Below are positions 1 through 64,000 of a DNA stretch of 64,000 bases, one piece after another. The stretch spans positions 153,076 through 217,075 of IMG/VR virus record IMGVR_UViG_3300032038_009890. One strand, 5' to 3'. Positions within the stretch are counted from its first letter, which is position 1. Each line of letters starts with the position of its first letter. The position numbers and the translations under genes were made by a program. Source of the stretch: a virus. Its lineage: Duplodnaviria > Caudoviricetes. The notes beneath the pieces are model-generated. The model was not told the origin of the DNA. It searched no databases and saw nothing but the letters and a program-made list of their open reading frames with translations.

Positions 1-269
1 CGAACAGACTTATATTAACGAGAAAATAGCTAAGATCAACTTTTTCATTCTTCGAGCCGCCGAAAACGGCTCTATCTATACTGTAGAAGACATCGAGAAT
101 TGGGCTACTAGTTATATCATTCCTCTTTTCGAAGTAGAAGGATACTATGTAGAAAAATTAAAAAATCTTGGCGGCTATAACTGGAGAACATGCCATACCT
201 ACTCTGAGTATTGTTTTTATATTAACAAGCCCGTAGAATAATAACAAGCAAAGCACGAGAGGAAATACC

Positions 270-473
270 ATGCCAATTCAAATCTATCTTAATACTATAT
301 ATCCAATAATTTCGCAGATCGCAGATGCTCAAGAAGCAGGAGAAAGTCACTACACTATCAGTGTCCCAAGATGGGGCGAAGACTTTATGATCGCTTTTCT
401 GTGCAATCTGAGCCTTCGTATACAAATTTTAAGTCGCTCTAAATACGAAACAACTATGGATGTTCTATTTTAA
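270..473 (+). CDS. small hypothetical early protein
   Basis: ORF with GAGG SD; loosely similar to neighbouring small ORFs (A-x-x-G followed by a hydrophobic strand). Confidence 0.45.
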   Translation: MPIQIYLNTIYPIISQIADAQEAGESHYTISVPRWGEDFMIAFLCNLSLRIQILSRSKYETTMDVLF

Positions 474-709
474 CGAGCGAAGTGAGCGAGGTAATTACTA
501 TGGAAGAAGCCTATGAGTACTTATATTGGATTTTAATGTTATATCTTTACGTACAATCGCAACAGAATCCAATTACTTACGAACTAGAAAAATATCCAGA
601 ATACCCAACTACATATTTTACAGAAGACAAACCATTTAAAACCTATACAGAAGGAAGCAATCCTTGCGACATAATATAAACTAAAAACTTAGAAAGGAGC
701 ATAAGACAT

Positions 710-1042
710 ATGAACGACCCTTATATCATACCTGCAAACGAAATCCGCCAGATTTTTGTAAAAGCACAACAGCACAAAATAGAAGAAGAAATAATCCGCC
801 GCCAGAAATACTTCCAAGATAAGATAGATAATATCAACTCTTCTCTACAAGATGCGGCTCATGAAGGTATTGATATTATAGGTGAAGATATTGAAGAATG
901 GGCCGCAGATGATATTCTGTCATTATTAAAAAAGGCAGGATATTATACTGAAATATTTGATACTATGTACTACAAGAAAAGATGCTTTATCTATATCAAC
1001 CCGCCGCAGACTAATGCCGAGCGAAACGAGGAAGAGAAGTAA
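710..1042 (+). CDS. hypothetical early protein
   Basis: 110-aa ORF with AAGGAG SD. Confidence 0.65.
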   Translation: MNDPYIIPANEIRQIFVKAQQHKIEEEIIRRQKYFQDKIDNINSSLQDAAHEGIDIIGEDIEEWAADDILSLLKKAGYYTEIFDTMYYKKRCFIYINPPQTNAERNEEEK

Positions 1043-1047
1043 TATTT

Positions 1048-1260
1048 ATGACTATGCCATATTCCCCGTTGCCGCAAGTAGTAGATGAAGTATGCGGCTT
1101 AATACTTAAAGCAAAAAACCACGGCGAAAAACATATAACGTACTGTGATAGAAAACCAAATATCATATTGTTATCCTATATATTAGATGCATTAGGATAT
1201 AAAAATGATACTATGCCATTATGGGGAGACTTATATAGAATAACTATTAAGTGGACCTAA
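1048..1260 (+). CDS. small hypothetical early protein
   Basis: 70-aa ORF directly after the previous gene. Confidence 0.55.
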   Translation: MTMPYSPLPQVVDEVCGLILKAKNHGEKHITYCDRKPNIILLSYILDALGYKNDTMPLWGDLYRITIKWT

Positions 1261-1562
1261 TTTCAGCAAATACCGAGCGTAGCGAGGGAGGTGATGTAAA
1301 AAATGGGCGAAGAACACAAATATATCTTTGATGGATTTGGAAGATTCGTAGAGAATCCTAAGTATATGTAGCTAGCGCTGATGAGAGGAAGTGGTTCCAT
1401 TGGACTGAATAAATATCCCCCACACACGTAATATTGACAAATGACGAGCGTCAGCGAAGTCATTTTTCAATATTACAACAACGCCCCCTCTGAGGGGGCG
1501 GCGTAGGAGGGGTGACTTTATGCGAGAATTAAAAAAGAATAATATATCAGGAGGTATTATAA

Positions 1563-2024
1563 ATGAAAAATAGCAATGGTATTAACGAACCAAATGGTGT
1601 TTACGCAATAAAAAACATCAAAACAAACAGAATCTATATAGGAGAAAGCGTCCACGTGCTTGAGAGATGGCAATAGCATATATACGATCTTAGCTCCAGA
1701 AATCATTATAACCCACAACTTCAAGAAGATTATAATATCCACGGCATAGCAAGCCTTGAATTCAGAGTTTTAATTACTTACAAAGAATCTCCTCTAGATA
1801 CATATGCCATGCTTAAGCCGTTCCTAATACTATCAGAGGCCAAAATCATAGACAATCTAAGATCACACGGCAAAAAACTATATAATATTGGAAATACACT
1901 AGAGAGATATCTCACCACAGAATACGACGAATATGATATAAACAATAAAATTAAATCAAATTTAATATAGCTAATTAAGCACAATAACATCACAGATTAC
2001 ATAGAGAAATACAACATACAATAA
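1563..2024 (+). CDS. GIY-YIG endonuclease (two in-frame TAG read as Gln)
   Basis: Missing from the ORF track. GGAGG SD; translates MKNSNGINEPNGVYAIKNIKTNRIYIGESVHVLERWQ(*)HIYDL..NHYNPQLQEDYN, i.e. the GVY..YIG..RW..H motif. Confidence 0.8.
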
Positions 2025-2045
2025 TATAGAAAGTAGGCTATAATA

Positions 2046-3281
2046 ATGGATAATACAGTAACTATAATAGATTCCATAATGGGATCAGGCAAAACAACTT
2101 GGGCAATTAACTATATGAAATCCCACAGAGAGAAATCATTTATCTATATCACTCCATTTCTTGATGAATGTAAGAGAATACAAACATCTTGCGCTCCAGA
2201 ATTAGATTTCGTTGCGCCAGTACGAAAATGGCCCAGACTATCAAAATTAGATAATATACAAGAGTTAATTAATGCGGGAGAAAATATAGTATCATCTCAC
2301 GAATTATTTAAAAGATTTGATGATAATGTAAAGTCATTATTATTATATAGTGTAGATTATACATTAGTCATAGATGAGGTGCTTGATATAATCACGCCAT
2401 ATAAAATCACAAAAGATGATATAAGAATACTAAAGTCAAGCAATGTAATATCAATAGATAATAATGGCCTTTGTCATTGGAATAAAGATATGGATGACTA
2501 TAGTGGACGTTATGATGATATTCGTCAAATAGCTATATCTGGCAATCTTGTTTGTGTTGATAATACATTTTTCTTATGGAGATATAACCCAGAGATATTT
2601 AAGCTTTTTAAGGATATATTTATAATGACTTATCTTTTTGATGGAAGCATTATGAAAGGATACTTCGACTATTATGGTATTAAATATAATAAAATGTCAT
2701 TGCATGAAGGTAAGCTAATTCCTTATCAACCATTTGACACAACTAAAATTCAAAAATTAATTAATATATATGAAGGAAAGCTTAATGATGGTTTTACTAA
2801 ATCAGCGCTTTCTAAAACATGGTATGAAGATAGAGATAACACAAAATACATTAATCAATTAAGAAATAATTTAGATAATTATTATAGACATATAGTAAAT
2901 GCAAAATCAGATTCTAGGCTTTGGACAACATTTGAAGACAATAAAGAGACAATTGAAAAACAAAGATATAAAAATAATTTTATACCATGTAATTCCAGAG
3001 CAACAAATATTTATGAAGATAAATATAATCTTGCTTATTTAGTAAATATATATATGCATCCAGGAATAATACATTTTCTAGCGCAAAAACAAATTGTTGT
3101 AAATAAAGAATTATACGCATTAAGTGTGTTACTCCAATGGATTTGGCGGTCTAGAATAAGAAATGGTTTATCTATAAATATTTATATACCATCAAAAAGA
3201 ATGAGAGAATTATTTAAATCGTGGCTTAATAATACTTCATATCTGTATACGAATTTAAATAATATAAATCCGAGTGAATAA
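2046..3281 (+). CDS. SF2 helicase-like / putative origin-binding replication protein
   Basis: Walker A DSIMGSGKTT, Walker B LVIDEV, motif VI-like LLQWIWRSRIR. Confidence 0.75.
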   Translation: MDNTVTIIDSIMGSGKTTWAINYMKSHREKSFIYITPFLDECKRIQTSCAPELDFVAPVRKWPRLSKLDNIQELINAGENIVSSHELFKRFDDNVKSLLLYSVDYTLVIDEVLDIITPYKITKDDIRILKSSNVISIDNNGLCHWNKDMDDYSGRYDDIRQIAISGNLVCVDNTFFLWRYNPEIFKLFKDIFIMTYLFDGSIMKGYFDYYGIKYNKMSLHEGKLIPYQPFDTTKIQKLINIYEGKLNDGFTKSALSKTWYEDRDNTKYINQLRNNLDNYYRHIVNAKSDSRLWTTFEDNKETIEKQRYKNNFIPCNSRATNIYEDKYNLAYLVNIYMHPGIIHFLAQKQIVVNKELYALSVLLQWIWRSRIRNGLSINIYIPSKRMRELFKSWLNNTSYLYTNLNNINPSE

Positions 3282-3474
3282 AAATATATATAAAATAACT
3301 TGGACAAAAATCTTGTCCAAAAATTCAATTTTAGGTCCAAAAAACCCTTATAAACATTGGGTCTAATAATTTGAGTTATTAGAAGAGTTAGTATATTAAG
3401 TAATATTTATTTCCACAATACCAAAATATATAACTATGTTTTTTTAAGCTTCACCTGCTTCTTCAACTGTATAG

Positions 3475-3513
3475 GCGATGAGGAAGCCAGTGGTTTTCTG
3501 GCTTCCTCATCGC
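3475..3513. repeat. perfect 16-bp inverted repeat
   Basis: GCGATGAGGAAGCCAG-N7-CTGGCTTCCTCATCGC in an AT-rich intergenic region. Confidence 0.9.
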
Positions 3514-3577
3514 AATGGGCCTCCTAACGGAAGCCAAGGTCAACATTAATATTTCTATATAGAAAGGACCCAAAACC

Positions 3578-4711
3578 ATGCAAATACTAACTGATCAATC
3601 CCAATACAACAACATCCATGGCAAAATCGGCCTAATAGATGCAGACCTACTTGATGGTGGCACCAGATTCCCTAACCTCGTCATAGAAAAGCTTTCAGGT
3701 TACTATAAAGAGCGTGGCCTAGATATCTCGCTTATCTGTTCCTATAAAGACCTCGATCCTTCTACTTACGACACTATCTTTCTATCTAGGGTCTTCGACT
3801 TCACAGAAGTACCTGAAGAAATACTTGCCGCGCCTAATGTCTATGTAGGTGGCACAGGATTCTTCTTTGACAAAGCTACTCCTCTCCCCTACTCTATAGA
3901 GCATCATATGCCTGACTATCATATCTACGACCGGTACATCGAATTAAACAAAACCAGATTCAAGGCTAAGAACTATTTTGATAATTATAACTATAGCGTA
4001 GGCTTTGCTACACGGGGCTGTTTTAGGCAGTGCCCATTCTGTGTGAATCAGAACTATAAGAAGGTAGAGTTCAATGCGCATATATCAGAATTCTACGATC
4101 CTTCTACTAAAGGTATAGTCCTGCTCGATGATAATATCTTAGGATATAGTAAATGGCATGAAATACTTACTGAATTGCACGAAATAAATAGACCTTTTAT
4201 GTTTAAGCAGGGCATGGATATACGCTTAATGACTGTAGATAAGGCAAAGATGCTTAATGACTCTAAGTACATCGACAGATTTATCTTTGCATTTGATAAT
4301 ATCAATGATAGGCCGCAAGTAGAGCATGGTCTTGCTATTTGGCGCGAATACTGTAAGCGCAGGTCTATGTTATATGTCTTAACAGGATTCTATAGTCAGG
4401 ATGCAGAGGACATTAAAGCTATATTTGAGCGTTGTGATGTTTTAGAAAAATATGATTGTTTACCCTATCTTATGAGGCATAAAAACTATCTGAATAGTCC
4501 TTATAAGGGATTATATATTTCTCTGGCCAGATGGATGAATCAGCACAATATGTTTAAGAATAAGACCTTCAGAGAATTCGTTAATGTTAGTCAGAGTCAA
4601 ATTAAGCGCGAAGGATTTATTGGCGCTGATTTAAGAGCATTGCGCCAGTTTGAAAATGATTGCCCAGAGATTGCTAAAAAGTGGTTCGACAAAAGATATA
4701 ATATTAGCTAA
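3578..4711 (+). CDS. radical SAM protein
   Basis: TRGCFRQCPFC (CxxxCxxC), LLDDNILG, QGMDIR. Confidence 0.85.
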   Translation: MQILTDQSQYNNIHGKIGLIDADLLDGGTRFPNLVIEKLSGYYKERGLDISLICSYKDLDPSTYDTIFLSRVFDFTEVPEEILAAPNVYVGGTGFFFDKATPLPYSIEHHMPDYHIYDRYIELNKTRFKAKNYFDNYNYSVGFATRGCFRQCPFCVNQNYKKVEFNAHISEFYDPSTKGIVLLDDNILGYSKWHEILTELHEINRPFMFKQGMDIRLMTVDKAKMLNDSKYIDRFIFAFDNINDRPQVEHGLAIWREYCKRRSMLYVLTGFYSQDAEDIKAIFERCDVLEKYDCLPYLMRHKNYLNSPYKGLYISLARWMNQHNMFKNKTFREFVNVSQSQIKREGFIGADLRALRQFENDCPEIAKKWFDKRYNIS

Positions 4712-4723
4712 AGGAGAATACTA

Positions 4724-5155
4724 ATGAATAATAACGATCTATTACAACTACTCCAGGATAATGGCTATACCAAACAAGACTTACTTAACTACGCAAATGC
4801 TATTGCAGATGCCGATCGCAAAGCCGCGATTATTGCAGAAGATAATGAGAAGTTATCTTATTTAGGGAAATGCTATAAAGTGGATCATACTTACTATAAA
4901 GTAATATCACGCCTTGGTTATTATCATAGAGAGGTAAGTTGTTTATTCTTTGGCGAAGACCCTGTTTTAACTTTGCATCTAGATTATAATGGAATTCGCG
5001 GTGAGGTTATACTGGACTCAGATAGTGTTATAGATGTAGCCTCCGTGAGCTTAGACAAATTACTACGAGGCGTTGAGATCACACTAGAAGAATTTAATAA
5101 GGCGTATGATAACTATGTAAATATTCTAAAGGAGATAGTATGGATAGAGGATTAA
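4724..5155 (+). CDS. hypothetical protein, paralog of 9661..10095
   Basis: Shared LGKC(Y/F)..YYKV and E(I/V)TLEEF motifs. Confidence 0.7.
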   Translation: MNNNDLLQLLQDNGYTKQDLLNYANAIADADRKAAIIAEDNEKLSYLGKCYKVDHTYYKVISRLGYYHREVSCLFFGEDPVLTLHLDYNGIRGEVILDSDSVIDVASVSLDKLLRGVEITLEEFNKAYDNYVNILKEIVWIED

Positions 5156-5532
5156 AACCCTGCTTAGAGGCAGTACATATTGTACAAGATATTTTAGCAG
5201 AACATCCAGATACAGGGCAGAAGTTATATGAGGAGACTATATGGACTTTCGTGCTAGATAAGATGGCGTGGGCAGAGTTATATGCGGTGCCTGATAAAGA
5301 AAGTATTGTTTCTATTGATGTATTCGTGCATCCAAATTATCGAGGACATGATTTGGGCAAGCTCTGTGTAAAGAAATGCATAGACTGGGCGCAAGATAAT
5401 GGTGTATATTGTATAGAATGGTATGTTAGGGCTAGGAATAAAGCATCTATATACCTTGCGCAAAGTTGCGGCTTTACTATAGTACCGTATATGAGTAATC
5501 ATCTATGGACTACTTTGGCGCTTCGCTTATAG
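5140..5532 (+). CDS. GNAT family N-acetyltransferase (ends in TAG)
   Basis: VFVHPNYRGHDLG and NKASIYLAQSCGF GNAT motifs. Confidence 0.85.
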   Translation: MDRGLKPCLEAVHIVQDILAEHPDTGQKLYEETIWTFVLDKMAWAELYAVPDKESIVSIDVFVHPNYRGHDLGKLCVKKCIDWAQDNGVYCIEWYVRARNKASIYLAQSCGFTIVPYMSNHLWTTLALRL

Positions 5533-5542
5533 GCGAAAACTA

Positions 5543-5571
5543 TTGACTTTTATCCTCAAATGTCATATAAT
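5543..5571 (+). promoter_or_regulatory. host sigmaA/sigma70-type early promoter
   Basis: TTGACT-17 nt-TATAAT upstream of the paralog array. Confidence 0.75.
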
Positions 5572-5609
5572 GTAAAGTGATGCAGATCAACTTGATTCGG
5601 AGGAAAGAT

Positions 5610-6236
5610 ATGAAGAAGAAAGCACTTAAAAGTGATGGTTTGATTATCTATAACAACTTTGGTGATCTTTATCCTGCAAACGTCTATGCAGAGAGTCCTA
5701 ATGCCGTGCAGACGGCGCCAGATGGCACCCGCCACCTCATGTATGGTTATTATGTTGTAGATACGCGCCACATTCTAGGCGGCGGGTTTAGACTGTGTGA
5801 AGCAAATAAGAACAACCCTGAAATAGAGCGAGAGCCTCGTCTTTATGACTCTGTTGCGGAAATTGAGGCCCTGCCTATGCTTTGTCCAGAAAGCGGCGAG
5901 TTTATTGGCTATAAGATAGTCTTTGTTGGCGAGCGTACGGGTGTATATGCCATTGCAAAGCTTCTTATTCCTGCTGATGCCAAGAGGACTAATGCCTACG
6001 GGCATACCCAGTGCCGTGCTGATAAGGTCAAGGTTCTGGATATCTATTCCTGTGGGCATCACTATAATGAGGGTCATAATTTGGGCCTTAACACGGCATC
6101 TGCTGAAACTACATATACTGTGGGCAAAATGGTCTATGCTAATGGGTTTTGCGGCGACAGGTGGAAGATCACGGAGCAGGGCATTCACTATTTTATGACT
6201 GAGAAAGATACTATGAGGTGGTGGGGAGATGAATAA
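5610..6236 (+). CDS. DUF5758-like protein (paralog 1)
   Basis: QCRADKVKVLDI..YTVGKMV..GIHYFMT; GGAGG SD before ATG at 5610. Confidence 0.7.
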   Translation: MKKKALKSDGLIIYNNFGDLYPANVYAESPNAVQTAPDGTRHLMYGYYVVDTRHILGGGFRLCEANKNNPEIEREPRLYDSVAEIEALPMLCPESGEFIGYKIVFVGERTGVYAIAKLLIPADAKRTNAYGHTQCRADKVKVLDIYSCGHHYNEGHNLGLNTASAETTYTVGKMVYANGFCGDRWKITEQGIHYFMTEKDTMRWWGDE

Positions 6237-6855
6237 GAGAAAGTCTTTGGTAAGTGATGGTTATGTTCTTTCTGACTATGGCGGGGAGCTTTATCCTGTT
6301 GCCGTATATGTGCCGAATGCCTCTGTAATCCAAGAAGAAAAGGATGGGCGGCGCTTTATTCTCTATGGGCACTATATAGCAGATATGCGTAATATCATGG
6401 GCATTAAGGACTTTATGATCTTAGATGCCGAGGCATCGCTCTGCGGGGTTAGTTCTACGCCCAGACTTTATGATTCTATTGATGAGATTAAAGCACTGCC
6501 GATGATCTGCCCAGAGCAGGGTGCCTTTGAGGCATACAAGCCTGTTCTCGTGGAGGATAATAGAGCATATAAGTATGGCACCGCGCGCATTATGGTCCCT
6601 GCTGATGCTCTGCGGGTTAATCCTTATGGCCAGAAGTGGTGCCGTGCTAACAAGATCACTATTCTTGATATCTATGATGAGAATGGCGCTCATTATGCCG
6701 GGGCAACAAGCCCGAGTGTTTGTCAGGACAGCAGTGCGGGCGTTATGTATCATGTGGGCGAGACTATCTGCGCAGATTTTATGGACCTTGACAGGCGTAT
6801 AATAAACACGCATGGCATTATCTTTTTTATGGAGGAAGAAGATTTATGGCAGTAA
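6229..6855 (+). CDS. DUF5758-like protein (paralog 2)
   Basis: WCRANKITILDI..YHVGETI..GIIFFM. Confidence 0.7.
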   Translation: MNKRKSLVSDGYVLSDYGGELYPVAVYVPNASVIQEEKDGRRFILYGHYIADMRNIMGIKDFMILDAEASLCGVSSTPRLYDSIDEIKALPMICPEQGAFEAYKPVLVEDNRAYKYGTARIMVPADALRVNPYGQKWCRANKITILDIYDENGAHYAGATSPSVCQDSSAGVMYHVGETICADFMDLDRRIINTHGIIFFMEEEDLWQ

Positions 6856-7502
6856 AGTGTATTGACAATCTTGTGGACCCTGCTCTCAAATGCACCTACT
6901 CTAAAATTAGGTATCTTGTCGCTAATTATGCAAGTAGTAGCGAGTGCCTATATGATATGATTATTAAGTTTAACAAGGATACTGGAGAAGGTATTATTGT
7001 TCTGGACGGCTATAATCACAACAATGAATCGCAGAAGGTTTATGTTGATATTCATGCACAGGATATTGATGAGATGCCCAACGTCTTTAAGGTGTATTCG
7101 AAGGCGCTGAATTATCGCATTGACGAGAATGATATGCCGTGTCCTATAGTGGGTGAGTTTGAGGCTTATAAGATAGGTGCTAAAGGCATTCTAGACAAGC
7201 CTGTGTTGATCAAGCTGAGTATCCCTGTTAATGCGGAGAGGATTGCGCCGTGGTACTCTAGAAAGTGTCGCGCAAGTTGGGCGAAGGTGCTGTCTATTGA
7301 GGCCTTGGATGGGAGCAAGAGCTATAAGAAGTGCAGGAGTGCTTATGATCGCAAGTTTAAGTATGTTGTGGGGAAAACTGTTCGCGCTGATTCTTTTGAT
7401 GTTGATAGGCGGATTGAGTGTACGCATGGCATTCATTTCTTTATGACTGAACGGGAGGCGCGGCATTATGAATCTAGCGGTGCCTTCTATGGGATTGTCT
7501 GA
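6846..7502 (+). CDS. DUF5758-like protein (paralog 3)
   Basis: KCRASWAKVLSI..FKYVVGKTV..ECTHGIHFFMT. Confidence 0.75.
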   Translation: MAVKCIDNLVDPALKCTYSKIRYLVANYASSSECLYDMIIKFNKDTGEGIIVLDGYNHNNESQKVYVDIHAQDIDEMPNVFKVYSKALNYRIDENDMPCPIVGEFEAYKIGAKGILDKPVLIKLSIPVNAERIAPWYSRKCRASWAKVLSIEALDGSKSYKKCRSAYDRKFKYVVGKTVRADSFDVDRRIECTHGIHFFMTEREARHYESSGAFYGIV

Positions 7503-7599
7503 GGAGGTACTAGATGGGCAAAAAGGAATATTATGCTCTATTCGCTTATAATAAAAAGGATTCTAGAATTGTAAAAATTACTGTTGATGATTGTTTCGT

Positions 7600-9576
7600 A
7601 AAAGTGAAGTATAATTTGTCATATTAACTCCGTAGCCGGAAAGCTTGTTTGTGAAACGAGGTGAGAGGATGATGGAACAAGGCCAAACAATGACTATATC
7701 AAGCGGCAACAGGAAGGCGTATCGTAAGGCATCCCCGAGACATGTCGTAACGTTTGAGGCTAATATGACCGAGGATCAAAAACGGCATTGTTTCGCAATA
7801 TCTAACCGTCTTCGTATCGCTGGAAATAAGGTCGCTGAAATCATGAAAGACCGTCTTGAATCTCTGATGGCTTCAGAGGAGTACAAGAGTCTTCAAAAAA
7901 CTTACGGAGAAGTAAGCCAAGAGCTTGGTAAGGTCAAAGCTAACAGTCCGGATTATAAACATCTGAAATCCGAACGCAAGAAGATAGGAGACTTGATGGA
8001 CAAAGCCCAGTTAATGAACGGGATTTCGCAAGATGCCACGCGGGAAGTCATGAAGCAGTATGCCCCGGATCTTAAACTGAACAGCCAGATTGCAAGAAAA
8101 AGGGCAGATGACGTCTGGATGGGCGTACGTAATGTTTTGTATGGCAATGGGAAGACCATCCATTTCAAACCTCGTGGAGATCTTCCTGCCATAACGGCAG
8201 TTGAAGCAACAAGCGCAATTCCTATTCATGTTGGAAAAGATGGTCATTTAGAATTCAGCATGAATGGGGTCGGAGACTTTGGAATCATCATTCCAGAAAT
8301 GGACTATTTTCTTCAGGATGAAGAACAGGCAATTGTAAACTTCTTAAGGAATCCGGCTCTAGAAGATGAATGCGTCCTGCAATATAAGGCTGACAAAACA
8401 GTCATTCCTGTATTCAGGCCATGTTATGCCGCAATCATATGTAAGGAAATCAGGCATCGCTTGCGAGTATATGTACAGATATGTGTTGCTGATGAGCCAT
8501 GCAGGAAATTAGATAGATGGGGACGTACCAGGCATATTTCTGGAAAAGGAAGAGTTGGTGTAGACTTAGGGCCTCAATCTTTCGCATCCGTATCTAATTC
8601 TGAGGTATCTTTGTCAAACTTGGCAGAGAGAAACGGGAAATGCACTAAATGTCATGAGGAAAGAAAAGCATTTCTTAAAAAAGCTATGGACCGTTCACGT
8701 AGGGGTACTAATCCTGAACGGTTCAATAAGAACGGGACATACAAGAAGGGAACTAAAGGGAAGTGGAAGGAATCCAATCACTACAGGAACTTACGGTACG
8801 AATTACGAGAACTAGAAAGAAAAGACGCTGAAAGCAGGCTTTATTCTATCAGGACTGATGCCAATAAGCTGAGAGAAGAAGCAGATGTGTGTATTATCGA
8901 AGAACCTAATGCGTCAAGACTGGCCAAAAGGTCCTTAAAAACCGAAAGACAAGAGACTGAGACTGAAATCGTTTCTAAAGATGGGACGGTTAAAAAGGTA
9001 AAAAAATATAAGCGCAAGAAACGTTTTGGTAAGTCCATACATCACCGGTGTCCAGGAGAATTTCAGGCGGAACTCGCAAATAAGTTCAGAGATGGATATC
9101 ACGTAGTTCCCAAAATGTATAGGGCAAGCCAGTATGATCATATATTGGATGATTATATCAAGAAAAAGTTATCCGAACGGTGGCATACCCTTCCGGACGG
9201 AAAAAGAATCCAGCGCGATATATACTCTGCGTTCTTACTATATTGTGCGGATGAGAATTTTAAAGCAATAGACCGTCAGAAGTGCATAGATAAATTTGAC
9301 GAGTTTTGGATAAAACACAACAAATTGATTGAAACAATTATAAAGAACGGATTGTCTATATGTAATTCCGGAATTTCTTTTAAGAGCTAAAATTCCGGGA
9401 AATTACTGCAAAATCAATCAAACGGGCGTTTGACTTAGCGCCTGGTCTGGTTCGCCAGACGAAAAGACTTTGCGAAATCGGGCGTCTTCTCCGAGAAGAT
9501 ACTTGGCGGGTCTATAATCCTGGCTCCGGGTAACCCTCATCCAAGAGCCCCACGGGCTTGCCCGTGGGTTAAGTCA
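7600..9576 (+). mobile_element. non-autonomous IS200/IS605-type (IS1341-like) element; left end approximate
   Basis: Solo tnpB; right-end hairpin CCCACGGG-CTTG-CCCGTGGG (9549-9568) followed by GTCA; flanked by a 5' ORF start at 7514 and a 3' gene remnant. Confidence 0.7.
7669..9390 (+). CDS. tnpB: large TnpB-family RNA-guided nuclease
   Basis: RuvC-I RVGVDLGPQ, RuvC-II CIIEE, RuvC-III IQRDIYSA; basic MDRSRR..NP insert; SD before ATG at 7669. Confidence 0.8.
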   Translation: MMEQGQTMTISSGNRKAYRKASPRHVVTFEANMTEDQKRHCFAISNRLRIAGNKVAEIMKDRLESLMASEEYKSLQKTYGEVSQELGKVKANSPDYKHLKSERKKIGDLMDKAQLMNGISQDATREVMKQYAPDLKLNSQIARKRADDVWMGVRNVLYGNGKTIHFKPRGDLPAITAVEATSAIPIHVGKDGHLEFSMNGVGDFGIIIPEMDYFLQDEEQAIVNFLRNPALEDECVLQYKADKTVIPVFRPCYAAIICKEIRHRLRVYVQICVADEPCRKLDRWGRTRHISGKGRVGVDLGPQSFASVSNSEVSLSNLAERNGKCTKCHEERKAFLKKAMDRSRRGTNPERFNKNGTYKKGTKGKWKESNHYRNLRYELRELERKDAESRLYSIRTDANKLREEADVCIIEEPNASRLAKRSLKTERQETETEIVSKDGTVKKVKKYKRKKRFGKSIHHRCPGEFQAELANKFRDGYHVVPKMYRASQYDHILDDYIKKKLSERWHTLPDGKRIQRDIYSAFLLYCADENFKAIDRQKCIDKFDEFWIKHNKLIETIIKNGLSICNSGISFKS

Positions 9577-9577
9577 G

Positions 9578-9649
9578 AGAGAAATGGTATGCGGTGGTGG
9601 CATCCATCTTTTCATGAGAAAGGAAGAAGCAATTAATTACTGGACATAA
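9578..9649 (+). pseudogene. 3' remnant of a DUF5758-like gene cut by the IS
   Basis: Translates REMVCGGGIHLFMRKEEAINYWT*, matching the C-terminal motif of the paralogs. Confidence 0.7.
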
Positions 9650-9660
9650 GAGGTGAAGCT

Positions 9661-10095
9661 ATGTTTTCTGATGAAGAGCGCAATGACTTTGCGGAATTTA
9701 TCAAAAAGTACAACTACACAGCAGAACGTTTTCTGGAAGTTTTGGGCACTGAAGTAAAAGAAGTAAAGCGTGAAAACGCTAAAGCTAAGCAAGAAACACA
9801 GCGCAGAAAAAACGAGACTTTACTTGGCAAATGTTTTAGAGATAATAAGGAAGAATGCTACTATAAGGTAATGATGCTTGGACATGGTAATGACGTTGTT
9901 TGCTTAAGTAGTCCTTTCTGGTTGGAAGTGTATTATTCTGGAGATAGCTGTGATGAAGCGAGATTTGCTGATTATGTTGATCTTTGTAGCATCGATGCCG
10001 ATCGTTTCTGGAATAGACTCAAAGAAGTTACTCTAGAAGAGTTTGACAATTCTGTACGCAATTGGACTGAAAAAGTGTTGAATTTAGTGATTTGA
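9661..10095 (+). CDS. hypothetical protein, paralog of 4724..5155
   Basis: GAGGTG SD; shared motifs. Confidence 0.7.
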   Translation: MFSDEERNDFAEFIKKYNYTAERFLEVLGTEVKEVKRENAKAKQETQRRKNETLLGKCFRDNKEECYYKVMMLGHGNDVVCLSSPFWLEVYYSGDSCDEARFADYVDLCSIDADRFWNRLKEVTLEEFDNSVRNWTEKVLNLVI

Positions 10096-10118
10096 TATCT
10101 AAGAGATGGAGCAGAGCT

Positions 10119-10805
10119 ATGGCAGTGATGACATATAAGGAACTGAAAAAGCGCGGTCTGAATCACGGCGTTGTATGGTTTGGATATCTCGGTGTCTTAG
10201 AATATTTTATGCCTGATGGGACTTATCTTATAAAGGGTGATTTTGGTAATGGTTCCAGTGAATATTTGAGCATATTAGATTGTTATGAATTAAGTGATGA
10301 TCTTACAATGACAAAGGTATGTTGTGATATTGCTGGCATAAAGTTTAGGGATAGGCAAAATAATATTGTTTTTGCGAAAAATAGTAAAGAATTGATTAAG
10401 TACTGCAAGAATATGCCTATTCGCGTTCCTAGATATAAGGATGTAGGCACTTTGGCCTATAAGCTGTTGCGAGTGAATCAATGGGAATGGGACGAGGTTC
10501 AAAACGAATATGCAATGTGCGTTCTGGAGATTCCGCCCGAGGCAAGGTGTACTAGTCCCTATTTTGGCACAAAGTGCCGTGCAGATATGGCAAAGGTGCG
10601 CGGAATCTGGAAGCTGAATTGGGACGGCTCTTTAGGCGAGAAATTGATTCTCGCCTACTCCCCTTTTATAGAGGGCGCAGATGCGATGTGTTATGTCTTG
10701 GGGATGACAATGATTTCAGAATATAATCCCTCTAGACTTGTGGAGTGTACAAGGGGTATACATTTTTATATGACCAAAGAAGAGGTTCTGAATGTGTATA
10801 AATAG
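10119..10805 (+). CDS. DUF5758-like protein (paralog 4; ends in TAG; start uncertain)
   Basis: KCRADMAKVRGI..VECTRGIHFYMTKEE. Confidence 0.7.
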   Translation: MAVMTYKELKKRGLNHGVVWFGYLGVLEYFMPDGTYLIKGDFGNGSSEYLSILDCYELSDDLTMTKVCCDIAGIKFRDRQNNIVFAKNSKELIKYCKNMPIRVPRYKDVGTLAYKLLRVNQWEWDEVQNEYAMCVLEIPPEARCTSPYFGTKCRADMAKVRGIWKLNWDGSLGEKLILAYSPFIEGADAMCYVLGMTMISEYNPSRLVECTRGIHFYMTKEEVLNVYK

Positions 10806-10948
10806 CTTAGGCCTAGTACGGAGATGAAAAGCAATGTTTGAAAAGGTTAGAGACTAATAGAAAATAATTGCGGCGGGAATATACGTATAGCATTTATTTC
10901 ATTATGAGCAAAGAAGAAATGTATGAAGATGTAATATGAGGAGTAAAT

Positions 10949-12082
10949 ATGTTTAAGTTAAATGATGTGCTTTATGATAATGAAGATAAATCTTTACATG
11001 TATACGCATGGAGAGATTTTTCTAGAAAGTCTTTGCCGTTTGGAGTACATAATGTGCGGCTAAAGAATTGTAGAATTGGCGCAGAGACATTTAAGGGTGC
11101 TAAGTTGGATAATCTTGATGTTATTAACTGTGAGGTTGTACGCCCCGAGAATGATATTAATGAATACATAAATACCATTTGTGGAAATAATACGCCAGAT
11201 GATTGTTTGCTGTATTATCTTTGTAATGGTAATGCTGAGAATGTTTATGGGCACTATTGGATTAGTCAACATTTTTATTCGTATTGCACGACATTTGCGT
11301 CTGGAATGTTTAGCACCAAGAATGCAAAGAGATTCACTGGATATTATGAGGCGGATGTTGAGCTTCCAGAGGATTTGGATCAGCTTGCTATTGTAGATAG
11401 TATTGGGTCTTGTCACTCTAAGGTTATTGTTAAGGCCGATTGTTTTTATGATGAGATTAAGTTGTATTCTGCCGAGTGTATTATTGCAGAGCAAGTGAAT
11501 CCTATTGTTGTATATGTACAAGGTGGTAAGAGGATGTTTTGCGCCGACGTAAGTGCAAAGTTTCCAACTGATGGTGATATTAAGCTGTATAGGACGTTTG
11601 AGGAAGCTAGGAAAAAGAGTGATGAAAGAAAGTTGGTCACTGGTATAGCATTCTTTAATGGGCATGATACTTTGGCGAATATTCTTGCTTATAAGGATAG
11701 GGAGCTTGTTTGTTATAAATTGGTTAAGGCGTCTACTAATGCTGACAGCACGTCCTATAAACAGGCTATAGTAAAGCTTACTATACCTGCAAAAGTAAAG
11801 AAATATGTCTTTAATGGCGGAAAATGTCGTTGTGAAAGTGCATATGTGGATGATATTAAAGTGATTAGTCCTAACGCAAGATCAATCTTTGGTGATAAGA
11901 GAGAAAAGTATTTGTTTTATACGGGAGGCTATAACAAGCTTTTTGATTATACTGAGAATCAAATATACTATAATGTTGGAGAGAATATTCGCGCAGAAAA
12001 ATTTGATAAACGTTATACTCCAAGTGGTGATGGGATAATTTGTTATACTAGTTTGGAAAAAGCTTTGGAGGAAACATTATGA
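10949..12082 (+). CDS. DUF5758-like protein with long N-terminus (paralog 5)
   Basis: GKCRCESAYVDDI..YNVGENI..GIICY. Confidence 0.65.
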   Translation: MFKLNDVLYDNEDKSLHVYAWRDFSRKSLPFGVHNVRLKNCRIGAETFKGAKLDNLDVINCEVVRPENDINEYINTICGNNTPDDCLLYYLCNGNAENVYGHYWISQHFYSYCTTFASGMFSTKNAKRFTGYYEADVELPEDLDQLAIVDSIGSCHSKVIVKADCFYDEIKLYSAECIIAEQVNPIVVYVQGGKRMFCADVSAKFPTDGDIKLYRTFEEARKKSDERKLVTGIAFFNGHDTLANILAYKDRELVCYKLVKASTNADSTSYKQAIVKLTIPAKVKKYVFNGGKCRCESAYVDDIKVISPNARSIFGDKREKYLFYTGGYNKLFDYTENQIYYNVGENIRAEKFDKRYTPSGDGIICYTSLEKALEETL

Positions 12083-12315
12083 TAATATTAAATAAAGTAA
12101 ACAACAAGGGATCTTTAGTCTCGGGAGATAATAACGATTACGATGGTTACCATTCTATAAAGATGTATGTAACCAGGGAACAGATGGATGAGTATATTCG
12201 CGCGAGATTAGACGATGAATCTAAAGAACAATTTAAAGATGCTTGGTTTGTGCCCACAAATGCAGTTCTTTGTATGGATGGCTCTTTGGAAGTAACGTTT
12301 ATTACCGCGATTTGA
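12079..12315 (+). CDS. hypothetical protein
   Basis: ORF overlapping the previous stop, GGAGG SD. Confidence 0.6.
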   Translation: MIILNKVNNKGSLVSGDNNDYDGYHSIKMYVTREQMDEYIRARLDDESKEQFKDAWFVPTNAVLCMDGSLEVTFITAI

Positions 12316-12325
12316 GGGCAAGATA

Positions 12326-12541
12326 ATGTGGTATGATGATTGTTTTAATAGAAGTTATAATACAAAAGGGCTTTTAGATTTTAGTGGACCTAGTCCAGAG
12401 ACGATTCTGCTTCAGCAGAAACTGTTGGAAAATCAAAAAAAGCTAGAAGAGCTTAAGAATGCTAGGCAGGAAGAAATCGAAAAGAGATTGACACGACTTG
12501 AAGGGGCTGTATTTGGTGATGGGAAAGGTATTACCTGGTAA
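12326..12541 (+). CDS. hypothetical coiled-coil protein
   Basis: ORF with SD. Confidence 0.55.
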   Translation: MWYDDCFNRSYNTKGLLDFSGPSPETILLQQKLLENQKKLEELKNARQEEIEKRLTRLEGAVFGDGKGITW

Positions 12542-12553
12542 AGGAAAAATCTT

Positions 12554-12694
12554 ATGGGTATTTTAGATATTGTAACTATTGTATTAATAGTGCTTAAAGC
12601 ACTTAATATTGTGGAGCTTAGTTGGCTCCAAGTGTTTCTGCCGCTGATTATTGAGGTGTGCTTAGCACTGCTAGTTGAGATTTTAAAACATTAA
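12554..12694 (+). CDS. small membrane protein
   Basis: MGILDIVTIVLIVLKALNIVELSWLQVFLPL; two hydrophobic helices. Confidence 0.6.
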   Translation: MGILDIVTIVLIVLKALNIVELSWLQVFLPLIIEVCLALLVEILKH

Positions 12695-13023
12695 TGAAAT
12701 GGTTTGAGATGGAGACCCGTTTTGGAGATTTTCGTATCTGCATTGATAAGGATGGGTTCGTATGGTTCTGCGCCATGGATGTAATTAAGTATCTAGGTAT
12801 TTCTAATTTTGTAGTTGTAAGTAGATATTTGAAGAACTACATGGCGCAGGATTGGGTATATGAGAAAAATCCATATAAGATGCAGGTGTTTGATGGGTGC
12901 GATGTCCCTTGTTTTTATGATGATTTTGTTTGGTATATTTGTATATATCTTGGAATGTATTCTTTTGCGGAGTTTATTGAGAAGGAAATGCCGATGGTCA
13001 TCGATAAGACTTGGATTGAATGA
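12694..13023 (+). CDS. Bro-N domain protein
   Basis: FGDFRICIDKDGFVWFCAMDVIKYLG. Confidence 0.65.
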   Translation: MKWFEMETRFGDFRICIDKDGFVWFCAMDVIKYLGISNFVVVSRYLKNYMAQDWVYEKNPYKMQVFDGCDVPCFYDDFVWYICIYLGMYSFAEFIEKEMPMVIDKTWIE

Positions 13024-13029
13024 AAGGAT

Positions 13030-16000
13030 GTGATTAATATAGGACTTTATGGGTGGTATATAAATATATACAAAGCGGCAACTGTAGTAGGAGTAATGCT
13101 TGGTGTAAGAGATGGTTATGATAGTACCAAGGCAATGTTTCATCATAGTTTGTTTTCTGATTGGTTACATGAGAATGGAATGAAAACAGACAAAAGAGAC
13201 GAATCTACACGTGATATTATTTGTATGGATTATCAATTTGGATTACGTAGCTACGAGGAAGAAAAGTCACATATAAAAGAACTTAGAAAAAAAGCCCAGA
13301 AGATTGAAAATGAAAATGAAAGGAATGAAAGACTAAATGTTATAAATGATATAGAATTAAAAATAGATAGTCGCAAAGATAATTACCATAAAATGAGCAA
13401 AGATGAAGTAAGAGAATACACTTATGTAAATGGTATTTATATTGATTATCCTCAATTTGATAAAAAGAAAAATATTATTGGTTATGAAAGAATTTACTAT
13501 AAATATTTATACCGAAATCCTTCTATGGCTAAAGTAGGAAAAAATATTTGGATTAATGCCGAATTATATGATAAAGCATATGAGCATATTACAATGGGTA
13601 TTGGTTCTAAAATGCCATTGCATAATGCAAAGATAACTGAAATAAGTGCCTACGCTTCTCTACTTGCTTCATCAATTGAAGGATCTATTGTGATACCGGT
13701 TGAGAACATTCTTATTCTTCAAGATGTAGATAGTTTTTATAAAACCGTAGCTGATGTAATTAGAACCGAAGAATATAAAGTGTACGAAGGTGCAAAGTAT
13801 GGATGTTTGTCCAACCTAGTAACAAAAAAGAAATGTGTGATTAGTAGAGAAGATACCGAGGTAATGAACGAACTTTTTGATGGACAGGCCTTGATAGAAA
13901 CGTCAATTACACCAGATTGGTGTAATGGAATGTTATTGCTTAGAAATCATTTTTTTAAAGCGTGTGCATTTAAAACTAAAATCCAATTATTTATAAAAGA
14001 GTATTGTGAAGAGCGTGGTATAGACTATGATACTTTTGAAGTAGAAGATATGTTTGGTCGTAAACTTGCAAAGAATATACAAATGATCACATCTAATAAT
14101 GCGATTAAGTATTTGAAGTTTAAAGACATACTTGGAGGTACTGCATTATCAGCATATGAATATTGGTGCAATTGGGTAAAAAATGATGGTGATATATTTG
14201 GAATAGTTAAAACAGATCATGTTTCACATTATGGCATACTCCAGAGGTGTAGTTATCAATTTCTAAACTCATTGCCAACAACAAAAAAAGATATGGAAGG
14301 TATAGTTGATACTACTATAAAGTATGTCGAAAATCTCAAAAAGGATACTAGCAGTTTTGTAGAGTACTTAAGACAAAATGCAAACTATGTAAATAGTTAC
14401 GAAATGCTTGCATCATTATATGAGTGGAATAATGGTATAGGTAGAACAAAATTATTTAAAACACAAAAAAGAAAAATAATAAATGAATATGTAAATGTTT
14501 TAAAAAAAGGAAAGATTTTACAATACGGAGATAATTTAACCGTATTGGGAAACCCATATGCAATGTTGTTATATGCTGTTGGAGAAAACTGGGAAAATGA
14601 CCCAACTCTTGGACCAGAAGAGGGTGTTATTCAAGTATATACAAAACGCTTTAATGACGGGGAATATTTATGTGGTATAAGGTCGCCACAGAATGGCCCA
14701 TCTAATTTGGGATATTTTCATAATGTTAGGCACCCGTTGATGGAGAAATATTTTGATTTTAGTCCCAACATTATGGCTGTGAACTGTATCCATACAGATG
14801 TACAGGCTAGGCAAAATGGTGAAGATTTTGACTCAGACTTTAATTTTGTAACTAATCAGCCAGAAATGGTGAAGGCTGTAAAGAAAGCTTATGAATTATA
14901 TCCTACTGTTGTAAATATGGTTCCAGAAAGCAGTACTTCGTATGATAACACAATGAAAGATTATGCCATAATGGATTCTAAGATGCAATCAGCGCAAAAG
15001 GCAATTGGTGGTGCGTCTGATACAGCACAACTAGCACTTAGTTATTATTATGATAGAATTGAGAAAGGAATTGATGATGAGGTAACGAAACAATTATATG
15101 AAAATGTTTGCATCCTTGCTGTGTTGGCTTAACTAAATGGGTCAGTTCTAGAGAAATCTAGTTCTAAAAATATTCGGTGAATTCTGGGAAGGTTTGAAAT
15201 TTATTACATTAGCAAGGAGAAAATAATGAATACTAACGATAGAACATTTACGTTATATATGATGACGTTTCCTGACAAAAAAGTTTATATTGGGATTACA
15301 AGTCAAAATCTATCTAGAAGATTTGGGTATAAAGGTTCTGCTTATAAAATGCAACCAGTATATGAAGCAATTCAGAAGTTTGGCTGGGATAATATTAAGA
15401 AAGAAGTAATTGAAGAAAATCTTAGTGTGGAAGAAGCTAAGAAAAAAGAGCAAGAATATATTGAATTGTATCAAAGTAAAAATGGCGTATACAATAAGTC
15501 AAAAGGAGGAGAATGTGGTTCTTTAATTACTGCAAAGTTTGAAGTGGACGGAGAAGTATATGATTCTCATGAATTAGCTGAAATGGCTTTGGCAGAAGGT
15601 GTTGATTATCATGATATTACTACAAGGATTAATCAGCATGGGTGGTCTTTAGAAAAAGCACTTACTAAAGAAAAGATGAAGAAAAATCAAAAAAGTGGAA
15701 TACAAAGGCAATTTGTATTCGTTTAATGAATTGATTCAATTTTCAACAGTAGATGGATTGACAGTAGATGATTTGTATACAAGAATTAATCACCATGGAT
15801 GGGATGTTGAAAGAGCTTTGACACAATCCAAAGATGTTAAACTTCAACCAAAAGGCGTTGGTGAAAGAAAATATTTCTATAATGGAAAATGGTGTAATTC
15901 ATACGATTTGTTTTTATTAAGGAAAGATGAACGTATTAAACAAAGCGATATTGTATCAAGAATAGAACGTTCAAAATGGGATATTGAAAAAGCAATATCA

Positions 16001-17059
16001 TACCCGCCCAAAAATATGAATAATAAATATATGTATAATGGGAAATATTATACATCTAAAGAATTAGAAGCGTTATGCCCAAATGGATTACAATATAATA
16101 CGATTGTATCTAGAATATAATCAGGATGGTCTGTTGAAGATGCCGTAAATCTTCCGGCGAATGAAAAACCTGACAAATTAAGTAAAAATTAATAATATTT
16201 ATCAAACTAACCCAGAGCCAAGATTGTGAAGTTGAAATGTAACAATAAGGCGTAGAGACTAGAAAGGTGACTAGACAAAGAATAATCCTTTCCACGAGTG
16301 CCGAACATCTAACCAGATAATGCTGAAGATGAAGATATAGTCCGATACTCCAGAGTATTTGGAGACGCCCAAGATAAAGAGCTTGGGATATAACATATGC
16401 AATTAGCAATAGATGGATGTAAAAAGATTTTTGATATAGATGTAAATGATGAAATAAAACGTATACGCGCGCAGGAATGTATGAATAGAGAGAAAGATTT
16501 TCCTAAGTTTATGGCGTATACGCATAAGATTCCTGTTACCAAAAATGGGAAAGATCGTCCTTATGAAGATATTCAAAAAGACAAAAAAAGAGTCCAAGAA
16601 AGAATAGATGAAACAATCGAATGCCCAATGAATTGGATGCATGATTGTTTAGATAAAATTCAAGGTGCTGAGCATGAAAGTAATATTGATACACTAGAAT
16701 TTTTAATTGATAAGCCAACAAAAAGAGTTGATCCTCGTCAAATGAATAAAGTAAGAGATATTATTGAAAAATATGATAGTCTTGTTAGGCATTATATTGC
16801 TACAAATAATAACGAAGATGACGGGATTGACGAAATTGATCAACTTCAAAAAGCGACGGATGAAGTAGTTGAAGCTGTTTCAAAGATAAAAATGTCCCAA
16901 GCAACTATGTTTAGATTAATTCAAACATGTTTAGGATATGAGGGACGTGTTAATAAGAATAAGTCATATAAGAATGCTACAAAATATGCAATTAGAACTA
17001 TGAATATTCTATATAAATCAAACCCGGAACGATTTTTATCATGTTTTAAAAAGGGATAA
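13030..17059 (+). CDS. yonO: YonO-type single-subunit DNA-dependent RNA polymerase; join(13030..15129,16400..17059)
   Basis: LFDGQALI, LRNHFFKAC, RSPQN, catalytic NGEDFDSD; spliced junction reads ILAVLA|QLAIDGCKK; SPbeta-like synteny with HU, YonK- and YonJ-like genes. Confidence 0.85.
15130..16399 (+). ncRNA. group I intron in the RNA polymerase gene (1270 nt)
   Basis: 5' splice site after U (TGGCT|TAA), P1 UGGCU/GGUCA with U-G pair, P7 GAGACTA/TAGTCC, terminal G (CATATG|CAA); removal restores the frame. Confidence 0.9.
15226..16193 (+). pseudogene. intron-encoded GIY-YIG homing endonuclease, apparently degenerate
   Basis: FTLY..KVYIGIT..RF motif; +1 frameshift in the A-run near 15690 and a premature TAA at 16118-16120, after which the RI..GWS.E.A repeat continues. 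Confidence 0.75.
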
Positions 17060-17219
17060 CGTGTAGCAAGTCAATTATAGAATTCGAAAAAGCCAAGAAA
17101 ACATTATAATATAAACACGCATCACAAACGTCTATATAATGAAGGATAATTACATCCTTCCTCTGACAAGAATCAGAGAGTAATTAGATTATTATAGGAT
17201 TAAAAGGAGAAATAAAAAA

Positions 17220-17492
17220 ATGTTAAAGAATGATTATATTAAAGCTGTTGCCGAGAAGACTGGCCGCACCCAGAAGGACGTCAGGGAGATTATTGATGGA
17301 GGCTATGAGGTGCTGTGCGAGAATGTTGTAAATGAGCCTGTAAAGATCATGGATGCTATTACTGTTGAGTGTGTAGAGCGCGCTCCGCATACTTCACGGA
17401 ATCCTAAGACTGGAGAGGCTGTTGAAGTCCCGGCAAAGAGGGTTCCGCATGTAAAGATTGGAAAGAATCTGAAGGACCGCGTTAGTTATTGA
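17220..17492 (+). CDS. hup: HU-family DNA-binding protein (YonN-like)
   Basis: [33 protein letters not shown]. Confidence 0.9.
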
Positions 17493-17524
17493 TTATGATG
17501 TGACATTAAGAATAATATTAGTCA

Positions 17525-17562
17525 AAGGGGATGAGTTTTAGAAAGACTTATCCCCTTTTTTT
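17525..17562 (+). terminator. intrinsic terminator
   Basis: AAGGGGATGAGT..ACTTATCCCCTT hairpin followed by a T-run. Confidence 0.8.
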
Positions 17563-17614
17563 AGCGTTTTGAGTTAATGCAAGATAACATAATTTAATAC
17601 TATAGTTAGGAACG

Positions 17615-18445
17615 ATGATGGAAACTGAGAAGATTTATAAAGGATATAAGAGGATCGTTGGTGATTCTGCTTATATCAACGAATATATGGATAATATTGA
17701 TTGCAACGAGTGGAATATCAATGAGTATCTAATTATAGAGAATACAGATTTAGATGATAAGAATAAAGAAACTGAAATGCGGTGGGATGGCGAGAAGTTT
17801 GTCACGCTGAAGTTGCCGCCGCAGAAATATATAAAAGGGCGGAATGCGCTCCAGAGGTGTGCATTGGATATGTTGAATAACCCAGACATAACTATTTGTG
17901 TTTTGCTAGGGGTTCCCGGAAGTGGAAAAACGAAAATCGCCACGAGTATGAGTCTTTATGCTGTCAGAGAAAAAGGTTGGCAGTCTAAGATTTGTTTTGT
18001 GCGGGAACCTTGGGGAGAAGGCAGATCTATGGGATATCTTAAGGGAGATTTCTCAGAGAAGAATGCCGTATGGGAATTACCTATAATTCAACAATTTGAT
18101 GGACAGGAATTTGAAGTAGATCGTCTGAAACAACAAGGTATAATTGAATTTAATATACCTACTTATATGAAAGGACTAAGTTTTCCTAGTGAGATTGTAG
18201 TTGTGGACGAAAGTGAAGATATGAGTGAGAAACAATTACGATTGATTGGTACTCGTGTTGGAGAAGATGGAAGAATATTCTTTGCGGGAGATATTAAGCA
18301 GAGTCTATTGGATGCTTCTTCTCAGAATCCTTTAATTAAGATGTGTAACTATTTTAAGGGGAATCCCATGTTTGGATGTATTTGGCTTGATGAGGATGTT
18401 AGGTCTGAGACAAGTAAACTATTTGCGAATATGTATTTTGATTGA
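17615..18445 (+). CDS. phoH: PhoH-family ATPase
   Basis: GVPGSGKT, MGYLKG, MKGLSF, VVDESED, TRVGE, GDIKQ. Confidence 0.9.
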   Translation: MMETEKIYKGYKRIVGDSAYINEYMDNIDCNEWNINEYLIIENTDLDDKNKETEMRWDGEKFVTLKLPPQKYIKGRNALQRCALDMLNNPDITICVLLGVPGSGKTKIATSMSLYAVREKGWQSKICFVREPWGEGRSMGYLKGDFSEKNAVWELPIIQQFDGQEFEVDRLKQQGIIEFNIPTYMKGLSFPSEIVVVDESEDMSEKQLRLIGTRVGEDGRIFFAGDIKQSLLDASSQNPLIKMCNYFKGNPMFGCIWLDEDVRSETSKLFANMYFD

Positions 18446-18593
18446 GGTGGATATGAATAAGTTTGATAAAGAATACTTTACTGAGCATACATCTGAAAAA
18501 GAATATTTAATGAGTTTAGGGATTAAACAATCATTTGTAAAAGTAATAAACGAAGTTATATTTTAAGGACAATATGATTAAAAGGAGTTAATT

Positions 18594-18905
18594 ATGGAAA
18601 TTTCTAATAATAATGCAATGTTTTTAGAGAATACTGATACTGTAGCAGAAGATACTGCTGAGAAGATGGAAGTCTATACGATTATTAACCCTGCCGTTGC
18701 TAGGCCTCTGATCAGGATGAGGGCAAAAGACGGCAAGAGCATGAAGCACAATCTGATTGATATTAGCCCGAATAAGGATAATCGAAACAGTTCTGTGTGG
18801 GTGTTTGAGGATTCGCTTGCACTTAGGAAGGACCTGCTTGCGATTACGAAAGCGCACAAGCGCGCCAAGGCTGAGCAGGAGAAGAAGCAAGAGAAGGAGG
18901 ACTAA
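18594..18905 (+). CDS. hypothetical protein (DUF5659-like)
   Basis: LIDISPNKDNRNSSVWVFEDS. Confidence 0.55.
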   Translation: MEISNNNAMFLENTDTVAEDTAEKMEVYTIINPAVARPLIRMRAKDGKSMKHNLIDISPNKDNRNSSVWVFEDSLALRKDLLAITKAHKRAKAEQEKKQEKED

Positions 18906-18909
18906 TACT

Positions 18910-19521
18910 ATGGACCTTCTGGAATTGACAAGTAATACGTCTGATGAGTTTTATAATGAGATAATGCGAAATTGTCTAGATAACAGGGTCCTCGTATTTA
19001 ATCGTTCTGTAGATGAAAGCCTGATTGAGGATATGATTTTGTATATTCTCAAGTGGAATAGAGATGATAAGGATGTGCCGAAGGAAAAGCGCAAGCCTAT
19101 TACAATTTTAATTCACTCTCCCGGCGGAGAAGTGTTCTCAGGGAATGCGTTTGTTAATGTATTACTTGCAAGTGAAACACCTACCCGCGCAGTGGGTATT
19201 GGTATTGTAGCTTCTGCGGCATTTGATATCTTCTTAGCGTGTGATGAAAGGATTTGTTGGAGTCGTAGTATATTCCTTATTCATGATGGAGCGCTAGATA
19301 TTTCAACATCTTCCAAAAAAATGCGTGACGTTGTTACATTTTTTACGGAATCTATGGTCCAAAAAGATAAGGATTTTATTCTGTCTAGGACTAATATGGA
19401 TGAAGATTTTTATAATGATATTTATGGCGAAGAATTCTACTTTTATGCGGATAAAGCGAAAGAATATGGTGTTGTTCACAAGATTATTGGAGAAGATTGT
19501 GATTTGAGTTATATACTATGA
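18910..19521 (+). CDS. clpP: ClpP-like protease
   Basis: ITILIHSPGG, VASAA (Ser), LIHDG (His), AKEYGVVHKI. Confidence 0.85.
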   Translation: MDLLELTSNTSDEFYNEIMRNCLDNRVLVFNRSVDESLIEDMILYILKWNRDDKDVPKEKRKPITILIHSPGGEVFSGNAFVNVLLASETPTRAVGIGIVASAAFDIFLACDERICWSRSIFLIHDGALDISTSSKKMRDVVTFFTESMVQKDKDFILSRTNMDEDFYNDIYGEEFYFYADKAKEYGVVHKIIGEDCDLSYIL

Positions 19522-19539
19522 AAGAATATAATATATATC

Positions 19540-20460
19540 ATGGATGATATTTGTGGAATTTATCAAATAAAGAATATTGTAAATGGAAAAGTATATATTG
19601 GGAGTTCTAAGCGAATTGGATCAAGATGGAAAGACCATATTAGAATGTTGAACAATAATAAACATCATAGTTTGCATTTACAATCAGCTTGGAATATGTA
19701 TGGGCCAGATAATTTTGAGTTTTCTGTATTAGAGAAGTGTTCTGTTGATGAGATATTTAAAAGAGAACAATATTACATTGACAAGACAAAGTGTTATGAT
19801 ATGGAATATGGTTATAATATTATGAGAACAGCAGGAGAATATGATAGAGTACAAACCGACATTAATAATTCCATTGCTCATAAAAATAAACCAAAATTAA
19901 ATCAGCTAACTCCTCAAGCGAGACACACTGAAGAACAAGTTAAAAGAATAATTAATTTACTGTTGGATAATAAACTTAGTTGCGCAAAAATAGCGGAACT
20001 TGAAAATGTAAATGAGCAAATAGTAAAAAATATTCTTTACAAACATAATTGGAAATATCTTACGTATGAAATAGAATTTCCGAAGCGAGAAGGAAAGAAA
20101 AAAGATTCTCGTGCAAAGTTAACTGATGAAGATGTTGTAAATATATGTGAATTATTAATGAGTGGCGAAACATCTAGAAGTGTTGCTGAAAAATATGGTG
20201 TAACATATCAAGCAATAGATAAAATTCGTGAACATAAGAATTTCAAATATATTACTGAAAAATATGATTTTCCTCCATCGGTTGGAAGTGGAACGAGAAA
20301 ATTAACTCGTGATGATGTTGTTGATATTTTGAAAATGTCTAAGAATGGATGCACAGTAACTCAGATAATGGATAAATATACAAATATCAAATCCAGAAGT
20401 ACAATTACTAATATATTGGCGAATTCTACATGGAAAGAGATTGATAGGAATTCGATTTAA
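19540..20460 (+). CDS. free-standing GIY-YIG endonuclease with repeated HTH modules
   Basis: CGIYQIKN..KVYIGSS..RW..H; three KLT..DV..I repeats. Confidence 0.85.
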   Translation: MDDICGIYQIKNIVNGKVYIGSSKRIGSRWKDHIRMLNNNKHHSLHLQSAWNMYGPDNFEFSVLEKCSVDEIFKREQYYIDKTKCYDMEYGYNIMRTAGEYDRVQTDINNSIAHKNKPKLNQLTPQARHTEEQVKRIINLLLDNKLSCAKIAELENVNEQIVKNILYKHNWKYLTYEIEFPKREGKKKDSRAKLTDEDVVNICELLMSGETSRSVAEKYGVTYQAIDKIREHKNFKYITEKYDFPPSVGSGTRKLTRDDVVDILKMSKNGCTVTQIMDKYTNIKSRSTITNILANSTWKEIDRNSI

Positions 20461-20639
20461 AATGATTAGCATTACTTTTTTTAGACGGCAAAAGTGTTAC
20501 GTATGATCGAGATGAGCATATTGAATATGAATATGATAAGCTGTTTTCTATTATGAAATATAATGAACAATGGATTTTGTTATATAACATTAGTTATATT
20601 AGAAGTATTCAGATATATAAATGAGTAAAAGGAGATAAA

Positions 20640-20852
20640 ATGGCAAATTATACTTATAATCGTAAGACTGTAGATAAACTGAATGTTAAAGGGACTTTGT
20701 CCGAGGATTTGAGCAAGATTTCCTGCACTGATAAAGATGGCAATGATTTTGATGTGATGGTGCGCGACTGTCTGGAGCATTTTTCTGGCGAGTTGATCAC
20801 GTTTAGCATCACGCTGTCTAAGGATGAGGATTTGCTTGATGATGATATCTGA
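20640..20852 (+). CDS. YonK-like small protein
   Basis: KLNVKGTL..LEHFSGELITFSI; position before a YonJ-like gene. Confidence 0.6.
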   Translation: MANYTYNRKTVDKLNVKGTLSEDLSKISCTDKDGNDFDVMVRDCLEHFSGELITFSITLSKDEDLLDDDI

Positions 20853-22053
20853 TCTTAATAAAAGGCCAGAAGAAGGAGAAGTTGAGTATCTCTGGCGTCT
20901 TGGTAATCTTCGGGCGGATGGTCTTGTAGATATGACTTGGACGGAGCTTACGGATGTGCTGAATGAGAATCTGCATGAGCCAGAGGACTATCTTGGTGAG
21001 TCTAGTTATAGGAAGCGCTATACGATTATGAAACAGGCGTATGACGAGATTTTCAGCAAGATGTCTGGGTGTGAGGAAGAGAAGCTGACCATTCTTCAGA
21101 GGGAACTGGAGAAGGAAAAAGTCAAGGTTCGCGACGAAAAGAATGATTATAAGCGAATACTTAGAGAACAGGCGCGGAGAGAATCTTTTGAGGATATTAT
21201 TAGGTCTGGTATCCAGAAGATAAATGAGAAGACCCCTTTGAGCATTTTGAATGCAAGCTTCCCGGCGCTGTGTTCCGAGAAGGAGGCTGTAGCCTGTTTT
21301 TCTGACTGGCATTACGGTCTTATTACGGATAATGTCTGGAACAAGTATGATACAGAGATTTGCGCCGAGAGGGTTCTGAAGTGTGTGAAATATATGGCGC
21401 AGTATTTGGTAGATCATAAGATTCGCAAGTTAGATATTGTTGTTCTAGGAGATATGTCACATGGGTGTACCCATTCATGTGCCTTATATACGCGCGAAGA
21501 TGTCTGTGATCAGCTGATGCATGCCTCCGAGCTTTTGGCCGAGGCTGTTACCCTCCTTTCTAGGGTGGTTGATAGTGTCGAGGTTTATTTTTGTTATGGT
21601 AATCATATGAGAACCACGCAAAAGAAGGAAGAGGCGAAGCCTAGCGACAATATGGAAAAGATTGTGCCGTGGTGGCTTCAGTATCGACTCGCAGATAATA
21701 AGCGTATACATGTGAATATGTCGGGATATGGAGAATTTACTTATTTTAAGGTACTGAATAAGTACAACATAGTTTGCATGCACGGCAATGATATTGACTT
21801 CAAAAGTATTGGCGTAACTGCCAACTCGCTCTTCACTAGGATACTTGGTGAAAATATTGATTATACGATATCTGGCGACAAGCATCATCTTGAAGAGTTT
21901 GAAAAGTATGGAATTGAGAGTATTCTGGTTCGCTCTCTTTGCGGGACAGATGACTATGCTAGTTCGAGGCATCTGTTTGGTAAGGCGGGGCAAACCTTGA
22001 TGATATTTAACGAAGATTATGGGCGGGAGTGTACATATCATATTCCGCTATGA
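20839..22053 (+). CDS. calcineurin-like metallophosphoesterase (YonJ-like)
   Basis: SDWHYG, LGDMSHG, GNH, MHG, GDKHH. Confidence 0.85.
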   Translation: MMISDLNKRPEEGEVEYLWRLGNLRADGLVDMTWTELTDVLNENLHEPEDYLGESSYRKRYTIMKQAYDEIFSKMSGCEEEKLTILQRELEKEKVKVRDEKNDYKRILREQARRESFEDIIRSGIQKINEKTPLSILNASFPALCSEKEAVACFSDWHYGLITDNVWNKYDTEICAERVLKCVKYMAQYLVDHKIRKLDIVVLGDMSHGCTHSCALYTREDVCDQLMHASELLAEAVTLLSRVVDSVEVYFCYGNHMRTTQKKEEAKPSDNMEKIVPWWLQYRLADNKRIHVNMSGYGEFTYFKVLNKYNIVCMHGNDIDFKSIGVTANSLFTRILGENIDYTISGDKHHLEEFEKYGIESILVRSLCGTDDYASSRHLFGKAGQTLMIFNEDYGRECTYHIPL

Positions 22054-22063
22054 GGATGAAGAA

Positions 22064-22663
22064 ATGAAGAAACGTTTATTTGATGATTCTATTGATGTTG
22101 CAGAGGAGCTTTTTGAGCTTACTTTGAATGATGAGGACGTAGCATTTATTGGAGACTATTATGATACTTTGGATGCGCTGAAGAGTATTTATATTGTTGA
22201 TGGCGAAGATATGCTCTTTACAAAGTTTATTAATTTGGCCGCTCCTGAGCTTTGTGAGGGAGAAGGAAGTGGCTATTATATGATTGGTATCATTGACGGC
22301 GAAATCTATGTTGATGATATTGAATTTAATAAGGATGGTAAACTGCTTAATGTTCTTGAAGACTATGAAGAGATTTATATCAGGTGCGATGTATTTGATG
22401 GTGTAAAGGATATTCCTGATGTAAATGTTACTACGGTTTATTATCCTGATGAACAAGATGAGATGTATGAAGAGGAATCTGATGGAGCGCTGACTATTCT
22501 GTTTGATGAAGCTCAGAGGCCTAGGGGTTTCCACTTTGAAACGAATAAGGATGATAAGTGTTTTAATATGGAATATTGTTCTTGCAATGCACTCGATGAG
22601 AATGAACTGGCGCATGTAATTAACAAGATGATTAATAGTTATTTTGATAAAAGGGAGGACTAA
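22064..22663 (+). CDS. acidic hypothetical protein
   Basis: Long ORF with GAGG SD. Confidence 0.65.
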   Translation: MKKRLFDDSIDVAEELFELTLNDEDVAFIGDYYDTLDALKSIYIVDGEDMLFTKFINLAAPELCEGEGSGYYMIGIIDGEIYVDDIEFNKDGKLLNVLEDYEEIYIRCDVFDGVKDIPDVNVTTVYYPDEQDEMYEEESDGALTILFDEAQRPRGFHFETNKDDKCFNMEYCSCNALDENELAHVINKMINSYFDKRED

Positions 22664-22667
22664 GATT

Positions 22668-23243
22668 ATGAGTTTTGGTGGGTGGACTGTAGATGTTAAT
22701 GTAGGTGGCGCTCCGCAGAAGGTCGCTAGTTTTATGACTGAACTGGCGGATACTAAGCTTGGCGCACAGTATAAGGATATTGCATATATTGGTTCTCAAC
22801 TTGCAAATGGCGAGAACCACGCTCTGCTTGCAGAGCAGACTGTTGTGACTGGGCGCGACACGAAGAACGTTGTGCTTTGTGTAATTAATGAGAGGCCCGA
22901 GGGTCTGTCTCTTGTTGGTATTGATAGGCTTGTAGAGAGCGGCGCTCCTATGGGCGGCACTGTTGTGGATGTGAAGACCGAGATTCCTGCCGAGGCTATG
23001 GATGTATGGAATAAGGCTTTTGAAGGTTTTACTGGGAGCAAGGTTGTACCGTTTGCTCTTCTGGGCACTCAGCTTGTAAATGGTACTAATTGGATTTTCG
23101 CTGTTGAGATGGCCACGGTTACTCCTGACCCGGTGAAGAAGGTCGCTATTGTTACGATTAATGATAAGGAGAAGACTGTGCATTTTGCAGATATGTTGAG
23201 GAATAGGCAGAATGCTTCTCTTGGATATAGTTTTACTTGGTAA
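22668..23243 (+). CDS. hypothetical protein with internal duplication
   Basis: Two G(S/T)QL(A/V)NG.N..E.(T/A).VT repeats. Confidence 0.7.
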   Translation: MSFGGWTVDVNVGGAPQKVASFMTELADTKLGAQYKDIAYIGSQLANGENHALLAEQTVVTGRDTKNVVLCVINERPEGLSLVGIDRLVESGAPMGGTVVDVKTEIPAEAMDVWNKAFEGFTGSKVVPFALLGTQLVNGTNWIFAVEMATVTPDPVKKVAIVTINDKEKTVHFADMLRNRQNASLGYSFTW

Positions 23244-23349
23244 TTTGTCGGGCCAGAGACGTTAAACCTGTCCCAATCCAAATACATGAAAAACTTGCGG
23301 AGTACTACGTAAAGGTGGCTAAGTTTAATGGTTATATGCCGCCTGTTGA

Positions 23350-23424
23350 GGTTCTGTGGTGTAGTCCAGTTAACACACTAGCCTGTCACGCTAGAGATCG
23401 TGGGAGCAAAGCCCACCAGAATCG
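23350..23424 (+). tRNA. tRNA-Asp(GTC), atypical T-loop
   Basis: Acceptor GGTTCTG/CAGAATC, anticodon arm CTAGC-CTGTCAC-GCTAG, T-loop AGCAAAG. Confidence 0.85.
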
Positions 23425-23514
23425 CTATGCGCAGTTAAGTCACTGCGCCATATCCCTTAAGGAGAAATTAATGGAGTCGCCTTGCCCGAGGCATGTTCGC
23501 AATATTGGGCATTA

Positions 23515-23585
23515 CGAGTGCGTGGTGTAATGGAAGCACAAGACATTTGGGTTGTTTAGGAGACGTTCAAATCGTACGCATTCGA
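23515..23585 (+). tRNA. tRNA-Pro(TGG), atypical acceptor/T stems
   Basis: CGAGTGCG/CGCATTCG, AGACA-TTTGGGT-TGTTT, TTCAAAT T-loop, C1-G72 and A73. Confidence 0.75.
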
Positions 23586-23748
23586 CTGGTATTTTTGAGT
23601 GTGTCACACCATGCTCAGGAATACTTTGCTAGTGATGAGACTAGCTACTTTTGTACGGAATAACTTTGGATAGGTTGTTATAATTTAACACTGATAAACA
23701 TTGGTTCGTGTTTTCCACTATAATATTATGAACCAGAAAGGCTTAAAA

Positions 23749-24486
23749 ATGATTAAGTAGGAACTGATTAAATTAAAAGGGATGAATCTCTTAGAACAAG
23801 ACTTTGATGGAGATTCTATAATGACTGTGTAGTTGAAAGATACTGGTAAAATTTATGTTGGTGTGAAATGGATTACAGAAGCATTGGGCATGAATAAAAA
23901 TCATCACGATAGACAAGTGAAGAATATTCAAGCAGATATTGTACTTTCTCAAGGTGCGTCATATTTGACGCTCCCTACAAAAGGTGGAAATTAGAAGTCG
24001 TTATGTATTGAATTAGATTATTTACCGTTATGGTTGGCAAAAATTCATGTGACACCAAATATGCTAAATGAGAATCCAGAAATAGCAGAAAAACTTATAG
24101 AATATCAGTTAAAGGCAAAAGATGTTTTAGCTAAGGCATTTTTAGGGAAATCAGAAGAATGGAATCTGCAACGTGAAGTTGGTAAGCTTGATCGAAAGAG
24201 ATTAACAACGAGTATATGCAAGAATATAATTGATGCAAAACCATTAGATTATGCTCTATATACAAATATGATTTACGAAGTGTTGTTCAATAAAACAGCG
24301 GCACAGATACGAGAAGAAAAAGGATTGGAAAAGAAATCACAATTAACAAGAGATCATTTTACAGAAAAAGAGCTAGGTTTGATAGATGAAGCTGAAACAA
24401 TTGTAACAGCATTAGTTTCGTTAGGTTTTAAGAAAGATTATATCTTAGATCAATTAAGAAGGAAATATCAAAAGGCAATTGAATAA
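23749..24486 (+). CDS. phage antirepressor (P22 Ant N-terminal-like), TAG=Gln
   Basis: Read-through gives LPTKGGN(Q)KSLCIELDYLPLWLAKI; three in-frame TAG. Confidence 0.8.
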
Positions 24487-24771
24487 CCTAATCTTTTTCC
24501 CTACTCCACAATTAGTAGAGGGAGATTTTACGTACCTCAGCCACACATGAGGTGCTTATATGCCCTGACCCAAGGTGCTAAACAGGGTCATAATTGCATG
24601 AAAAAGCCTCTAGAACCACGTCGAGCGCTTTAGACGATAATTAACTTGTCTATGCGTCTGGCGTGTGTCTGAGGGCTTTCTGAGCGAATCCGCGGCGGCT
24701 CGTAAATAGGGTTTCGACTACCCTAGCGGATTTTGGCTAGTTTAGGGCCGTGAAAAGCTAGACGAAATTAG

Positions 24772-25056
24772 AGGGGATTAGTTTAAAGGGAAAACAGCTG
24801 ACTCTCATTAAAAATAGGACGTTTTGATTGAAAAGTCAAAAATGAATAGTGTCAAATTCGGCGGAGGTCTTAATAAGAAAACGCCGAGCTAAGCTTAATT
24901 GAAAGTGTAGAGACTTAATGGCACGACCTAAGTTTAAAATATGGTGAAGACAAAGTCCAGACTACAATGCAATATGCAGTTACGGCGACGTAATGTAGTA
25001 AGAAATCAGTAAGTGCGTTGAAGCCGCAATTGAGCGTTCGAATCGCTCATCCCCCA
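24772..25056 (+). tRNA. amber suppressor tRNA(CUA), intron-split; join(24772..24805,25003..25056)
   Basis: Spliced: AGGGGAT-TA-GTTT..AAAC-A-GCTGA-CTCT|AAA-TCAGT-21-nt variable arm-GAGCG-TTCGAAT-CGCTC-ATCCCCC-A. Confidence 0.85.
24806..25002 (+). ncRNA. group I intron inside the anticodon (197 nt)
   Basis: P3 GTGTCA/TGGCAC, P4 TCGGCG/CGCCGA, P7 GAGACTT/AAGTCC, P9 ACTACA/TGTAGT, preceded by U and ending in G. Confidence 0.9.
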
Positions 25057-25450
25057 GCAAAACACAGTTAAATATGAGGATTTGCAAACCTTATATGGGA
25101 AGGTGTCTTCTATCCCCTCCCCTTTCTGTGTTTGATTTAGATGATCAAAAACATTATGTTTTCCAAGGGATTGGCCTCGTTAGTCAGTTCTTGATTTTAG
25201 TAAAGGAGCAAAGTGACTTGAAGAATTATTTTCACGCGACAATTAATTTTATCACAGAATATAATCGCATACAATACAAAATGGCTTATGGTTAGCAAGA
25301 CACGTCTGACTAGGAAGACGAGTTTATCCAAGATTTTAGCGAGAATCTAGCCGAGGCGCTGATGCATGACGTGGGTGAAAGCGAATTTGCGCAGAGACAG
25401 CTTTACGACTCGGCCAAGATTATTTGTGAAGAGTATAAGGAAAAAGAGAT

Positions 25451-25852
25451 ATGAAACGTATACGAAATATTGAGCTTGTTTTAGAGAATTGTGAGTTTGT
25501 AATTATAGATACCGAATATATTAATGAAATAAAAATTATGGATATTCAGAAAAATATTATTGGCTATTCTGGCGCAAGCCATCCTAGTGTATATGAATAT
25601 TGTGATAATGTACATATGGTAATTTACGGCAGAATTAATGATACGGAGCAAGAAGGTTTGTTCTCTGATGATTATTCTATTGCGCAGAGATTGAAAGAAG
25701 GCCGAGATATTACTCAGATAGAGGTGCTTTATGATGATTATCCGCCCGAGATTTTGTGGGTGAATTTTAAGGGTGATTATTTTAATCAGTATCAATCTGG
25801 GTGTGTGGATGAAGAAGGTAATATTTGGATTGATATAAAGCGCCCTGTATAA
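25451..25852 (+). CDS. hypothetical protein
   Basis: 133-aa ORF with AAGGA SD. Confidence 0.65.
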   Translation: MKRIRNIELVLENCEFVIIDTEYINEIKIMDIQKNIIGYSGASHPSVYEYCDNVHMVIYGRINDTEQEGLFSDDYSIAQRLKEGRDITQIEVLYDDYPPEILWVNFKGDYFNQYQSGCVDEEGNIWIDIKRPV

Positions 25853-25863
25853 CTAGGGTGTTT

Positions 25864-25950
25864 GCAGTTGTGGCAGAGTTTGGTTGAATGCACCTCCCTG
25901 CTAAGGAGGCAATCCTTCGGGATTCACTAGTTCAAATCTAGTCAACTGCG
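25864..25950 (+). tRNA. tRNA-Ser(GCT)
   Basis: GCAGTTG/CAACTGC, CCTCC-CTGCTAA-GGAGG, long variable arm AATCC-TTCG-GGATT, G73. Confidence 0.92.
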
Positions 25951-25954
25951 GTTC

Positions 25955-26026
25955 GCCGATGTAATTCAATTAGTAGAATATTGGATTTGTAACCCAAAAA
26001 CTACGGAGCATAACCGTACTTCGGCT
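25955..26026 (+). tRNA. tRNA-Thr(TGT), atypical T-loop
   Basis: GCCGATG/CTTCGGC, TTGGA-TTTGTAA-CCCAA, T-loop AGCATAA. Confidence 0.75.
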
Positions 26027-26137
26027 TTATGAGTAGGAAATACCGAGGATTGGCCTCCTTGGTATGAGTGTGTATCCTCGTTCAGCACACTCCCCTACTC
26101 TATTACAGATTGAACGAGAGAAATACGAGGTGATAAA

Positions 26138-27385
26138 ATGGGTTATACACATGGTATATCGAAAGATGCAAAATTTAGACAATGTACGTGTTGTGGAGAA
26201 ACATATCCAAACACAAATGAATATTTCTATAAAAACAATAGAAATGGTTTAGGTTCTATTTGTAAACAGTGTACAAGTAAGAGAAATAGAGAGATAAATA
26301 GTGAATTAAAGAAGAGATTTGTTAATAATAATATAGAATACGATGGAGATAAAACGTGCATTTGTTGTGGTAGATCATTACCAAATTCATACAAGTATTT
26401 TCCAATAGATAAAACAACTAAAACTGGACTTAGGAATAAATGTCGTGAATGTAGTACAAATTATGGCCATTTTTTAGATGATGATGCTTTACGATATGAA
26501 ATATGGACTAAAGAAGAAGATGAGATACTTATAAAATACTATAAGGATTATCCCGGAAAAGAATTGAAGGAAAAGTTTCTTCCCAATAGAACAGTAAGAG
26601 CGATAGAATGTAGGGGTGGTTATTTGGGCCTTCAAGGGAAAAGTGAAGAAGGCAAGGAAAAAGCGAATAAGTATCGTTCGGAAATAATTAGTGATATTAT
26701 GACTGGAAGAACATTTAGCGATGAGTGGAAGAAAAAGATTTCAGATTCAACTAAAAAATATTACGAAATACACGATGGTTATTGGAAAGGAAAACATAGG
26801 TCTCCTGAGCAAGTAAAGCAAATGAGCGAAAGAATGAAAGGGAAATGGGCGGGAGATAAAAATCCAAGACATATTCATCCCTTAAATGGCGCCGAAAACG
26901 GACGGTGGAAGGGTGGTATAAATCAGACATATATGGAGCTTCGTTCTGAAACAAAAGACTGGCAAAAAGAATCTATGGAATTCTGTAATTATGAATGTAT
27001 AATAACTGGATTAAAATTTGATGATATTCATCATACTTTTCCTTTCAGAGATATTGTTGATGAGATATTTTCAAACATCTGTTTAGATATAAGAGAACAA
27101 GTGTTAGATTATACAGAAGATGAATTTTAGGTTTTACAAGACGAAGTACATTATATGCATATATTGTATGGATTTGGAGCATGTTTAAAAAAAGAAATAC
27201 ATAAATTATTTCATGATAATTACGGATATACTAGTATTACGCAATATGATTTTCTAGATTTTATTTATAGAATTGATTCTGGCGAATTTGATAAATGGTT
27301 TATAGATAATAATATCCCAATAAATATAAATTATAATTATGTTGATTATCTAGAAAAGATTGCATTTGTTTTAAATAATGAATAA
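26138..27385 (+). CDS. HNH-like endonuclease with Zn-ribbons and NUMOD-type repeats, TAG=Gln
   Basis: CxxC pairs, NGRWKGG, IHH..F..HKLFH; two track ORFs in frame across the TAG at 27128. Confidence 0.75.
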
Positions 27386-27402
27386 AAGGAGGTACTGCTT
27401 CA

Positions 27403-28599
27403 ATGGCAGTTATAAAAGCACCAAAGAAGCTGACTCCAACACAGCTTCGTGAGGAAAATGAAAAATTAAAAGAAAAACTAGAAAATGGTGTTCGTTGTAT
27501 AGTTTGTGGCATTATGAAAGATAAAAGTAAGTTTTATATAAATACAGATCCACATTGTAAATGTGAAGTTGGATGTGTATGTAAAGATTGTGCCAGAAAA
27601 ATTGCATTAAGGGTAGATGAGAATGGTGAAGAACATGAAGTAACCAAAGAATCTTGTATAGAAGCGCTTAAACTATTAAACAAGCCATTTATCAATACTG
27701 TATGGGATGCTAGTGTTCAAGAATCTGATAATTTAATCGCAGGGAAAACAAAATCAAATCCTTGGGTCGCTTATATTAAGAACATAGCTATGGTCCAATG
27801 GGTCGGTAAGAATTTCTTTGACTCTGATATGTTTAAAAAAGGTTATGTAGATAATTCCTCTGATGGAAAAACAGAAATAACGTCTATACATGATATGACA
27901 GATGATGTACGTTCAACTTATGAAATTAATAAAAAAACTACTATAAGGTTTTTAGGTTATGATCCTTTTGAAAACGAATCTATTGAAGAACAGCCACTGT
28001 TGTATGCAAAATTAGTTAGTTATTTTGATGATTCTGTAAAAGATGACGGATTAAAGTTGGAAGCTGTTATAGAAATAGTATAGAGTTTTAAAGATATAAA
28101 AACAATTAATGATGCTATTTCTAAATACAAAAAAATGTTAGGTGATAATCCATCAGTAATATCTACTATTAAATCACTTGCTGAAACAAAACAAAAAATG
28201 ATTAGTTCTGCTTTAGCACTTGCCAAAGACAATGGAATATCTGTGAATCATAATAATAGTAAAAGTAAAGGTGCAGGAACATTAAGTGGAATTATAAAAG
28301 AAATGTCAGAGATGAATCTGGATGATATTGAAATTAACACATTTGACTATGAAACTAATAAGGCTATTTCAGATATAATGGAAGCCAATTTCAGAAATCA
28401 AATGAATCAATTAAATCCTGATGAAAATGATTGGGAAAAAGAAATATATCACCAAGCAAAGTTATTGCATAGCTTACAAAATGAGAGAGATAAGGCGGTC
28501 GAATATTGTAGGTTACTTCGTAAAGAGAATAAAGATTTAAAAGAGTTTCTTAAAGAGCGAGGTATTATAGACGATGCGTTGAATGTAATAGATGAATAA
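27403..28599 (+). CDS. pre-terminase Zn-finger protein (possible small terminase), TAG=Gln
   Basis: CIVCG..CKDC; two track ORFs joined across the TAG at 28081; immediately upstream of TerL. Confidence 0.65.
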
Positions 28600-30511
28600 A
28601 GACATCACATTAATGGGTGATGCTATTGAGGAATTTAATCCTAAGAATTTTACATATTTTGTAAAACCTACTTATTATGATATGTCAAATCTTAGACTTG
28701 AAGGACTCAAAAAAACCGCAGAAATTGTATAGTGGGGGCGAAGAAATCCTGTTAAATTCTGCGAACGATTTATGGGAATAGAGTTCCTAGATTACTAGAA
28801 ATATGTTTTTATGGAAAGTTGGATAACACCATATGTTGTTTGGTGTATGACAAGAAATGGTGGTAAGACTACGTTGGGTAGTCCGTTCCTAATGGCAAAA
28901 ACTCTTTTAATTCCATATTTCGAAGCATATATTTTATCTGGTACTGGTGCGCAAAGTATTGGTATGATGAAAAAGATAGAATAGATAACTAAAAAAGAGA
29001 TTGCTAGTTTTACTGGATTGACAGATGTATTTATGAATGAATTAGTTAAAAGTCAAGCCAATTCAACTGGTATATCACATAATCCTAATTCGTGGTCTTA
29101 CAAATTGTATTCAGGATCAAGTCTTGCGACAATTAATAGTAATTATGACGGGTCGAGAGGTAAACGTAGCAGATTAAATTTTTATGATGAAGCCTCGTAT
29201 GTAATGGAAGATATGTATAATGCCACCCTTCCATTTGTTACGCAGAATTCAGATTTCGCATTAGGTGGGAATGTCGATGTTTCTCTTCTTGCGCCTAATT
29301 TTCCGAATCAGATTATATTTGCTTCATCTGCGGGGTCAGTAGATGATTATTTTTACAAGATGTATAAAGAATATTCTCTTCATAGTATGGCAGGAGATAA
29401 ACGTTATGCTTGTTTTGATATCGATTGTGATCTTGTTATGAATGCTACATATAACGGAAAAGTATACCCTGTCCCACTTTTGACGCAAGAAAAAATTGAT
29501 ACTGAAATGAAGATTAATCCAATAAAAGCGAATAGAGAATATAGGAATAAATTTGATATTGATGGTGGCGATGAGATTATAGTAAAGAAATCGCAAATAC
29601 TTCGCAATAGCGTAGTAAGGCCACCAGAGTTAGTAAACATAGACGGGAAAAGTTTATACGCAATTGGTTGGGATTTGGCCGCAAAAAAAGACAACAGTAT
29701 ATTAACTGTTGGTAAATTGATACATTCAGATAAACGTGGATGGAGAATGGAAATAGTAAATTGTATAAATTTATTAGATAAAGAAACTAAAAGGCCATTA
29801 ACTACACCAGAGCAAGTAAAACGTGTAAGAGAAGAAATGATTAACTATAATGGTACTGGTTCAGCTGATTATGAAAATATCAAGTATCTTATGATGGATG
29901 CAGGATCTGGTGGTGGTGCAAGTCAAGTATTAACATATTTATTTGATGATTTTTATGAAGATCATCACAAAGGCGAAGAAGAATTTCACCATAAAGGAAT
30001 GATTGATAAAACATATGATTTCTGTCAACCATATATTAAAAGATATCCAGATAACGTTGATATTGTTAGAATGATTGAACCAACAAAATACAAAGTATAG
30101 ATGTATACAAATTTAATAGAGCTGGTTGAACAAGGATTGATATCATTTACGGCAGACTATGATTATCATGGCATCTTGACAACATTAATTGAGGAAGATG
30201 GCGAAGAAAAAGAATAGATATATAAACTATCATATTAGGAAGAGCAAGCATTGAAATAGATTGATGCTTTAAAAGAAGAAATATGTCACATGTATAGATA
30301 TAAATCATCTAATGGTAATATAAGATACGATCTTGCTCCCGGTTTCGAGAATATTATTGGCGATGATAGAGCATACACACTTGCTTTATTGTCAAAATGT
30401 TTAATGGACATGAGACAACAGGATAGTATAAAAAAGAAGCCGAAAAGTGATAGTGAATCTATGAAATAGATATTTACTGTTCGTCAACCCAGAAAAGTAA
30501 CAAGATTTTAA
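28592..30511 (+). CDS. terL: terminase large subunit (YonF-like), at least 8 in-frame TAG
   Basis: TRNGGKTT, RGKR..YDEA, IGWDLA, MDAGSGGG, DDRAYTLAL; continuous 639-aa frame when TAG is a sense codon. Confidence 0.9.
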
Positions 30512-30525
30512 AGGAGGTGCCGCTT

Positions 30526-32088
30526 ATGGCGGACAATAAAAAAACCACTGATAGTGGCACAAAAGAATCACAGTATAAGCAAGGATTTAATTCTGCTTAT
30601 TCTTACAAGCGTGATCGCGCGCAAATAATGGATTTTGCTAAAATATAGGACTATATACAGCGGAATCCTACTAAAACATCTAATAGAGTCTTTACGCAAT
30701 ATACAAAAGACATTGTAAAAACCTATCTGCAATCACCTGCTACCAATCAAGATACATTGCGCGAGATATCTAGGTTCTTATGTAGAAACTCTATGTTATA
30801 TCAGAAGATGATAATGTACCTTGCTTCTATGCCTTTGTTTTATTACACTATCACTCAAGTAAATAATCTTGATGAAGAAATAGATTCCGAAAAGGCAATG
30901 AAGGATTATCAAAAGGTGCTTGAGAATTTTAATAGATTTAATATAAAAAAAGATATGTATACGGCGTTATATATCGCAATTAGAGATGGCTTCTACGTTG
31001 GATATGTTTATGATGATAAACAAGGTAGAACGTTTTTGATGCCTCTTGATGTACAGTATTGCCGTATTATGGGTAAGAACTATGCCGGGGAATGGGTAGT
31101 ATATTTTAATGCGGCTTTCTTTGACGCAGGGACAAACTCTGAATTTGTTGAAGGAATTGATGGAAACGTTGAAGGGGCCACATGGGCACCAGAGTTTATT
31201 GAAGGATATAAGGCCTATAAGAGTAAAGGTCGTGACTTTCAGTGGTTCCGTCTTGACCCAAAATATTGTTGTGTGCTTTTAATTGGCCCAGATGATGAAT
31301 TTTCCTTCCCTCTTCCGCATTTTCTCCCATTGTTTACTGATTTGATGGACTTACTTGATTTACAGCAGATTCTCATGTCTAAACAAGAATTAGAGAATTA
31401 CGCGTTGATTATAAATAAGATTCCTCTTGTGGATAACGGAAATTCTGGGGACATTGATGACTTTGCTATTTCTAATGAAATGATTAATTATTTTCGCAAT
31501 CTAGAAGAAGAGGCTGTACCTGACCTAGTTGGCGTAGTTACCGCACCATTTGACGTAGATAAGATTATGTTTAAGGACAGCGCGGTGGCAGGAGATACTG
31601 ATGCTCTTGGACAGTCGCTTAAGAATCTATTCTCTAATAGTGGACTTACCGAGACAATTGTTTCTGGTGGTGACTCATCTTCTAATATGTCAATTAAGTT
31701 AGCACAATTGTGCGATCAAGCTAATGTATGGGTTTGGGTAAATAGATTAGAGTCATGGCTTGATTTTTATATTAAAGAGAATATTGCTAAAGGATATATT
31801 TTTGAGATTCTAAGAATAACTTGGTATAACGAGGATGATTATATCCAAAAATATAAGGATATAAGCACGCTCGGAGGCCCCGCTTTGGATTATTTAAGCG
31901 TTGTTGAGGGATCTCCTTATAAAGCGATTAATAAGATAAGATTTGAGAATGCTATTGGGATTAAAGATATAATGATTCCGCTTCAGTCGAGTTATAATTC
32001 TTCCAGTAATTCTCCGGGAAGGCCAACAACTGATGATGATGAATTGTCTGGGAGTGCGGAAAGAAGTAGGAATACCCAGTCTAAGTAA
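30526..32088 (+). CDS. portal protein (YonE-like)
   Basis: Position after TerL, 520 aa, C-terminal PLQSSY..GRP; one TAG near the 5' end. Confidence 0.8.
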
Positions 32089-32111
32089 AATAGAAATGAA
32101 AAGGTGAAGTA

Positions 32112-32291
32112 ATGTTAGGACATTTTGTAAAAACATCTGATGAAGAAACAGCACGAAGACTCAGAGAGGCAGGTTTTGTAGAGCTTGCTAAAGAAGATTC
32201 TAAGTGGGTATTTCTTAATGAGGGTGGAAAATTAAACTTTGAAGAAAACAAGGATTTAAAAATTACATATAATGATATGTTGTGTGTATAA
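32112..32291 (+). CDS. small hypothetical protein
   Basis: FVKTSDEETARRLREAGF..WVFLN; SD present. Confidence 0.6.
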   Translation: MLGHFVKTSDEETARRLREAGFVELAKEDSKWVFLNEGGKLNFEENKDLKITYNDMLCV

Positions 32292-32340
32292 GCTCTCCTC
32301 TCTTCTGGAGAGTTAATCTATAAAGAAAGGAGGAGAAAAA

Positions 32341-33969
32341 TTGCACAAGATACTTACTTATAATGATTTAATGAGGTTTTGTGAAGAACAGAATTATACT
32401 AGTTTTAGCGCAAAGGATTCTGGATACTAGATTTGTGTATAGGTTCCTGCTACATTTGAAAAAGATGAGGAATACGAGGATGATTCTCTTCTTGTTGGAA
32501 ATGTAAAACTTCTGCACACAGAAATTAATCGTAATAACTCTGCTGTGACCGAAGCCGCCGCGAAGAAGATGATGAAGACGATTGCCTATAAGCCTATTCT
32601 TGCAAACTTTACAGATGTTAATGGTGAATTAGATTTTACATCTCATGATTTTGATCTGAATGATGATGGCACGATCACGTACTATGAGAAGCAAGTTGGG
32701 TGCTTTACGTCTGATAAACCTTATATGGAAGAAGACGGAGAACATAAGGATAGGAAATACGTATATGCGAAGTGCGCAATCCCTCGTCAGTATACTGAAG
32801 CGGCAAATATTATTGAGCGCAAAGGTGGTACAGATATTAGCGCGGAACTTGGAATAAATAAACTTTCTTATGACAGCAAATCCAAATGTCTTATTCTTGA
32901 GGATGTGGTGCTGATGGGTGCTACTCTTCTTGGCGTAGACGCTGTATCTGGAGATCCGATTGCTCCGGGTATGGAAGGTGCAAAAGTAGATATTGCGGAT
33001 TTTAGCGTAGACAAAAATTCTGTTATAAATAAGACTGATTTAATTAATGAGATTACTCAAGCAGTTGTTGCGAAGCTTGATGATCATATTGCGAAAAATT
33101 TCGCGAACGACAACCAAGGAAAGGAGGAATGTGGTTTGGAAAATTTTGATGAAAAAATCAAAGATGTTGAAACTGAGACCGTTGAAGATAAGACTGTCGA
33201 GGAAAATACCACTGAAGAGGAAACTCCTGAAGTGGTTGAGATGAATGCAGAGGAATCTGAACAGGAAGTTGAAGAGACTAATGAGGAAGATAATTCTGAG
33301 CAAGAAGTTGAAGAGGAAAGTACCGATGATAAGGTAGTAAATATTGAATACTCTGTAAATTACAACGGTGAAGTAAAAGTATTCTCTTCTTCGCTAATGG
33401 AGAAGCTTAACGCACTGTATGAGTTAGTTAACACTACGTATGGTGAGGCTGATAATACTTGGTATGATGTTGACGCTTATGATGAAGATAAACTTGTTAT
33501 TATGCATGATTATTGGAATGGTAGGCACTATAGACAAAATTATCAGGTAAGGAATGATGTGTATTCTCTTAAAGGAGATCGTGTCGAAGTGTTCACGACT
33601 TATCTTACGAAAGATGAGCAAGCTCAAGTTGAGTCTATGAAAGCTAATTATGCTGTTATTTCTGAGAAACTCGCCAAGTATGAGGCAGAGCCTGAGAAGA
33701 TTGCTATTTTGGATTCTAAGGAATATACAAGTATTCGTGAGTCTGCGGAATTTGCCGAGCTTCGTGAGGAAAAGAATCATTTTGATTTTTCTGTTGATGA
33801 GGTAAAGAGTAAGCTTGATAGTATCCTTCTGGCCTATGCAAAATCTGGGCAGTTAAATTTTGCCCGGACTAAACAGGAAGAAAAGACCGAAGCGCCGAAG
33901 AAAGATTTCTATGCATTTGCTAGGATTGAGAGAAATACAAGTTTTTTGGATGGGCTTCTGAAGAAGTAA
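32341..33969 (+). CDS. prohead protease/scaffold (YonD-like)
   Basis: TTG start after AGGAGG; HTEINRNNS, KPILA, SAE, TLLG..PGMEGA; acidic coiled-coil tail; two TAG. Confidence 0.75.
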
Positions 33970-34048
33970 TAAAAGAAATATAAATTATGTAAGTAACAGG
34001 AATTGGCCTGTTATTCTTCTATTAAAATATGAAAGGAGATAGATAGAT

Positions 34049-34666
34049 ATGGCTATTTATGGGAATTTGGACGAGCGTCCAATTGGACAGCATGGTGTGT
34101 TTGAAGCTTCGCTTCTTAAAGCCACCATTTCCGGTCATCTTTGGGATTGTCTTGCAGTGACCGAGACCACCACTGGTTCTGGAGATAATATCAAGACCGA
34201 GAGAACACCTATTGATATGGACAACGGTGTATGTGTTAAAGTAGGGGATTTTACAAACTTTAAGGACGGACTGCAAGAGAGGTATTGCACTATTGCGGGA
34301 GCGAGGGATAAAGTTGGTGTTACCGGGTCGGTCGTAAATGTAAAGGATGGGCGTACGGCTCTTGAATCGACTGAGCCTTATTTCTTTGTTCGTGCAGGAG
34401 AGGATTCTAAGGTTTATGAGGTTCAAGGAGATCTGTATGATGGTGATATCTTTGGCGTTGGTTTGCATCAGTTTACCTAGGCTACTCAGAGTCTTGTAAA
34501 GCGCGGTAACTATGTTGTACTTGATGGTACTGGGAAGTATGTTGCTCAGGCGGCTAAGCCAACCATGACGAATTATGGATTTGTTGCTTAGATTCATAGT
34601 ACTTGGACAAATAATGTTTATACTATTGTTCGTCTGTACGTTATTCAGAATGTTGATAATAACTAA
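34049..34666 (+). CDS. head decoration / minor capsid protein
   Basis: Position before the major capsid gene; frame open through two TAG. Confidence 0.6.
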
Positions 34667-34689
34667 TTTAAGAAGGGAGGGAAAGATAT

Positions 34690-35793
34690 ATGAAAGATAT
34701 TACTTATTTTAGTGCTAATGTTGTAAAATGTTTTGATAATAGCATTGACAACATGAAGGTATTTAATGATCTTATGATGGATACTGCTAATAATGTTTAT
34801 GACAAATATTCTAAAGCAGATTCTAACGAGATGATTCGTAATCAGTTTAATAAAGTTCTTGGTATTAATTATCGTTCCGCTACCCGTACCGAGCGTCGTT
34901 AGGCTCTGAGGGCACACGGTATTGAGATTAGTTCTATTATCGAGAACGTGCTTATTGACAGGATGGTATCTGGTATTAATGAGCAGAACATGCCTATTAT
35001 GCGTATTGTTGAGGATAGGAATATTGCTCTTGGTGATATCAACTATTTTACTATTGACGCGAAAGCCCTGCTTCAGGTTTCTAAGTGGGGGAGCGGCCAT
35101 CATGATATAGTACGTTAGAAAATCTTACCTGGTAAAGGATTTTCAATTGATGTCTCCAAGTATGTAATTAAGACTTATGCATCTTATGATGAGTTTATGA
35201 TGGGCAAGGTAGATTTTGCCGCTCTTATTGACCTGCTTTACAGGAGTATTGAGAAGTATCGTTTCCAAGCTCTATATGAGAATGTTATGGCTCTGGATAC
35301 TTATCTTCCTGCCGACATGAAGGCTAGTATTGGTATTGCAGAATCTACTAAGCAGGATATCCTTAACCATATTGAGAAGGTCAGTGCTACCACTGGTAAA
35401 GAGGTTATGCTTGTTGGCACCCGTTTCGCCCTTCAGAAGCTTCAGAGTACTGTAAACTACAATATGTGGTCTGACAACATGAAGGACGAGCGTTATCAGA
35501 ATGGTATTCTTGGCAATTACGAAGGTTATGAGTGCATGGTACTGAACCGTATTAATGCCGAGGGCACTAGGGATTCTATCTTTACCGCTAACGATAATAA
35601 GAAGATTTATATTCTTCCGATTGATCCTGACTTCAAGCCGATTAAGCGCATTAACAGCGGTGATGTTGAGTACTTTGAGCGTGGCATGGATGGTTCTATG
35701 CAGGACCGTACCATGGAAGGTGAGGTTTGGTACGAGGAAGGTATTGGTATCATAATTGACGAGCTTTATGGCGTAATCATTGATAACGCTTAA
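34690..35793 (+). CDS. major capsid protein (YonB-like)
   Basis: 367 aa after TAG read-through; synteny; GTRFALQKL, GILGNYEG; high-expression-like codon bias. Confidence 0.8.
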
Positions 35794-35828
35794 TTAAATG
35801 TTACATTGATTAAAAGGAGAAGTAAATA

Positions 35829-36506
35829 ATGAAAGTATTTGAATTGTCAAAGGAATTTGACGTTACAAATAAAGAAATGATTGACTTTCTTAAAGGGAAG
35901 GGATACAAGGTTTCTAGTCATAATCAAACTTTAACTGATGAGATGATTGACTCCGCCAGAAAGGACTTTATGAAATCTGAGGATGAGAATAAGTCGGTCA
36001 AAGAGGAAGAAGTGGCTCCAGTGAAGAAAACAACTAGAAAAGCTGTTCCTGCTAAGACTGTGAAGCATTTTGAGCCTACGGATATGATTAGGTGTCATAG
36101 TGTTTCTCCATGGCCTGTTGTTAAGCCGGGTGCAAATCAGGTTTATCGTTGGCCATATTTTGGCTATGAAGAGCTTGTTGCGTACCGCGATCTTCAGTCA
36201 TGGAAGCAATCTCAAACTATTAAAGGACCTGAGATCATTATTGATGACCCAGATCTTTGCGAGCTTTGGAAAAATGATCTGGATAAGGTTTATAAGATGT
36301 ATTTTAATGTTTCTTATCCAGAGGAATTTTTTGATGTCGAAGATGAGGAATTTGAGGATTTGCTCAAGAAAGCACCAAAGACCTTCCAAGAAGTTATCAA
36401 ATATACTGCAATGGATATGATTCGTAACGAGAATTATCCCAGTATTCAAAAGATTAAGATTATTGATGATGTGTTGAAGACTGGCATTATTGAGTTTGTA
36501 ATTTAA
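35829..36506 (+). CDS. post-capsid protein with an IF2 N-terminal-like domain
   Basis: MKVFELSKEFDVTNKEMIDFLKGKGYKVSSHNQTL. Confidence 0.65.
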   Translation: MKVFELSKEFDVTNKEMIDFLKGKGYKVSSHNQTLTDEMIDSARKDFMKSEDENKSVKEEEVAPVKKTTRKAVPAKTVKHFEPTDMIRCHSVSPWPVVKPGANQVYRWPYFGYEELVAYRDLQSWKQSQTIKGPEIIIDDPDLCELWKNDLDKVYKMYFNVSYPEEFFDVEDEEFEDLLKKAPKTFQEVIKYTAMDMIRNENYPSIQKIKIIDDVLKTGIIEFVI

Positions 36507-36526
36507 TATTAACGGAGGTGATGTTT

Positions 36527-36982
36527 ATGACCTCTGAAACCGAAAATATCTTTTCGCGGTTTTATAACCGTGTCGAAGATTACAAAATAGCAGGTTTAGA
36601 ACAATAGATAGTAGATGAAATGTTGAGTGGATATTTAAAGACGGCTATATCTTAGCCACGTGTGCGAAGATTATTTAAAAAAATATTCTTTGATCCAGAT
36701 ATAGGAGAAGTTGAATATACTATGTTAGATGTTTGGGATAACGACACTGATTAGGAATATGTTGAGGAAGTTTTAGCATTTGGTATGGTGTTAGCTTGGA
36801 TGTCTCCAAGATATTACTCTACTCTGCTGACTCAATAGGCATTTACTAATAAGGAACAGTCGTTTTATTCTCAAGCAAATCATATGGCTGAAATCAAGAA
36901 CATGTATGAAAAAGCTAAAATTGATTTTAATAAGTATATTCGAGATAGAGGGTATTCGCTCTCTTTAGTTAACGCAGAATGA
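36527..36982 (+). CDS. head-tail adaptor-like protein, TAG=Gln
   Basis: Missing from the track; EEVLAFGMVLAW..FYSQANHMAE. Confidence 0.65.
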
Positions 36983-37314
36983 TAACAAAATATGGTGAAT
37001 TACCAGATCATTAGATATCTACCATAAAGAAATATCTGCGTTCCAAAATATTTTATTTACTATTATATGTTGACCCAAAAGAATCGATTAAATACCAAGA
37101 TGTTGATGTTAATAAAGCTTTTAATGATATATTTCATCAACTTGTTGGTTTTAATAATATAATGTTTGAGCCACCAGAATTGGTTATAGTGATGAATTAT
37201 TTAGAAGCCGCACGAACTATTTATAATAGCGCGGATTTTGATTTTCATTAGTATCGTAAACTGATCTTGGATGCGGGAAGCAAGATTATGGAAGTGAAAG
37301 AAGGTGATTCCTGA
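36979..37314 (+). CDS. hypothetical neck-region protein, TAG=Gln
   Basis: Open frame with two TAG; ATGA/TGATG coupling at both ends. Confidence 0.65.
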
Positions 37315-39817
37315 TGGCAATCACCAAAGAAATGTATTCTAAGTTATTAGGAACAAATACTATGGGTAGAGCTAGAAAAGCGGATTCTGATATGGTAATG
37401 GCGGAAACTTGGTGGAATGACATTTAGGCTCAGACGGCCTATTGTTATGATTATTCGCATGATATTGGGGATGAAAGGTTCTTTTTGCGGGACCTGCACC
37501 CAGATAGAGATGCGAATAAAACACCCATTGCCGTAAAGTTTATTCGCCATGAATTGCAGTCTCTTAACAAGGACCCTGTGAGCTTTTGGCTCTAGTTTAT
37601 GCCGGGGCAAGAATGTAATTTAGATTACTATTCGTCTACGCTTGGCAGATATAGGGCTACGTGGCCTGTAGGGTTGTATTTTGATATACGGGCCGAGGAT
37701 GGAAAGTATAACAAGTGGTTATGTGTGAATACTGCGAATTATTGGGGAAATCAGTTTCCTACTTATCAGATTCTACCTTGTGATTATGTTTTTTAGTGGA
37801 TTCATGATGGATATAAGTATGAGTGTCCGGGAGTACTTAGCTCACAAAATTCGTAGGTTATGCGCTTTACATTGGAAACAGTGTATCGAAAGTTCCTTAA
37901 TTTCTGGGAGGACTTTATTGAGGATAAAGTTTATCAGAAGCGAAGTCGGATTTATTCGAAACGTTCAACGAGCAAAGTAGGGCAAGTGCCTGAAAATAGG
38001 AACCACCTAAGTCGTAAAGATATGGTGTTGATGTGCTCTAAACTTATAGGTGACTATAAGAAAATCATCTTATTACTTAGGTTATAAGACAGGACAGGGA
38101 GTAGCTACCTTTTGTAATGGCCTCTAACGTTACAATTACTGTCTTTAACATATTATTTTATAGAGGAGGAATAATATATGTATAAAGTTGGCAATAGATT
38201 CGAATTTACAAATGAAGAAAAAGAACAAATTGTAAAAATGTTTGTAGAACAAGGATTGTCCATGAGAAAAATACAATCGATGTATAATATAGCTAGATCC
38301 AATCCAATCGCAAGAGTGTTAGATGAATATGGTATTGATCATAGTAGAGGAAACTTATCTGCATTTAAACCAAATTTTCCGGATGGAATATATAATAAAA
38401 AAGAAGAAAAAAGAGTTATTGATGAAATCAGCAAAATACCATCAAAAGATCAAAAATATAATATAAATGATAAGTTTTTTGATGATTTGAGAAATCCGAC
38501 ATCAATATATATTATCGGTTTATTATATGCTGATGGATGTAATCATAGTGAAACGTCTATTACTCTATCACTTGAAGAATGTGATCATGAAATTTTGGAA
38601 ACAATAAATCAATTATTGAAAAATGAAAAACCAGTTACATTTCAAGATAAAAGTAATAAACATGATTTCGGATATGATTATGAAAACCAGTATCAACTGA
38701 CGATAAATAATAAAAGGATTGCTAAAGTATTAAGTATACTTGGAGTAGTACCAAGAAAAAGTTTGATATTGGAATTTCCGAAATGGCTTCATCCAAGTAT
38801 GTACTCGCATTTTATAAGGGGAGTATATGACGGAGATGGATCTGTATATAGATATTATAAAGATGGAGTTCCTCGTAACACTACATTGACAATTACATCT
38901 ACATAGCAGTTTTGTAAAGCAATTATAGATATATCGGCAAAATATATTGGAATAAAATCAAATATTTATGATGCATCATGTCATAATGGAATAACAAAAG
39001 TGTTTTCTATTACTGGGTATGATGTATGTAAAAAATTTCTTGATTGGTTATATTCTGACAGTGATATATATTTAAAAAGAAAATTTGAAAGATATTGCGA
39101 ATATTATCCAGAAGTATTAAAAGATGAATCAGTTGTAGTCTAACGAACTAAACTGTAATAATATTAGATAACTCGGGCCTTTGGGTGAATTATAAGATTC
39201 AAACCATTGAGGATTAGCAGAAAGCAATTTTACCAATGAACGAGATCACAGAAACTATAACATATAACCTTCGTCTTATAATCGATACAGACCTTTAGGA
39301 CTCGTCTGTGGAATACTATAGGGTGTGGCTTATATCAAAAGTTAATAGAATCTCACCATTCGGTATTTGCAATGCTACTATGACCCAGGATAAGATCAAC
39401 GAACACTCAGATTATATTGAAAAAGATGAAACAGGAAAAGTAATAGGGAAATGGGCGGATTTTCGTCGATCAGCTGTAGAACCTGTAGATAATACGCCAG
39501 ATTCTTCCCTCATAATCACAACTACTTCCAAAATCACTGCTTCTGGCACGACCAATTAGGTCAAGTCAGGTAGTTCAAAAACATTTACAGTCACCTTCTA
39601 TGAGGATGATCAGCCAGTAGAACACGAATATGGCGAATGGTCCTTTACCATAGATGGATTTGACGCAACTGGTATTCTATCTCCTTCTTATCCTGCAGAG
39701 AATAAGGTGAAGATTAAAGCACCGAAGGATGATAGATATATTGGTAAAATAATAACTGTTATTCATACGTCAGATGAAATCGTGTCAAGTCTAGACGTAG
39801 AAATCATCGCTTTGTAA
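37314..39817 (+). CDS. neck/head-closure-like protein; join(37314..37854,39168..39817), TAG=Gln
   Basis: Spliced junction reads GVLSSQNS-Y(T|AT)-NSGLWVNYK; total 397 codons in frame. Confidence 0.75.
37855..39167 (+). ncRNA. group I intron (1313 nt) carrying a LAGLIDADG ORF
   Basis: P1 CGU|A..UGCG, P3 GTTCCT/AGGAAC, P7 ACGAGCA/TGCTCT, terminal G. Confidence 0.88.
38178..39143 (+). CDS. intron-encoded LAGLIDADG homing endonuclease (one TAG=Gln)
   Basis: YIIGLLYADG and HFIRGVYDGDG motifs; frame continues past the TAG at 38904 to FLDWLY..YLKRKF. Confidence 0.85.
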
Positions 39818-39832
39818 GGAGGTTATTATAAA

Positions 39833-40423
39833 ATGGAATTAAGTAAAGATTACATGGATATCCTCCTAAGTTATAAAACATAGCCAGATGATGACAATGT
39901 AAGAATAAAGAACATCGCAAAGCAAGTGCTTGTGTATGATCCTTTAATCTTATATCTACTTAACAACAAAGAGCTTGAAGAGAATGAATCAGCCCCCGAA
40001 GACTACATCGGGGTAAATGTTCTTAATAATTATCAGATACATCCGACGCAAACACATGTAGCCAATTTTATATGTATTTGCACCGACTGTGTATAGGATT
40101 ATTCTGCACATAATAATAGTATTAAGGTTCAGCGTATTACATTTTATGTGCTTTGTGAAGAGAAAACAAATTTTGAGAAAAATACAGGAAGCGGTCGGCA
40201 TGATCTTATTTCAGCAAGAATTAAGACATTGTTCAATAGGACCAATATTTTTGGCAATGTTTGCCGCGTGGTTAGTGAGCGTGAAGATGTCGTGGATAAT
40301 GATTATGCGGTCAGGAGCATTGTGTTTGAATTAACTACTGATAATAATCTCTCAAAGACAATTGCAAATAGTTCTACACTTAATTATAGAAAGTTTTATA
40401 ATGCCAAGAAATCCATTGATTAA
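39833..40423 (+). CDS. tail completion/terminator-like protein, TAG=Gln
   Basis: Open frame after GGAGG SD; RHDLIS motif; position. Confidence 0.55.
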
Positions 40424-41183
40424 GTTTAACAAAGCATAGATGTTTTTCGGAGAACCTTATGTAATTGACGAAGAAGACGCTGTTGGCAGTCTTACACTAT
40501 GTCTTCCTACTGTGGGTGATATCGTTAAAGTTGGTAACGATTTTTTCTTTTTAAATTTGAATCATCTCATCACAAACACAACTCAATACAGGTTGATGTT
40601 GTGGGAAAAGGGAATAGATTGGAATACTTATCCTGATTACAAACTCTTTATTTCTTTGCACAAACAAGTTGATCCTAAAATTGCGCAAATGCTTTTTAAG
40701 GATATTGATTTTTCTAAATTTGAGCCTATCCAGAAGCCAGTAGGTGAAGGAGAGGACGTGTAGTGGGAAATTACTCTGTGGAATGATGTGGATAAGGTCG
40801 AGATCAATGAAAATGTCTATAATCATATTGCATAGTATTTTCGCAATGCATTTAATATCTTCCCAGAAGAGAAGATAACTAATAGTAACATGCTGAAAGA
40901 ATGGTATATAAGAAAAGATAAGAGCAAAGCCGCGAATGAAGAACGTAATAAGGACAAAGAAAAGACAGATTACTTCTTAGCCGCAATCTCAGCATATCTA
41001 AACTATCCTGGGTCGAAGTATAACTCAAAATAGTTGAAGGAAATATGTATAGCTGAATTTTATGATTCTTTACAACAAATGCAGTATAACATTCAAAAAG
41101 AAGCATATATACATGGATTGTATTCCGGGTTTGTTGACGGCAAAAATGTTAAACCAGATTCTCTCAGTATTATTAGAACTTAA
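40401..41183 (+). CDS. hypothetical tail-region protein, TAG=Gln
   Basis: 260-aa frame with several TAG; ends GLYSGFVDGK. Confidence 0.65.
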
Positions 41184-41253
41184 AATTGAATATGGAACTA
41201 AGACTCTATTATAGAGATTTAAATAATTATTATTTATAAGGAGGATAAATATT

Positions 41254-42415
41254 ATGGGATTTAAGCTTGGTAATCATTATATCGATTAAATCTAGTCGCC
41301 TTATATAGTAATATATATTGAATAAGTTGGTGAACACAGATATCTGTGGTGTCGATTTAGCGTATAGTAATCGCAGGAAATGGCGAATAATAAATCGGCT
41401 AACGGGGAAAACCTAAGTCATTTAGTACCATATGATATGGTAATCCCGTGGTAAGCCTTGCTGTGCAAGGAAACTCTAACGACCATTCCACTGGTGATGA
41501 AATTTCACAATAGAAGTAGGGCCAAGTGAAACTCTTGGTAGGTGAAAACCCTTTAAATCGAAGTGCCAACTACCCTCTTCCTCCGAGGGTAATGATATGG
41601 TCTATTCCGAACGAAATATTGCGAAAGCAACGGTATATAAGGAGATTCTCTATGGTACTGGTCAGGATTCCAAGGATCGTCTGATCTTTTCTCTTGATCA
41701 GCTGACTTCTGCTTCTATTTCGGTTGATGCCGAAGAGCAGACTGTAACGGATAAGAAGGGTAATGAGGTTCGTACCACCTATCGTAATAAGACTGGTGAG
41801 TTTACCTCTACTTCTGCTCTTCTGCATCCCGCTGTTATGAACGTCCAGTCTGGTAGCGACATTACATATGCTACTAGTAATGCTCCGATTGTTATGCCTA
41901 AGATTCATGTTGTTGAGGCCGGGAAGCGTATTGCTATTCCTGACATCAAGACTGGTACTCTTCGCGTAATTGGTATCTTTGGTAATGGTGCAAATGATAT
42001 TGGTATGGATGCCGCCGCTTCTGCCGCTCTTGTTGAGGGTACTGGCTCCAATGCTGTCTTTACCGCTCCCGCTCCTGGGGATGGCCTTCCCACTTCTTAC
42101 CTGATTCGTTATGAGAGGGATGCTGTTTCTGGTGCTATGCTTACTAACTCTACTAAGGATTTCCCGAGTCAGCTGAAGCTTACTCTGTTCTGCTCCTATG
42201 GTGATCCTTGTGAGAACGATCTGAAGCCCTGCTACGTCGTCATTCCAAGGTTTGCTCCGAGCCCGACGATGGAAATCTCTCTGGATGCCGAGAGTCAGGA
42301 AATCGACTTCAGTGGTAAGATGAATATTGATTATTGTGCGGGTTCACAGGCACTTTATTACATCTATTATCCCGAAGAGGATCTTGTTGTCTCTGGTGTT
42401 GTTGTCGAGCCGTAA
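41254..42415 (+). CDS. major tail (tube) protein; join(41254..41286,41642..42415)
   Basis: AAGGAGG SD, exon 1 MGFKLGNHYID | exon 2 EILYGTGQD; high-expression-like codon bias; followed by a terminator. Confidence 0.75.
41287..41641 (+). ncRNA. group I intron without ORF (355 nt)
   Basis: P1 CGAU|..GUCG, P3 GTTGGT/GCCAAC, P4 ACGGG/CCCGT, P7 ACGACCA/TGGTCT, terminal G. Confidence 0.88.
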
Positions 42416-42432
42416 TCATAAATGATATTTCT

Positions 42433-42457
42433 GGGCTATCTTTAGATAGCCCTTTTT
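42433..42457 (+). terminator. intrinsic terminator
   Basis: GGGCTATC-TTTA-GATAGCCC-TTTTT. Confidence 0.8.
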
Positions 42458-42484
42458 AAGTTTTATGAGAAAGGAGACAATAAT

Positions 42485-42925
42485 ATGGCAGTAACAAGGA
42501 CTTGTTTTGCTTGTGGCCGTACCTATGAATTCTGTGGTTAGAATTGCAAAGGAGAAGACGCAAGTGAAACTTGGAGATTTTTATTTGACAACAAAAATTG
42601 TCTTCATGCATATGAACTTTGGCAATCGTATCGTGGTAAGGAAATTACCAAAGAAGAGTACAAGAATTCATTAAATAATATGAATCTTAAAGATATTCTT
42701 GCAAGTGATACTATGGTATCTAAAGACTTTAATTCTATTCTTAATGAAGATATGACGGCAAAAATGCCAGAAAAGGATATCAAAAAGGATGAAGGGAAAG
42801 AGGTTGAAAAGCCTGGCACAGAGGAGGAAAATCATAATCTTTCAGTATCCGAAGAATTAAAAAAGAATGAGAATAAAAAGTTTGGTTCAAAGGCGAAAAT
42901 TAAATATGAAGACGTAAAAAAGTAA
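42485..42925 (+). CDS. Zn-ribbon hypothetical protein
   Basis: CFACGRTYEFCG(Q)NC; one TAG. Confidence 0.6.
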
Positions 42926-43139
42926 TTTTATGATCTAGTGGGGTCATAGCCACTAGATTGTTTTCGGCAAACATTATTGGTTTGTCAATTATATTATTCC
43001 GATTTATTAAAATCAAACCAAGACATATAGTCTAATCTAAATTATAATTGTATTCTTAGAATGCGTTGAATGTTGATTAATTAATACGAAGTGTGGCCCA
43101 AGGAGGAGGGATGGCTCTCGTTCTTGGTTTACATATATA

Positions 43140-43188
43140 AAGGGGATGCAACTTACATTCAAAAAAGTAGGTTGTATCCCCTTTTTTT
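43140..43188 (+). terminator. terminator-like hairpin
   Basis: AAGGGGATGCAACTTAC..GTAGGTTGTATCCCCTT followed by a T-run. Confidence 0.7.
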
Positions 43189-43221
43189 ACCATTTTTTAA
43201 CGATTAAAAGGAGATAAAAGA

Positions 43222-43617
43222 ATGAAAGAATTAAATCGAGATATCGAAACAAGAGACAAGTTGATCTATCGTAAGTATAGACCGAATTTTTACACACAAG
43301 GCGGAGGGATTCGCCACTTTACTGATCTTGATGCAAAAACTCTGCAAGAATTAGTAGATATGAATTTTGCAGACCCAGAGGACAAACAGAATGACTCTCC
43401 TACTCTAGGAGAGATATTGGAGTTTCTTAAGAAATACCCCGCCTATACTGCGCATGGCTATTCTGTGTCCGCAGAAAGGCCAGATTATCGTGTTTCTATT
43501 GAAGGTGTGGAAAAGGGAATCCCGTCAGAGTCTGTACAAGAATTTCAAGATTATATGGCGCTGTTCCGCAATGCCGATGAATTTAGCAATACAACTATGT
43601 ACTGTTGGTTTGATTAA
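43222..43617 (+). CDS. hypothetical protein
   Basis: ORF with SD; QNDSPT..HGY..WFD. Confidence 0.65.
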   Translation: MKELNRDIETRDKLIYRKYRPNFYTQGGGIRHFTDLDAKTLQELVDMNFADPEDKQNDSPTLGEILEFLKKYPAYTAHGYSVSAERPDYRVSIEGVEKGIPSESVQEFQDYMALFRNADEFSNTTMYCWFD

Positions 43618-43629
43618 AAGGAGAAATAT

Positions 43630-43893
43630 ATGGAACAATTTATGAAGCGAAGTCCTATTACAGGACGTAAGTATGATTTTTTTAGTAAGGATATAGTCAG
43701 ATTAATTAATATTTACTAGTCATTTTATTACATTAACGAAATGGGTATTGTGCCGTTGGATATAGTCCTGAGTGATGATCGCAAAAGGCCCGGCAAGAAG
43801 ATTCTGCTCTTTCTTTTCTCAAAGGCAGAGACCCAAGAGGCATATAAGGAATGGTTGGCACATAAGGAGGAACACGGAAATGATTTACTTTGA
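43630..43893 (+). CDS. small hypothetical protein, TAG=Gln
   Basis: RLINIY(Q)SFYY..PLDI..LFSKAETQEAYKEW. Confidence 0.6.
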
Positions 43894-45019
43894 TAATGGT
43901 GCTACCACTCCCCTACTCTCAGAAGTAAAGGATAAAATGATAAATATACTTGAAAATTTTGGGAATCCGTCATCTCTTTACGGAATAGGTCGCGAGAGCA
44001 AACAGCTTGTAGAAGATTCTATGCAGACAATTGCTGACTTTATGAAATGTCCCGTGGAGAATCTTTTTATTACATCTGGAGCAAGTGAAAGCAATTCTTG
44101 GGTGATCTATTCTGCGTTTCGTAAGGCGAGGGAGAAGCATAAGGGAAACCATATTGTTTGTAGTATGATAGAACATCATAGTATAAAGAATGCTCTGGAA
44201 GATTTGCATAAGAGTCAAGGAGTGGATATTACATATGTTGGCACAGATAAATATGGGATTGTTAGCCCTAAAGATGTCGAGGCCGCGATGAGAAATGACA
44301 CTTTTCTGGTAATCGTCATGACAGCAAATAATGAAACCGGGACTATTCAGCCAATTGGGCGAATCGCAGAGGTTGCGCATAAGTATGGCGCGCTTATATT
44401 TACGGATGCTACCCAGTATTTTGGAAAAGGAAATATTGAGTTTCTAGTTAATGACGTGAATTATTTGTCAGCAAGTGCGCATAAACTCCATGGACCTAAA
44501 GGCATTGGATTACTCTATGTGAGTGACCCTATCCTACTCTACCCTCTTGTTCATGGTACTCAACAAGGCGCAAAACGGGGCGGAACGGAGAATGTGCTTG
44601 AGATTGTTGGCTTTGCGGAAGCTGTGCGACAGGCTAGTTTGCATATGTATGAGTGGAATAATCATGTGCAAAAGTTAACTATGCATTTGCTTAATAGGAT
44701 TCTAGATGAGATTTCGGGAACTAAGCTTAATGGTCATCGACTCATGCGATTATGTGGGACTTTGAATATCTCTTTTGAGGGGATTCGTGGCGAAGAATTA
44801 CTTATGTTATTAGACCTTAACGGAGTTTGTGTGTCCACAGGTTCGGCGTGTAATTCTGCTTCCAATGAACCGTCTTACGTGCTTTTAGCTCTTGGATGTA
44901 CTCCAGAAGAAGCAAATTCATCTATAAGGTTTAGCCTGTCTCATTTTAACACAATGGAAGAAGTAGATTATGTTGTTGATAAGCTGAAAGAACTTATTTC
45001 ACAGCTTAGAGGTAAGTAA
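43880..45019 (+). CDS. iscS: cysteine desulfurase (IscS/NifS family)
   Basis: IYFDNGATT, NNETG, SAHKLHGPKG (PLP lysine), STGSAC (catalytic cysteine). Confidence 0.92.
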   Translation: MIYFDNGATTPLLSEVKDKMINILENFGNPSSLYGIGRESKQLVEDSMQTIADFMKCPVENLFITSGASESNSWVIYSAFRKAREKHKGNHIVCSMIEHHSIKNALEDLHKSQGVDITYVGTDKYGIVSPKDVEAAMRNDTFLVIVMTANNETGTIQPIGRIAEVAHKYGALIFTDATQYFGKGNIEFLVNDVNYLSASAHKLHGPKGIGLLYVSDPILLYPLVHGTQQGAKRGGTENVLEIVGFAEAVRQASLHMYEWNNHVQKLTMHLLNRILDEISGTKLNGHRLMRLCGTLNISFEGIRGEELLMLLDLNGVCVSTGSACNSASNEPSYVLLALGCTPEEANSSIRFSLSHFNTMEEVDYVVDKLKELISQLRGK

Positions 45020-45020
45020 T

Positions 45021-45398
45021 ATGGATAAATTAAGAAATAATATAGAATATAATTGGTATACGACAATATTTATAAATCATGATGACAATTTATATTGTAA
45101 TGAAGCAATGCGCTTTACTTGGCCTGTGGAATCGTTTTTTGAGGGCCATAATGGAATTCTACTAGGTAGGAACACTGAAATTGGCGGAGACTGTGCTATA
45201 TGGGTAGAAAAAGATATATGGTGTCCTATTGTTCGTCTGGACGGAAAATATTATGTGTTTGAATTTGGGATGGATGCTTTAAGAAACAGTTTGAGCGAAG
45301 AATATCCGAGCCAAGAAGATTGGGAAAGATATTTCAAGTTAAAAGACTACATTGTTAATAATGTATCTGGATTTAAAACAATAAATAATGAGGAATAA
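45021..45398 (+). CDS. hypothetical protein
   Basis: ORF. Confidence 0.55.
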   Translation: MDKLRNNIEYNWYTTIFINHDDNLYCNEAMRFTWPVESFFEGHNGILLGRNTEIGGDCAIWVEKDIWCPIVRLDGKYYVFEFGMDALRNSLSEEYPSQEDWERYFKLKDYIVNNVSGFKTINNEE

Positions 45399-45402
45399 TA
45401 TA

Positions 45403-45729
45403 ATGAGTGGAATAGAATACGATATTTATGTGATTCAATATCACGACCCAATTACAGGAAAGATATATTATCTTTCAGATACATCATGCGAGAAAGGTAT
45501 TGGAGTTGTGGATAATCTAGGGGCCGCTACGAAAATGCATAAACTGGCGGCAGGTTTTGAATTTGAGAAAATATTATTTCATCTTGAACGTGGTGAACAT
45601 TTTGTAATAGATAATGGAGATGAAATAAGGCACAAATATGAGAACATCTATTGTAATGACTTCACATTCTATAATAATAGCAAGATACTTAAAGTGCATG
45701 TAACATATGAAATTGTTGGAGAGAGGTAA
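45403..45729 (+). CDS. hypothetical protein
   Basis: ORF with GAGG SD. Confidence 0.55.
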   Translation: MSGIEYDIYVIQYHDPITGKIYYLSDTSCEKGIGVVDNLGAATKMHKLAAGFEFEKILFHLERGEHFVIDNGDEIRHKYENIYCNDFTFYNNSKILKVHVTYEIVGER

Positions 45730-45734
45730 AGAGG

Positions 45735-45959
45735 ATGAAAGAGACAAAGACAAAATACATTGCTGAAAATTGGACTGGACACACTGGTACAAAGTATCTT
45801 ATGGATATTAAGGATGTTAATGAAAACATGGATAAGTTTACGGATGATATCTGGGAGGCAACGTTATTCAATTCTGTTGTTGATCTGAATAAGGCAGTAC
45901 CGAAGGGATGGCATGATACTACGAAAGCGAAGCCAATAACTATAACGTATGAGTGGTGA
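45735..45959 (+). CDS. hypothetical protein
   Basis: ORF with GAGG SD. Confidence 0.55.
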   Translation: MKETKTKYIAENWTGHTGTKYLMDIKDVNENMDKFTDDIWEATLFNSVVDLNKAVPKGWHDTTKAKPITITYEW

Positions 45960-45963
45960 TATA

Positions 45964-46404
45964 ATGGAATATAGGATAGTGATAGACCAAGCAGTCGTAG
46001 ATGAGTATAACAAGTACTACTTCGCTCTACATCCACGGGCGAAGAAGGTTCCTATAGAAAGGCCGATTATGCCAACGCTTAACTAGATTATGAGTTCTCG
46101 GCGTGTACAGATTGCGGCAATCAAGGCGAAGTATAAAGAATTTGGTATCTGGTTGATTAAGAAACTTGGTTATGAAAATTTGTAGCTAGACAAGTTTGAA
46201 CTGTATTTACACGTTTGTATGCCTAGTAATAGAAAATTCGACCTTGACAATTCTGTTGGGGCGATTAAAGTCCTAGCAGATTCCTTTACAAAAACTGGTT
46301 TTATTGTTGACGATAATTCAAAACATATGGTCAAACTGACTATTACTGGCGAAGTAGATAAAGAGAATCCTCGCACGGAGATAACTATAAAAACAATAGA
46401 CTAA
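45964..46404 (+). CDS. RusA-like Holliday junction resolvase, TAG=Gln
   Basis: RKFDLDN..K..DS..GFIVDD..NPRTEITI; extends 5' through two TAG. Confidence 0.75.
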
Positions 46405-46419
46405 AGGGAGGTGATGCCA

Positions 46420-46845
46420 ATGAATTGGATACCGTATAATCCTAATAAAAAGAGAAAAACAGGAGATGTTATAGGTGATTGCGTAGTAAGAATGCTGTCG
46501 AAAGTCCTTGGTCATGATGACTGGGATGAAGCATATTGTACTATTTGCGCTCAAGGGTTTGAAATGGGTAATATGCCGAGCGCAAATGAAGTTTGGATAA
46601 CATATCTACAAGAACATGGATACGAAGAACATCCTTTAGTTTATAGGTGTAAGAATTGTTATACTCTAGATACTTTTTGTGAAGAACATAAAGATGGGAA
46701 AAGTTATGTTTTGTGGGATGGAACACATACGGTATTTGTTTGACCATGCTGAAGATGGAAAATATTATGATGCGTGGGATAGTGGCAAAATTAATCCCAT
46801 TTACTATTTTGAAAAAGTTTCGAATGGAGGTGATGTGAATGAATA
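46420..46845 (+). pseudogene. papain-fold-like protein with a one-base frameshift near 46740
   Basis: GDCVVR..HTVFV, then DHAEDGKYYDAWDSG in the next frame. Confidence 0.55.
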
Positions 46846-47390
46846 ATAACCTATACAACGTTCAACCTTCTGGTGCATAGAATGCCACAAATTAGTTTAT
46901 GCGAGTTCCTGTTCAAACTAATTAGTTTTATTCAGGTCAATAGATTCCATAGTATTTTTAGCAACCAACTGGTCAGGTTTAGCAAATGGGCACACAAGCT
47001 GATATTAACACGAACATGGCGTTCATTCAAGGTGGTGAGCCAACAGCTAAATCAATAATGTTGCCGAATAACTCTATGTTTTGTTACTTTGACAAGGAAT
47101 TACACCAAATCTTTATTAAAACGGTTAATCAATTCGGAGAACCTAACGTAGAACCTTATTGGTATTTTAATAAGGAAGAAATGGATGAAATTCGTCAAAA
47201 ATTAGGTATGGCTGTAGGAGTTCAACAATAGACAGTATTAGATGAAAGCAACTTTGTTACTCAAGAGTAGTTAACTCAATTATCAGAGCAATTTACTCAA
47301 AAAATAGAAGATTTAACCAAATCCCTTAATAATTTCAAATCTAAGGTAGGAAATATGAATAAGAAAGATAGAGATAAGGAGAAAGCGTGA
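46839..47390 (+). CDS. Gln-rich hypothetical protein, TAG=Gln
   Basis: Many TAG interleaved with CAA/CAG in a low-complexity N-terminus. Confidence 0.7.
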
Positions 47391-47674
47391 TGAATCCTTT
47401 ATTTAATAGATTTAACAATATGTTTGGCGCATCTTAGCGTCCTCCCCAGAACAACGGTGGTCTAGCTAACATCCTAGCCCAGTTCCGCCAAGTTCAGCAG
47501 AATCCCGGTGCAATCCTAGATATCATGCTACAAAACGGAAAGATATCACAGTAGGAATATCAGCAGATGTAGCCATATAAAGATAATCCTCAGTAGTTGG
47601 TACAGTACCTCACTAGAAACCACTCTGCCGAGATAAATCAAGCACAACAACAGGCTAATGGTCTGAATATATAA
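47390..47674 (+). CDS. Gln-rich hypothetical protein, TAG=Gln
   Basis: NGKISQ(Q)EYQQM(Q)PYKDNPQ(Q)LVQYL. Confidence 0.7.
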
Positions 47675-47699
47675 GGAAGTGAATAAATGTCAGAAAACA

Positions 47700-48330
47700 T
47701 TTTTATAAAACATCGGTTCGGCGAAAGATGTTGCGGAGAGCCTAGAGGATGAAGAGAAAATTCCTATTGTAGAGATGCTTGAGGCGGCGTTGTATTGGTA
47801 TGAACCTATTACTAGTTTATGATTTATTTTGAAATTTTTCACGGGACGGGTCTGCTAAATGCCTAGTGTGAGGCAATATATCGCACGGTCAGACCTATAT
47901 CATATCTGTTGGAAGAAGGCTTGGATGTGATGGTAACTTGCTGTTTATGTAAACGTGCCTAGCCAACACGAAATATCTCGTAGAATTCTGACTAATGCAA
48001 ATATTATTTCTAAGTCGGTCACCTCGAATTATTGTTTGCACTAATCGGATAAACTGGGCGAATTGTATATTATAATTCAATCAGAACAACTGAATATTGT
48101 TAAAGACGAAGCTAACATCGTCTATAAACAAGAGTTAGCGGAGACATGACTGCCAAATGTTATGTGGTATAGCGAAGTACCAGAAGTCAGATGCATATGA
48201 CTTTCGCAAATAAATGGGAAAACCTAAGAGGTAGGTTTGTGTTTCTTATCGGGGTGGGATGAATAAGAAATAATATGAGTAAAAGGAGAAAATAGGTAGA
48301 TTTGAGATGAACTTCTATGTTTATAACTTT
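47700..48330 (+). ncRNA. large structured ncRNA candidate (ROOL-like); boundaries approximate
   Basis: About 600 nt without a credible + strand ORF; many stems (GGTCTG/CAGACC, GACGA/TCGTC crossed by GCTAAC/GTTAGC, TGGTA/TACCA, AGTCA/TGACT, TTTCTTAT/ATAAGAAA); family call is from recollection only. Confidence 0.5.
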
Positions 48331-48382
48331 TGGTAGTCCCACTAAAGTGGGCAATTTATGAATATAAAGGAGGAAATGAACT

Positions 48383-49192
48383 ATGTTGAATAATGGTGAA
48401 TTTTCTGCTGCTGATTTAGCGGCTGTTGTTGGCAATAATAATGATGGTTTTGGAGGTAATGGTGCTTGGAGTTTTTGGATTATCATTCTTTTGCTTTTTG
48501 CTAACGGCGGTTGGGGAAACAACGGTTGGGGCAATAATGGCGGAAATGGTGGTTGTAACGTTGCTATGGTTCCTCAATATATGATGAACGTTGCTTCTTC
48601 GGATTAGGTGACTAATGGCTTTAATTAGATGGCTCTCACTAATGGTCTTACCGATCTTACTGGTGTTGTTTCCAATGGCTTTGCCAACGCTGAAATTTCT
48701 CGTGCCAATACTCTCGCCGCAATTACTGGCCAGATGAATAACATCGCAATGGCACAACAGCAGTGTTGTTGTGATAATCGTCTTGCTACTGTACAGCTTG
48801 CAAATACCGTATCATAGGAAGCTTGCCAAGACCGTCAGGCCGTAAATGACGGTGTGCGTGATCTTATGGCACAAAATACGGCAAATACCAACGCTCTGCT
48901 TAATACCATCAATGGTGGTATCCAGGCCCTTCAGAATCAGCTCTTCCAAGATAAACTTGACGAGAAGAGCGAGACGATTGCGAATCTTCGTCAGCAACTC
49001 GCTATGAAAGACCTCGCCGCTTCTCAGGTCGCACAAAATGCTTTTATTGCACAGGGTTTTGCTCAGGAAGTGAACGATCTGTATGACAGGCTGTCTTCTT
49101 GCCCTGTACCCACTACTCCCGTATATGGACGTACCCCGATTTTTACTTGCCCGAATAACGGCTACACGGGCTGTGGCTGTGGCGGAAACTGA
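48383..49192 (+). CDS. conserved Gly/Asn-rich coiled-coil phage protein, TAG=Gln
   Basis: Three track ORFs in one frame separated only by TAG; GFGGNGAW, QQCCC, CGCG end. Confidence 0.8.
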
Positions 49193-49229
49193 TTGACCAC
49201 CTAGATTCTTAAGAAAGGTGGTTGATTAT

Positions 49230-49679
49230 ATGGCAGAATACTCTAATTTAAATCTCTAGGAAGTTGCTTCTTAGGGTGTTGTTGTGTATACTGATGCTCC
49301 CGTTCCTTGTAATCGTGGATATATAAGGCATCGTGATGGAAGCGGAAGCTTTTTACTGAGCGGTGGGAATAATTATTATAATAGTTGTCCATGTTGCCAG
49401 AGAAACAATTCTGTTAATTATCTTGTTTCTTACGGAATGAATGTGGCTATTCCAACTACAGGAACTGCGGGTGAAATATCCTTTGGTTTAGCTGTAAATG
49501 GTTCTCTTATTCCTGAATCCGTTGTTCGTGTAACGCCTACAGTTACAGATGCTTTCTTTGAAGTTGATAAGACTATTAATGTTCCTATCTGGCGTGGATG
49601 TTGCCAGGCTGTAAGTGTAGTTAATACGTCAGATTAGGCTATCAATGTTCAGGAAGCGAATATACTATTTAGTAGGTAA
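49230..49679 (+). CDS. beta-sandwich hypothetical protein, TAG=Gln
   Basis: HRDGSGSFLL..NVAIPTTGTAGEIS; three TAG. Confidence 0.7.
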
Positions 49680-49706
49680 ATATGTTATTATTTTCAGGAG
49701 ATTATT

Positions 49707-49889
49707 ATGAATCAAAACAAATGTTGTATATATACAACATACAATAGTGACCTTAAGGATTATCTTAGTTCAAAAAATATACGTAATATCTTATATGGTT
49801 TAAACCCAAAAACGTATAATATGTTTTGGGTATATGAAAGAAATGATTTATTTAATGCAGAATTAAAGAATTATTTTAATAGTAAATAA
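49707..49889 (+). CDS. small hypothetical protein (DUF5659-like)
   Basis: GLNPKTYNMFWVYER. Confidence 0.6.
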   Translation: MNQNKCCIYTTYNSDLKDYLSSKNIRNILYGLNPKTYNMFWVYERNDLFNAELKNYFNSK

Positions 49890-49926
49890 TTTTTATTAAA
49901 GGCAAATATGAAAGGAGAATTTATTT

Positions 49927-50844
49927 ATGGGTTTAATGCAAATGTATATTGATGTGAAGAATTGTTCTAAAACTACTAAATATTATGAAAGTTTAGGATA
50001 CGAAATACCAAAGAAGATCAGTAATAGAGGTATTGTTGTTGCTGATTATTCGAAAGCAATTAGAGTTTGTGTTGGCGATATACCATTGTCTAGCACTTAC
50101 AAAGTTAAGGTAAAATGTGACAATTGCGGATGTGAACACGAAATTATGTATTCAAATTATATCAGAAATATACGCCTTCATGGCGGATATTATTATTGTC
50201 ACAAGTGTTGCGGATAGTTATTTAATTCTGGTGAGAACAATTATTTATATGATAGTTTGAAAACAGAAGAAGAAAGAATTCAAGGTAGAAATTATCATGA
50301 ATATAGAGAACTTGTCAAGAGAGTCTTGGCTAGAGATAATTATACTTGTCAATGCTGCGGTAAAAAACATGACGAAGTAAATCATTTAGTTATTCATCAT
50401 TTTAATGGTTATAATTGGTGTGTTGAAGGTAGATTAGATGATACAAATTGCATTTCGTTATGTGATAATTGTCACGGGAACTTTCATAGCATATATGGTA
50501 GAGGAAATAATACAAAGCAGTAGTTTCTTGAATGGATGAATATTGCAGAATTGGATCTGCAAAAATATGAAGGAGAACTACCTCAAGCAAAAAGAATATA
50601 TTGTTATGAGGAAGACAAGATATATGAATCTGCTCGTGAATTTGCAGAGACTCATGGTGTAAAATCTAATATTCATATTTATAGAACATGTAATCATATT
50701 GAAACTAGAACCGTAAAAGGTATGCATATATTTTGGTTATACGAATACGAAAGAATGACATAGGAAGAAATTCTGTCGTATGTTAATAATCAAGCTAAAA
50801 TAATAACAATGAAACAATGGAAAAAAATGAAAAAGGAGGAATAA
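49927..50844 (+). CDS. HNH endonuclease, TAG=Gln
   Basis: RDNYTCQCCG..IHH..NCISLCDNCHGNFH; three track ORFs joined by TAG. Confidence 0.85.
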
Positions 50845-50846
50845 TC

Positions 50847-51287
50847 ATGGATTCTATCGAAAGAATTAAAGATATGGTTTATGATGAGCTTGACAAAATC
50901 GCCAACGATGGTTAGTTGACCATGGATGCTCTCTGTGTTCTTGACAAGCTTGTAGATGTTTTAAAGGATTGCTTAACTTGCTAGATGTACGAAGAGAATG
51001 ATATTAATCAATTTTTACAGGACTTTAGTCGTGATAATGGTTACGGTTACTCAGGACGCAGTAATGTGATGCGTTCCTATATGGACGGCAACGGCAACTC
51101 TTATAACGGAGGTGGTAATTCCTACCGTGGTGGTAATTCTTATCGCCGTGGTGGCGGATATTCCCGTGATGACGGAACCAAGGAAAAGTTTATTAAGAGG
51201 CTTGAAATGCTTTGGAATGACTCTCGTGATGAACATGACCGTAATTCCATCAAAAAAGTTCTGGATGAACTGAAGCAGTACGAATAA
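50847..51287 (+). CDS. hypothetical protein with GGNSYR repeats, TAG=Gln
   Basis: AAGGAGG SD; two TAG upstream of the track ORF. Confidence 0.7.
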
Positions 51288-51296
51288 TCTTTGCCA

Positions 51297-51330
51297 AGGG
51301 GGATGGGGGTCATAGCTCATTCCCCTTTTT
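51297..51330 (+). terminator. intrinsic terminator
   Basis: AAGGGGGATGGG..CTCATTCCCCTT followed by a T-run. Confidence 0.7.
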
Positions 51331-51361
51331 CTTAATATAAAATTTGAAAGGAGATGAAATT

Positions 51362-54300
51362 TTGTCTGATTTTATTGATCATATAAATAAAAACGAAACA
51401 AGATATGAATTAGTATCAAAACCGTTATTAGATATAATTGCAACTAGTTATACTGTTGGTAGTCCTTATTCAGTCGGAGAATACGTTATATATGATAATA
51501 AATTATATGTATGTATAGATGATGTAGTAGAAAATACGATCTGGGATGAGAATAAATGGCAAGAAACAAAACTGACTGATTATGCAAACATTCATGTTGA
51601 TGACACATTAAAAGTAAGAGGTAAGGCCGCAGATTCATATTCGGTAGGAAATGCAATTATATAGTTATATGAGAACTTTGATAATAAGTTTGACGAGTCT
51701 GATTCATGGAAAGAGCAAGGAAATACTGGACAAATATTAAGTAAGGGCGAAGATGGATTAGTATGGAAACATGAGATTATAGTCGATGAATCATTATCTA
51801 TTGAAGGATAGGCCGCAGATGCAAAAGCTGTTGGGGATGGAATAAATCGTATTATTAATAATCCCGCCTTATTCAATGGAGAAGAAACTAGATATAGAAC
51901 TATGGTCATAGACAATGCTATTAAGAGTGGGAATCCCGGGCAAATATTTACAAAAACAGCACGGAACACTTCGTATAATTATAAAATACATAATACTGAT
52001 TGTATTAGCGATTTAATGGTAATGACTAAAGAACCATATGAATTCGTGTATTAGATTCCGAACATTAGCGAGTATAACTTAATGTTTATTGAGTTTGAAA
52101 AGTTTGCCGCTGATTCTGGTTGGGTTGATGAGTTATTAAGTGCATTATCTATTTAGTTTTTCGACGAAAATGACGAATTAATTGCAGATACTAATAATAA
52201 TAACATTAAGCCGTTTTATGGATATCATGCTGTTACCGTTGATGATAATGGGGTGAGTATCGATCCTATAGATTCATGTTTGGTGGCTATGTTTGCGAAT
52301 AATGCCAGTTCAGACGAAGATGAATTTATTTCTATATTTGGGACATATAATTCATTGAGCGCAGTAAATTTAAATCAAGTATCCGAGGTTAATGAGCGCT
52401 ATCCAATAATTATTCCTAAGTATACAAGTAAAATTGTATTAACAAAATCAAATACACAAACAACTTCGTATGTTCGTGGGCACATTTGGATTATCGAACC
52501 TATTATAGATTATGCATGGGTGGATAATCCTCCTGTTGATGCTACGCTTACTCAAAGAAATCGCCCCGCCGATGCGAAAGCCGTGGGTAATGCGATATCA
52601 GATATTAATAATACAATTGAAAATACAGTAATAACATAGATAAATGAATCAAATGCTTGGCAGAAGCAAGGAACAGTAAACCAAATTTTATCCAAAACAG
52701 AAAATGGAATTGGTTGGGTAGACAATCCTCCTACTGATACAACGCTGTCACATTCTGGGTCTCCTGCCGATGCTAAAGAAGTTGGTGATAAGTTTGCGTC
52801 TCATGATGCAAGAATTAATCTAGCCGCAGGGGATGCCACAGAAGCTTTAAATGATGCCGCCACTTTGAAAGTCTAGGTAAAAGATCATTCGGAGTCGATG
52901 GATGATATAGAAACCCGTGTTGGAACAATGGAAACAAATTACGAAATGGTTCCGAATAATGCAATTCCTTATCCAGATGAAGGCGTGGTAAGATTTTATC
53001 ACGATGATATTGAATTGTTCTCTATACCAATGGGTGGCGGAGGCGGTGGCAGTAGTTCGGCAACAGTTATTATGACTTCAAAAATTACAAGCGGATGGGT
53101 AACAAAAAATAGCACATTAAAAGATATTCCTGTTACTTTTGAATGGTCATCAACTGAAGATGGTTTAGTTACTGGTCCCGGAAGTGTTACAGTGAGTACT
53201 AATGGCTATTCTCGCACTACACCAGTGGAACAAGGCCCTGCAACTGCTATTATTGAAAAAGCATGGCTTCATGTTGATAAAAATAATATTACTATTCTTA
53301 TATAGGATTCAATGGGAAATGTTAGAAGGCATCCATTAACCGTATTTGGTCAAGAGCTTTCTATCAGTTCCACATTAGACCCCAAAGACCCATTCTATGG
53401 AAATATTACTGTTGGATACACTCCAATTGGAAAGATGCCGAAAGTTATACATTTTGTTCTTGATGGAAAAGAATTGTCGACAGTAGAAACAGATTCTTCT
53501 GGAACAGCTATGGAATATGTTATTCCGCAACAGGCGGCAGGGACACATAGTTTGGAGATTTACGCCGTGGGGACCATAGGAGGAGAAGAAATTACATCAG
53601 ATCATCTATATTATGAATTAATGTGGTTAGATGAATTTAGTTCAAGACCGCTCATTACTATAACTCATAAAGGCGGAGACATTGGACAGTTCTATCCTGT
53701 GAATATTCCATGGCGTGTATATACTCCAAATGTTGCAACTACAAATGTAACCATTTCTGTTAATGGCGTTGTTGTTCAAGAATTATAGGATGTGGATCGT
53801 AGTGAACAAACATTTAATTATGTGTTTGAGAATTATAATGATCCAAACGATGAAAATGATGTTACTGTGGTCTCGTTCTTTGCTGAAGGTATGGTAGAAG
53901 CTAAGAGCATAACATTTAAAGTTGCTATTTCAGAAGTACAAGTAGAAGCAGAAACAGCAGGGCTAGAATTGTACCTAGATTCAAAGAGCCGATCTAATAG
54001 TGCGTCTGATTGGAACGTATGGGAATATAATGGTATTCGAGCTAATTTTGTTAACTTTTTAAGGTATTATGATGGATGGCAAACGGATGATGAAGGACAG
54101 GTCGTTTTGAGAGTAAAAGGTGATGCCCGTGTCAATATTCCTTATATGCCATTCTCAAATTCATTCCTTAGTACTGGGCGGACTATCTCTATTGAATTTA
54201 CAAGTAGAGACGTTTTTAATTACGAAGCTCCTATAATTACATGTATGTCTGGCGGAAAAGGTTTTTCAATCACGCCGAATATGATGTCGTTTAATACAGG

Positions 54301-57300
54301 TACAGAGGTATGGCAAAGGTATAATGAAAATACTCATATAAGGGCCGATTTTGTATTTGACGCTGATACTGTTAGGCCATTCTCTGATGCTGAACCAGAA
54401 AGATTAATTAAGCTATTTATTAATGGTGTATGGTCTAGGACATTAAGATATAAGCCTAGTGAAGTTACAAATCAGACCACTCCTGTCGGCATTTCAATTG
54501 GTGCAACTGGGGCAACAGTTGATATTTATTGTATAAGAATATATAATCGTTCACTTACAGATAGACAAATAGAAAAGAATTGGATTGCTGATACTCGTGA
54601 CCCTGTGTTGAGAACAGAAAGATACTACGCTTGCAATATATTTGATAGCCATGGTGATATAACTCCAGAATCTTTGAATGATGACACAACATATACAATT
54701 ATGACCATTCCTGATATTCCACCAGATAAGGATACAAAAAAGTACGGAACAATAGAACATATTAATCCACAAAAGCCAACACTAAATGTTACGATGAATA
54801 ATGTGGAAATGGCGGCGCAAGGAACTTCGTCTATGGCTTATCCGACAAAGAATATTTCCGCTAAAGCAAAAGAAAAAAATAGTATATTTGTTGCCGGGTC
54901 TAGTACAGGAGTAAGTGAATACGCATTGTCAGATAATTCTATACCATATAAATCATGGGTATTTAAAGTTGATATGGCTTCTTCTGAGGGCACAAATAAT
55001 GTTATGGGGGTTGAGCTATATAATAGATTTTGTCCGTACAAAACAAGAGAGATGAAACAAGATTCAAGAATTAGATGGGGTATTGAAGGTTATCCAACTG
55101 TTTTATTCTATAGGAACTCAGAAACAAATGTTATAGAGTTTTATTCTAAAGCAAACTTTAATCTTCCAAAACGTGCGCCCGGCCCCTATGGATACCCGGA
55201 TGATGATGATCAGCTTGAAAATTCTGATATTCCTAGTCGGCTTGAGTCATGGGAAGTTCAAACAAATAATACTCGTGGCGTAAAATTCTAGGGAGCAGAA
55301 GCATTTACAAGTGAGGAATGGAAAAAAGATTTTGAAGCACGAATTCCTGATGATTATTTTATAAAAGACAAGATTCAATATTTAGTAGAAAGAATATCTG
55401 CTACATATAGAGAGGATGCAACAGGAAATTAGTTATCATCTCCTGTAACTTATATTATTGATAATCGTGCGCCTTTAACAGTATATTCGCAAACAGAAGG
55501 TAAATTTACATTTACCGAGAATAATGGAAAGTATACTGTAATATGTACACATGATACTGCGGCAAAGAGATTAATATAGTTTAGAGCGGAATTCCCTGAA
55601 TATGCTCAACTTAATGCGTGGTGTTTTTATTATATACTTACATACTATCTATTAGGAACAGATTCGTATGCAAAAAACTTATTTATAGGTTTTCGTGGAG
55701 ATGATGTTCAAGATGCAGAGATTATGCGATATTTTAAAAGAAAAGCTGTTCCAGAGCCTTATGATATGGATACTATTCTTGGCATTAATAACTCTGGATT
55801 CCTTACATATAGTCCGTTTTTAACAGATACTGATAGAGTAGAATCAAATATATCTGGTGGAGAAGCCGATGCGGATGGTAAAACTAATGTATGGCAAGCA
55901 CAGGATGCAACAATTATGAATAATATTCGTGATGCATTTCCAGATATTTGTCGTTAGGTTTTAGTAGATGCTTTTGCGGCAGGACTCACAGCAGACTTTA
56001 TTATAAATCTATTTAGAAATCATAGAAAAATATGGTCACCTGCCATTTATAACTATGATCAGTTTAAAAAATATGTTACTCCTGCGCTAAAACCATTAAC
56101 GTATAATTCTACTACTGGAAAGATGGAGCCTGATGAAAGTTATTTAAATATGTTGTAGGGCAGTAAAGATAGTCAAATGGAATGGTTTGTTAGGAACCGT
56201 ACAAGCTTTGTTCATTCGCAATATGCTATGGGCGAAGCAAATAATAACTTTATTCGTATGCGTATTTATAATGAAGCAACATTTGATATTCATTACATAA
56301 AACCAATTTTCGGAGCTATGAGATTTGGCGAAGGTGGAGAAAACATTATTAAGCGAGTTCCACAAGATTTATCTCCAGTTCGGTTTGAGTATAAGCCCGG
56401 AACGACTGTTAATAACTTTGAAATCCGTATATTATCTTCTCATCTAATTAGTGAAATAGAGGGTATTGCCGACACATTACCAAATGAAGTAAACCTTTCT
56501 TACGCATCAAGTCTTGTAAAATTAATTCTTGGTGGAGATACTGTTAATAATAATTTGAATACGTTAACAGTAAAGAATCTTCCATTTCTTCAACAAATAG
56601 AAGTTAGGAATTGTCCTAACTTAAAGACCGACATTGATTTGGAGAATTCAACAGATCTTAGGATAGCAAAATTTGATGGGTCTGGTGTTACTGAAGTGCG
56701 TATAGGAGAAGGTTGTGCAATTGAAACATTAGTTCTTCCAAGTAGTATTACACATTTAGTCCTTAGATATTTACCCAAATTGTAGAACTTTACTATTAGT
56801 TCTTGGGATAACATTGAAGTATTTATGTTGGCAGGAGTTGATGCTTCTATTATAGACCCAATTGAATCTGTATCGAATATTAATGCGGGAGCATTTATAA
56901 ATATTGAAGGATTCGAAGTTAGTATGGATAGCGTGCAAGATATTATTGACTTTTATGAAAATCTTAACACTATGCATGGAGTTACTAGACAGAGGGAAGA
57001 AAATACATGGAAACCCAATTTTGAAGAAGAAGACCCGGAGACTGGGCAAATGAGATTTCTTCCCGCACAAGTGAGTGGAATTATTCATCTTGATAGTATT
57101 TCTGGTGATGAACTTGCAACGCTTGATTCTTATAATTATACAAATATTAGAATAGACGCTCTTCATACAACAAGTTATAGATATTTCAAGACTTACGACG
57201 GAAAATCTTTAATAGAACGAATTAGCTGTTCGGACGGTGTTCAAGAAACTAGTGCGCCAAGTATACCGACAAGAACATCCACAGCAGAATACGATTATAC

Positions 57301-58192
57301 TCCAATTGGATGGAGTACATATATGGACAGTGATAATGCAAATGTTGATTTGGATGCAATAACCATGACAAACGTTACATATTATGCTGCATATTCAAGG
57401 AAGAAAAGACAATATACTGTAACATTCAGAAACAAAGGAACTGTGATTCAGCAAAGTAAGTGGGATTATGGTGTAATACCTATATATAGTGGAGCTACGC
57501 CGACTTCTGGAGATCAAACATCAACTGGGTGGAACAAACCAATAGTAGCCGTTACAGGTGATACGACATATGATGCCGCTTATAAGCCATTATATACTGC
57601 TACATTTGTTACTTCATCTGTATACGGTGGAAGGCAATTATATGTTGGACAATTTGAAGAAGGAAGCACCCCTGTCTATAGAGGAGAGGAATTATCTGGG
57701 AATGATCAGTATGATTTTATGGGATTCTCACCAGAAATTACTCCTATATATAAGAATACAACATATACTGCTATATTTGTTGATAAACGTTCTATTGTCA
57801 TACAGTATATTGCAGGAACAATTTCTCAGTATAATTCGACTTCAACAAATAAAATAGGTGAGTATGCATTTAATAACAGAACTGCTTTAACATCGGTAAC
57901 GACATCTTCGAATACAATTGAGCAATATACATTCGCAGGATGTACAAGTCTTAATACTGTAGACTTGAAATCTACATTCAGTGTAACAATTGACGCAAAC
58001 GCCTTCAATGGGTGTACAAATCTTAATACATTATTTATTAGAAGTACGACAATGGCGACTCTTTCTAATACAAATGCATTTACAGGAACGAAGATTGCAA
58101 GCAAAGAAGGATCAATCTATGTCCCATCTGGAATGGCTTCAATTTATTTAGCTAATTCTTTGTGGGCAAATTATGATATTAAAGAATATTGA
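51362..58192 (+). CDS. giant (~2276 aa) tail fibre/virion protein: DAKAVG fibre repeats, Ig/LamG-like, CotH-kinase-like, LRR and BspA-type domains; TAG=Gln
   Basis: Eight track ORFs share one frame and are separated only by TAG (at least 12); QGTSSMAYPTKN, DSYAKN, PYDMDTILGINNSG. Confidence 0.8.
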
Positions 58193-58209
58193 TAAAAAGG
58201 AGGTAACCA

Positions 58210-59487
58210 ATGGCAAATACAAGAGATTCATTGGGTGAACAGAATACATTAGATGGATTAGTAAATCACTCTATTACTAGTTTTGAAGAGGACGGAGTTA
58301 CTACATTAACCACTAATGCTTTAGCACATCAAACACAATTAACATCTGTAAAATTTCCAAATTTGATAAGTACTGGAAATAATGCTTTTCAATATGATAC
58401 TGGATTACAGCATATTACAGAAGACCAGTTTCCAAATTTAAATACAATTGGTACGTCTGCATTTGCGAATTGTACAGGACTTGTGGACGCTAAGTTTCCT
58501 AGTGTCACAACTGTAAGTAATAATGCTTTCAATGGATGTACAAATTTGGAAACATTTGAAACTGGCGTGAATAAAGTAGCATTTACTACGCCATTCACAG
58601 GATGTTCTAAGTTGGAGAATTTGATAATTAATAGTACTCAAATGTCAACTTTAAATAGTGCAACAGGACTTTCTGGAACAGCTATTGCAAATTACAAAGG
58701 GGCTGTGTATGTACCAGACGAGCTTGTTGCAACATATAAAGCAAATGCGAATTGGAAGCCGTATTTTGTTTTTTCTAAAAATGATTATCCCGTATCGTCA
58801 TATCCTGACCCTGCGGATTTTGCAGGAACTGGGACAATAACCGACACATGGGCAGAGATTGTAGCGAATGAGAATTATGCTACAGACTATGCGATTGGCG
58901 CAACGAAGTCTGTATATCTGTCTGGATTTGGTATGTTTAATATGGAACTCGTTGCAAAGGATACGGATATTCGTGCTGACGGAGATGAGACTAAAAATAA
59001 TGGTAAGGCTCGAATGACTTGGATTATGAAAGAATTGTTTACTACGCATAATATGAATTCAACTTCTACGAATGCTAATGGATGGCCCGCAACTGCTATG
59101 AGAAGTTGGTTAAGGGGCACTATTTTACCGTTATTCCCAGAAGTTGTGCGAAACAATATAGTTGAAGTCACTAAGACATATTATAATTATACGACAAAAA
59201 CTACTCTTTCAACTCCAGATACAATTTGGATTCCTTCGTTAAGAGAAATATTTAATGGAAGTGGTGGATATACAGAAGAAGATTCTGGTGTAACCTATGT
59301 ATCCGCATCTAAGTTTAATAATGATACAAATCGAAAGAAATATCTGAATGGAAGCGCTTACTACTGGTGGTCTCGTTCAGCTAGTTCTGGCTACTCCAGC
59401 CGTTTCGTGTGCGTCCGTAGCAGCGGCGGCGCCTACTACAGCCGTGCCAACGACACCTCTGGGGTTGCGCCCGGCTTCTGCCTCTAA
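58210..59487 (+). CDS. DGR target protein: BspA-type LRR plus C-terminal C-type-lectin-fold domain (probable receptor-binding/adhesion protein)
   Basis: AF.GCT.L repeats; GWPATAMRSWL, IWIPSLREI, YWWSRS..GVAPGFCL; carries the VR. Confidence 0.88.
   Translation: MANTRDSLGEQNTLDGLVNHSITSFEEDGVTTLTTNALAHQTQLTSVKFPNLISTGNNAFQYDTGLQHITEDQFPNLNTIGTSAFANCTGLVDAKFPSVTTVSNNAFNGCTNLETFETGVNKVAFTTPFTGCSKLENLIINSTQMSTLNSATGLSGTAIANYKGAVYVPDELVATYKANANWKPYFVFSKNDYPVSSYPDPADFAGTGTITDTWAEIVANENYATDYAIGATKSVYLSGFGMFNMELVAKDTDIRADGDETKNNGKARMTWIMKELFTTHNMNSTSTNANGWPATAMRSWLRGTILPLFPEVVRNNIVEVTKTYYNYTTKTTLSTPDTIWIPSLREIFNGSGGYTEEDSGVTYVSASKFNNDTNRKKYLNGSAYYWWSRSASSGYSSRFVCVRSSGGAYYSRANDTSGVAPGFCL
59354..59478 (+). 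repeat. DGR variable repeat (VR), 125 nt
   Basis: Colinear with the spliced TR; 23 mismatches, all at TR adenines. Confidence 0.95.
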
Positions 59488-59505
59488 TAAGGGGCGAAAA
59501 TATAA

Positions 59506-59541
59506 GGAATCCAGTGGCCTACTTTATGGCCACTGGATTCC
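59506..59541. promoter_or_regulatory. DGR target-recognition hairpin downstream of VR
   Basis: GGAATCCAGTGGCC-N8-GGCCACTGGATTCC, perfect 14 bp. Confidence 0.8.
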
Positions 59542-59562
59542 GTTAGATAAGGAGGAAGCAAA

Positions 59563-59742
59563 GTGGAAGAATGCAAACATACTTGGGTGCATATTCGTGC
59601 TGTAGAGGGCGACAGACCTTATGATTTATATCTACCATATAATGGCGAATAGTATTCTTTTAAGTGTATATGCCAATAGTGTGGTAAGATATTTGATTTT
59701 GATGAATATTTTGATAATTATGTAGAAATAGAAAAAATTTAA
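59563..59742 (+). CDS. small Zn-ribbon protein, TAG=Gln
   Basis: AAGGAGG SD, GTG start, CKH..CQ(Q)CG. Confidence 0.55.
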
Positions 59743-59756
59743 AGAAAGGAGAAAAA

Positions 59757-60248
59757 ATGCCATCTAGGAACTCTATATTATTAGAAGAAAAGAAGCGAAA
59801 TTCTTTTGCCCCTGTTGATTTGTCTTTAAAATTATTAAGAAAAACAAGAGAAATAGTTGCTTTGAAAATGCCAAAGAAATATACATTTTATGACGGAGCC
59901 GTATTATTTAATTATGCATTTAAAGTATGTGCTTACGCTAGAGAAGCAAATTCTATTTTTATAAGTAAAGATTCATTTTCAGTCAAAGAAGCTAAACAAA
60001 GGATTAAACTTTGGAAGAAAGCCCGGCGTAAATTACAGGTGGTTCGTACTGAAATAGATGTTATTCTGGATCTTATGGGAAAAGAAACCTTGTCTAGGAA
60101 AGACCAAGAAACTGGTTAGACAAGAAGTATTTCTCTTCATGATATAGAAGAAACATTGGATTTAATTATAAAAGAACAAGAAGAATTAACAAATACAATC
60201 AATAGAGAAAAGAAATAGTTAATACAGCAAGTTGAAACAAGCAAATAA
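59757..60248 (+). CDS. avd: DGR accessory variability determinant (Avd-like four-helix protein), two TAG
   Basis: Basic helical protein PKKYTF..ANSIF..R..A..L; located between target and TR. Confidence 0.75.
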
Positions 60249-60281
60249 TAATATAGAATAAATACAGGTTATTCGCTGATT

Positions 60282-60633
60282 GCGCTAACAACTGGTGGTC
60301 TCGTTCAGCTAATTCTGGCAACTCCAACAATTAAATTAGTTGCCTTTTATGGAAACATAAAAGTGAAAATTGGGCAATATCGGTAAAAATCTCTAGTAGA
60401 TAATACCGAGATAAAATTTATCGTAACGCATAGAAATTGAAATAATATTTCCACGAGTGCCCGACTTCTTAATAGGTAATGCTAAAGAAGAAAATATATG
60501 CTGAACTTGTTGGTAACAGCAAGAAGTAGAGACAAAAAGCTCTACGATAACAAAATTGTTCATGTACGTCAATAGCAACGGCAACGCCAACAACAACAAT
60601 GCCAACAACACCAATGGGGTTGCGCCCGGATTC
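60282..60633 (+). repeat. DGR template repeat (TR), split: 60282..60331 and 60559..60633
   Basis: AAC/AAT-rich; 50+75 nt match VR end to end. Confidence 0.95.
60332..60558 (+). ncRNA. group I intron inside the DGR TR (227 nt, no ORF)
   Basis: P1 CAAU|UA..UA-GUUG with U-G pair, P2 TTTTATG-GAAA-CATAAAA, P3 TGGGCA/TGCCCG, P4 TCGGTA/TACCGA, P7 ACGCATA/TATGCT, P9 CTTGTTG-GTAA-CAGCAAG, terminal G. Confidence 0.88.
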
Positions 60634-60961
60634 AGAGTCTCGGCAGTCATGTGACAAAGTAGGTGACGAAATCGGTATGACTTAGAAGGAGCGGATGACC
60701 TTCCGATTATGGTAAATAAGCAAGAGATGCTGTATGCTATGCATATCTAAGCTCTCGTTCTCTGATACATTTAGGCGGATGACGCTTCTTGCATGGATGT
60801 TGAAAACTGAAATATACGAAATTAACGATATTTTGGTAATCATTAAGAGAGTGGGTATCCTCTCCATTTTCATGGCTAAATGTTATGCGACTAGAAATGA
60901 TACCAAGACGCAAGTCAAATAAAAAGGATAATAATGTCGTACAGAGTGCATCGATATTCTA

Positions 60962-62209
60962 ATGAATAGTAAATAGAGACATGAAATTAGATTTTAGAGA
61001 AGAAAAGCAGAACGTGAAAAGAAAGTTAAGTAGCGTTCTGATGAATATTCTGAGTGGGAGAATGTTTTTGGTTTGGTCCCGCTCGTAAAAGCATATAAGG
61101 ATACAAGTAAGGCTTCACGGAAATATACGAAGACATAGATATGGATGTCAAGTTTGCTTGTAAATAGTAGAGAAATATAGTGTTAGTTAAGAGATGATAA
61201 ATGGAAGTCAAAAGGTTTTAATAAGTTTGATATAATGGAGCGAGGTAAGTTACGACATATTGCTTCTGTACATATATCTGAGAAAGGTATTTAGAATACA
61301 TTATCTAATAACTATTTGATTCCAATTCTTGGGCCGCATTTGATTTATGATAATGGCGCAAGTATGAAAAATAAAGGCACTGATTTTGCTCTAAATAGGT
61401 TTACTAAGCATTTACATGAACACTATAGAAAATATGGGCGAAATGGATGGATTTATTTCTTTGATTTCAGTAGCTATTTTATGAATATAGATATCGACAT
61501 TTTGCTGAATAATGCACAAAGATATATCCATGATGAGAGATTGTTTAATCTATACAAATAGTTAATCAGTAATTACACAGATGGTGGGTTGAATCTAGGA
61601 AGTCAAGTATCTCAAATTAGTGCTGTATTCTATCCTACTCCCTTAGACCATTTGATTAAAGATTAGCTTGGTGTAAAGGGTTATGGGAGATATATGGATG
61701 ATGGATATGTTATATGCGATGATTTGCAGAGGCTAAAGGAAATAGTTCGATTATTTGAAGGAAAATGTGCGGAATTAGGTATAGTGCTGAACAAAAAGAA
61801 ATGTCAGTATATTAAAATGAATAAGTAGTTTGTATTTCTAAAGACAAGATTCTTCATTACTGAAAATGGAAAAGTGGTAAGACGTATAAATAGGCCCGTT
61901 GCTAGAAAAGAAAGATAGCGTCTTAAATCATTTAAGAAGTTTTATAAACTTGGATTGATGAATAAGAGAGAAGTGTATTTAAATTTTCATTCTTGGTTAT
62001 TTTCGTTGAATCGTGGTAAAAATTTTCATTTAAGGAACAATATGATAAAGTATTATAATATATTGTTTGATGAATTTGAGAATTATGTTCCTACTTATGT
62101 CAAAAGTAGGAAGTAGAAGCAATTATTGTATCTTGCAAAAATTAATTAGACGCGTAGAAATTATATCTATATTAATTGTGATTCATCTTGTGATATAATT
62201 GCGGCATAA
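60962..62209 (+). CDS. DGR reverse transcriptase (~415 aa, about 13 in-frame TAG)
   Basis: ERGKLRHI, IYDNGAS..KG, FDFSSYF..I, GLNLGSQVSQ, YGRYMDDG, LNKKK, FVFLK. Confidence 0.92.
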
Positions 62210-62239
62210 ATTTAACATAATTTTGAAAGGAGGTAGAAA

Positions 62240-64000
62240 ATGCCAGACGAAATATATATAAAACACTTATTTGGTAACAAAGTGGATCTTCCAGAAGTAA
62301 AAAGCGGACAAATCCTTTATGTAGAAGATACTCGTTCTATATTTGCTGATCAAAATAATTAGCGTATACGTTATAATCCACCTGCGAATTGGAATGAGAC
62401 AAATATTGAAGATCCTTCGTATATTGAGAACAAACCAGAACTTGGTACTGTTTCATCACAAGACTTAGCTTCTACGGTTAATGATTCTTAGAAAATTCCG
62501 AATATATCTTTAGTAAATTCAATTGTCTCCTCTGGTTTAAATGACAGTGTTAAATATGAAAATCAAATTAAATCAGATGGCGAAAAGCTTTAGGCCAGAT
62601 CGAATATTGGAGCAGCGGCCAGTTCTGATTTATAGATAACGAATTAGAATGTATCATCTTTATAGTTGGACTTTGAAAATGCGGAAAGATGGAAATCTGA
62701 AGGCGAAGAAGGAAATGTTTTGTCTAAAGATGAAAATGGTGATTTGGTATGGGTCCCTATCGAAAATCAATTAACAAATATTGAAGAACGATTAGAGAAC
62801 ATCAATAAACGTGTAAATTTAAATAGTTTGAGAATTTATCCAATTGATAAGTCAATGATTTGGTTGGAAAATACTGGCTCTTCTATTGATATTATTTCTC
62901 TGATTACAAATGCTGATGATGACACTAATGTTAGAATTACTAATTTTGATAATACTGTAAGTACCACCCAGGAGATCGAAACATTTTATGCTAAATTAGA
63001 TACTATGAATGGGATAAGTACGCAAGGAACGTTGGTAGAAGACGAACCACAAATATCTGGTATTATTAGAATTGAATCCATTAATGGGAGTACCAAAGAG
63101 GTGCTTGATTAGAAGTATAGTAATATTTAGATAATTTCTGATAATATCACAGCTGTAGTAACATTTATGTCAGAGGACGGGCTTTCTACAATAGGATCTG
63201 TGAACTATAATAATGGAATTGCGCAAACAAATCTTCCCGCTCCGGTGAAAGAATCTACGAATACTTAGACTTATTCACTTGATGGTTGGAATACATCTTA
63301 GGGTCAATCGGTTGTTACATTTACGAATGATACTGAAGTATTAAAAGATATGACCGTATATCCTGTATTTACAGAACATGTAAGAATGTATAATGCTTTC
63401 TTTATTAGATCGGCAGAAGATGGCGGCGGAACACTTTAGACTGTTCAAGTTGAGTACGGGGGAACACCTGAATATACAGGTGCTACGCCAACTACTATAC
63501 AAGGTACTTATGAGGAATTTGAGTTTGTTAATTTCACACCTGAGATTGGGCCAATTTATGAGGACACAACATATACAGCGAACTTTAGAGAAAGAATCCC
63601 TGTTGTTACAAATTATTTGACAAATACTCTGACAGATTATAAAAGTAAGACGAATACTGTAATTCGTGAATATGCTTTCCAAGGAAGGACTGCACTTAAA
63701 ACGGTAACCGGGCCAATGATAACTATTGAACAATATGCATTTTCTGGTTGCACTGGACTTACGTTGGTTGACCTTAACAGTAATTCTGGTAGCATTATTA
63801 TTGCGGCTAATGCGTTTAATGGATGTACAAATCTCGAAACATTCTATATTAGAAGTTCTGTTATGGCGACACTATCAGCCACTAGCGCATTTACTGGAAC
63901 TAAGATTGCAAGTAAGACTGGTACGATATATGTTCCTGAAAGTTTGGTAGAGACTTATCAAGCAAATGCAAATTGGGCAAACTATAATATTGCGGCAATT
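62240..64000 (+). CDS. tail fibre-like protein with BspA-type LRR, TAG=Gln, truncated by the window edge
   Basis: AAAGGAGG SD; NWNE..DPSYIENKP, (Q)ARSNIGA; C-terminal part paralogous to the end of 51362..58192. Confidence 0.75.

Follow-up and report, generated by a model that had tools for sequence, protein, structure and literature searches.

A phage amber-suppressor tRNA gene split by a group I intron of the tRNA-Leu lineage

Our analyses indicate that a group I intron without an ORF, belonging to the lineage found in tRNA-Leu genes, splits the amber-suppressor tRNA gene of a recoded phage, and that this intron is most probably a tolerated selfish element and no dedicated timer. The stretch of DNA analysed, hereafter the window, is the last 64 kb (64,000 nucleotides) of a 217,075-bp IMG/VR virus record, a phage genome that CheckV estimates to be 98% complete and flags as a provirus. 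In the mechanism that we propose, the precursor RNA would fold into a group I core, and the guide GGA would pair with the exon end UCU, with a U·G wobble at the splice site; exogenous guanosine would attack the 5′ splice site, and the freed exon would then attack after the terminal base of the intron, G25002. The ligated 88-nt tRNA, with the loop CUCUAAA and the anticodon CUA, would be charged, most likely ending as Gln-tRNA, and would decode in-frame TAG in the structural, packaging and reverse-transcriptase genes of the late module. Splicing is probably constitutive.

Anatomy, fold and splice sites of the split gene

Run in its intron mode over the whole genome, ARAGORN calls a tRNA(cta) gene on the plus strand at window positions 24772–25056 (genome 177847–178131), with the intron given as (35,197), that is, 197 nt inserted after anticodon position 35. 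The 5′ exon (24772–24805) supplies the 5′ strand of the acceptor stem beginning with A1, the D arm, the 5′ strand of the anticodon stem and the loop positions 32–35, CUCU. The ORF-less intron (24806–25002, plus strand), supported by Rfam RF00028, alignment and covariation, ends in the omega G, G25002, and the 3′ exon (25003–25056) continues with the loop positions 36–38, AAA, the 3′ strand of the anticodon stem, a 21-nt variable arm, the T arm, the 3′ strand of the acceptor stem with C72, and the discriminator base A73. On the joined exons, ARAGORN reports an 88-nt cloverleaf with a long variable arm and the anticodon CUA in the loop CUCUAAA; the 7-nt anticodon loop, U33, the GG of the D loop and the standard T loop are those of a canonical elongator tRNA, the sole departure being A1·C72.

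The first-pass annotation of this DNA had proposed that the CUA anticodon is formed only by group I splicing between positions 35 and 36, a 5′ half ending in CTCT and a 3′ half beginning with AAA being separated by a 197-nt core. The ARAGORN call and the Rfam match both agree with this, and the coordinates proved exact. It had also expected standard tRNA scans to miss the gene, and neither default ARAGORN nor the Rfam tRNA model calls anything at 24772–25056. The gene is hidden from such finders because the intron splits the anticodon; in the bacterial mode of tRNAscan, genes split by group I introns are invisible. The intron is recognised by the Rfam model Intron_gpI (RF00028), which matches 24790–24979 with 53.5 bits, above the gathering threshold of 50 (E-value 2e-12 in a local and 7e-14 in a genome search), although in a run over the whole window at the gathering threshold the search filters missed it.

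The neighbours of the split gene are genes for tRNA-Asp, tRNA-Pro, tRNA-Ser and tRNA-Thr. A tRNA-Thr gene with the anticodon UGU, at window 25955–26026, was missed by ARAGORN and found with Rfam (48.7 bits); its anticodon stem has an A·C mismatch. An identical 11-mer lies at 25168–25178 and 26047–26057, about 110 nt 3′ of the split tRNA and 21 nt 3′ of the tRNA-Thr, and has only these two exact copies in the genome. On the other side, a non-coding leader of 285 nt (24487–24771) fills the space between an Ant-like gene and the split tRNA. The leader is unusually structured (z −3.8, with 0 of 200 shuffles equally stable), matches no Rfam family and has no counterpart upstream of the homologous split genes L012 and L054, which have terminator-like hairpins there instead. 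In a promoter/terminator scan, promoter-like sites around the split gene were at chance level (12 seen, 12.4 expected). An exact search of IMG/VR with the T arm and acceptor of the window's gene returned no match, and neither did blastn with the whole split gene against GenBank phages.

To describe the fold, we use an alignment (A2) of 22 genes that all bear an intron, 8 for tRNA(CUA) and 14 for phage tRNA-Leu(UAA); all helices lie on the plus strand. P1 (24803–24819) pairs the exon's UCU (24803–24805) with the guide GGA (24817–24819), alike in 8 of 8 tRNA(CUA) genes, and the splice-site wobble U24805·G24817 and the terminal G25002 are just as constant among these homologues. The P2 hairpin (24822–24841) pairs 24822–24827 with 24836–24841 and corresponds to RNAalifold columns 63–88, the helix showing compensatory changes in all 10 pairs. 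P3 (24849–24924), formed by 24849–24853 and 24920–24924, encloses P4, P5 and P6; tested as a pseudoknot, it is 87% paired and compensatory in 5 of 5 pairs. P4 (24857–24863 with 24882–24888) is 94% paired. The guanosine-binding helix P7 (24912–24957), in which 24912–24916 pair with 24953–24957 around P8, is 100% paired in the 22 sequences, with an invariant G-C pair. Finally, the 5-bp P9 (24962–24998; 24962–24966 with 24994–24998) is also 100% paired and encloses two small hairpins, of which the second has a GNRA-type loop; these inner hairpins too show compensatory changes, for example against L012.

Applied to A2, RNAalifold closes the acceptor stem across the intron and recovers the D and T stems, P2, P4, P5, P7, P8 and P9 and the two hairpins within P9, with 47 of 55 pairs compensatory. 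When the P3 pseudoknot is added, 92.7% of the cells are in standard pairs, against 35–42% (about 38%) with slid partners, and 52 of the 60 pairs, acceptor stem and P3 pseudoknot included, are compensatory, with changes on both sides; in 500 shuffles the observed values were never reached. Covariation across the homologues extends to the acceptor and T stems. Of the 60 consensus pairs, 58 are present in the gene of the window, the exceptions being A1·C72 and one alignment gap. Judged by these substitution patterns, the fold of the split gene is under selection.

As for the splice sites, the exon–guide pairing in the window's gene is 3 bp long, with C·C at the fourth position, and reaches 4 bp in L012, L054, L161 and L170; P10 is weak in the window's intron. 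Sister alleles offer a further view of the junction: one tRNA(CUA) body, with the same anticodon stem and variable arm, bears the intron in L054 and L192 and lacks it at five loci (L001/L188, L187, L189, L190 and L191), and the intron-less loci read CUCUAAA, the junction predicted for the ligated exons of L054 and L192. This allele pair belongs to a sister tRNA body, not to the window's own, and L001, which has the intron-less form, is the closest portal relative of the window phage. The splice junction is supported by the structure and by these sister alleles, and we infer that the RNA is spliced and that its exons are ligated as CUCU-AAA. That the sites lie elsewhere and produce a different anticodon we find barely credible. 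They were placed by prediction, and ARAGORN mis-set the boundaries of L054 and called another anticodon there; however, only U24805 and G25002 give a 7-nt loop together with the P1 U·G wobble and a terminal G, guide and exon covary, and the intron-less sisters carry the very junction predicted.

TAG recoding and the identity of the suppressor

In-frame TAG is abundant in the plus-strand genes at genome 176.8–217 kb and 1–55 kb, where a single ORF of 6281 aa contains 35 of them, and absent from the minus-strand module at 55–137 kb and the plus-strand module at 153–176 kb. The split gene stands at the head of the TAG-rich block, on the boundary between the TAG-free and the TAG-rich plus-strand genes. 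As a terminator, TAG is used by 2 of 80 early ORFs, versus 50 of the 73 ORFs called with code 11 in the late module. From window position 23.7 kb onward, 30 plus-strand ORFs measure 150 aa or more, and 26 of them hold in-frame TAG; the TAG-bearing late ORFs include those for a reverse transcriptase (13 TAGs), the portal and a capsid-region protein.

The TAG codons of the window lie mostly opposite CAG or CAA in four close relatives (75–77% portal identity), and the TAG codons of these relatives lie mostly opposite Gln in the window phage. Site by site, Gln has the majority at 8 of 20 TAG positions among close relatives and at 11 of 31 among distant ones, whose portal identity is 38%; Lys, Glu and Asp follow. 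Leu is in the majority at one distant site only and Ser at none. Since TAG sites align mostly with Gln in relatives, the reading of TAG as Gln in the late genes is well supported by the comparison of sequences, and the earlier proposal that this recoding concerns nearly all late proteins holds up. Leu, Ser or Tyr, which the long variable arm of the tRNA would suggest, are ruled out as the meaning of TAG by the residues at the TAG sites.

Several features of the genome touch on the recoding. At window 60645–62209, an RT-2 RNA motif (Rfam 66.7 bits) immediately precedes the RVT_1 reverse transcriptase gene, whose 13 in-frame TAGs fall within 415 codons, a retroelement under the recoded regime. 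Inside the late block, the genes at window 43772–45019 and 58210–59487, a class V aminotransferase (cysteine desulfurase-like) and a BspA-type LRR/DUF6273 protein, are free of TAG and may be recent acquisitions in the standard code. Two tyrosine recombinase (Phage_integrase) genes are found on the minus strand in the TAG-free modules (genome 55868–56380 and 132850–133356), which fits a temperate lifestyle with the lysogeny genes in the standard code. A portal-based search of representative bacterial genomes found no related prophage or host, and the nearest cultured portals, at 25–28% identity, are those of Bacillus, Lactococcus and Staphylococcus siphophages.

No second tRNA(CUA) was found in the 98%-complete genome with ARAGORN, intron mode included; an uninterrupted suppressor, which would have weakened the earlier proposal, is thus not seen there. 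As the split gene is the only tRNA(CUA) recognised, a phage-encoded reader of TAG would arise only by splicing. The same genome yielded no gene for a Glu/Gln-tRNA synthetase and none for a release factor, and charging with Gln would probably fall to host enzymes. The body of the tRNA is of interest in this respect. Among bacterial Gln tRNAs, a long variable arm combined with A1·C72 and A73 is unusual, and with its long arm and its A1·C72 mismatch the window's tRNA(CUA), which also has A73, is not a typical tRNA-Gln. A weak first pair, on the other hand, is common to all: 1:72 is weak or unpaired in 13 of the 13 tRNA(CUA) genes examined (A·C in 3, A-U in 4, U-A in 4, G·U in 1 and U·U in 1), and all but one have G2. 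GlnRS and the amidotransferase GatCAB both use a weak 1:72 pair as a feature by which to recognise tRNA-Gln, and G1-to-A mutants of su+3, a long-arm amber suppressor of E. coli, are mischarged with Gln. The weak pair is consistent with the Gln reading, and a class II body that apparently ends up carrying Gln raises the question of how tRNA identity is set. Long-arm tRNA(CUA) genes are seen in phages with TAG aligned to Gln at the window and at L012, L105, L054, L192, L001 and L187–L191.

The mismatch atop the acceptor stem could also be taken as a sign that the split gene is decaying or non-functional and that TAG is decoded by an undetected odd tRNA, a host tRNA or near-cognate readthrough. 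Candidates for such decoders exist, as three tRNA genes of the phage have inserts of 50–67 nt and one has no anticodon arm, and a close relative, G002, likewise 98% complete, has no detectable tRNA(CUA). We nevertheless regard decay as quite improbable. A1·C72 recurs in L012 and L105 and is therefore a conserved trait and not a mark of decay; nearly all consensus pairs are formed, no damage is seen in the core helices, the terminal G or the P7 G-C pair, and both the T loop and the GG of the D loop have the canonical form. A CUA loop is not available from any of the odd tRNAs.

The insert-bearing tRNAs belong to the early cluster (genome 123–129 kb) and were considered as a source of a second suppressor, a candidacy rejected as no CUA loop could be derived from them. 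In L013 (genome 123000–129000), the tRNA-type genes lie on the minus strand at 4214–4332, 1071–1209, 2266–2379 and 4845–4906: three are Rfam-positive tRNAs with the 50–67-nt inserts in or beside the anticodon loop, and the fourth, which is tRNA-like, has no anticodon arm. A conserved motif with a hairpin is common to two of the inserts. All the inserts are too short for group I introns, and Rfam matches none of them; they may be related to the introns called 'enigmatic' in the tRNAs of Lak phages (PMC6784885). In G002, whose late genes contain in-frame TAG, a tRNA-like gene (L201:1501-1593) has a 26-nt insert in the D loop and an anticodon loop of 4 nt.

Lineage of the intron and the timing of the code switch

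When IMG/VR was scanned for the intron's conserved 3′ motif, at least 120 stretches were retrieved. Among the matches listed, at least 106 resolvable loci are in tRNA-Leu(UAA) genes, split at site 34/35 with the loop CUU|AAAA. At least 8 distinct tRNA(CUA) genes in IMG/VR are split at 35/36 with the loop CUCU|AAA, namely the window's and L012, L054, L192, L105, L176, L161 and L170; seven of these eight contain the 3′ motif, and L192 came from a variable-arm search. The guide tracks the exon: UCU is matched by GGA in 8 of 8 tRNA(CUA) genes and CUU by GAG in 36 of the 38 tRNA-Leu genes among the matches listed. The bodies of the eight split tRNA(CUA) genes differ, three having a short variable region with U1-A72 and five a long variable arm.

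The alignable similarity indicates homology between this intron and those in phage tRNA-Leu(UAA) genes. In the intron tree, the CUA introns are interspersed among the Leu introns: the window's intron pairs with that of the tRNA-Leu(UAA) gene L118 (SH-aLRT 96; 71% identity over 192 columns), and those of L161 and L170 pair with the Leu intron of L126 (SH-aLRT 100). The well-supported branches force at least three switches between CUA and Leu hosts, but the AU test does not reject a single clade of CUA introns (p 0.13), and repeated transfer is therefore not established. The insertion site, between U35 and A36 of CUA as against U34 and A35 of UAA, departs from that of a strict tRNA-Leu(UAA) intron, and the intron is therefore a relative of the latter with a new host gene and a new site. 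It would appear either to have moved from tRNA-Leu(UAA) to tRNA(CUA) or to have been inherited along with the genes, its guide having been retargeted. The site shift of one nucleotide and the matching change of the guide make a clean natural example of such retargeting.

Having no ORF, the intron has no homing endonuclease of its own. Group I introns are frequent in these phages: each of the relatives has between 3 and 9 group I matches, 3 further weak ones are present in this genome, and the tRNA-Leu(UAA) and tRNA-Arg(UCU) genes can be split too. The weak matches (30–38 bits, below threshold) are at window 41332–41623 and 16087–16364 and at genome 10897–11254; all three sit between ORFs and are probably introns in protein genes, and a Pfam scan of the adjoining ORFs gave nothing informative. 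The late block also holds a LAGLIDADG-type gene (38178–39143) and an HNH/EndoVII-like gene (26138–27385). We read the intron as a selfish element because the same lineage occurs in tRNA-Leu(UAA), because it is found in both short- and long-arm tRNA(CUA) bodies, because the CUA introns are interspersed among the Leu introns in the tree and because the relatives are rich in introns.

The first-pass annotation had gone further and inferred that splicing may time the code switch, a view that our results do not support, as no sign of regulated splicing is seen in the sequence. In one form of the idea, the intron would have been co-opted such that maturation of the suppressor is rate-limited by splicing or conditional on it, for example on GTP/Mg2+ status or on a phage factor. 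Slow or conditional removal of the intron would then set the supply of mature tRNA(CUA) and with it the translation of TAG-containing genes; the suppressor would be silent in the prophage or early state, and splicing would set the onset of TAG-dependent late translation. Several features of the genome would suit such a role: decoding of TAG by a phage tRNA depends on splicing as long as the split gene is the only recognisable tRNA(CUA), the gene marks the border of the two plus-strand codes, and a silent suppressor would be useful to a phage with a provirus flag and two recombinases in its standard-code modules. The structured leader lies just upstream, and precedents exist in a c-di-GMP-controlled allosteric group I intron (PMC3984707) and, in the available text of PMC10879173, in ribozymes proposed to act on phage suppressor tRNAs. 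Selection for the intron could also explain why it is kept at one site in at least eight suppressor genes.

We nonetheless consider both co-option and a splicing-gated or splicing-tuned switch unlikely. The sensor domain of an allosteric group I ribozyme is missing, as the intron is a bare, minimal core of 197 nt with no extra domain. Between window positions 24500 and 26200, Rfam models searched with E-values up to 10 match the tRNAs, the intron and otherwise only at chance level, with no aptamer or other known family beside the intron. Against a timer, too, one tRNA(CUA) body, though a sister to the window's, does without the intron at five loci, and the lineage resides in ordinary tRNA-Leu(UAA) genes. 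Group I introns of tRNA genes, such as that of Anabaena, splice within minutes or faster in vitro, which again speaks against a rate-limiting step. The tolerated selfish element thus remains our preferred reading. Whichever applies, the translation of nearly all late proteins here would depend on a ribozyme reaction, and the timing idea is directly testable.

Comparison with known systems

The group I intron of tRNA-Leu(UAA) in cyanobacteria and plastids belongs to subgroup IC3. The intron described here resembles it in being a small, ORF-less core in an anticodon loop, in the junction U|A, in the P2–P9 architecture and in sequence, and differs from it in the host gene, a tRNA(CUA), in the site, 35/36 instead of 34/35, and in the guide, GGA instead of GAG.

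A switch by a group I intron has one established example, the c-di-GMP-dependent intron of Clostridioides difficile (reviewed in PMC3984707); unlike that intron, which adjoins its aptamer, the one studied here has no detectable aptamer. Theta ribozymes, which are HDV-like, adjoin phage suppressor tRNAs and have been proposed to play a role in the code switch, according to the available text of PMC10879173. In both cases a ribozyme is physically coupled to the maturation of tRNA(CUA), but the theta ribozymes, as that text describes them, are self-cleaving and flank the tRNA, whereas here a predicted self-splicing intron sits inside the anticodon. No HDV-like Rfam match was found at 24500–26200, the Rfam models used being ones that may omit the theta subgroup.

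Introns in phage tRNAs have been noted before. Devoto et al. (PMC6784885), in the text available, describe 'enigmatic' introns in the tRNAs of Lak phages (Tyr, Thr), and the accessible part of a 2026 survey of jumbo phages (PMC13037316) mentions tRNA introns in generic terms only. Common to these cases and ours are, as far as these texts go, alternatively coded phages and alleles with and without the insert; in contrast to ours, the introns of Lak and jumbo phages (in Tyr, Thr and other tRNAs) are not described there as group I or as splitting a suppressor. In the portions of the literature covered by our search, no phage suppressor tRNA is described as carrying a group I intron, an absence that is no proof of novelty.

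In its coding, the phage resembles the code-15 phages as presented in the available texts of Borges et al. (10.1101/2021.08.26.457843) and Peters et al. (PMC9523058): the early and replication modules use the standard code and the structural and late genes are rich in TAG, TAG stands for Gln, and the suppressor heads the recoded block. Two sequence features of a code-15 suppressor, a CUA anticodon and in-frame TAG codons in conserved genes that align with Gln, are present. Unlike the suppressors of those phages, however, this one is split by a ribozyme and invisible to default finders, and its long-arm body is not of the usual Gln type. The split gene is useful for the annotation of recoded phages. 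In the available parts of the surveys, suppressor tRNAs are recorded in only about 40% of TAG-recoded phage genomes, and the sole mention of group I concerns an endonuclease gene; suppressors interrupted by such introns can explain part of this gap, for which an intron-aware scan is an easy fix.

Follow-up and report, generated by a model that had tools for sequence, protein, structure and literature searches.

A phage DGR whose template repeat appears to be split by a compact group I intron

A gut-type phage with a TAG-recoded genome of 217 kb carries a DGR whose template repeat (TR) lies in two pieces, and the 227 nt that separate them are, judged by sequence and predicted structure, a genuine group I intron. 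We consider it likely that a complete phage DGR acquired a compact, ORF-less group I intron in its TR, precisely between the codons AAT and TTC, and that splicing restores the template. The template probably must be spliced before it is copied into the gene of a tail protein. Positions (Table 1) are those of the window, i.e., the whole stretch of 64,000 nt that was analysed.

Table 1. Features of the DGR cassette and predicted helices of the putative intron
Feature	Position	Strand	Remarks
Target gene, 425 aa, no TAG	58210..59487	+	ORF; Pfam LRR_5 51.8 bits, DUF6273 62.7 bits; homologues
VR	59354..59478	+	Final 42 codons of target gene; gapless against joined TR
Perfect 14-bp inverted repeat, 8-nt loop	59506..59541		Starts 19 nt past target stop codon
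Avd-like accessory gene, 163 aa, 2 in-frame TAG read as Q	59757..60248	+	Between target and TR
TR exon 1 (5' piece, 50 nt)	60282..60331	+	Last codon AAT; match to VR
Putative compact ORF-less group I intron, 227 nt	60332..60558	+	After U60331, terminal G60558; Rfam, family profile, covariation, empty site
P1	60328-33/60337-42	+	U60331.G60339
P2	60344-51/60356-63	+	GAAA loop
P3	60370-75/60459-64	+	Intron helix
P4	60380-85/60404-09	+	Intron helix
P5	60389-92/60398-401	+	Intron helix
P6	60410-14/60418-22	+	Intron helix
P7	60426+60428-32/60497-502	+	Bulged C60427
P7.1	60433-37/60447-51	+	Intron helix
P8	60465-70/60485-90	+	Intron helix
P8a	60473-75/60482-84	+	Intron helix
P9	60506-12/60517-23	+	GUAA loop
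P9.1	60526-31/60540-45	+	Intron helix
TR exon 2 (3' piece, 75 nt)	60559..60633	+	First codon TTC; match to VR
RT-2 RNA (RF03077), structured spacer RNA	60645..60969	+	66.7 bits vs gathering 40, full model
DGR reverse transcriptase (RT), 415 aa, 13 in-frame TAG read as Q	60962..62209	+	RVT_1 61.8 bits

The TR is not a single contiguous repeat colinear with VR; only when its two pieces are joined does it give the 125 nt that match VR without a gap. Both the split and the mismatch count of a preliminary description of this DNA were borne out when we realigned the pieces and recounted: there are 23 mismatches, every one at a TR adenine, and there are no differences at any other base. As adenines make up 38 of the 125 TR bases, such a distribution would arise by chance with a probability of about 2e-15 (hypergeometric). 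The changes fall at 7 of the 13 adenines upstream of the junction and at 16 of the 25 downstream, an equal density on either side (Fisher p=0.73). An independent diagonal scan that tolerated changes at A recovered exactly the two TR segments (about 55 and 78 nt) and nothing else within 8 kb, and there is one VR in the whole 217-kb genome. VR thus matches the exon-joined TR alone and not the intron-containing TR, and since it lacks the intron and yet is mutated at A on both sides of the junction, the genome records a contiguous TR RNA as the template. The junction, which corresponds to 59403|59404 in VR, is ambiguous by 1 nt (a T), an ambiguity resolved by the terminal G conserved in the intron family. 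It lies in codon phase 0, so that the first triplet of the intron, TAA, is in frame with VR; an unspliced cDNA would indeed carry the in-frame stop codon that had been predicted for it.

The DGR is otherwise complete: it has an RT with the YMDD motif, a protein with the Avd fold, an RT-2 RNA and a hairpin after VR. The target is an LRR/DUF6273 tail protein, with BspA-type LRR_5 repeats in its N-terminal part and a C-terminal DUF6273 domain that holds VR. The inverted repeat behind the target gene is a candidate for the DGR target-recognition hairpin and/or a terminator; a recognition role for such a hairpin after VR was reportedly set out by Guo et al. in 2011, the work from which we take it here, and a GC-rich hairpin also follows VR in related DGRs. 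The Avd-like protein had no direct sequence-family match in Pfam, NCBIfam, PHROGs or the PDB, and it can be aligned with the corresponding ORFs in 14 related DGRs. Its predicted structure (pLDDT 87) best matched PDB entry 2gsc (TM 0.80-0.83, target-normalised) and gave a TM of 0.76-0.77 (target-normalised) against the Avd chains of the BPP-1 DGR RNP (8ub7), with weak E-values of 0.006-0.5 for these matches, so the modelled protein resembles the four-helix bundle of Avd by fold only. In this DGR clade, the RT-2 RNA is the spacer that separates TR from RT, and it is conserved at related loci. The RT also contains LGxxxSQ, a hallmark motif of DGRs, and 15 codons (TAG) are recoded in the RT and Avd-like genes combined. 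A promoter scan gave TTGAAA-16-TAGAAT at 60232-60259, directly before TR, a candidate only, as the number of sites found equals the shuffled expectation.

The preliminary description had named P1 (with a U-G pair at the splice site), P2 with its GAAA loop, P3, P4, P7 with its bulge and P9 with its GUAA loop; all of these are present in our model of the insert, to which P5, P6, P7.1, P8/P8a and P9.1 can be added. In P1, the wobble pair U60331.G60339 would be flanked by C60328-G60342, A60329-U60341 and A60330-U60340 on one side and by U60332-A60338 and A60333-U60337 on the other. A search of the insert with group I covariance models had also been called for, and it gave a match to Rfam RF00028 that covers the full model, with P1 starting on the exon boundary (32.1 bits, with an E of 1e-6 when 291 nt were searched). 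This score does not reach the gathering score of 50 bits, and a search over 3.5 kb did not detect the intron, which was found only in the 291-nt search; L128, a member of the same intron family, scores 66.9 bits against RF00028, above the gathering score. An nhmmer profile of 18 phage introns, built with the TR intron left out, matched it with an E of 1.9e-30 and from end to end (positions 3-230 of 231). In an alignment of 19 sequences, 93.3% of the cells were paired, compared with 33-45% when the partners were slid, and 35 of 54 pairs showed compensatory changes, a count reached by 0 of 500 shuffles. These changes included 5/6 pairs of P3, 4/4 of P7.1, 9/9 of P8 and 6/6 of P9.1, as well as an A-U/G-C switch beside the P7 bulge. 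The catalytic core, made up of the P3-P8 pseudoknot, the P4-P6 domain and the bulged, guanosine-binding P7, is in place. It is undegenerated, with 71 of 71 family-invariant columns retained, and the intron departs from its family only at a single base of J3/4, in the P9.1 loop and in having no P6 extension. By these comparisons, the intron belongs to an abundant, IA-like phage family with a P7.1 helix. It is the shortest member of that family seen, with minimal P5, P6 and P7.1 and a P10 of 1-2 bp at most, so that splicing may be inefficient or depend on a cofactor. Its G60558 ends the 3' tail conserved in the family, and the boundary is fixed by comparison with an empty site.

This empty site was provided by L180, the nearest relative of the DGR, whose RT is 75% identical and whose TR is contiguous. 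In the L180 TR, the 12 nt that precede the insertion point and the 3 nt that follow it are the same, and nothing is duplicated there. TR exon 1 is also homologous to the contiguous TRs of L181, L182, L163, L164 and L008, as it is to that of L180. The survey of related phage DGRs that the preliminary description had proposed drew on 59 RT-related IMG/VR loci; the RT relatives, at 30-75% identity, were all in VR/TR cassettes, and no second split TR was found among the approximately 48 loci with a readable TR, all of which were contiguous. This points to a gain of the intron within this lineage, which is what one would expect if the element is selfish.

The split arrangement was seen in one genome only, represented by two assemblies that do not differ over the 8,278 nt compared and may both derive from one sample; in the second, the contig measures 223.6 kb and has the locus in its middle part. 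The phage is represented once in a collection of 15 billion proteins, no near-identical genome was found in the protein or contig collections searched, and an exact 24-mer of the TR/spacer junction had no match in IMG/VR. A search with the target protein found no relative above 61% identity, and the two closest contigs stop short of TR. Where members of the intron family, surveyed across at least 100 loci, lie in coding genes, they have the layout of the TR intron: the U that ends the 5' exon is followed after 6-12 nt by the guide G and then by a P2 hairpin (mostly with a GAAA loop); the guides change along with their exons, and the exons join in frame. The 3' half of the TR intron is 75-84% identical to the tape-measure introns of Clostridioides phage phiCD211 and Streptococcus phage phiJH1301-1. 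The same phage holds further group I introns, including a sister copy in nrdD that carries an endonuclease ORF. None of about 110 sampled copies among the matches listed lay inside a TR, and when the intron core was sought by pattern at 84-204 nt upstream of an RT-2 box, there were 12 matches, none in a DGR.

We envisage that a TR-spacer precursor RNA would be transcribed with the intron included and that the intron would then excise itself by the usual guanosine-initiated two-step reaction. For P1, the last four bases of TR exon 1 would pair with the guide at 60339-60342, and G60558 would serve as the terminal G. Splicing would yield a contiguous TR RNA of 125 nt, which RT-Avd would copy with adenine-specific errors into a cDNA that replaces VR. 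We infer that splicing continues and that the DGR has been functional after acquiring the intron. Most simply, the intron is a selfish element that invaded this lineage and is tolerated since the template is restored by splicing, and not a selected regulator; relatives work without it, and it is therefore not needed. As to how it arrived, reverse splicing into the TR RNA followed by copying by the DGR RT was ruled out, as the family-invariant adenines are all intact: the intron is 42% A, and by contrast more than half of the template adenines are changed in VR.

The mutation pattern of VR could, on the other hand, predate the insertion. A recent selfish insertion would then have crippled or shortened the DGR: VR would have been written earlier, and at present cDNA would either fail to integrate or diversify no more than the 75 nt downstream of the intron, given that its synthesis begins 3' of TR and that it can integrate by homology inside TR exon 2. 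In favour of this, the intron is confined to its lineage and missing from a 75%-identical relative, it is the smallest of its family with a weak P10, and the lack of any non-A difference between TR and VR would be expected of a recent event no less than of ongoing activity. However, the core matches the consensus perfectly, which speaks for ongoing selection or for an arrival only very recently, and not for decay; the RT, the Avd-like protein and the RT-2 RNA remain intact although 15 codons are recoded; and essential genes (tape measure, nrdD) harbour introns of this family, which must splice there. Taken together, we regard a crippled DGR as possible and rather unlikely. Much more doubtful still is an assembly artefact, or an insertion in TR of some other kind such as a MITE or IS remnant: the sequence is metagenome-derived and possibly from a single sample, but its boundaries are exactly U|...G, its guide is complementary to the TR exon, its homology to the intron family runs from end to end, and the second assembly carries the identical sequence well inside its contig. 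A MITE or IS origin was itself ruled out by the absence of a target-site duplication relative to the empty site, and we give these explanations almost no credence.

The preliminary description had also raised splicing as a gate on receptor diversification, a suggestion that found no support beyond the necessity of splicing itself. In such a scheme, the efficiency of splicing would be selected to limit or time diversification, possibly in concert with further introns of this phage and with its amber-recoded late genes. Homing over the full 125 nt does logically need a spliced RNA, the phage has further group I introns, and the RT and Avd genes depend on TAG suppression; against this, the arrangement is not conserved (the TRs of the roughly 48 readable relatives are contiguous), neither the family copies among the matches listed nor the pattern matches near RT-2 boxes provided another case in a TR, and selection cannot be shown by a single occurrence. 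A selected gate is thus very unlikely. In its most explicit form, a kind of “ribozyme-gated hypermutation,” the intron would be more than a passenger: rate-limiting splicing of TR, along with the other introns and the TAG-recoded RT and Avd genes, would couple receptor diversification to the late physiological state of the phage, with spliced RNA alone giving integrable cDNA and unspliced RNA acting as a sink, and this, too, we hold to be improbable. A selfish, lineage-specific insertion is the more parsimonious reading of the two.

The split TR is a single case, and one that is mechanistically expected. It shows that group I introns can colonise the non-coding template of a retroelement, a new home in which what is needed is that an RNA be restored and not that a protein be made. 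As the A-tolerant scan sees two segments, DGR-finding programs that look for a single uninterrupted repeat may cut such TRs short, and the number of templates split by introns could be underestimated. The split TR also offers a natural construct for probing the effects of RNA processing on mutagenic homing.

Among the closest known systems are the gut-phage DGRs with LRR_5/DUF6273 targets and an RT-2 RNA (L007-L065, L163, L164, L180-L183), which share the gene order, a homologous TR, the spacer RNA, the Avd-like protein and the RT (at most 75% identical); unlike the intron-bearing cassette, all have a contiguous TR. The intron itself compares with the IA-type phage introns (T4 td, nrdB and nrdD; Twort; the tape-measure introns of phiCD211 and phiJH1301-1), which have the same P3-P9 core with P7.1 between P7 and P3', a conserved J8/7, P7 and 3' tail, and a U.G pair at the 5' splice site. 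It differs from them in its home, which is a non-coding retroelement template and not a protein or tRNA gene, in lacking an ORF and in being the shortest seen (227 nt). A Bordetella phage BPP-1 DGR with the T4 td intron engineered into its TR is reportedly the subject of a 2008 Mol Cell paper by Guo et al. Full-text literature searches found no natural DGR with an intron-split TR; an engineered one, with the td intron in the BPP-1 TR, is well known (PMC5703328). That td group I intron is spliced, and the spliced RNA gives rise to A-mutagenised cDNA (Naorem et al., 2017, PMC5703328). The BPP-1 td-intron DGR shares the parts of the cassette (a target with VR, Avd, TR, spacer RNA and RT); its intron was inserted by experimenters as a tag and its splicing was demonstrated, whereas the intron here is natural, is predicted to splice, is of a different family and resides in a TAG-recoded phage of 217 kb. 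The TR intron would be the first natural counterpart of the td-tagging experiment that proved the flow of DGR information through RNA.

The DGR template repeat (TR) of this phage lies in two pieces which, once joined, make 125 nt that aligned without gaps to the variable repeat (VR) in a scripted comparison. The TR base is an adenine at all 23 mismatches (p ~2e-15 by chance, given 38 adenines in the TR), and an independent gapless scan of 56-64 kb that permitted mismatches at TR adenines alone returned the same two segments and none besides; together these bear out the split TR of the preliminary description. An A-tolerant gapless scan of the 217-kb genome gave no second VR. On the 5' side of the junction 7 of 13 adenines are changed, and on the 3' side 16 of 25 (Fisher p=0.73), indicating equal mutagenesis of both sides. 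The insertion point falls between the VR-frame codons AAT and TTC, so the insert's first triplet, TAA, is in frame; a single T can be assigned to either side of the junction, and the terminal G of the intron family fixes the insert at the position in the table.

Features of the DGR cassette and its neighborhood (window positions)
Feature	Position	Description
LRR-bearing structural protein	51344-58192	2282 aa; 14 in-frame TAG
DGR target gene		LRR_5 and DUF6273; downstream of the structural protein; zero in-frame TAG
VR	59354-59478	In target gene
Inverted repeat	59506-59541	Perfect, 14 bp, 8-nt loop; just 3' of the VR-bearing gene
Avd-like ORF	59757-60248	No recognisable sequence family; aligns with equivalent ORFs of related cassettes; 2 in-frame TAG
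TR exon 1	60282-60331	
Insert (group I intron)	60332-60558	
TR exon 2	60559-60633	
RT-2 RNA	Between TR and RT	RF03077, 66.7 bits
RT	60962-62209	RVT_1, YMDD, LGxxxSQ motif; open only with 13 TAG codons as amino acid
Next LRR gene	62240-64000	11 in-frame TAG

Searching with the RT protein, TAG read as Q, uncovered relatives much closer than those from IMG/VR. The best of them (L180, RT 75% identical) comes from another TAG-recoded phage, on a contig of 24 kb. Its TR is clearly homologous and contiguous, agrees with the present one at the 12 bases preceding the insertion point and at the 3 following it, and has no duplication; the TR also runs uninterrupted across this point in the related gut-phage loci L181, L182, L163, L164 and L008. 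This marks the intron as a precise insertion specific to its lineage, with boundaries fixed by the empty-site comparison independently of any fold. Its entry into the TR via the DGR's own RT is ruled out, since its many invariant adenines are untouched.

The insert had been described as a group I intron, and several lines of evidence uphold this. An Rfam search of a 3.5-kb stretch gave no match at the insert; in a search of 291 nt, RF00028 aligned over its entire length, with P1 starting on the exon boundary, and scored 32.1 bits (E 1e-6), short of the gathering score (50). The 3' half of the insert shares 75-84% identity with gaps left unannotated in phage genomes; in Streptococcus phage phiJH1301-1 one of them divides the tape-measure gene into two halves, and in Clostridioides phage phiCD211 another adjoins a group I intron that is annotated. 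A two-block pattern made from the intron core matched at least 96 IMG/VR contigs. The insert, the shortest member of this family, aligns colinearly with it from P3 through the last base, and a profile HMM built from 18 relatives, with the insert left out, recovered it from the whole genome at E 1.9e-30 (model positions 3-230 of 231). One member, L128, exceeds the Rfam threshold (66.9 bits).

When the structure of the insert was projected onto a 19-sequence alignment, 93.3% of cells formed pairs, vs 33-45% with partners slid by 1-3 columns; both sides had changed in 35 of 54 pairs, and none of 500 shuffles reached the observed values. Covariation is seen in P3, P7.1, P8, P9 and P9.1, and the P7 pair adjoining the bulged base is A-U in some sequences and G-C in others. 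Every family-invariant base is present; the insert departs from the family only in lacking the P6 extension, in the P9.1 loop and at a single base of J3/4. Family introns in coding genes share the insert's layout: after the exon U come 6-12 nt, then a guide sequence beginning with G, and then a P2 hairpin, capped in most members by a GAAA loop. In these introns the guide sequence varies with the exon, and exon joining leaves the reading frame open. Judged by its sequence, the insert is a true group I intron whose structure is intact. Its P7.1 helix sits between P7 and P3', an arrangement that we take to denote the IA-type phage introns of the Michel-Westhof scheme. In an unconstrained fold, the end of TR exon 1 (60326-60332) pairs with the intron 3' end and the start of TR exon 2 (60553-60560), bringing the splice sites together; the conserved 3' tail of the intron is similar to its own guide sequence.

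This phage also carries a sister intron of the same family in nrdD (anaerobic ribonucleotide reductase; G000:C1:64582-64798 (-) in its genome, L002:1440-1760; nhmmer E 2e-31), with a 275-aa endonuclease ORF (phrog_4645). A more distant group I intron at 16087-16364, flanked by ORFs 15695-16120 and 16397-17059, scores 30.2 bits with RF00028 and matches the family profile across the 3' half (E 1e-7). Tandem introns occur in phiCD211-like phages and on two IMG/VR contigs (L004:2340-2912, L070:1668-2217, L075:1845-2443), where a family intron and another, different group I intron above the Rfam threshold lie within ~20-90 nt of each other, with a very short exon between.

The rest of the cassette looks free of visible decay in its sequence. 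For the Avd-like ORF, the predicted structure (pLDDT 87) is closest to 2gsc and to the Avd chains in 8ub7, the DGR ribonucleoprotein of Bordetella phage BPP-1, and related cassettes have a GC-rich hairpin at the equivalent place after the VR. The phage translates TAG as an amino acid across 51344-64000, and the closest relatives (L162, L167, L180, L181) are likewise marked as translatable only if TAG=Q. In the related DGR L164 (target 52% identical), one TR (2615-2741) serves two VRs (1929-2055 and 5600-5726), in two target genes on either side of the cassette.

The VR lacks the intron and has adenine-derived changes on both sides of the junction, so it was written from contiguous TR RNA; either this RNA was spliced, or the VR would have been written before the intron arrived. 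The most likely reading is that the intron splices out of the TR RNA, which would then serve, contiguous, as template for the VR. Most likely, too, the intron is capable of splicing, a prediction favored by its consensus-perfect core, a guide sequence that fits the TR exon and the presence of family relatives in genes needing splicing (tape measure, nrdD), as well as by the engineered T4 td intron in the BPP-1 TR, which is spliced to give an RNA that templates A-mutagenised cDNA (PMC5703328). Caution comes from the minimal intron periphery and the weak P10. Were there no splicing, cDNA starting 3' of the TR could integrate by homology inside TR exon 2, and VR variation would then be expected only downstream of 59403|59404. 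The phage turned up once in the collections searched, besides a second assembly that shows no differences across the 8,278 nt that were compared.

The further proposal that splicing acts as a gate on receptor diversification found no support: the TR is contiguous in the related DGR loci where it is readable (about 48), the intron family does not lie in a TR in any of the roughly 110 copies sampled, and two IMG/VR scans for the core of the intron 5' of an RT-2 box returned no other case. Nothing supports selection for the arrangement, and a selfish intron at a site where excision would restore function is the parsimonious reading of these sequences.

The intron-split TR is a singleton whose mechanism is the expected one, and such a TR may be a blind spot for DGR finders. 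Full-text literature searches and a large DGR survey (PMC5758913) yielded no natural intron in a TR, in agreement with the preliminary description; the only case was the engineered one. In the BPP-1 td experiment the intron was placed in the TR by experimenters, and this phage is a natural replay of that classic experiment.
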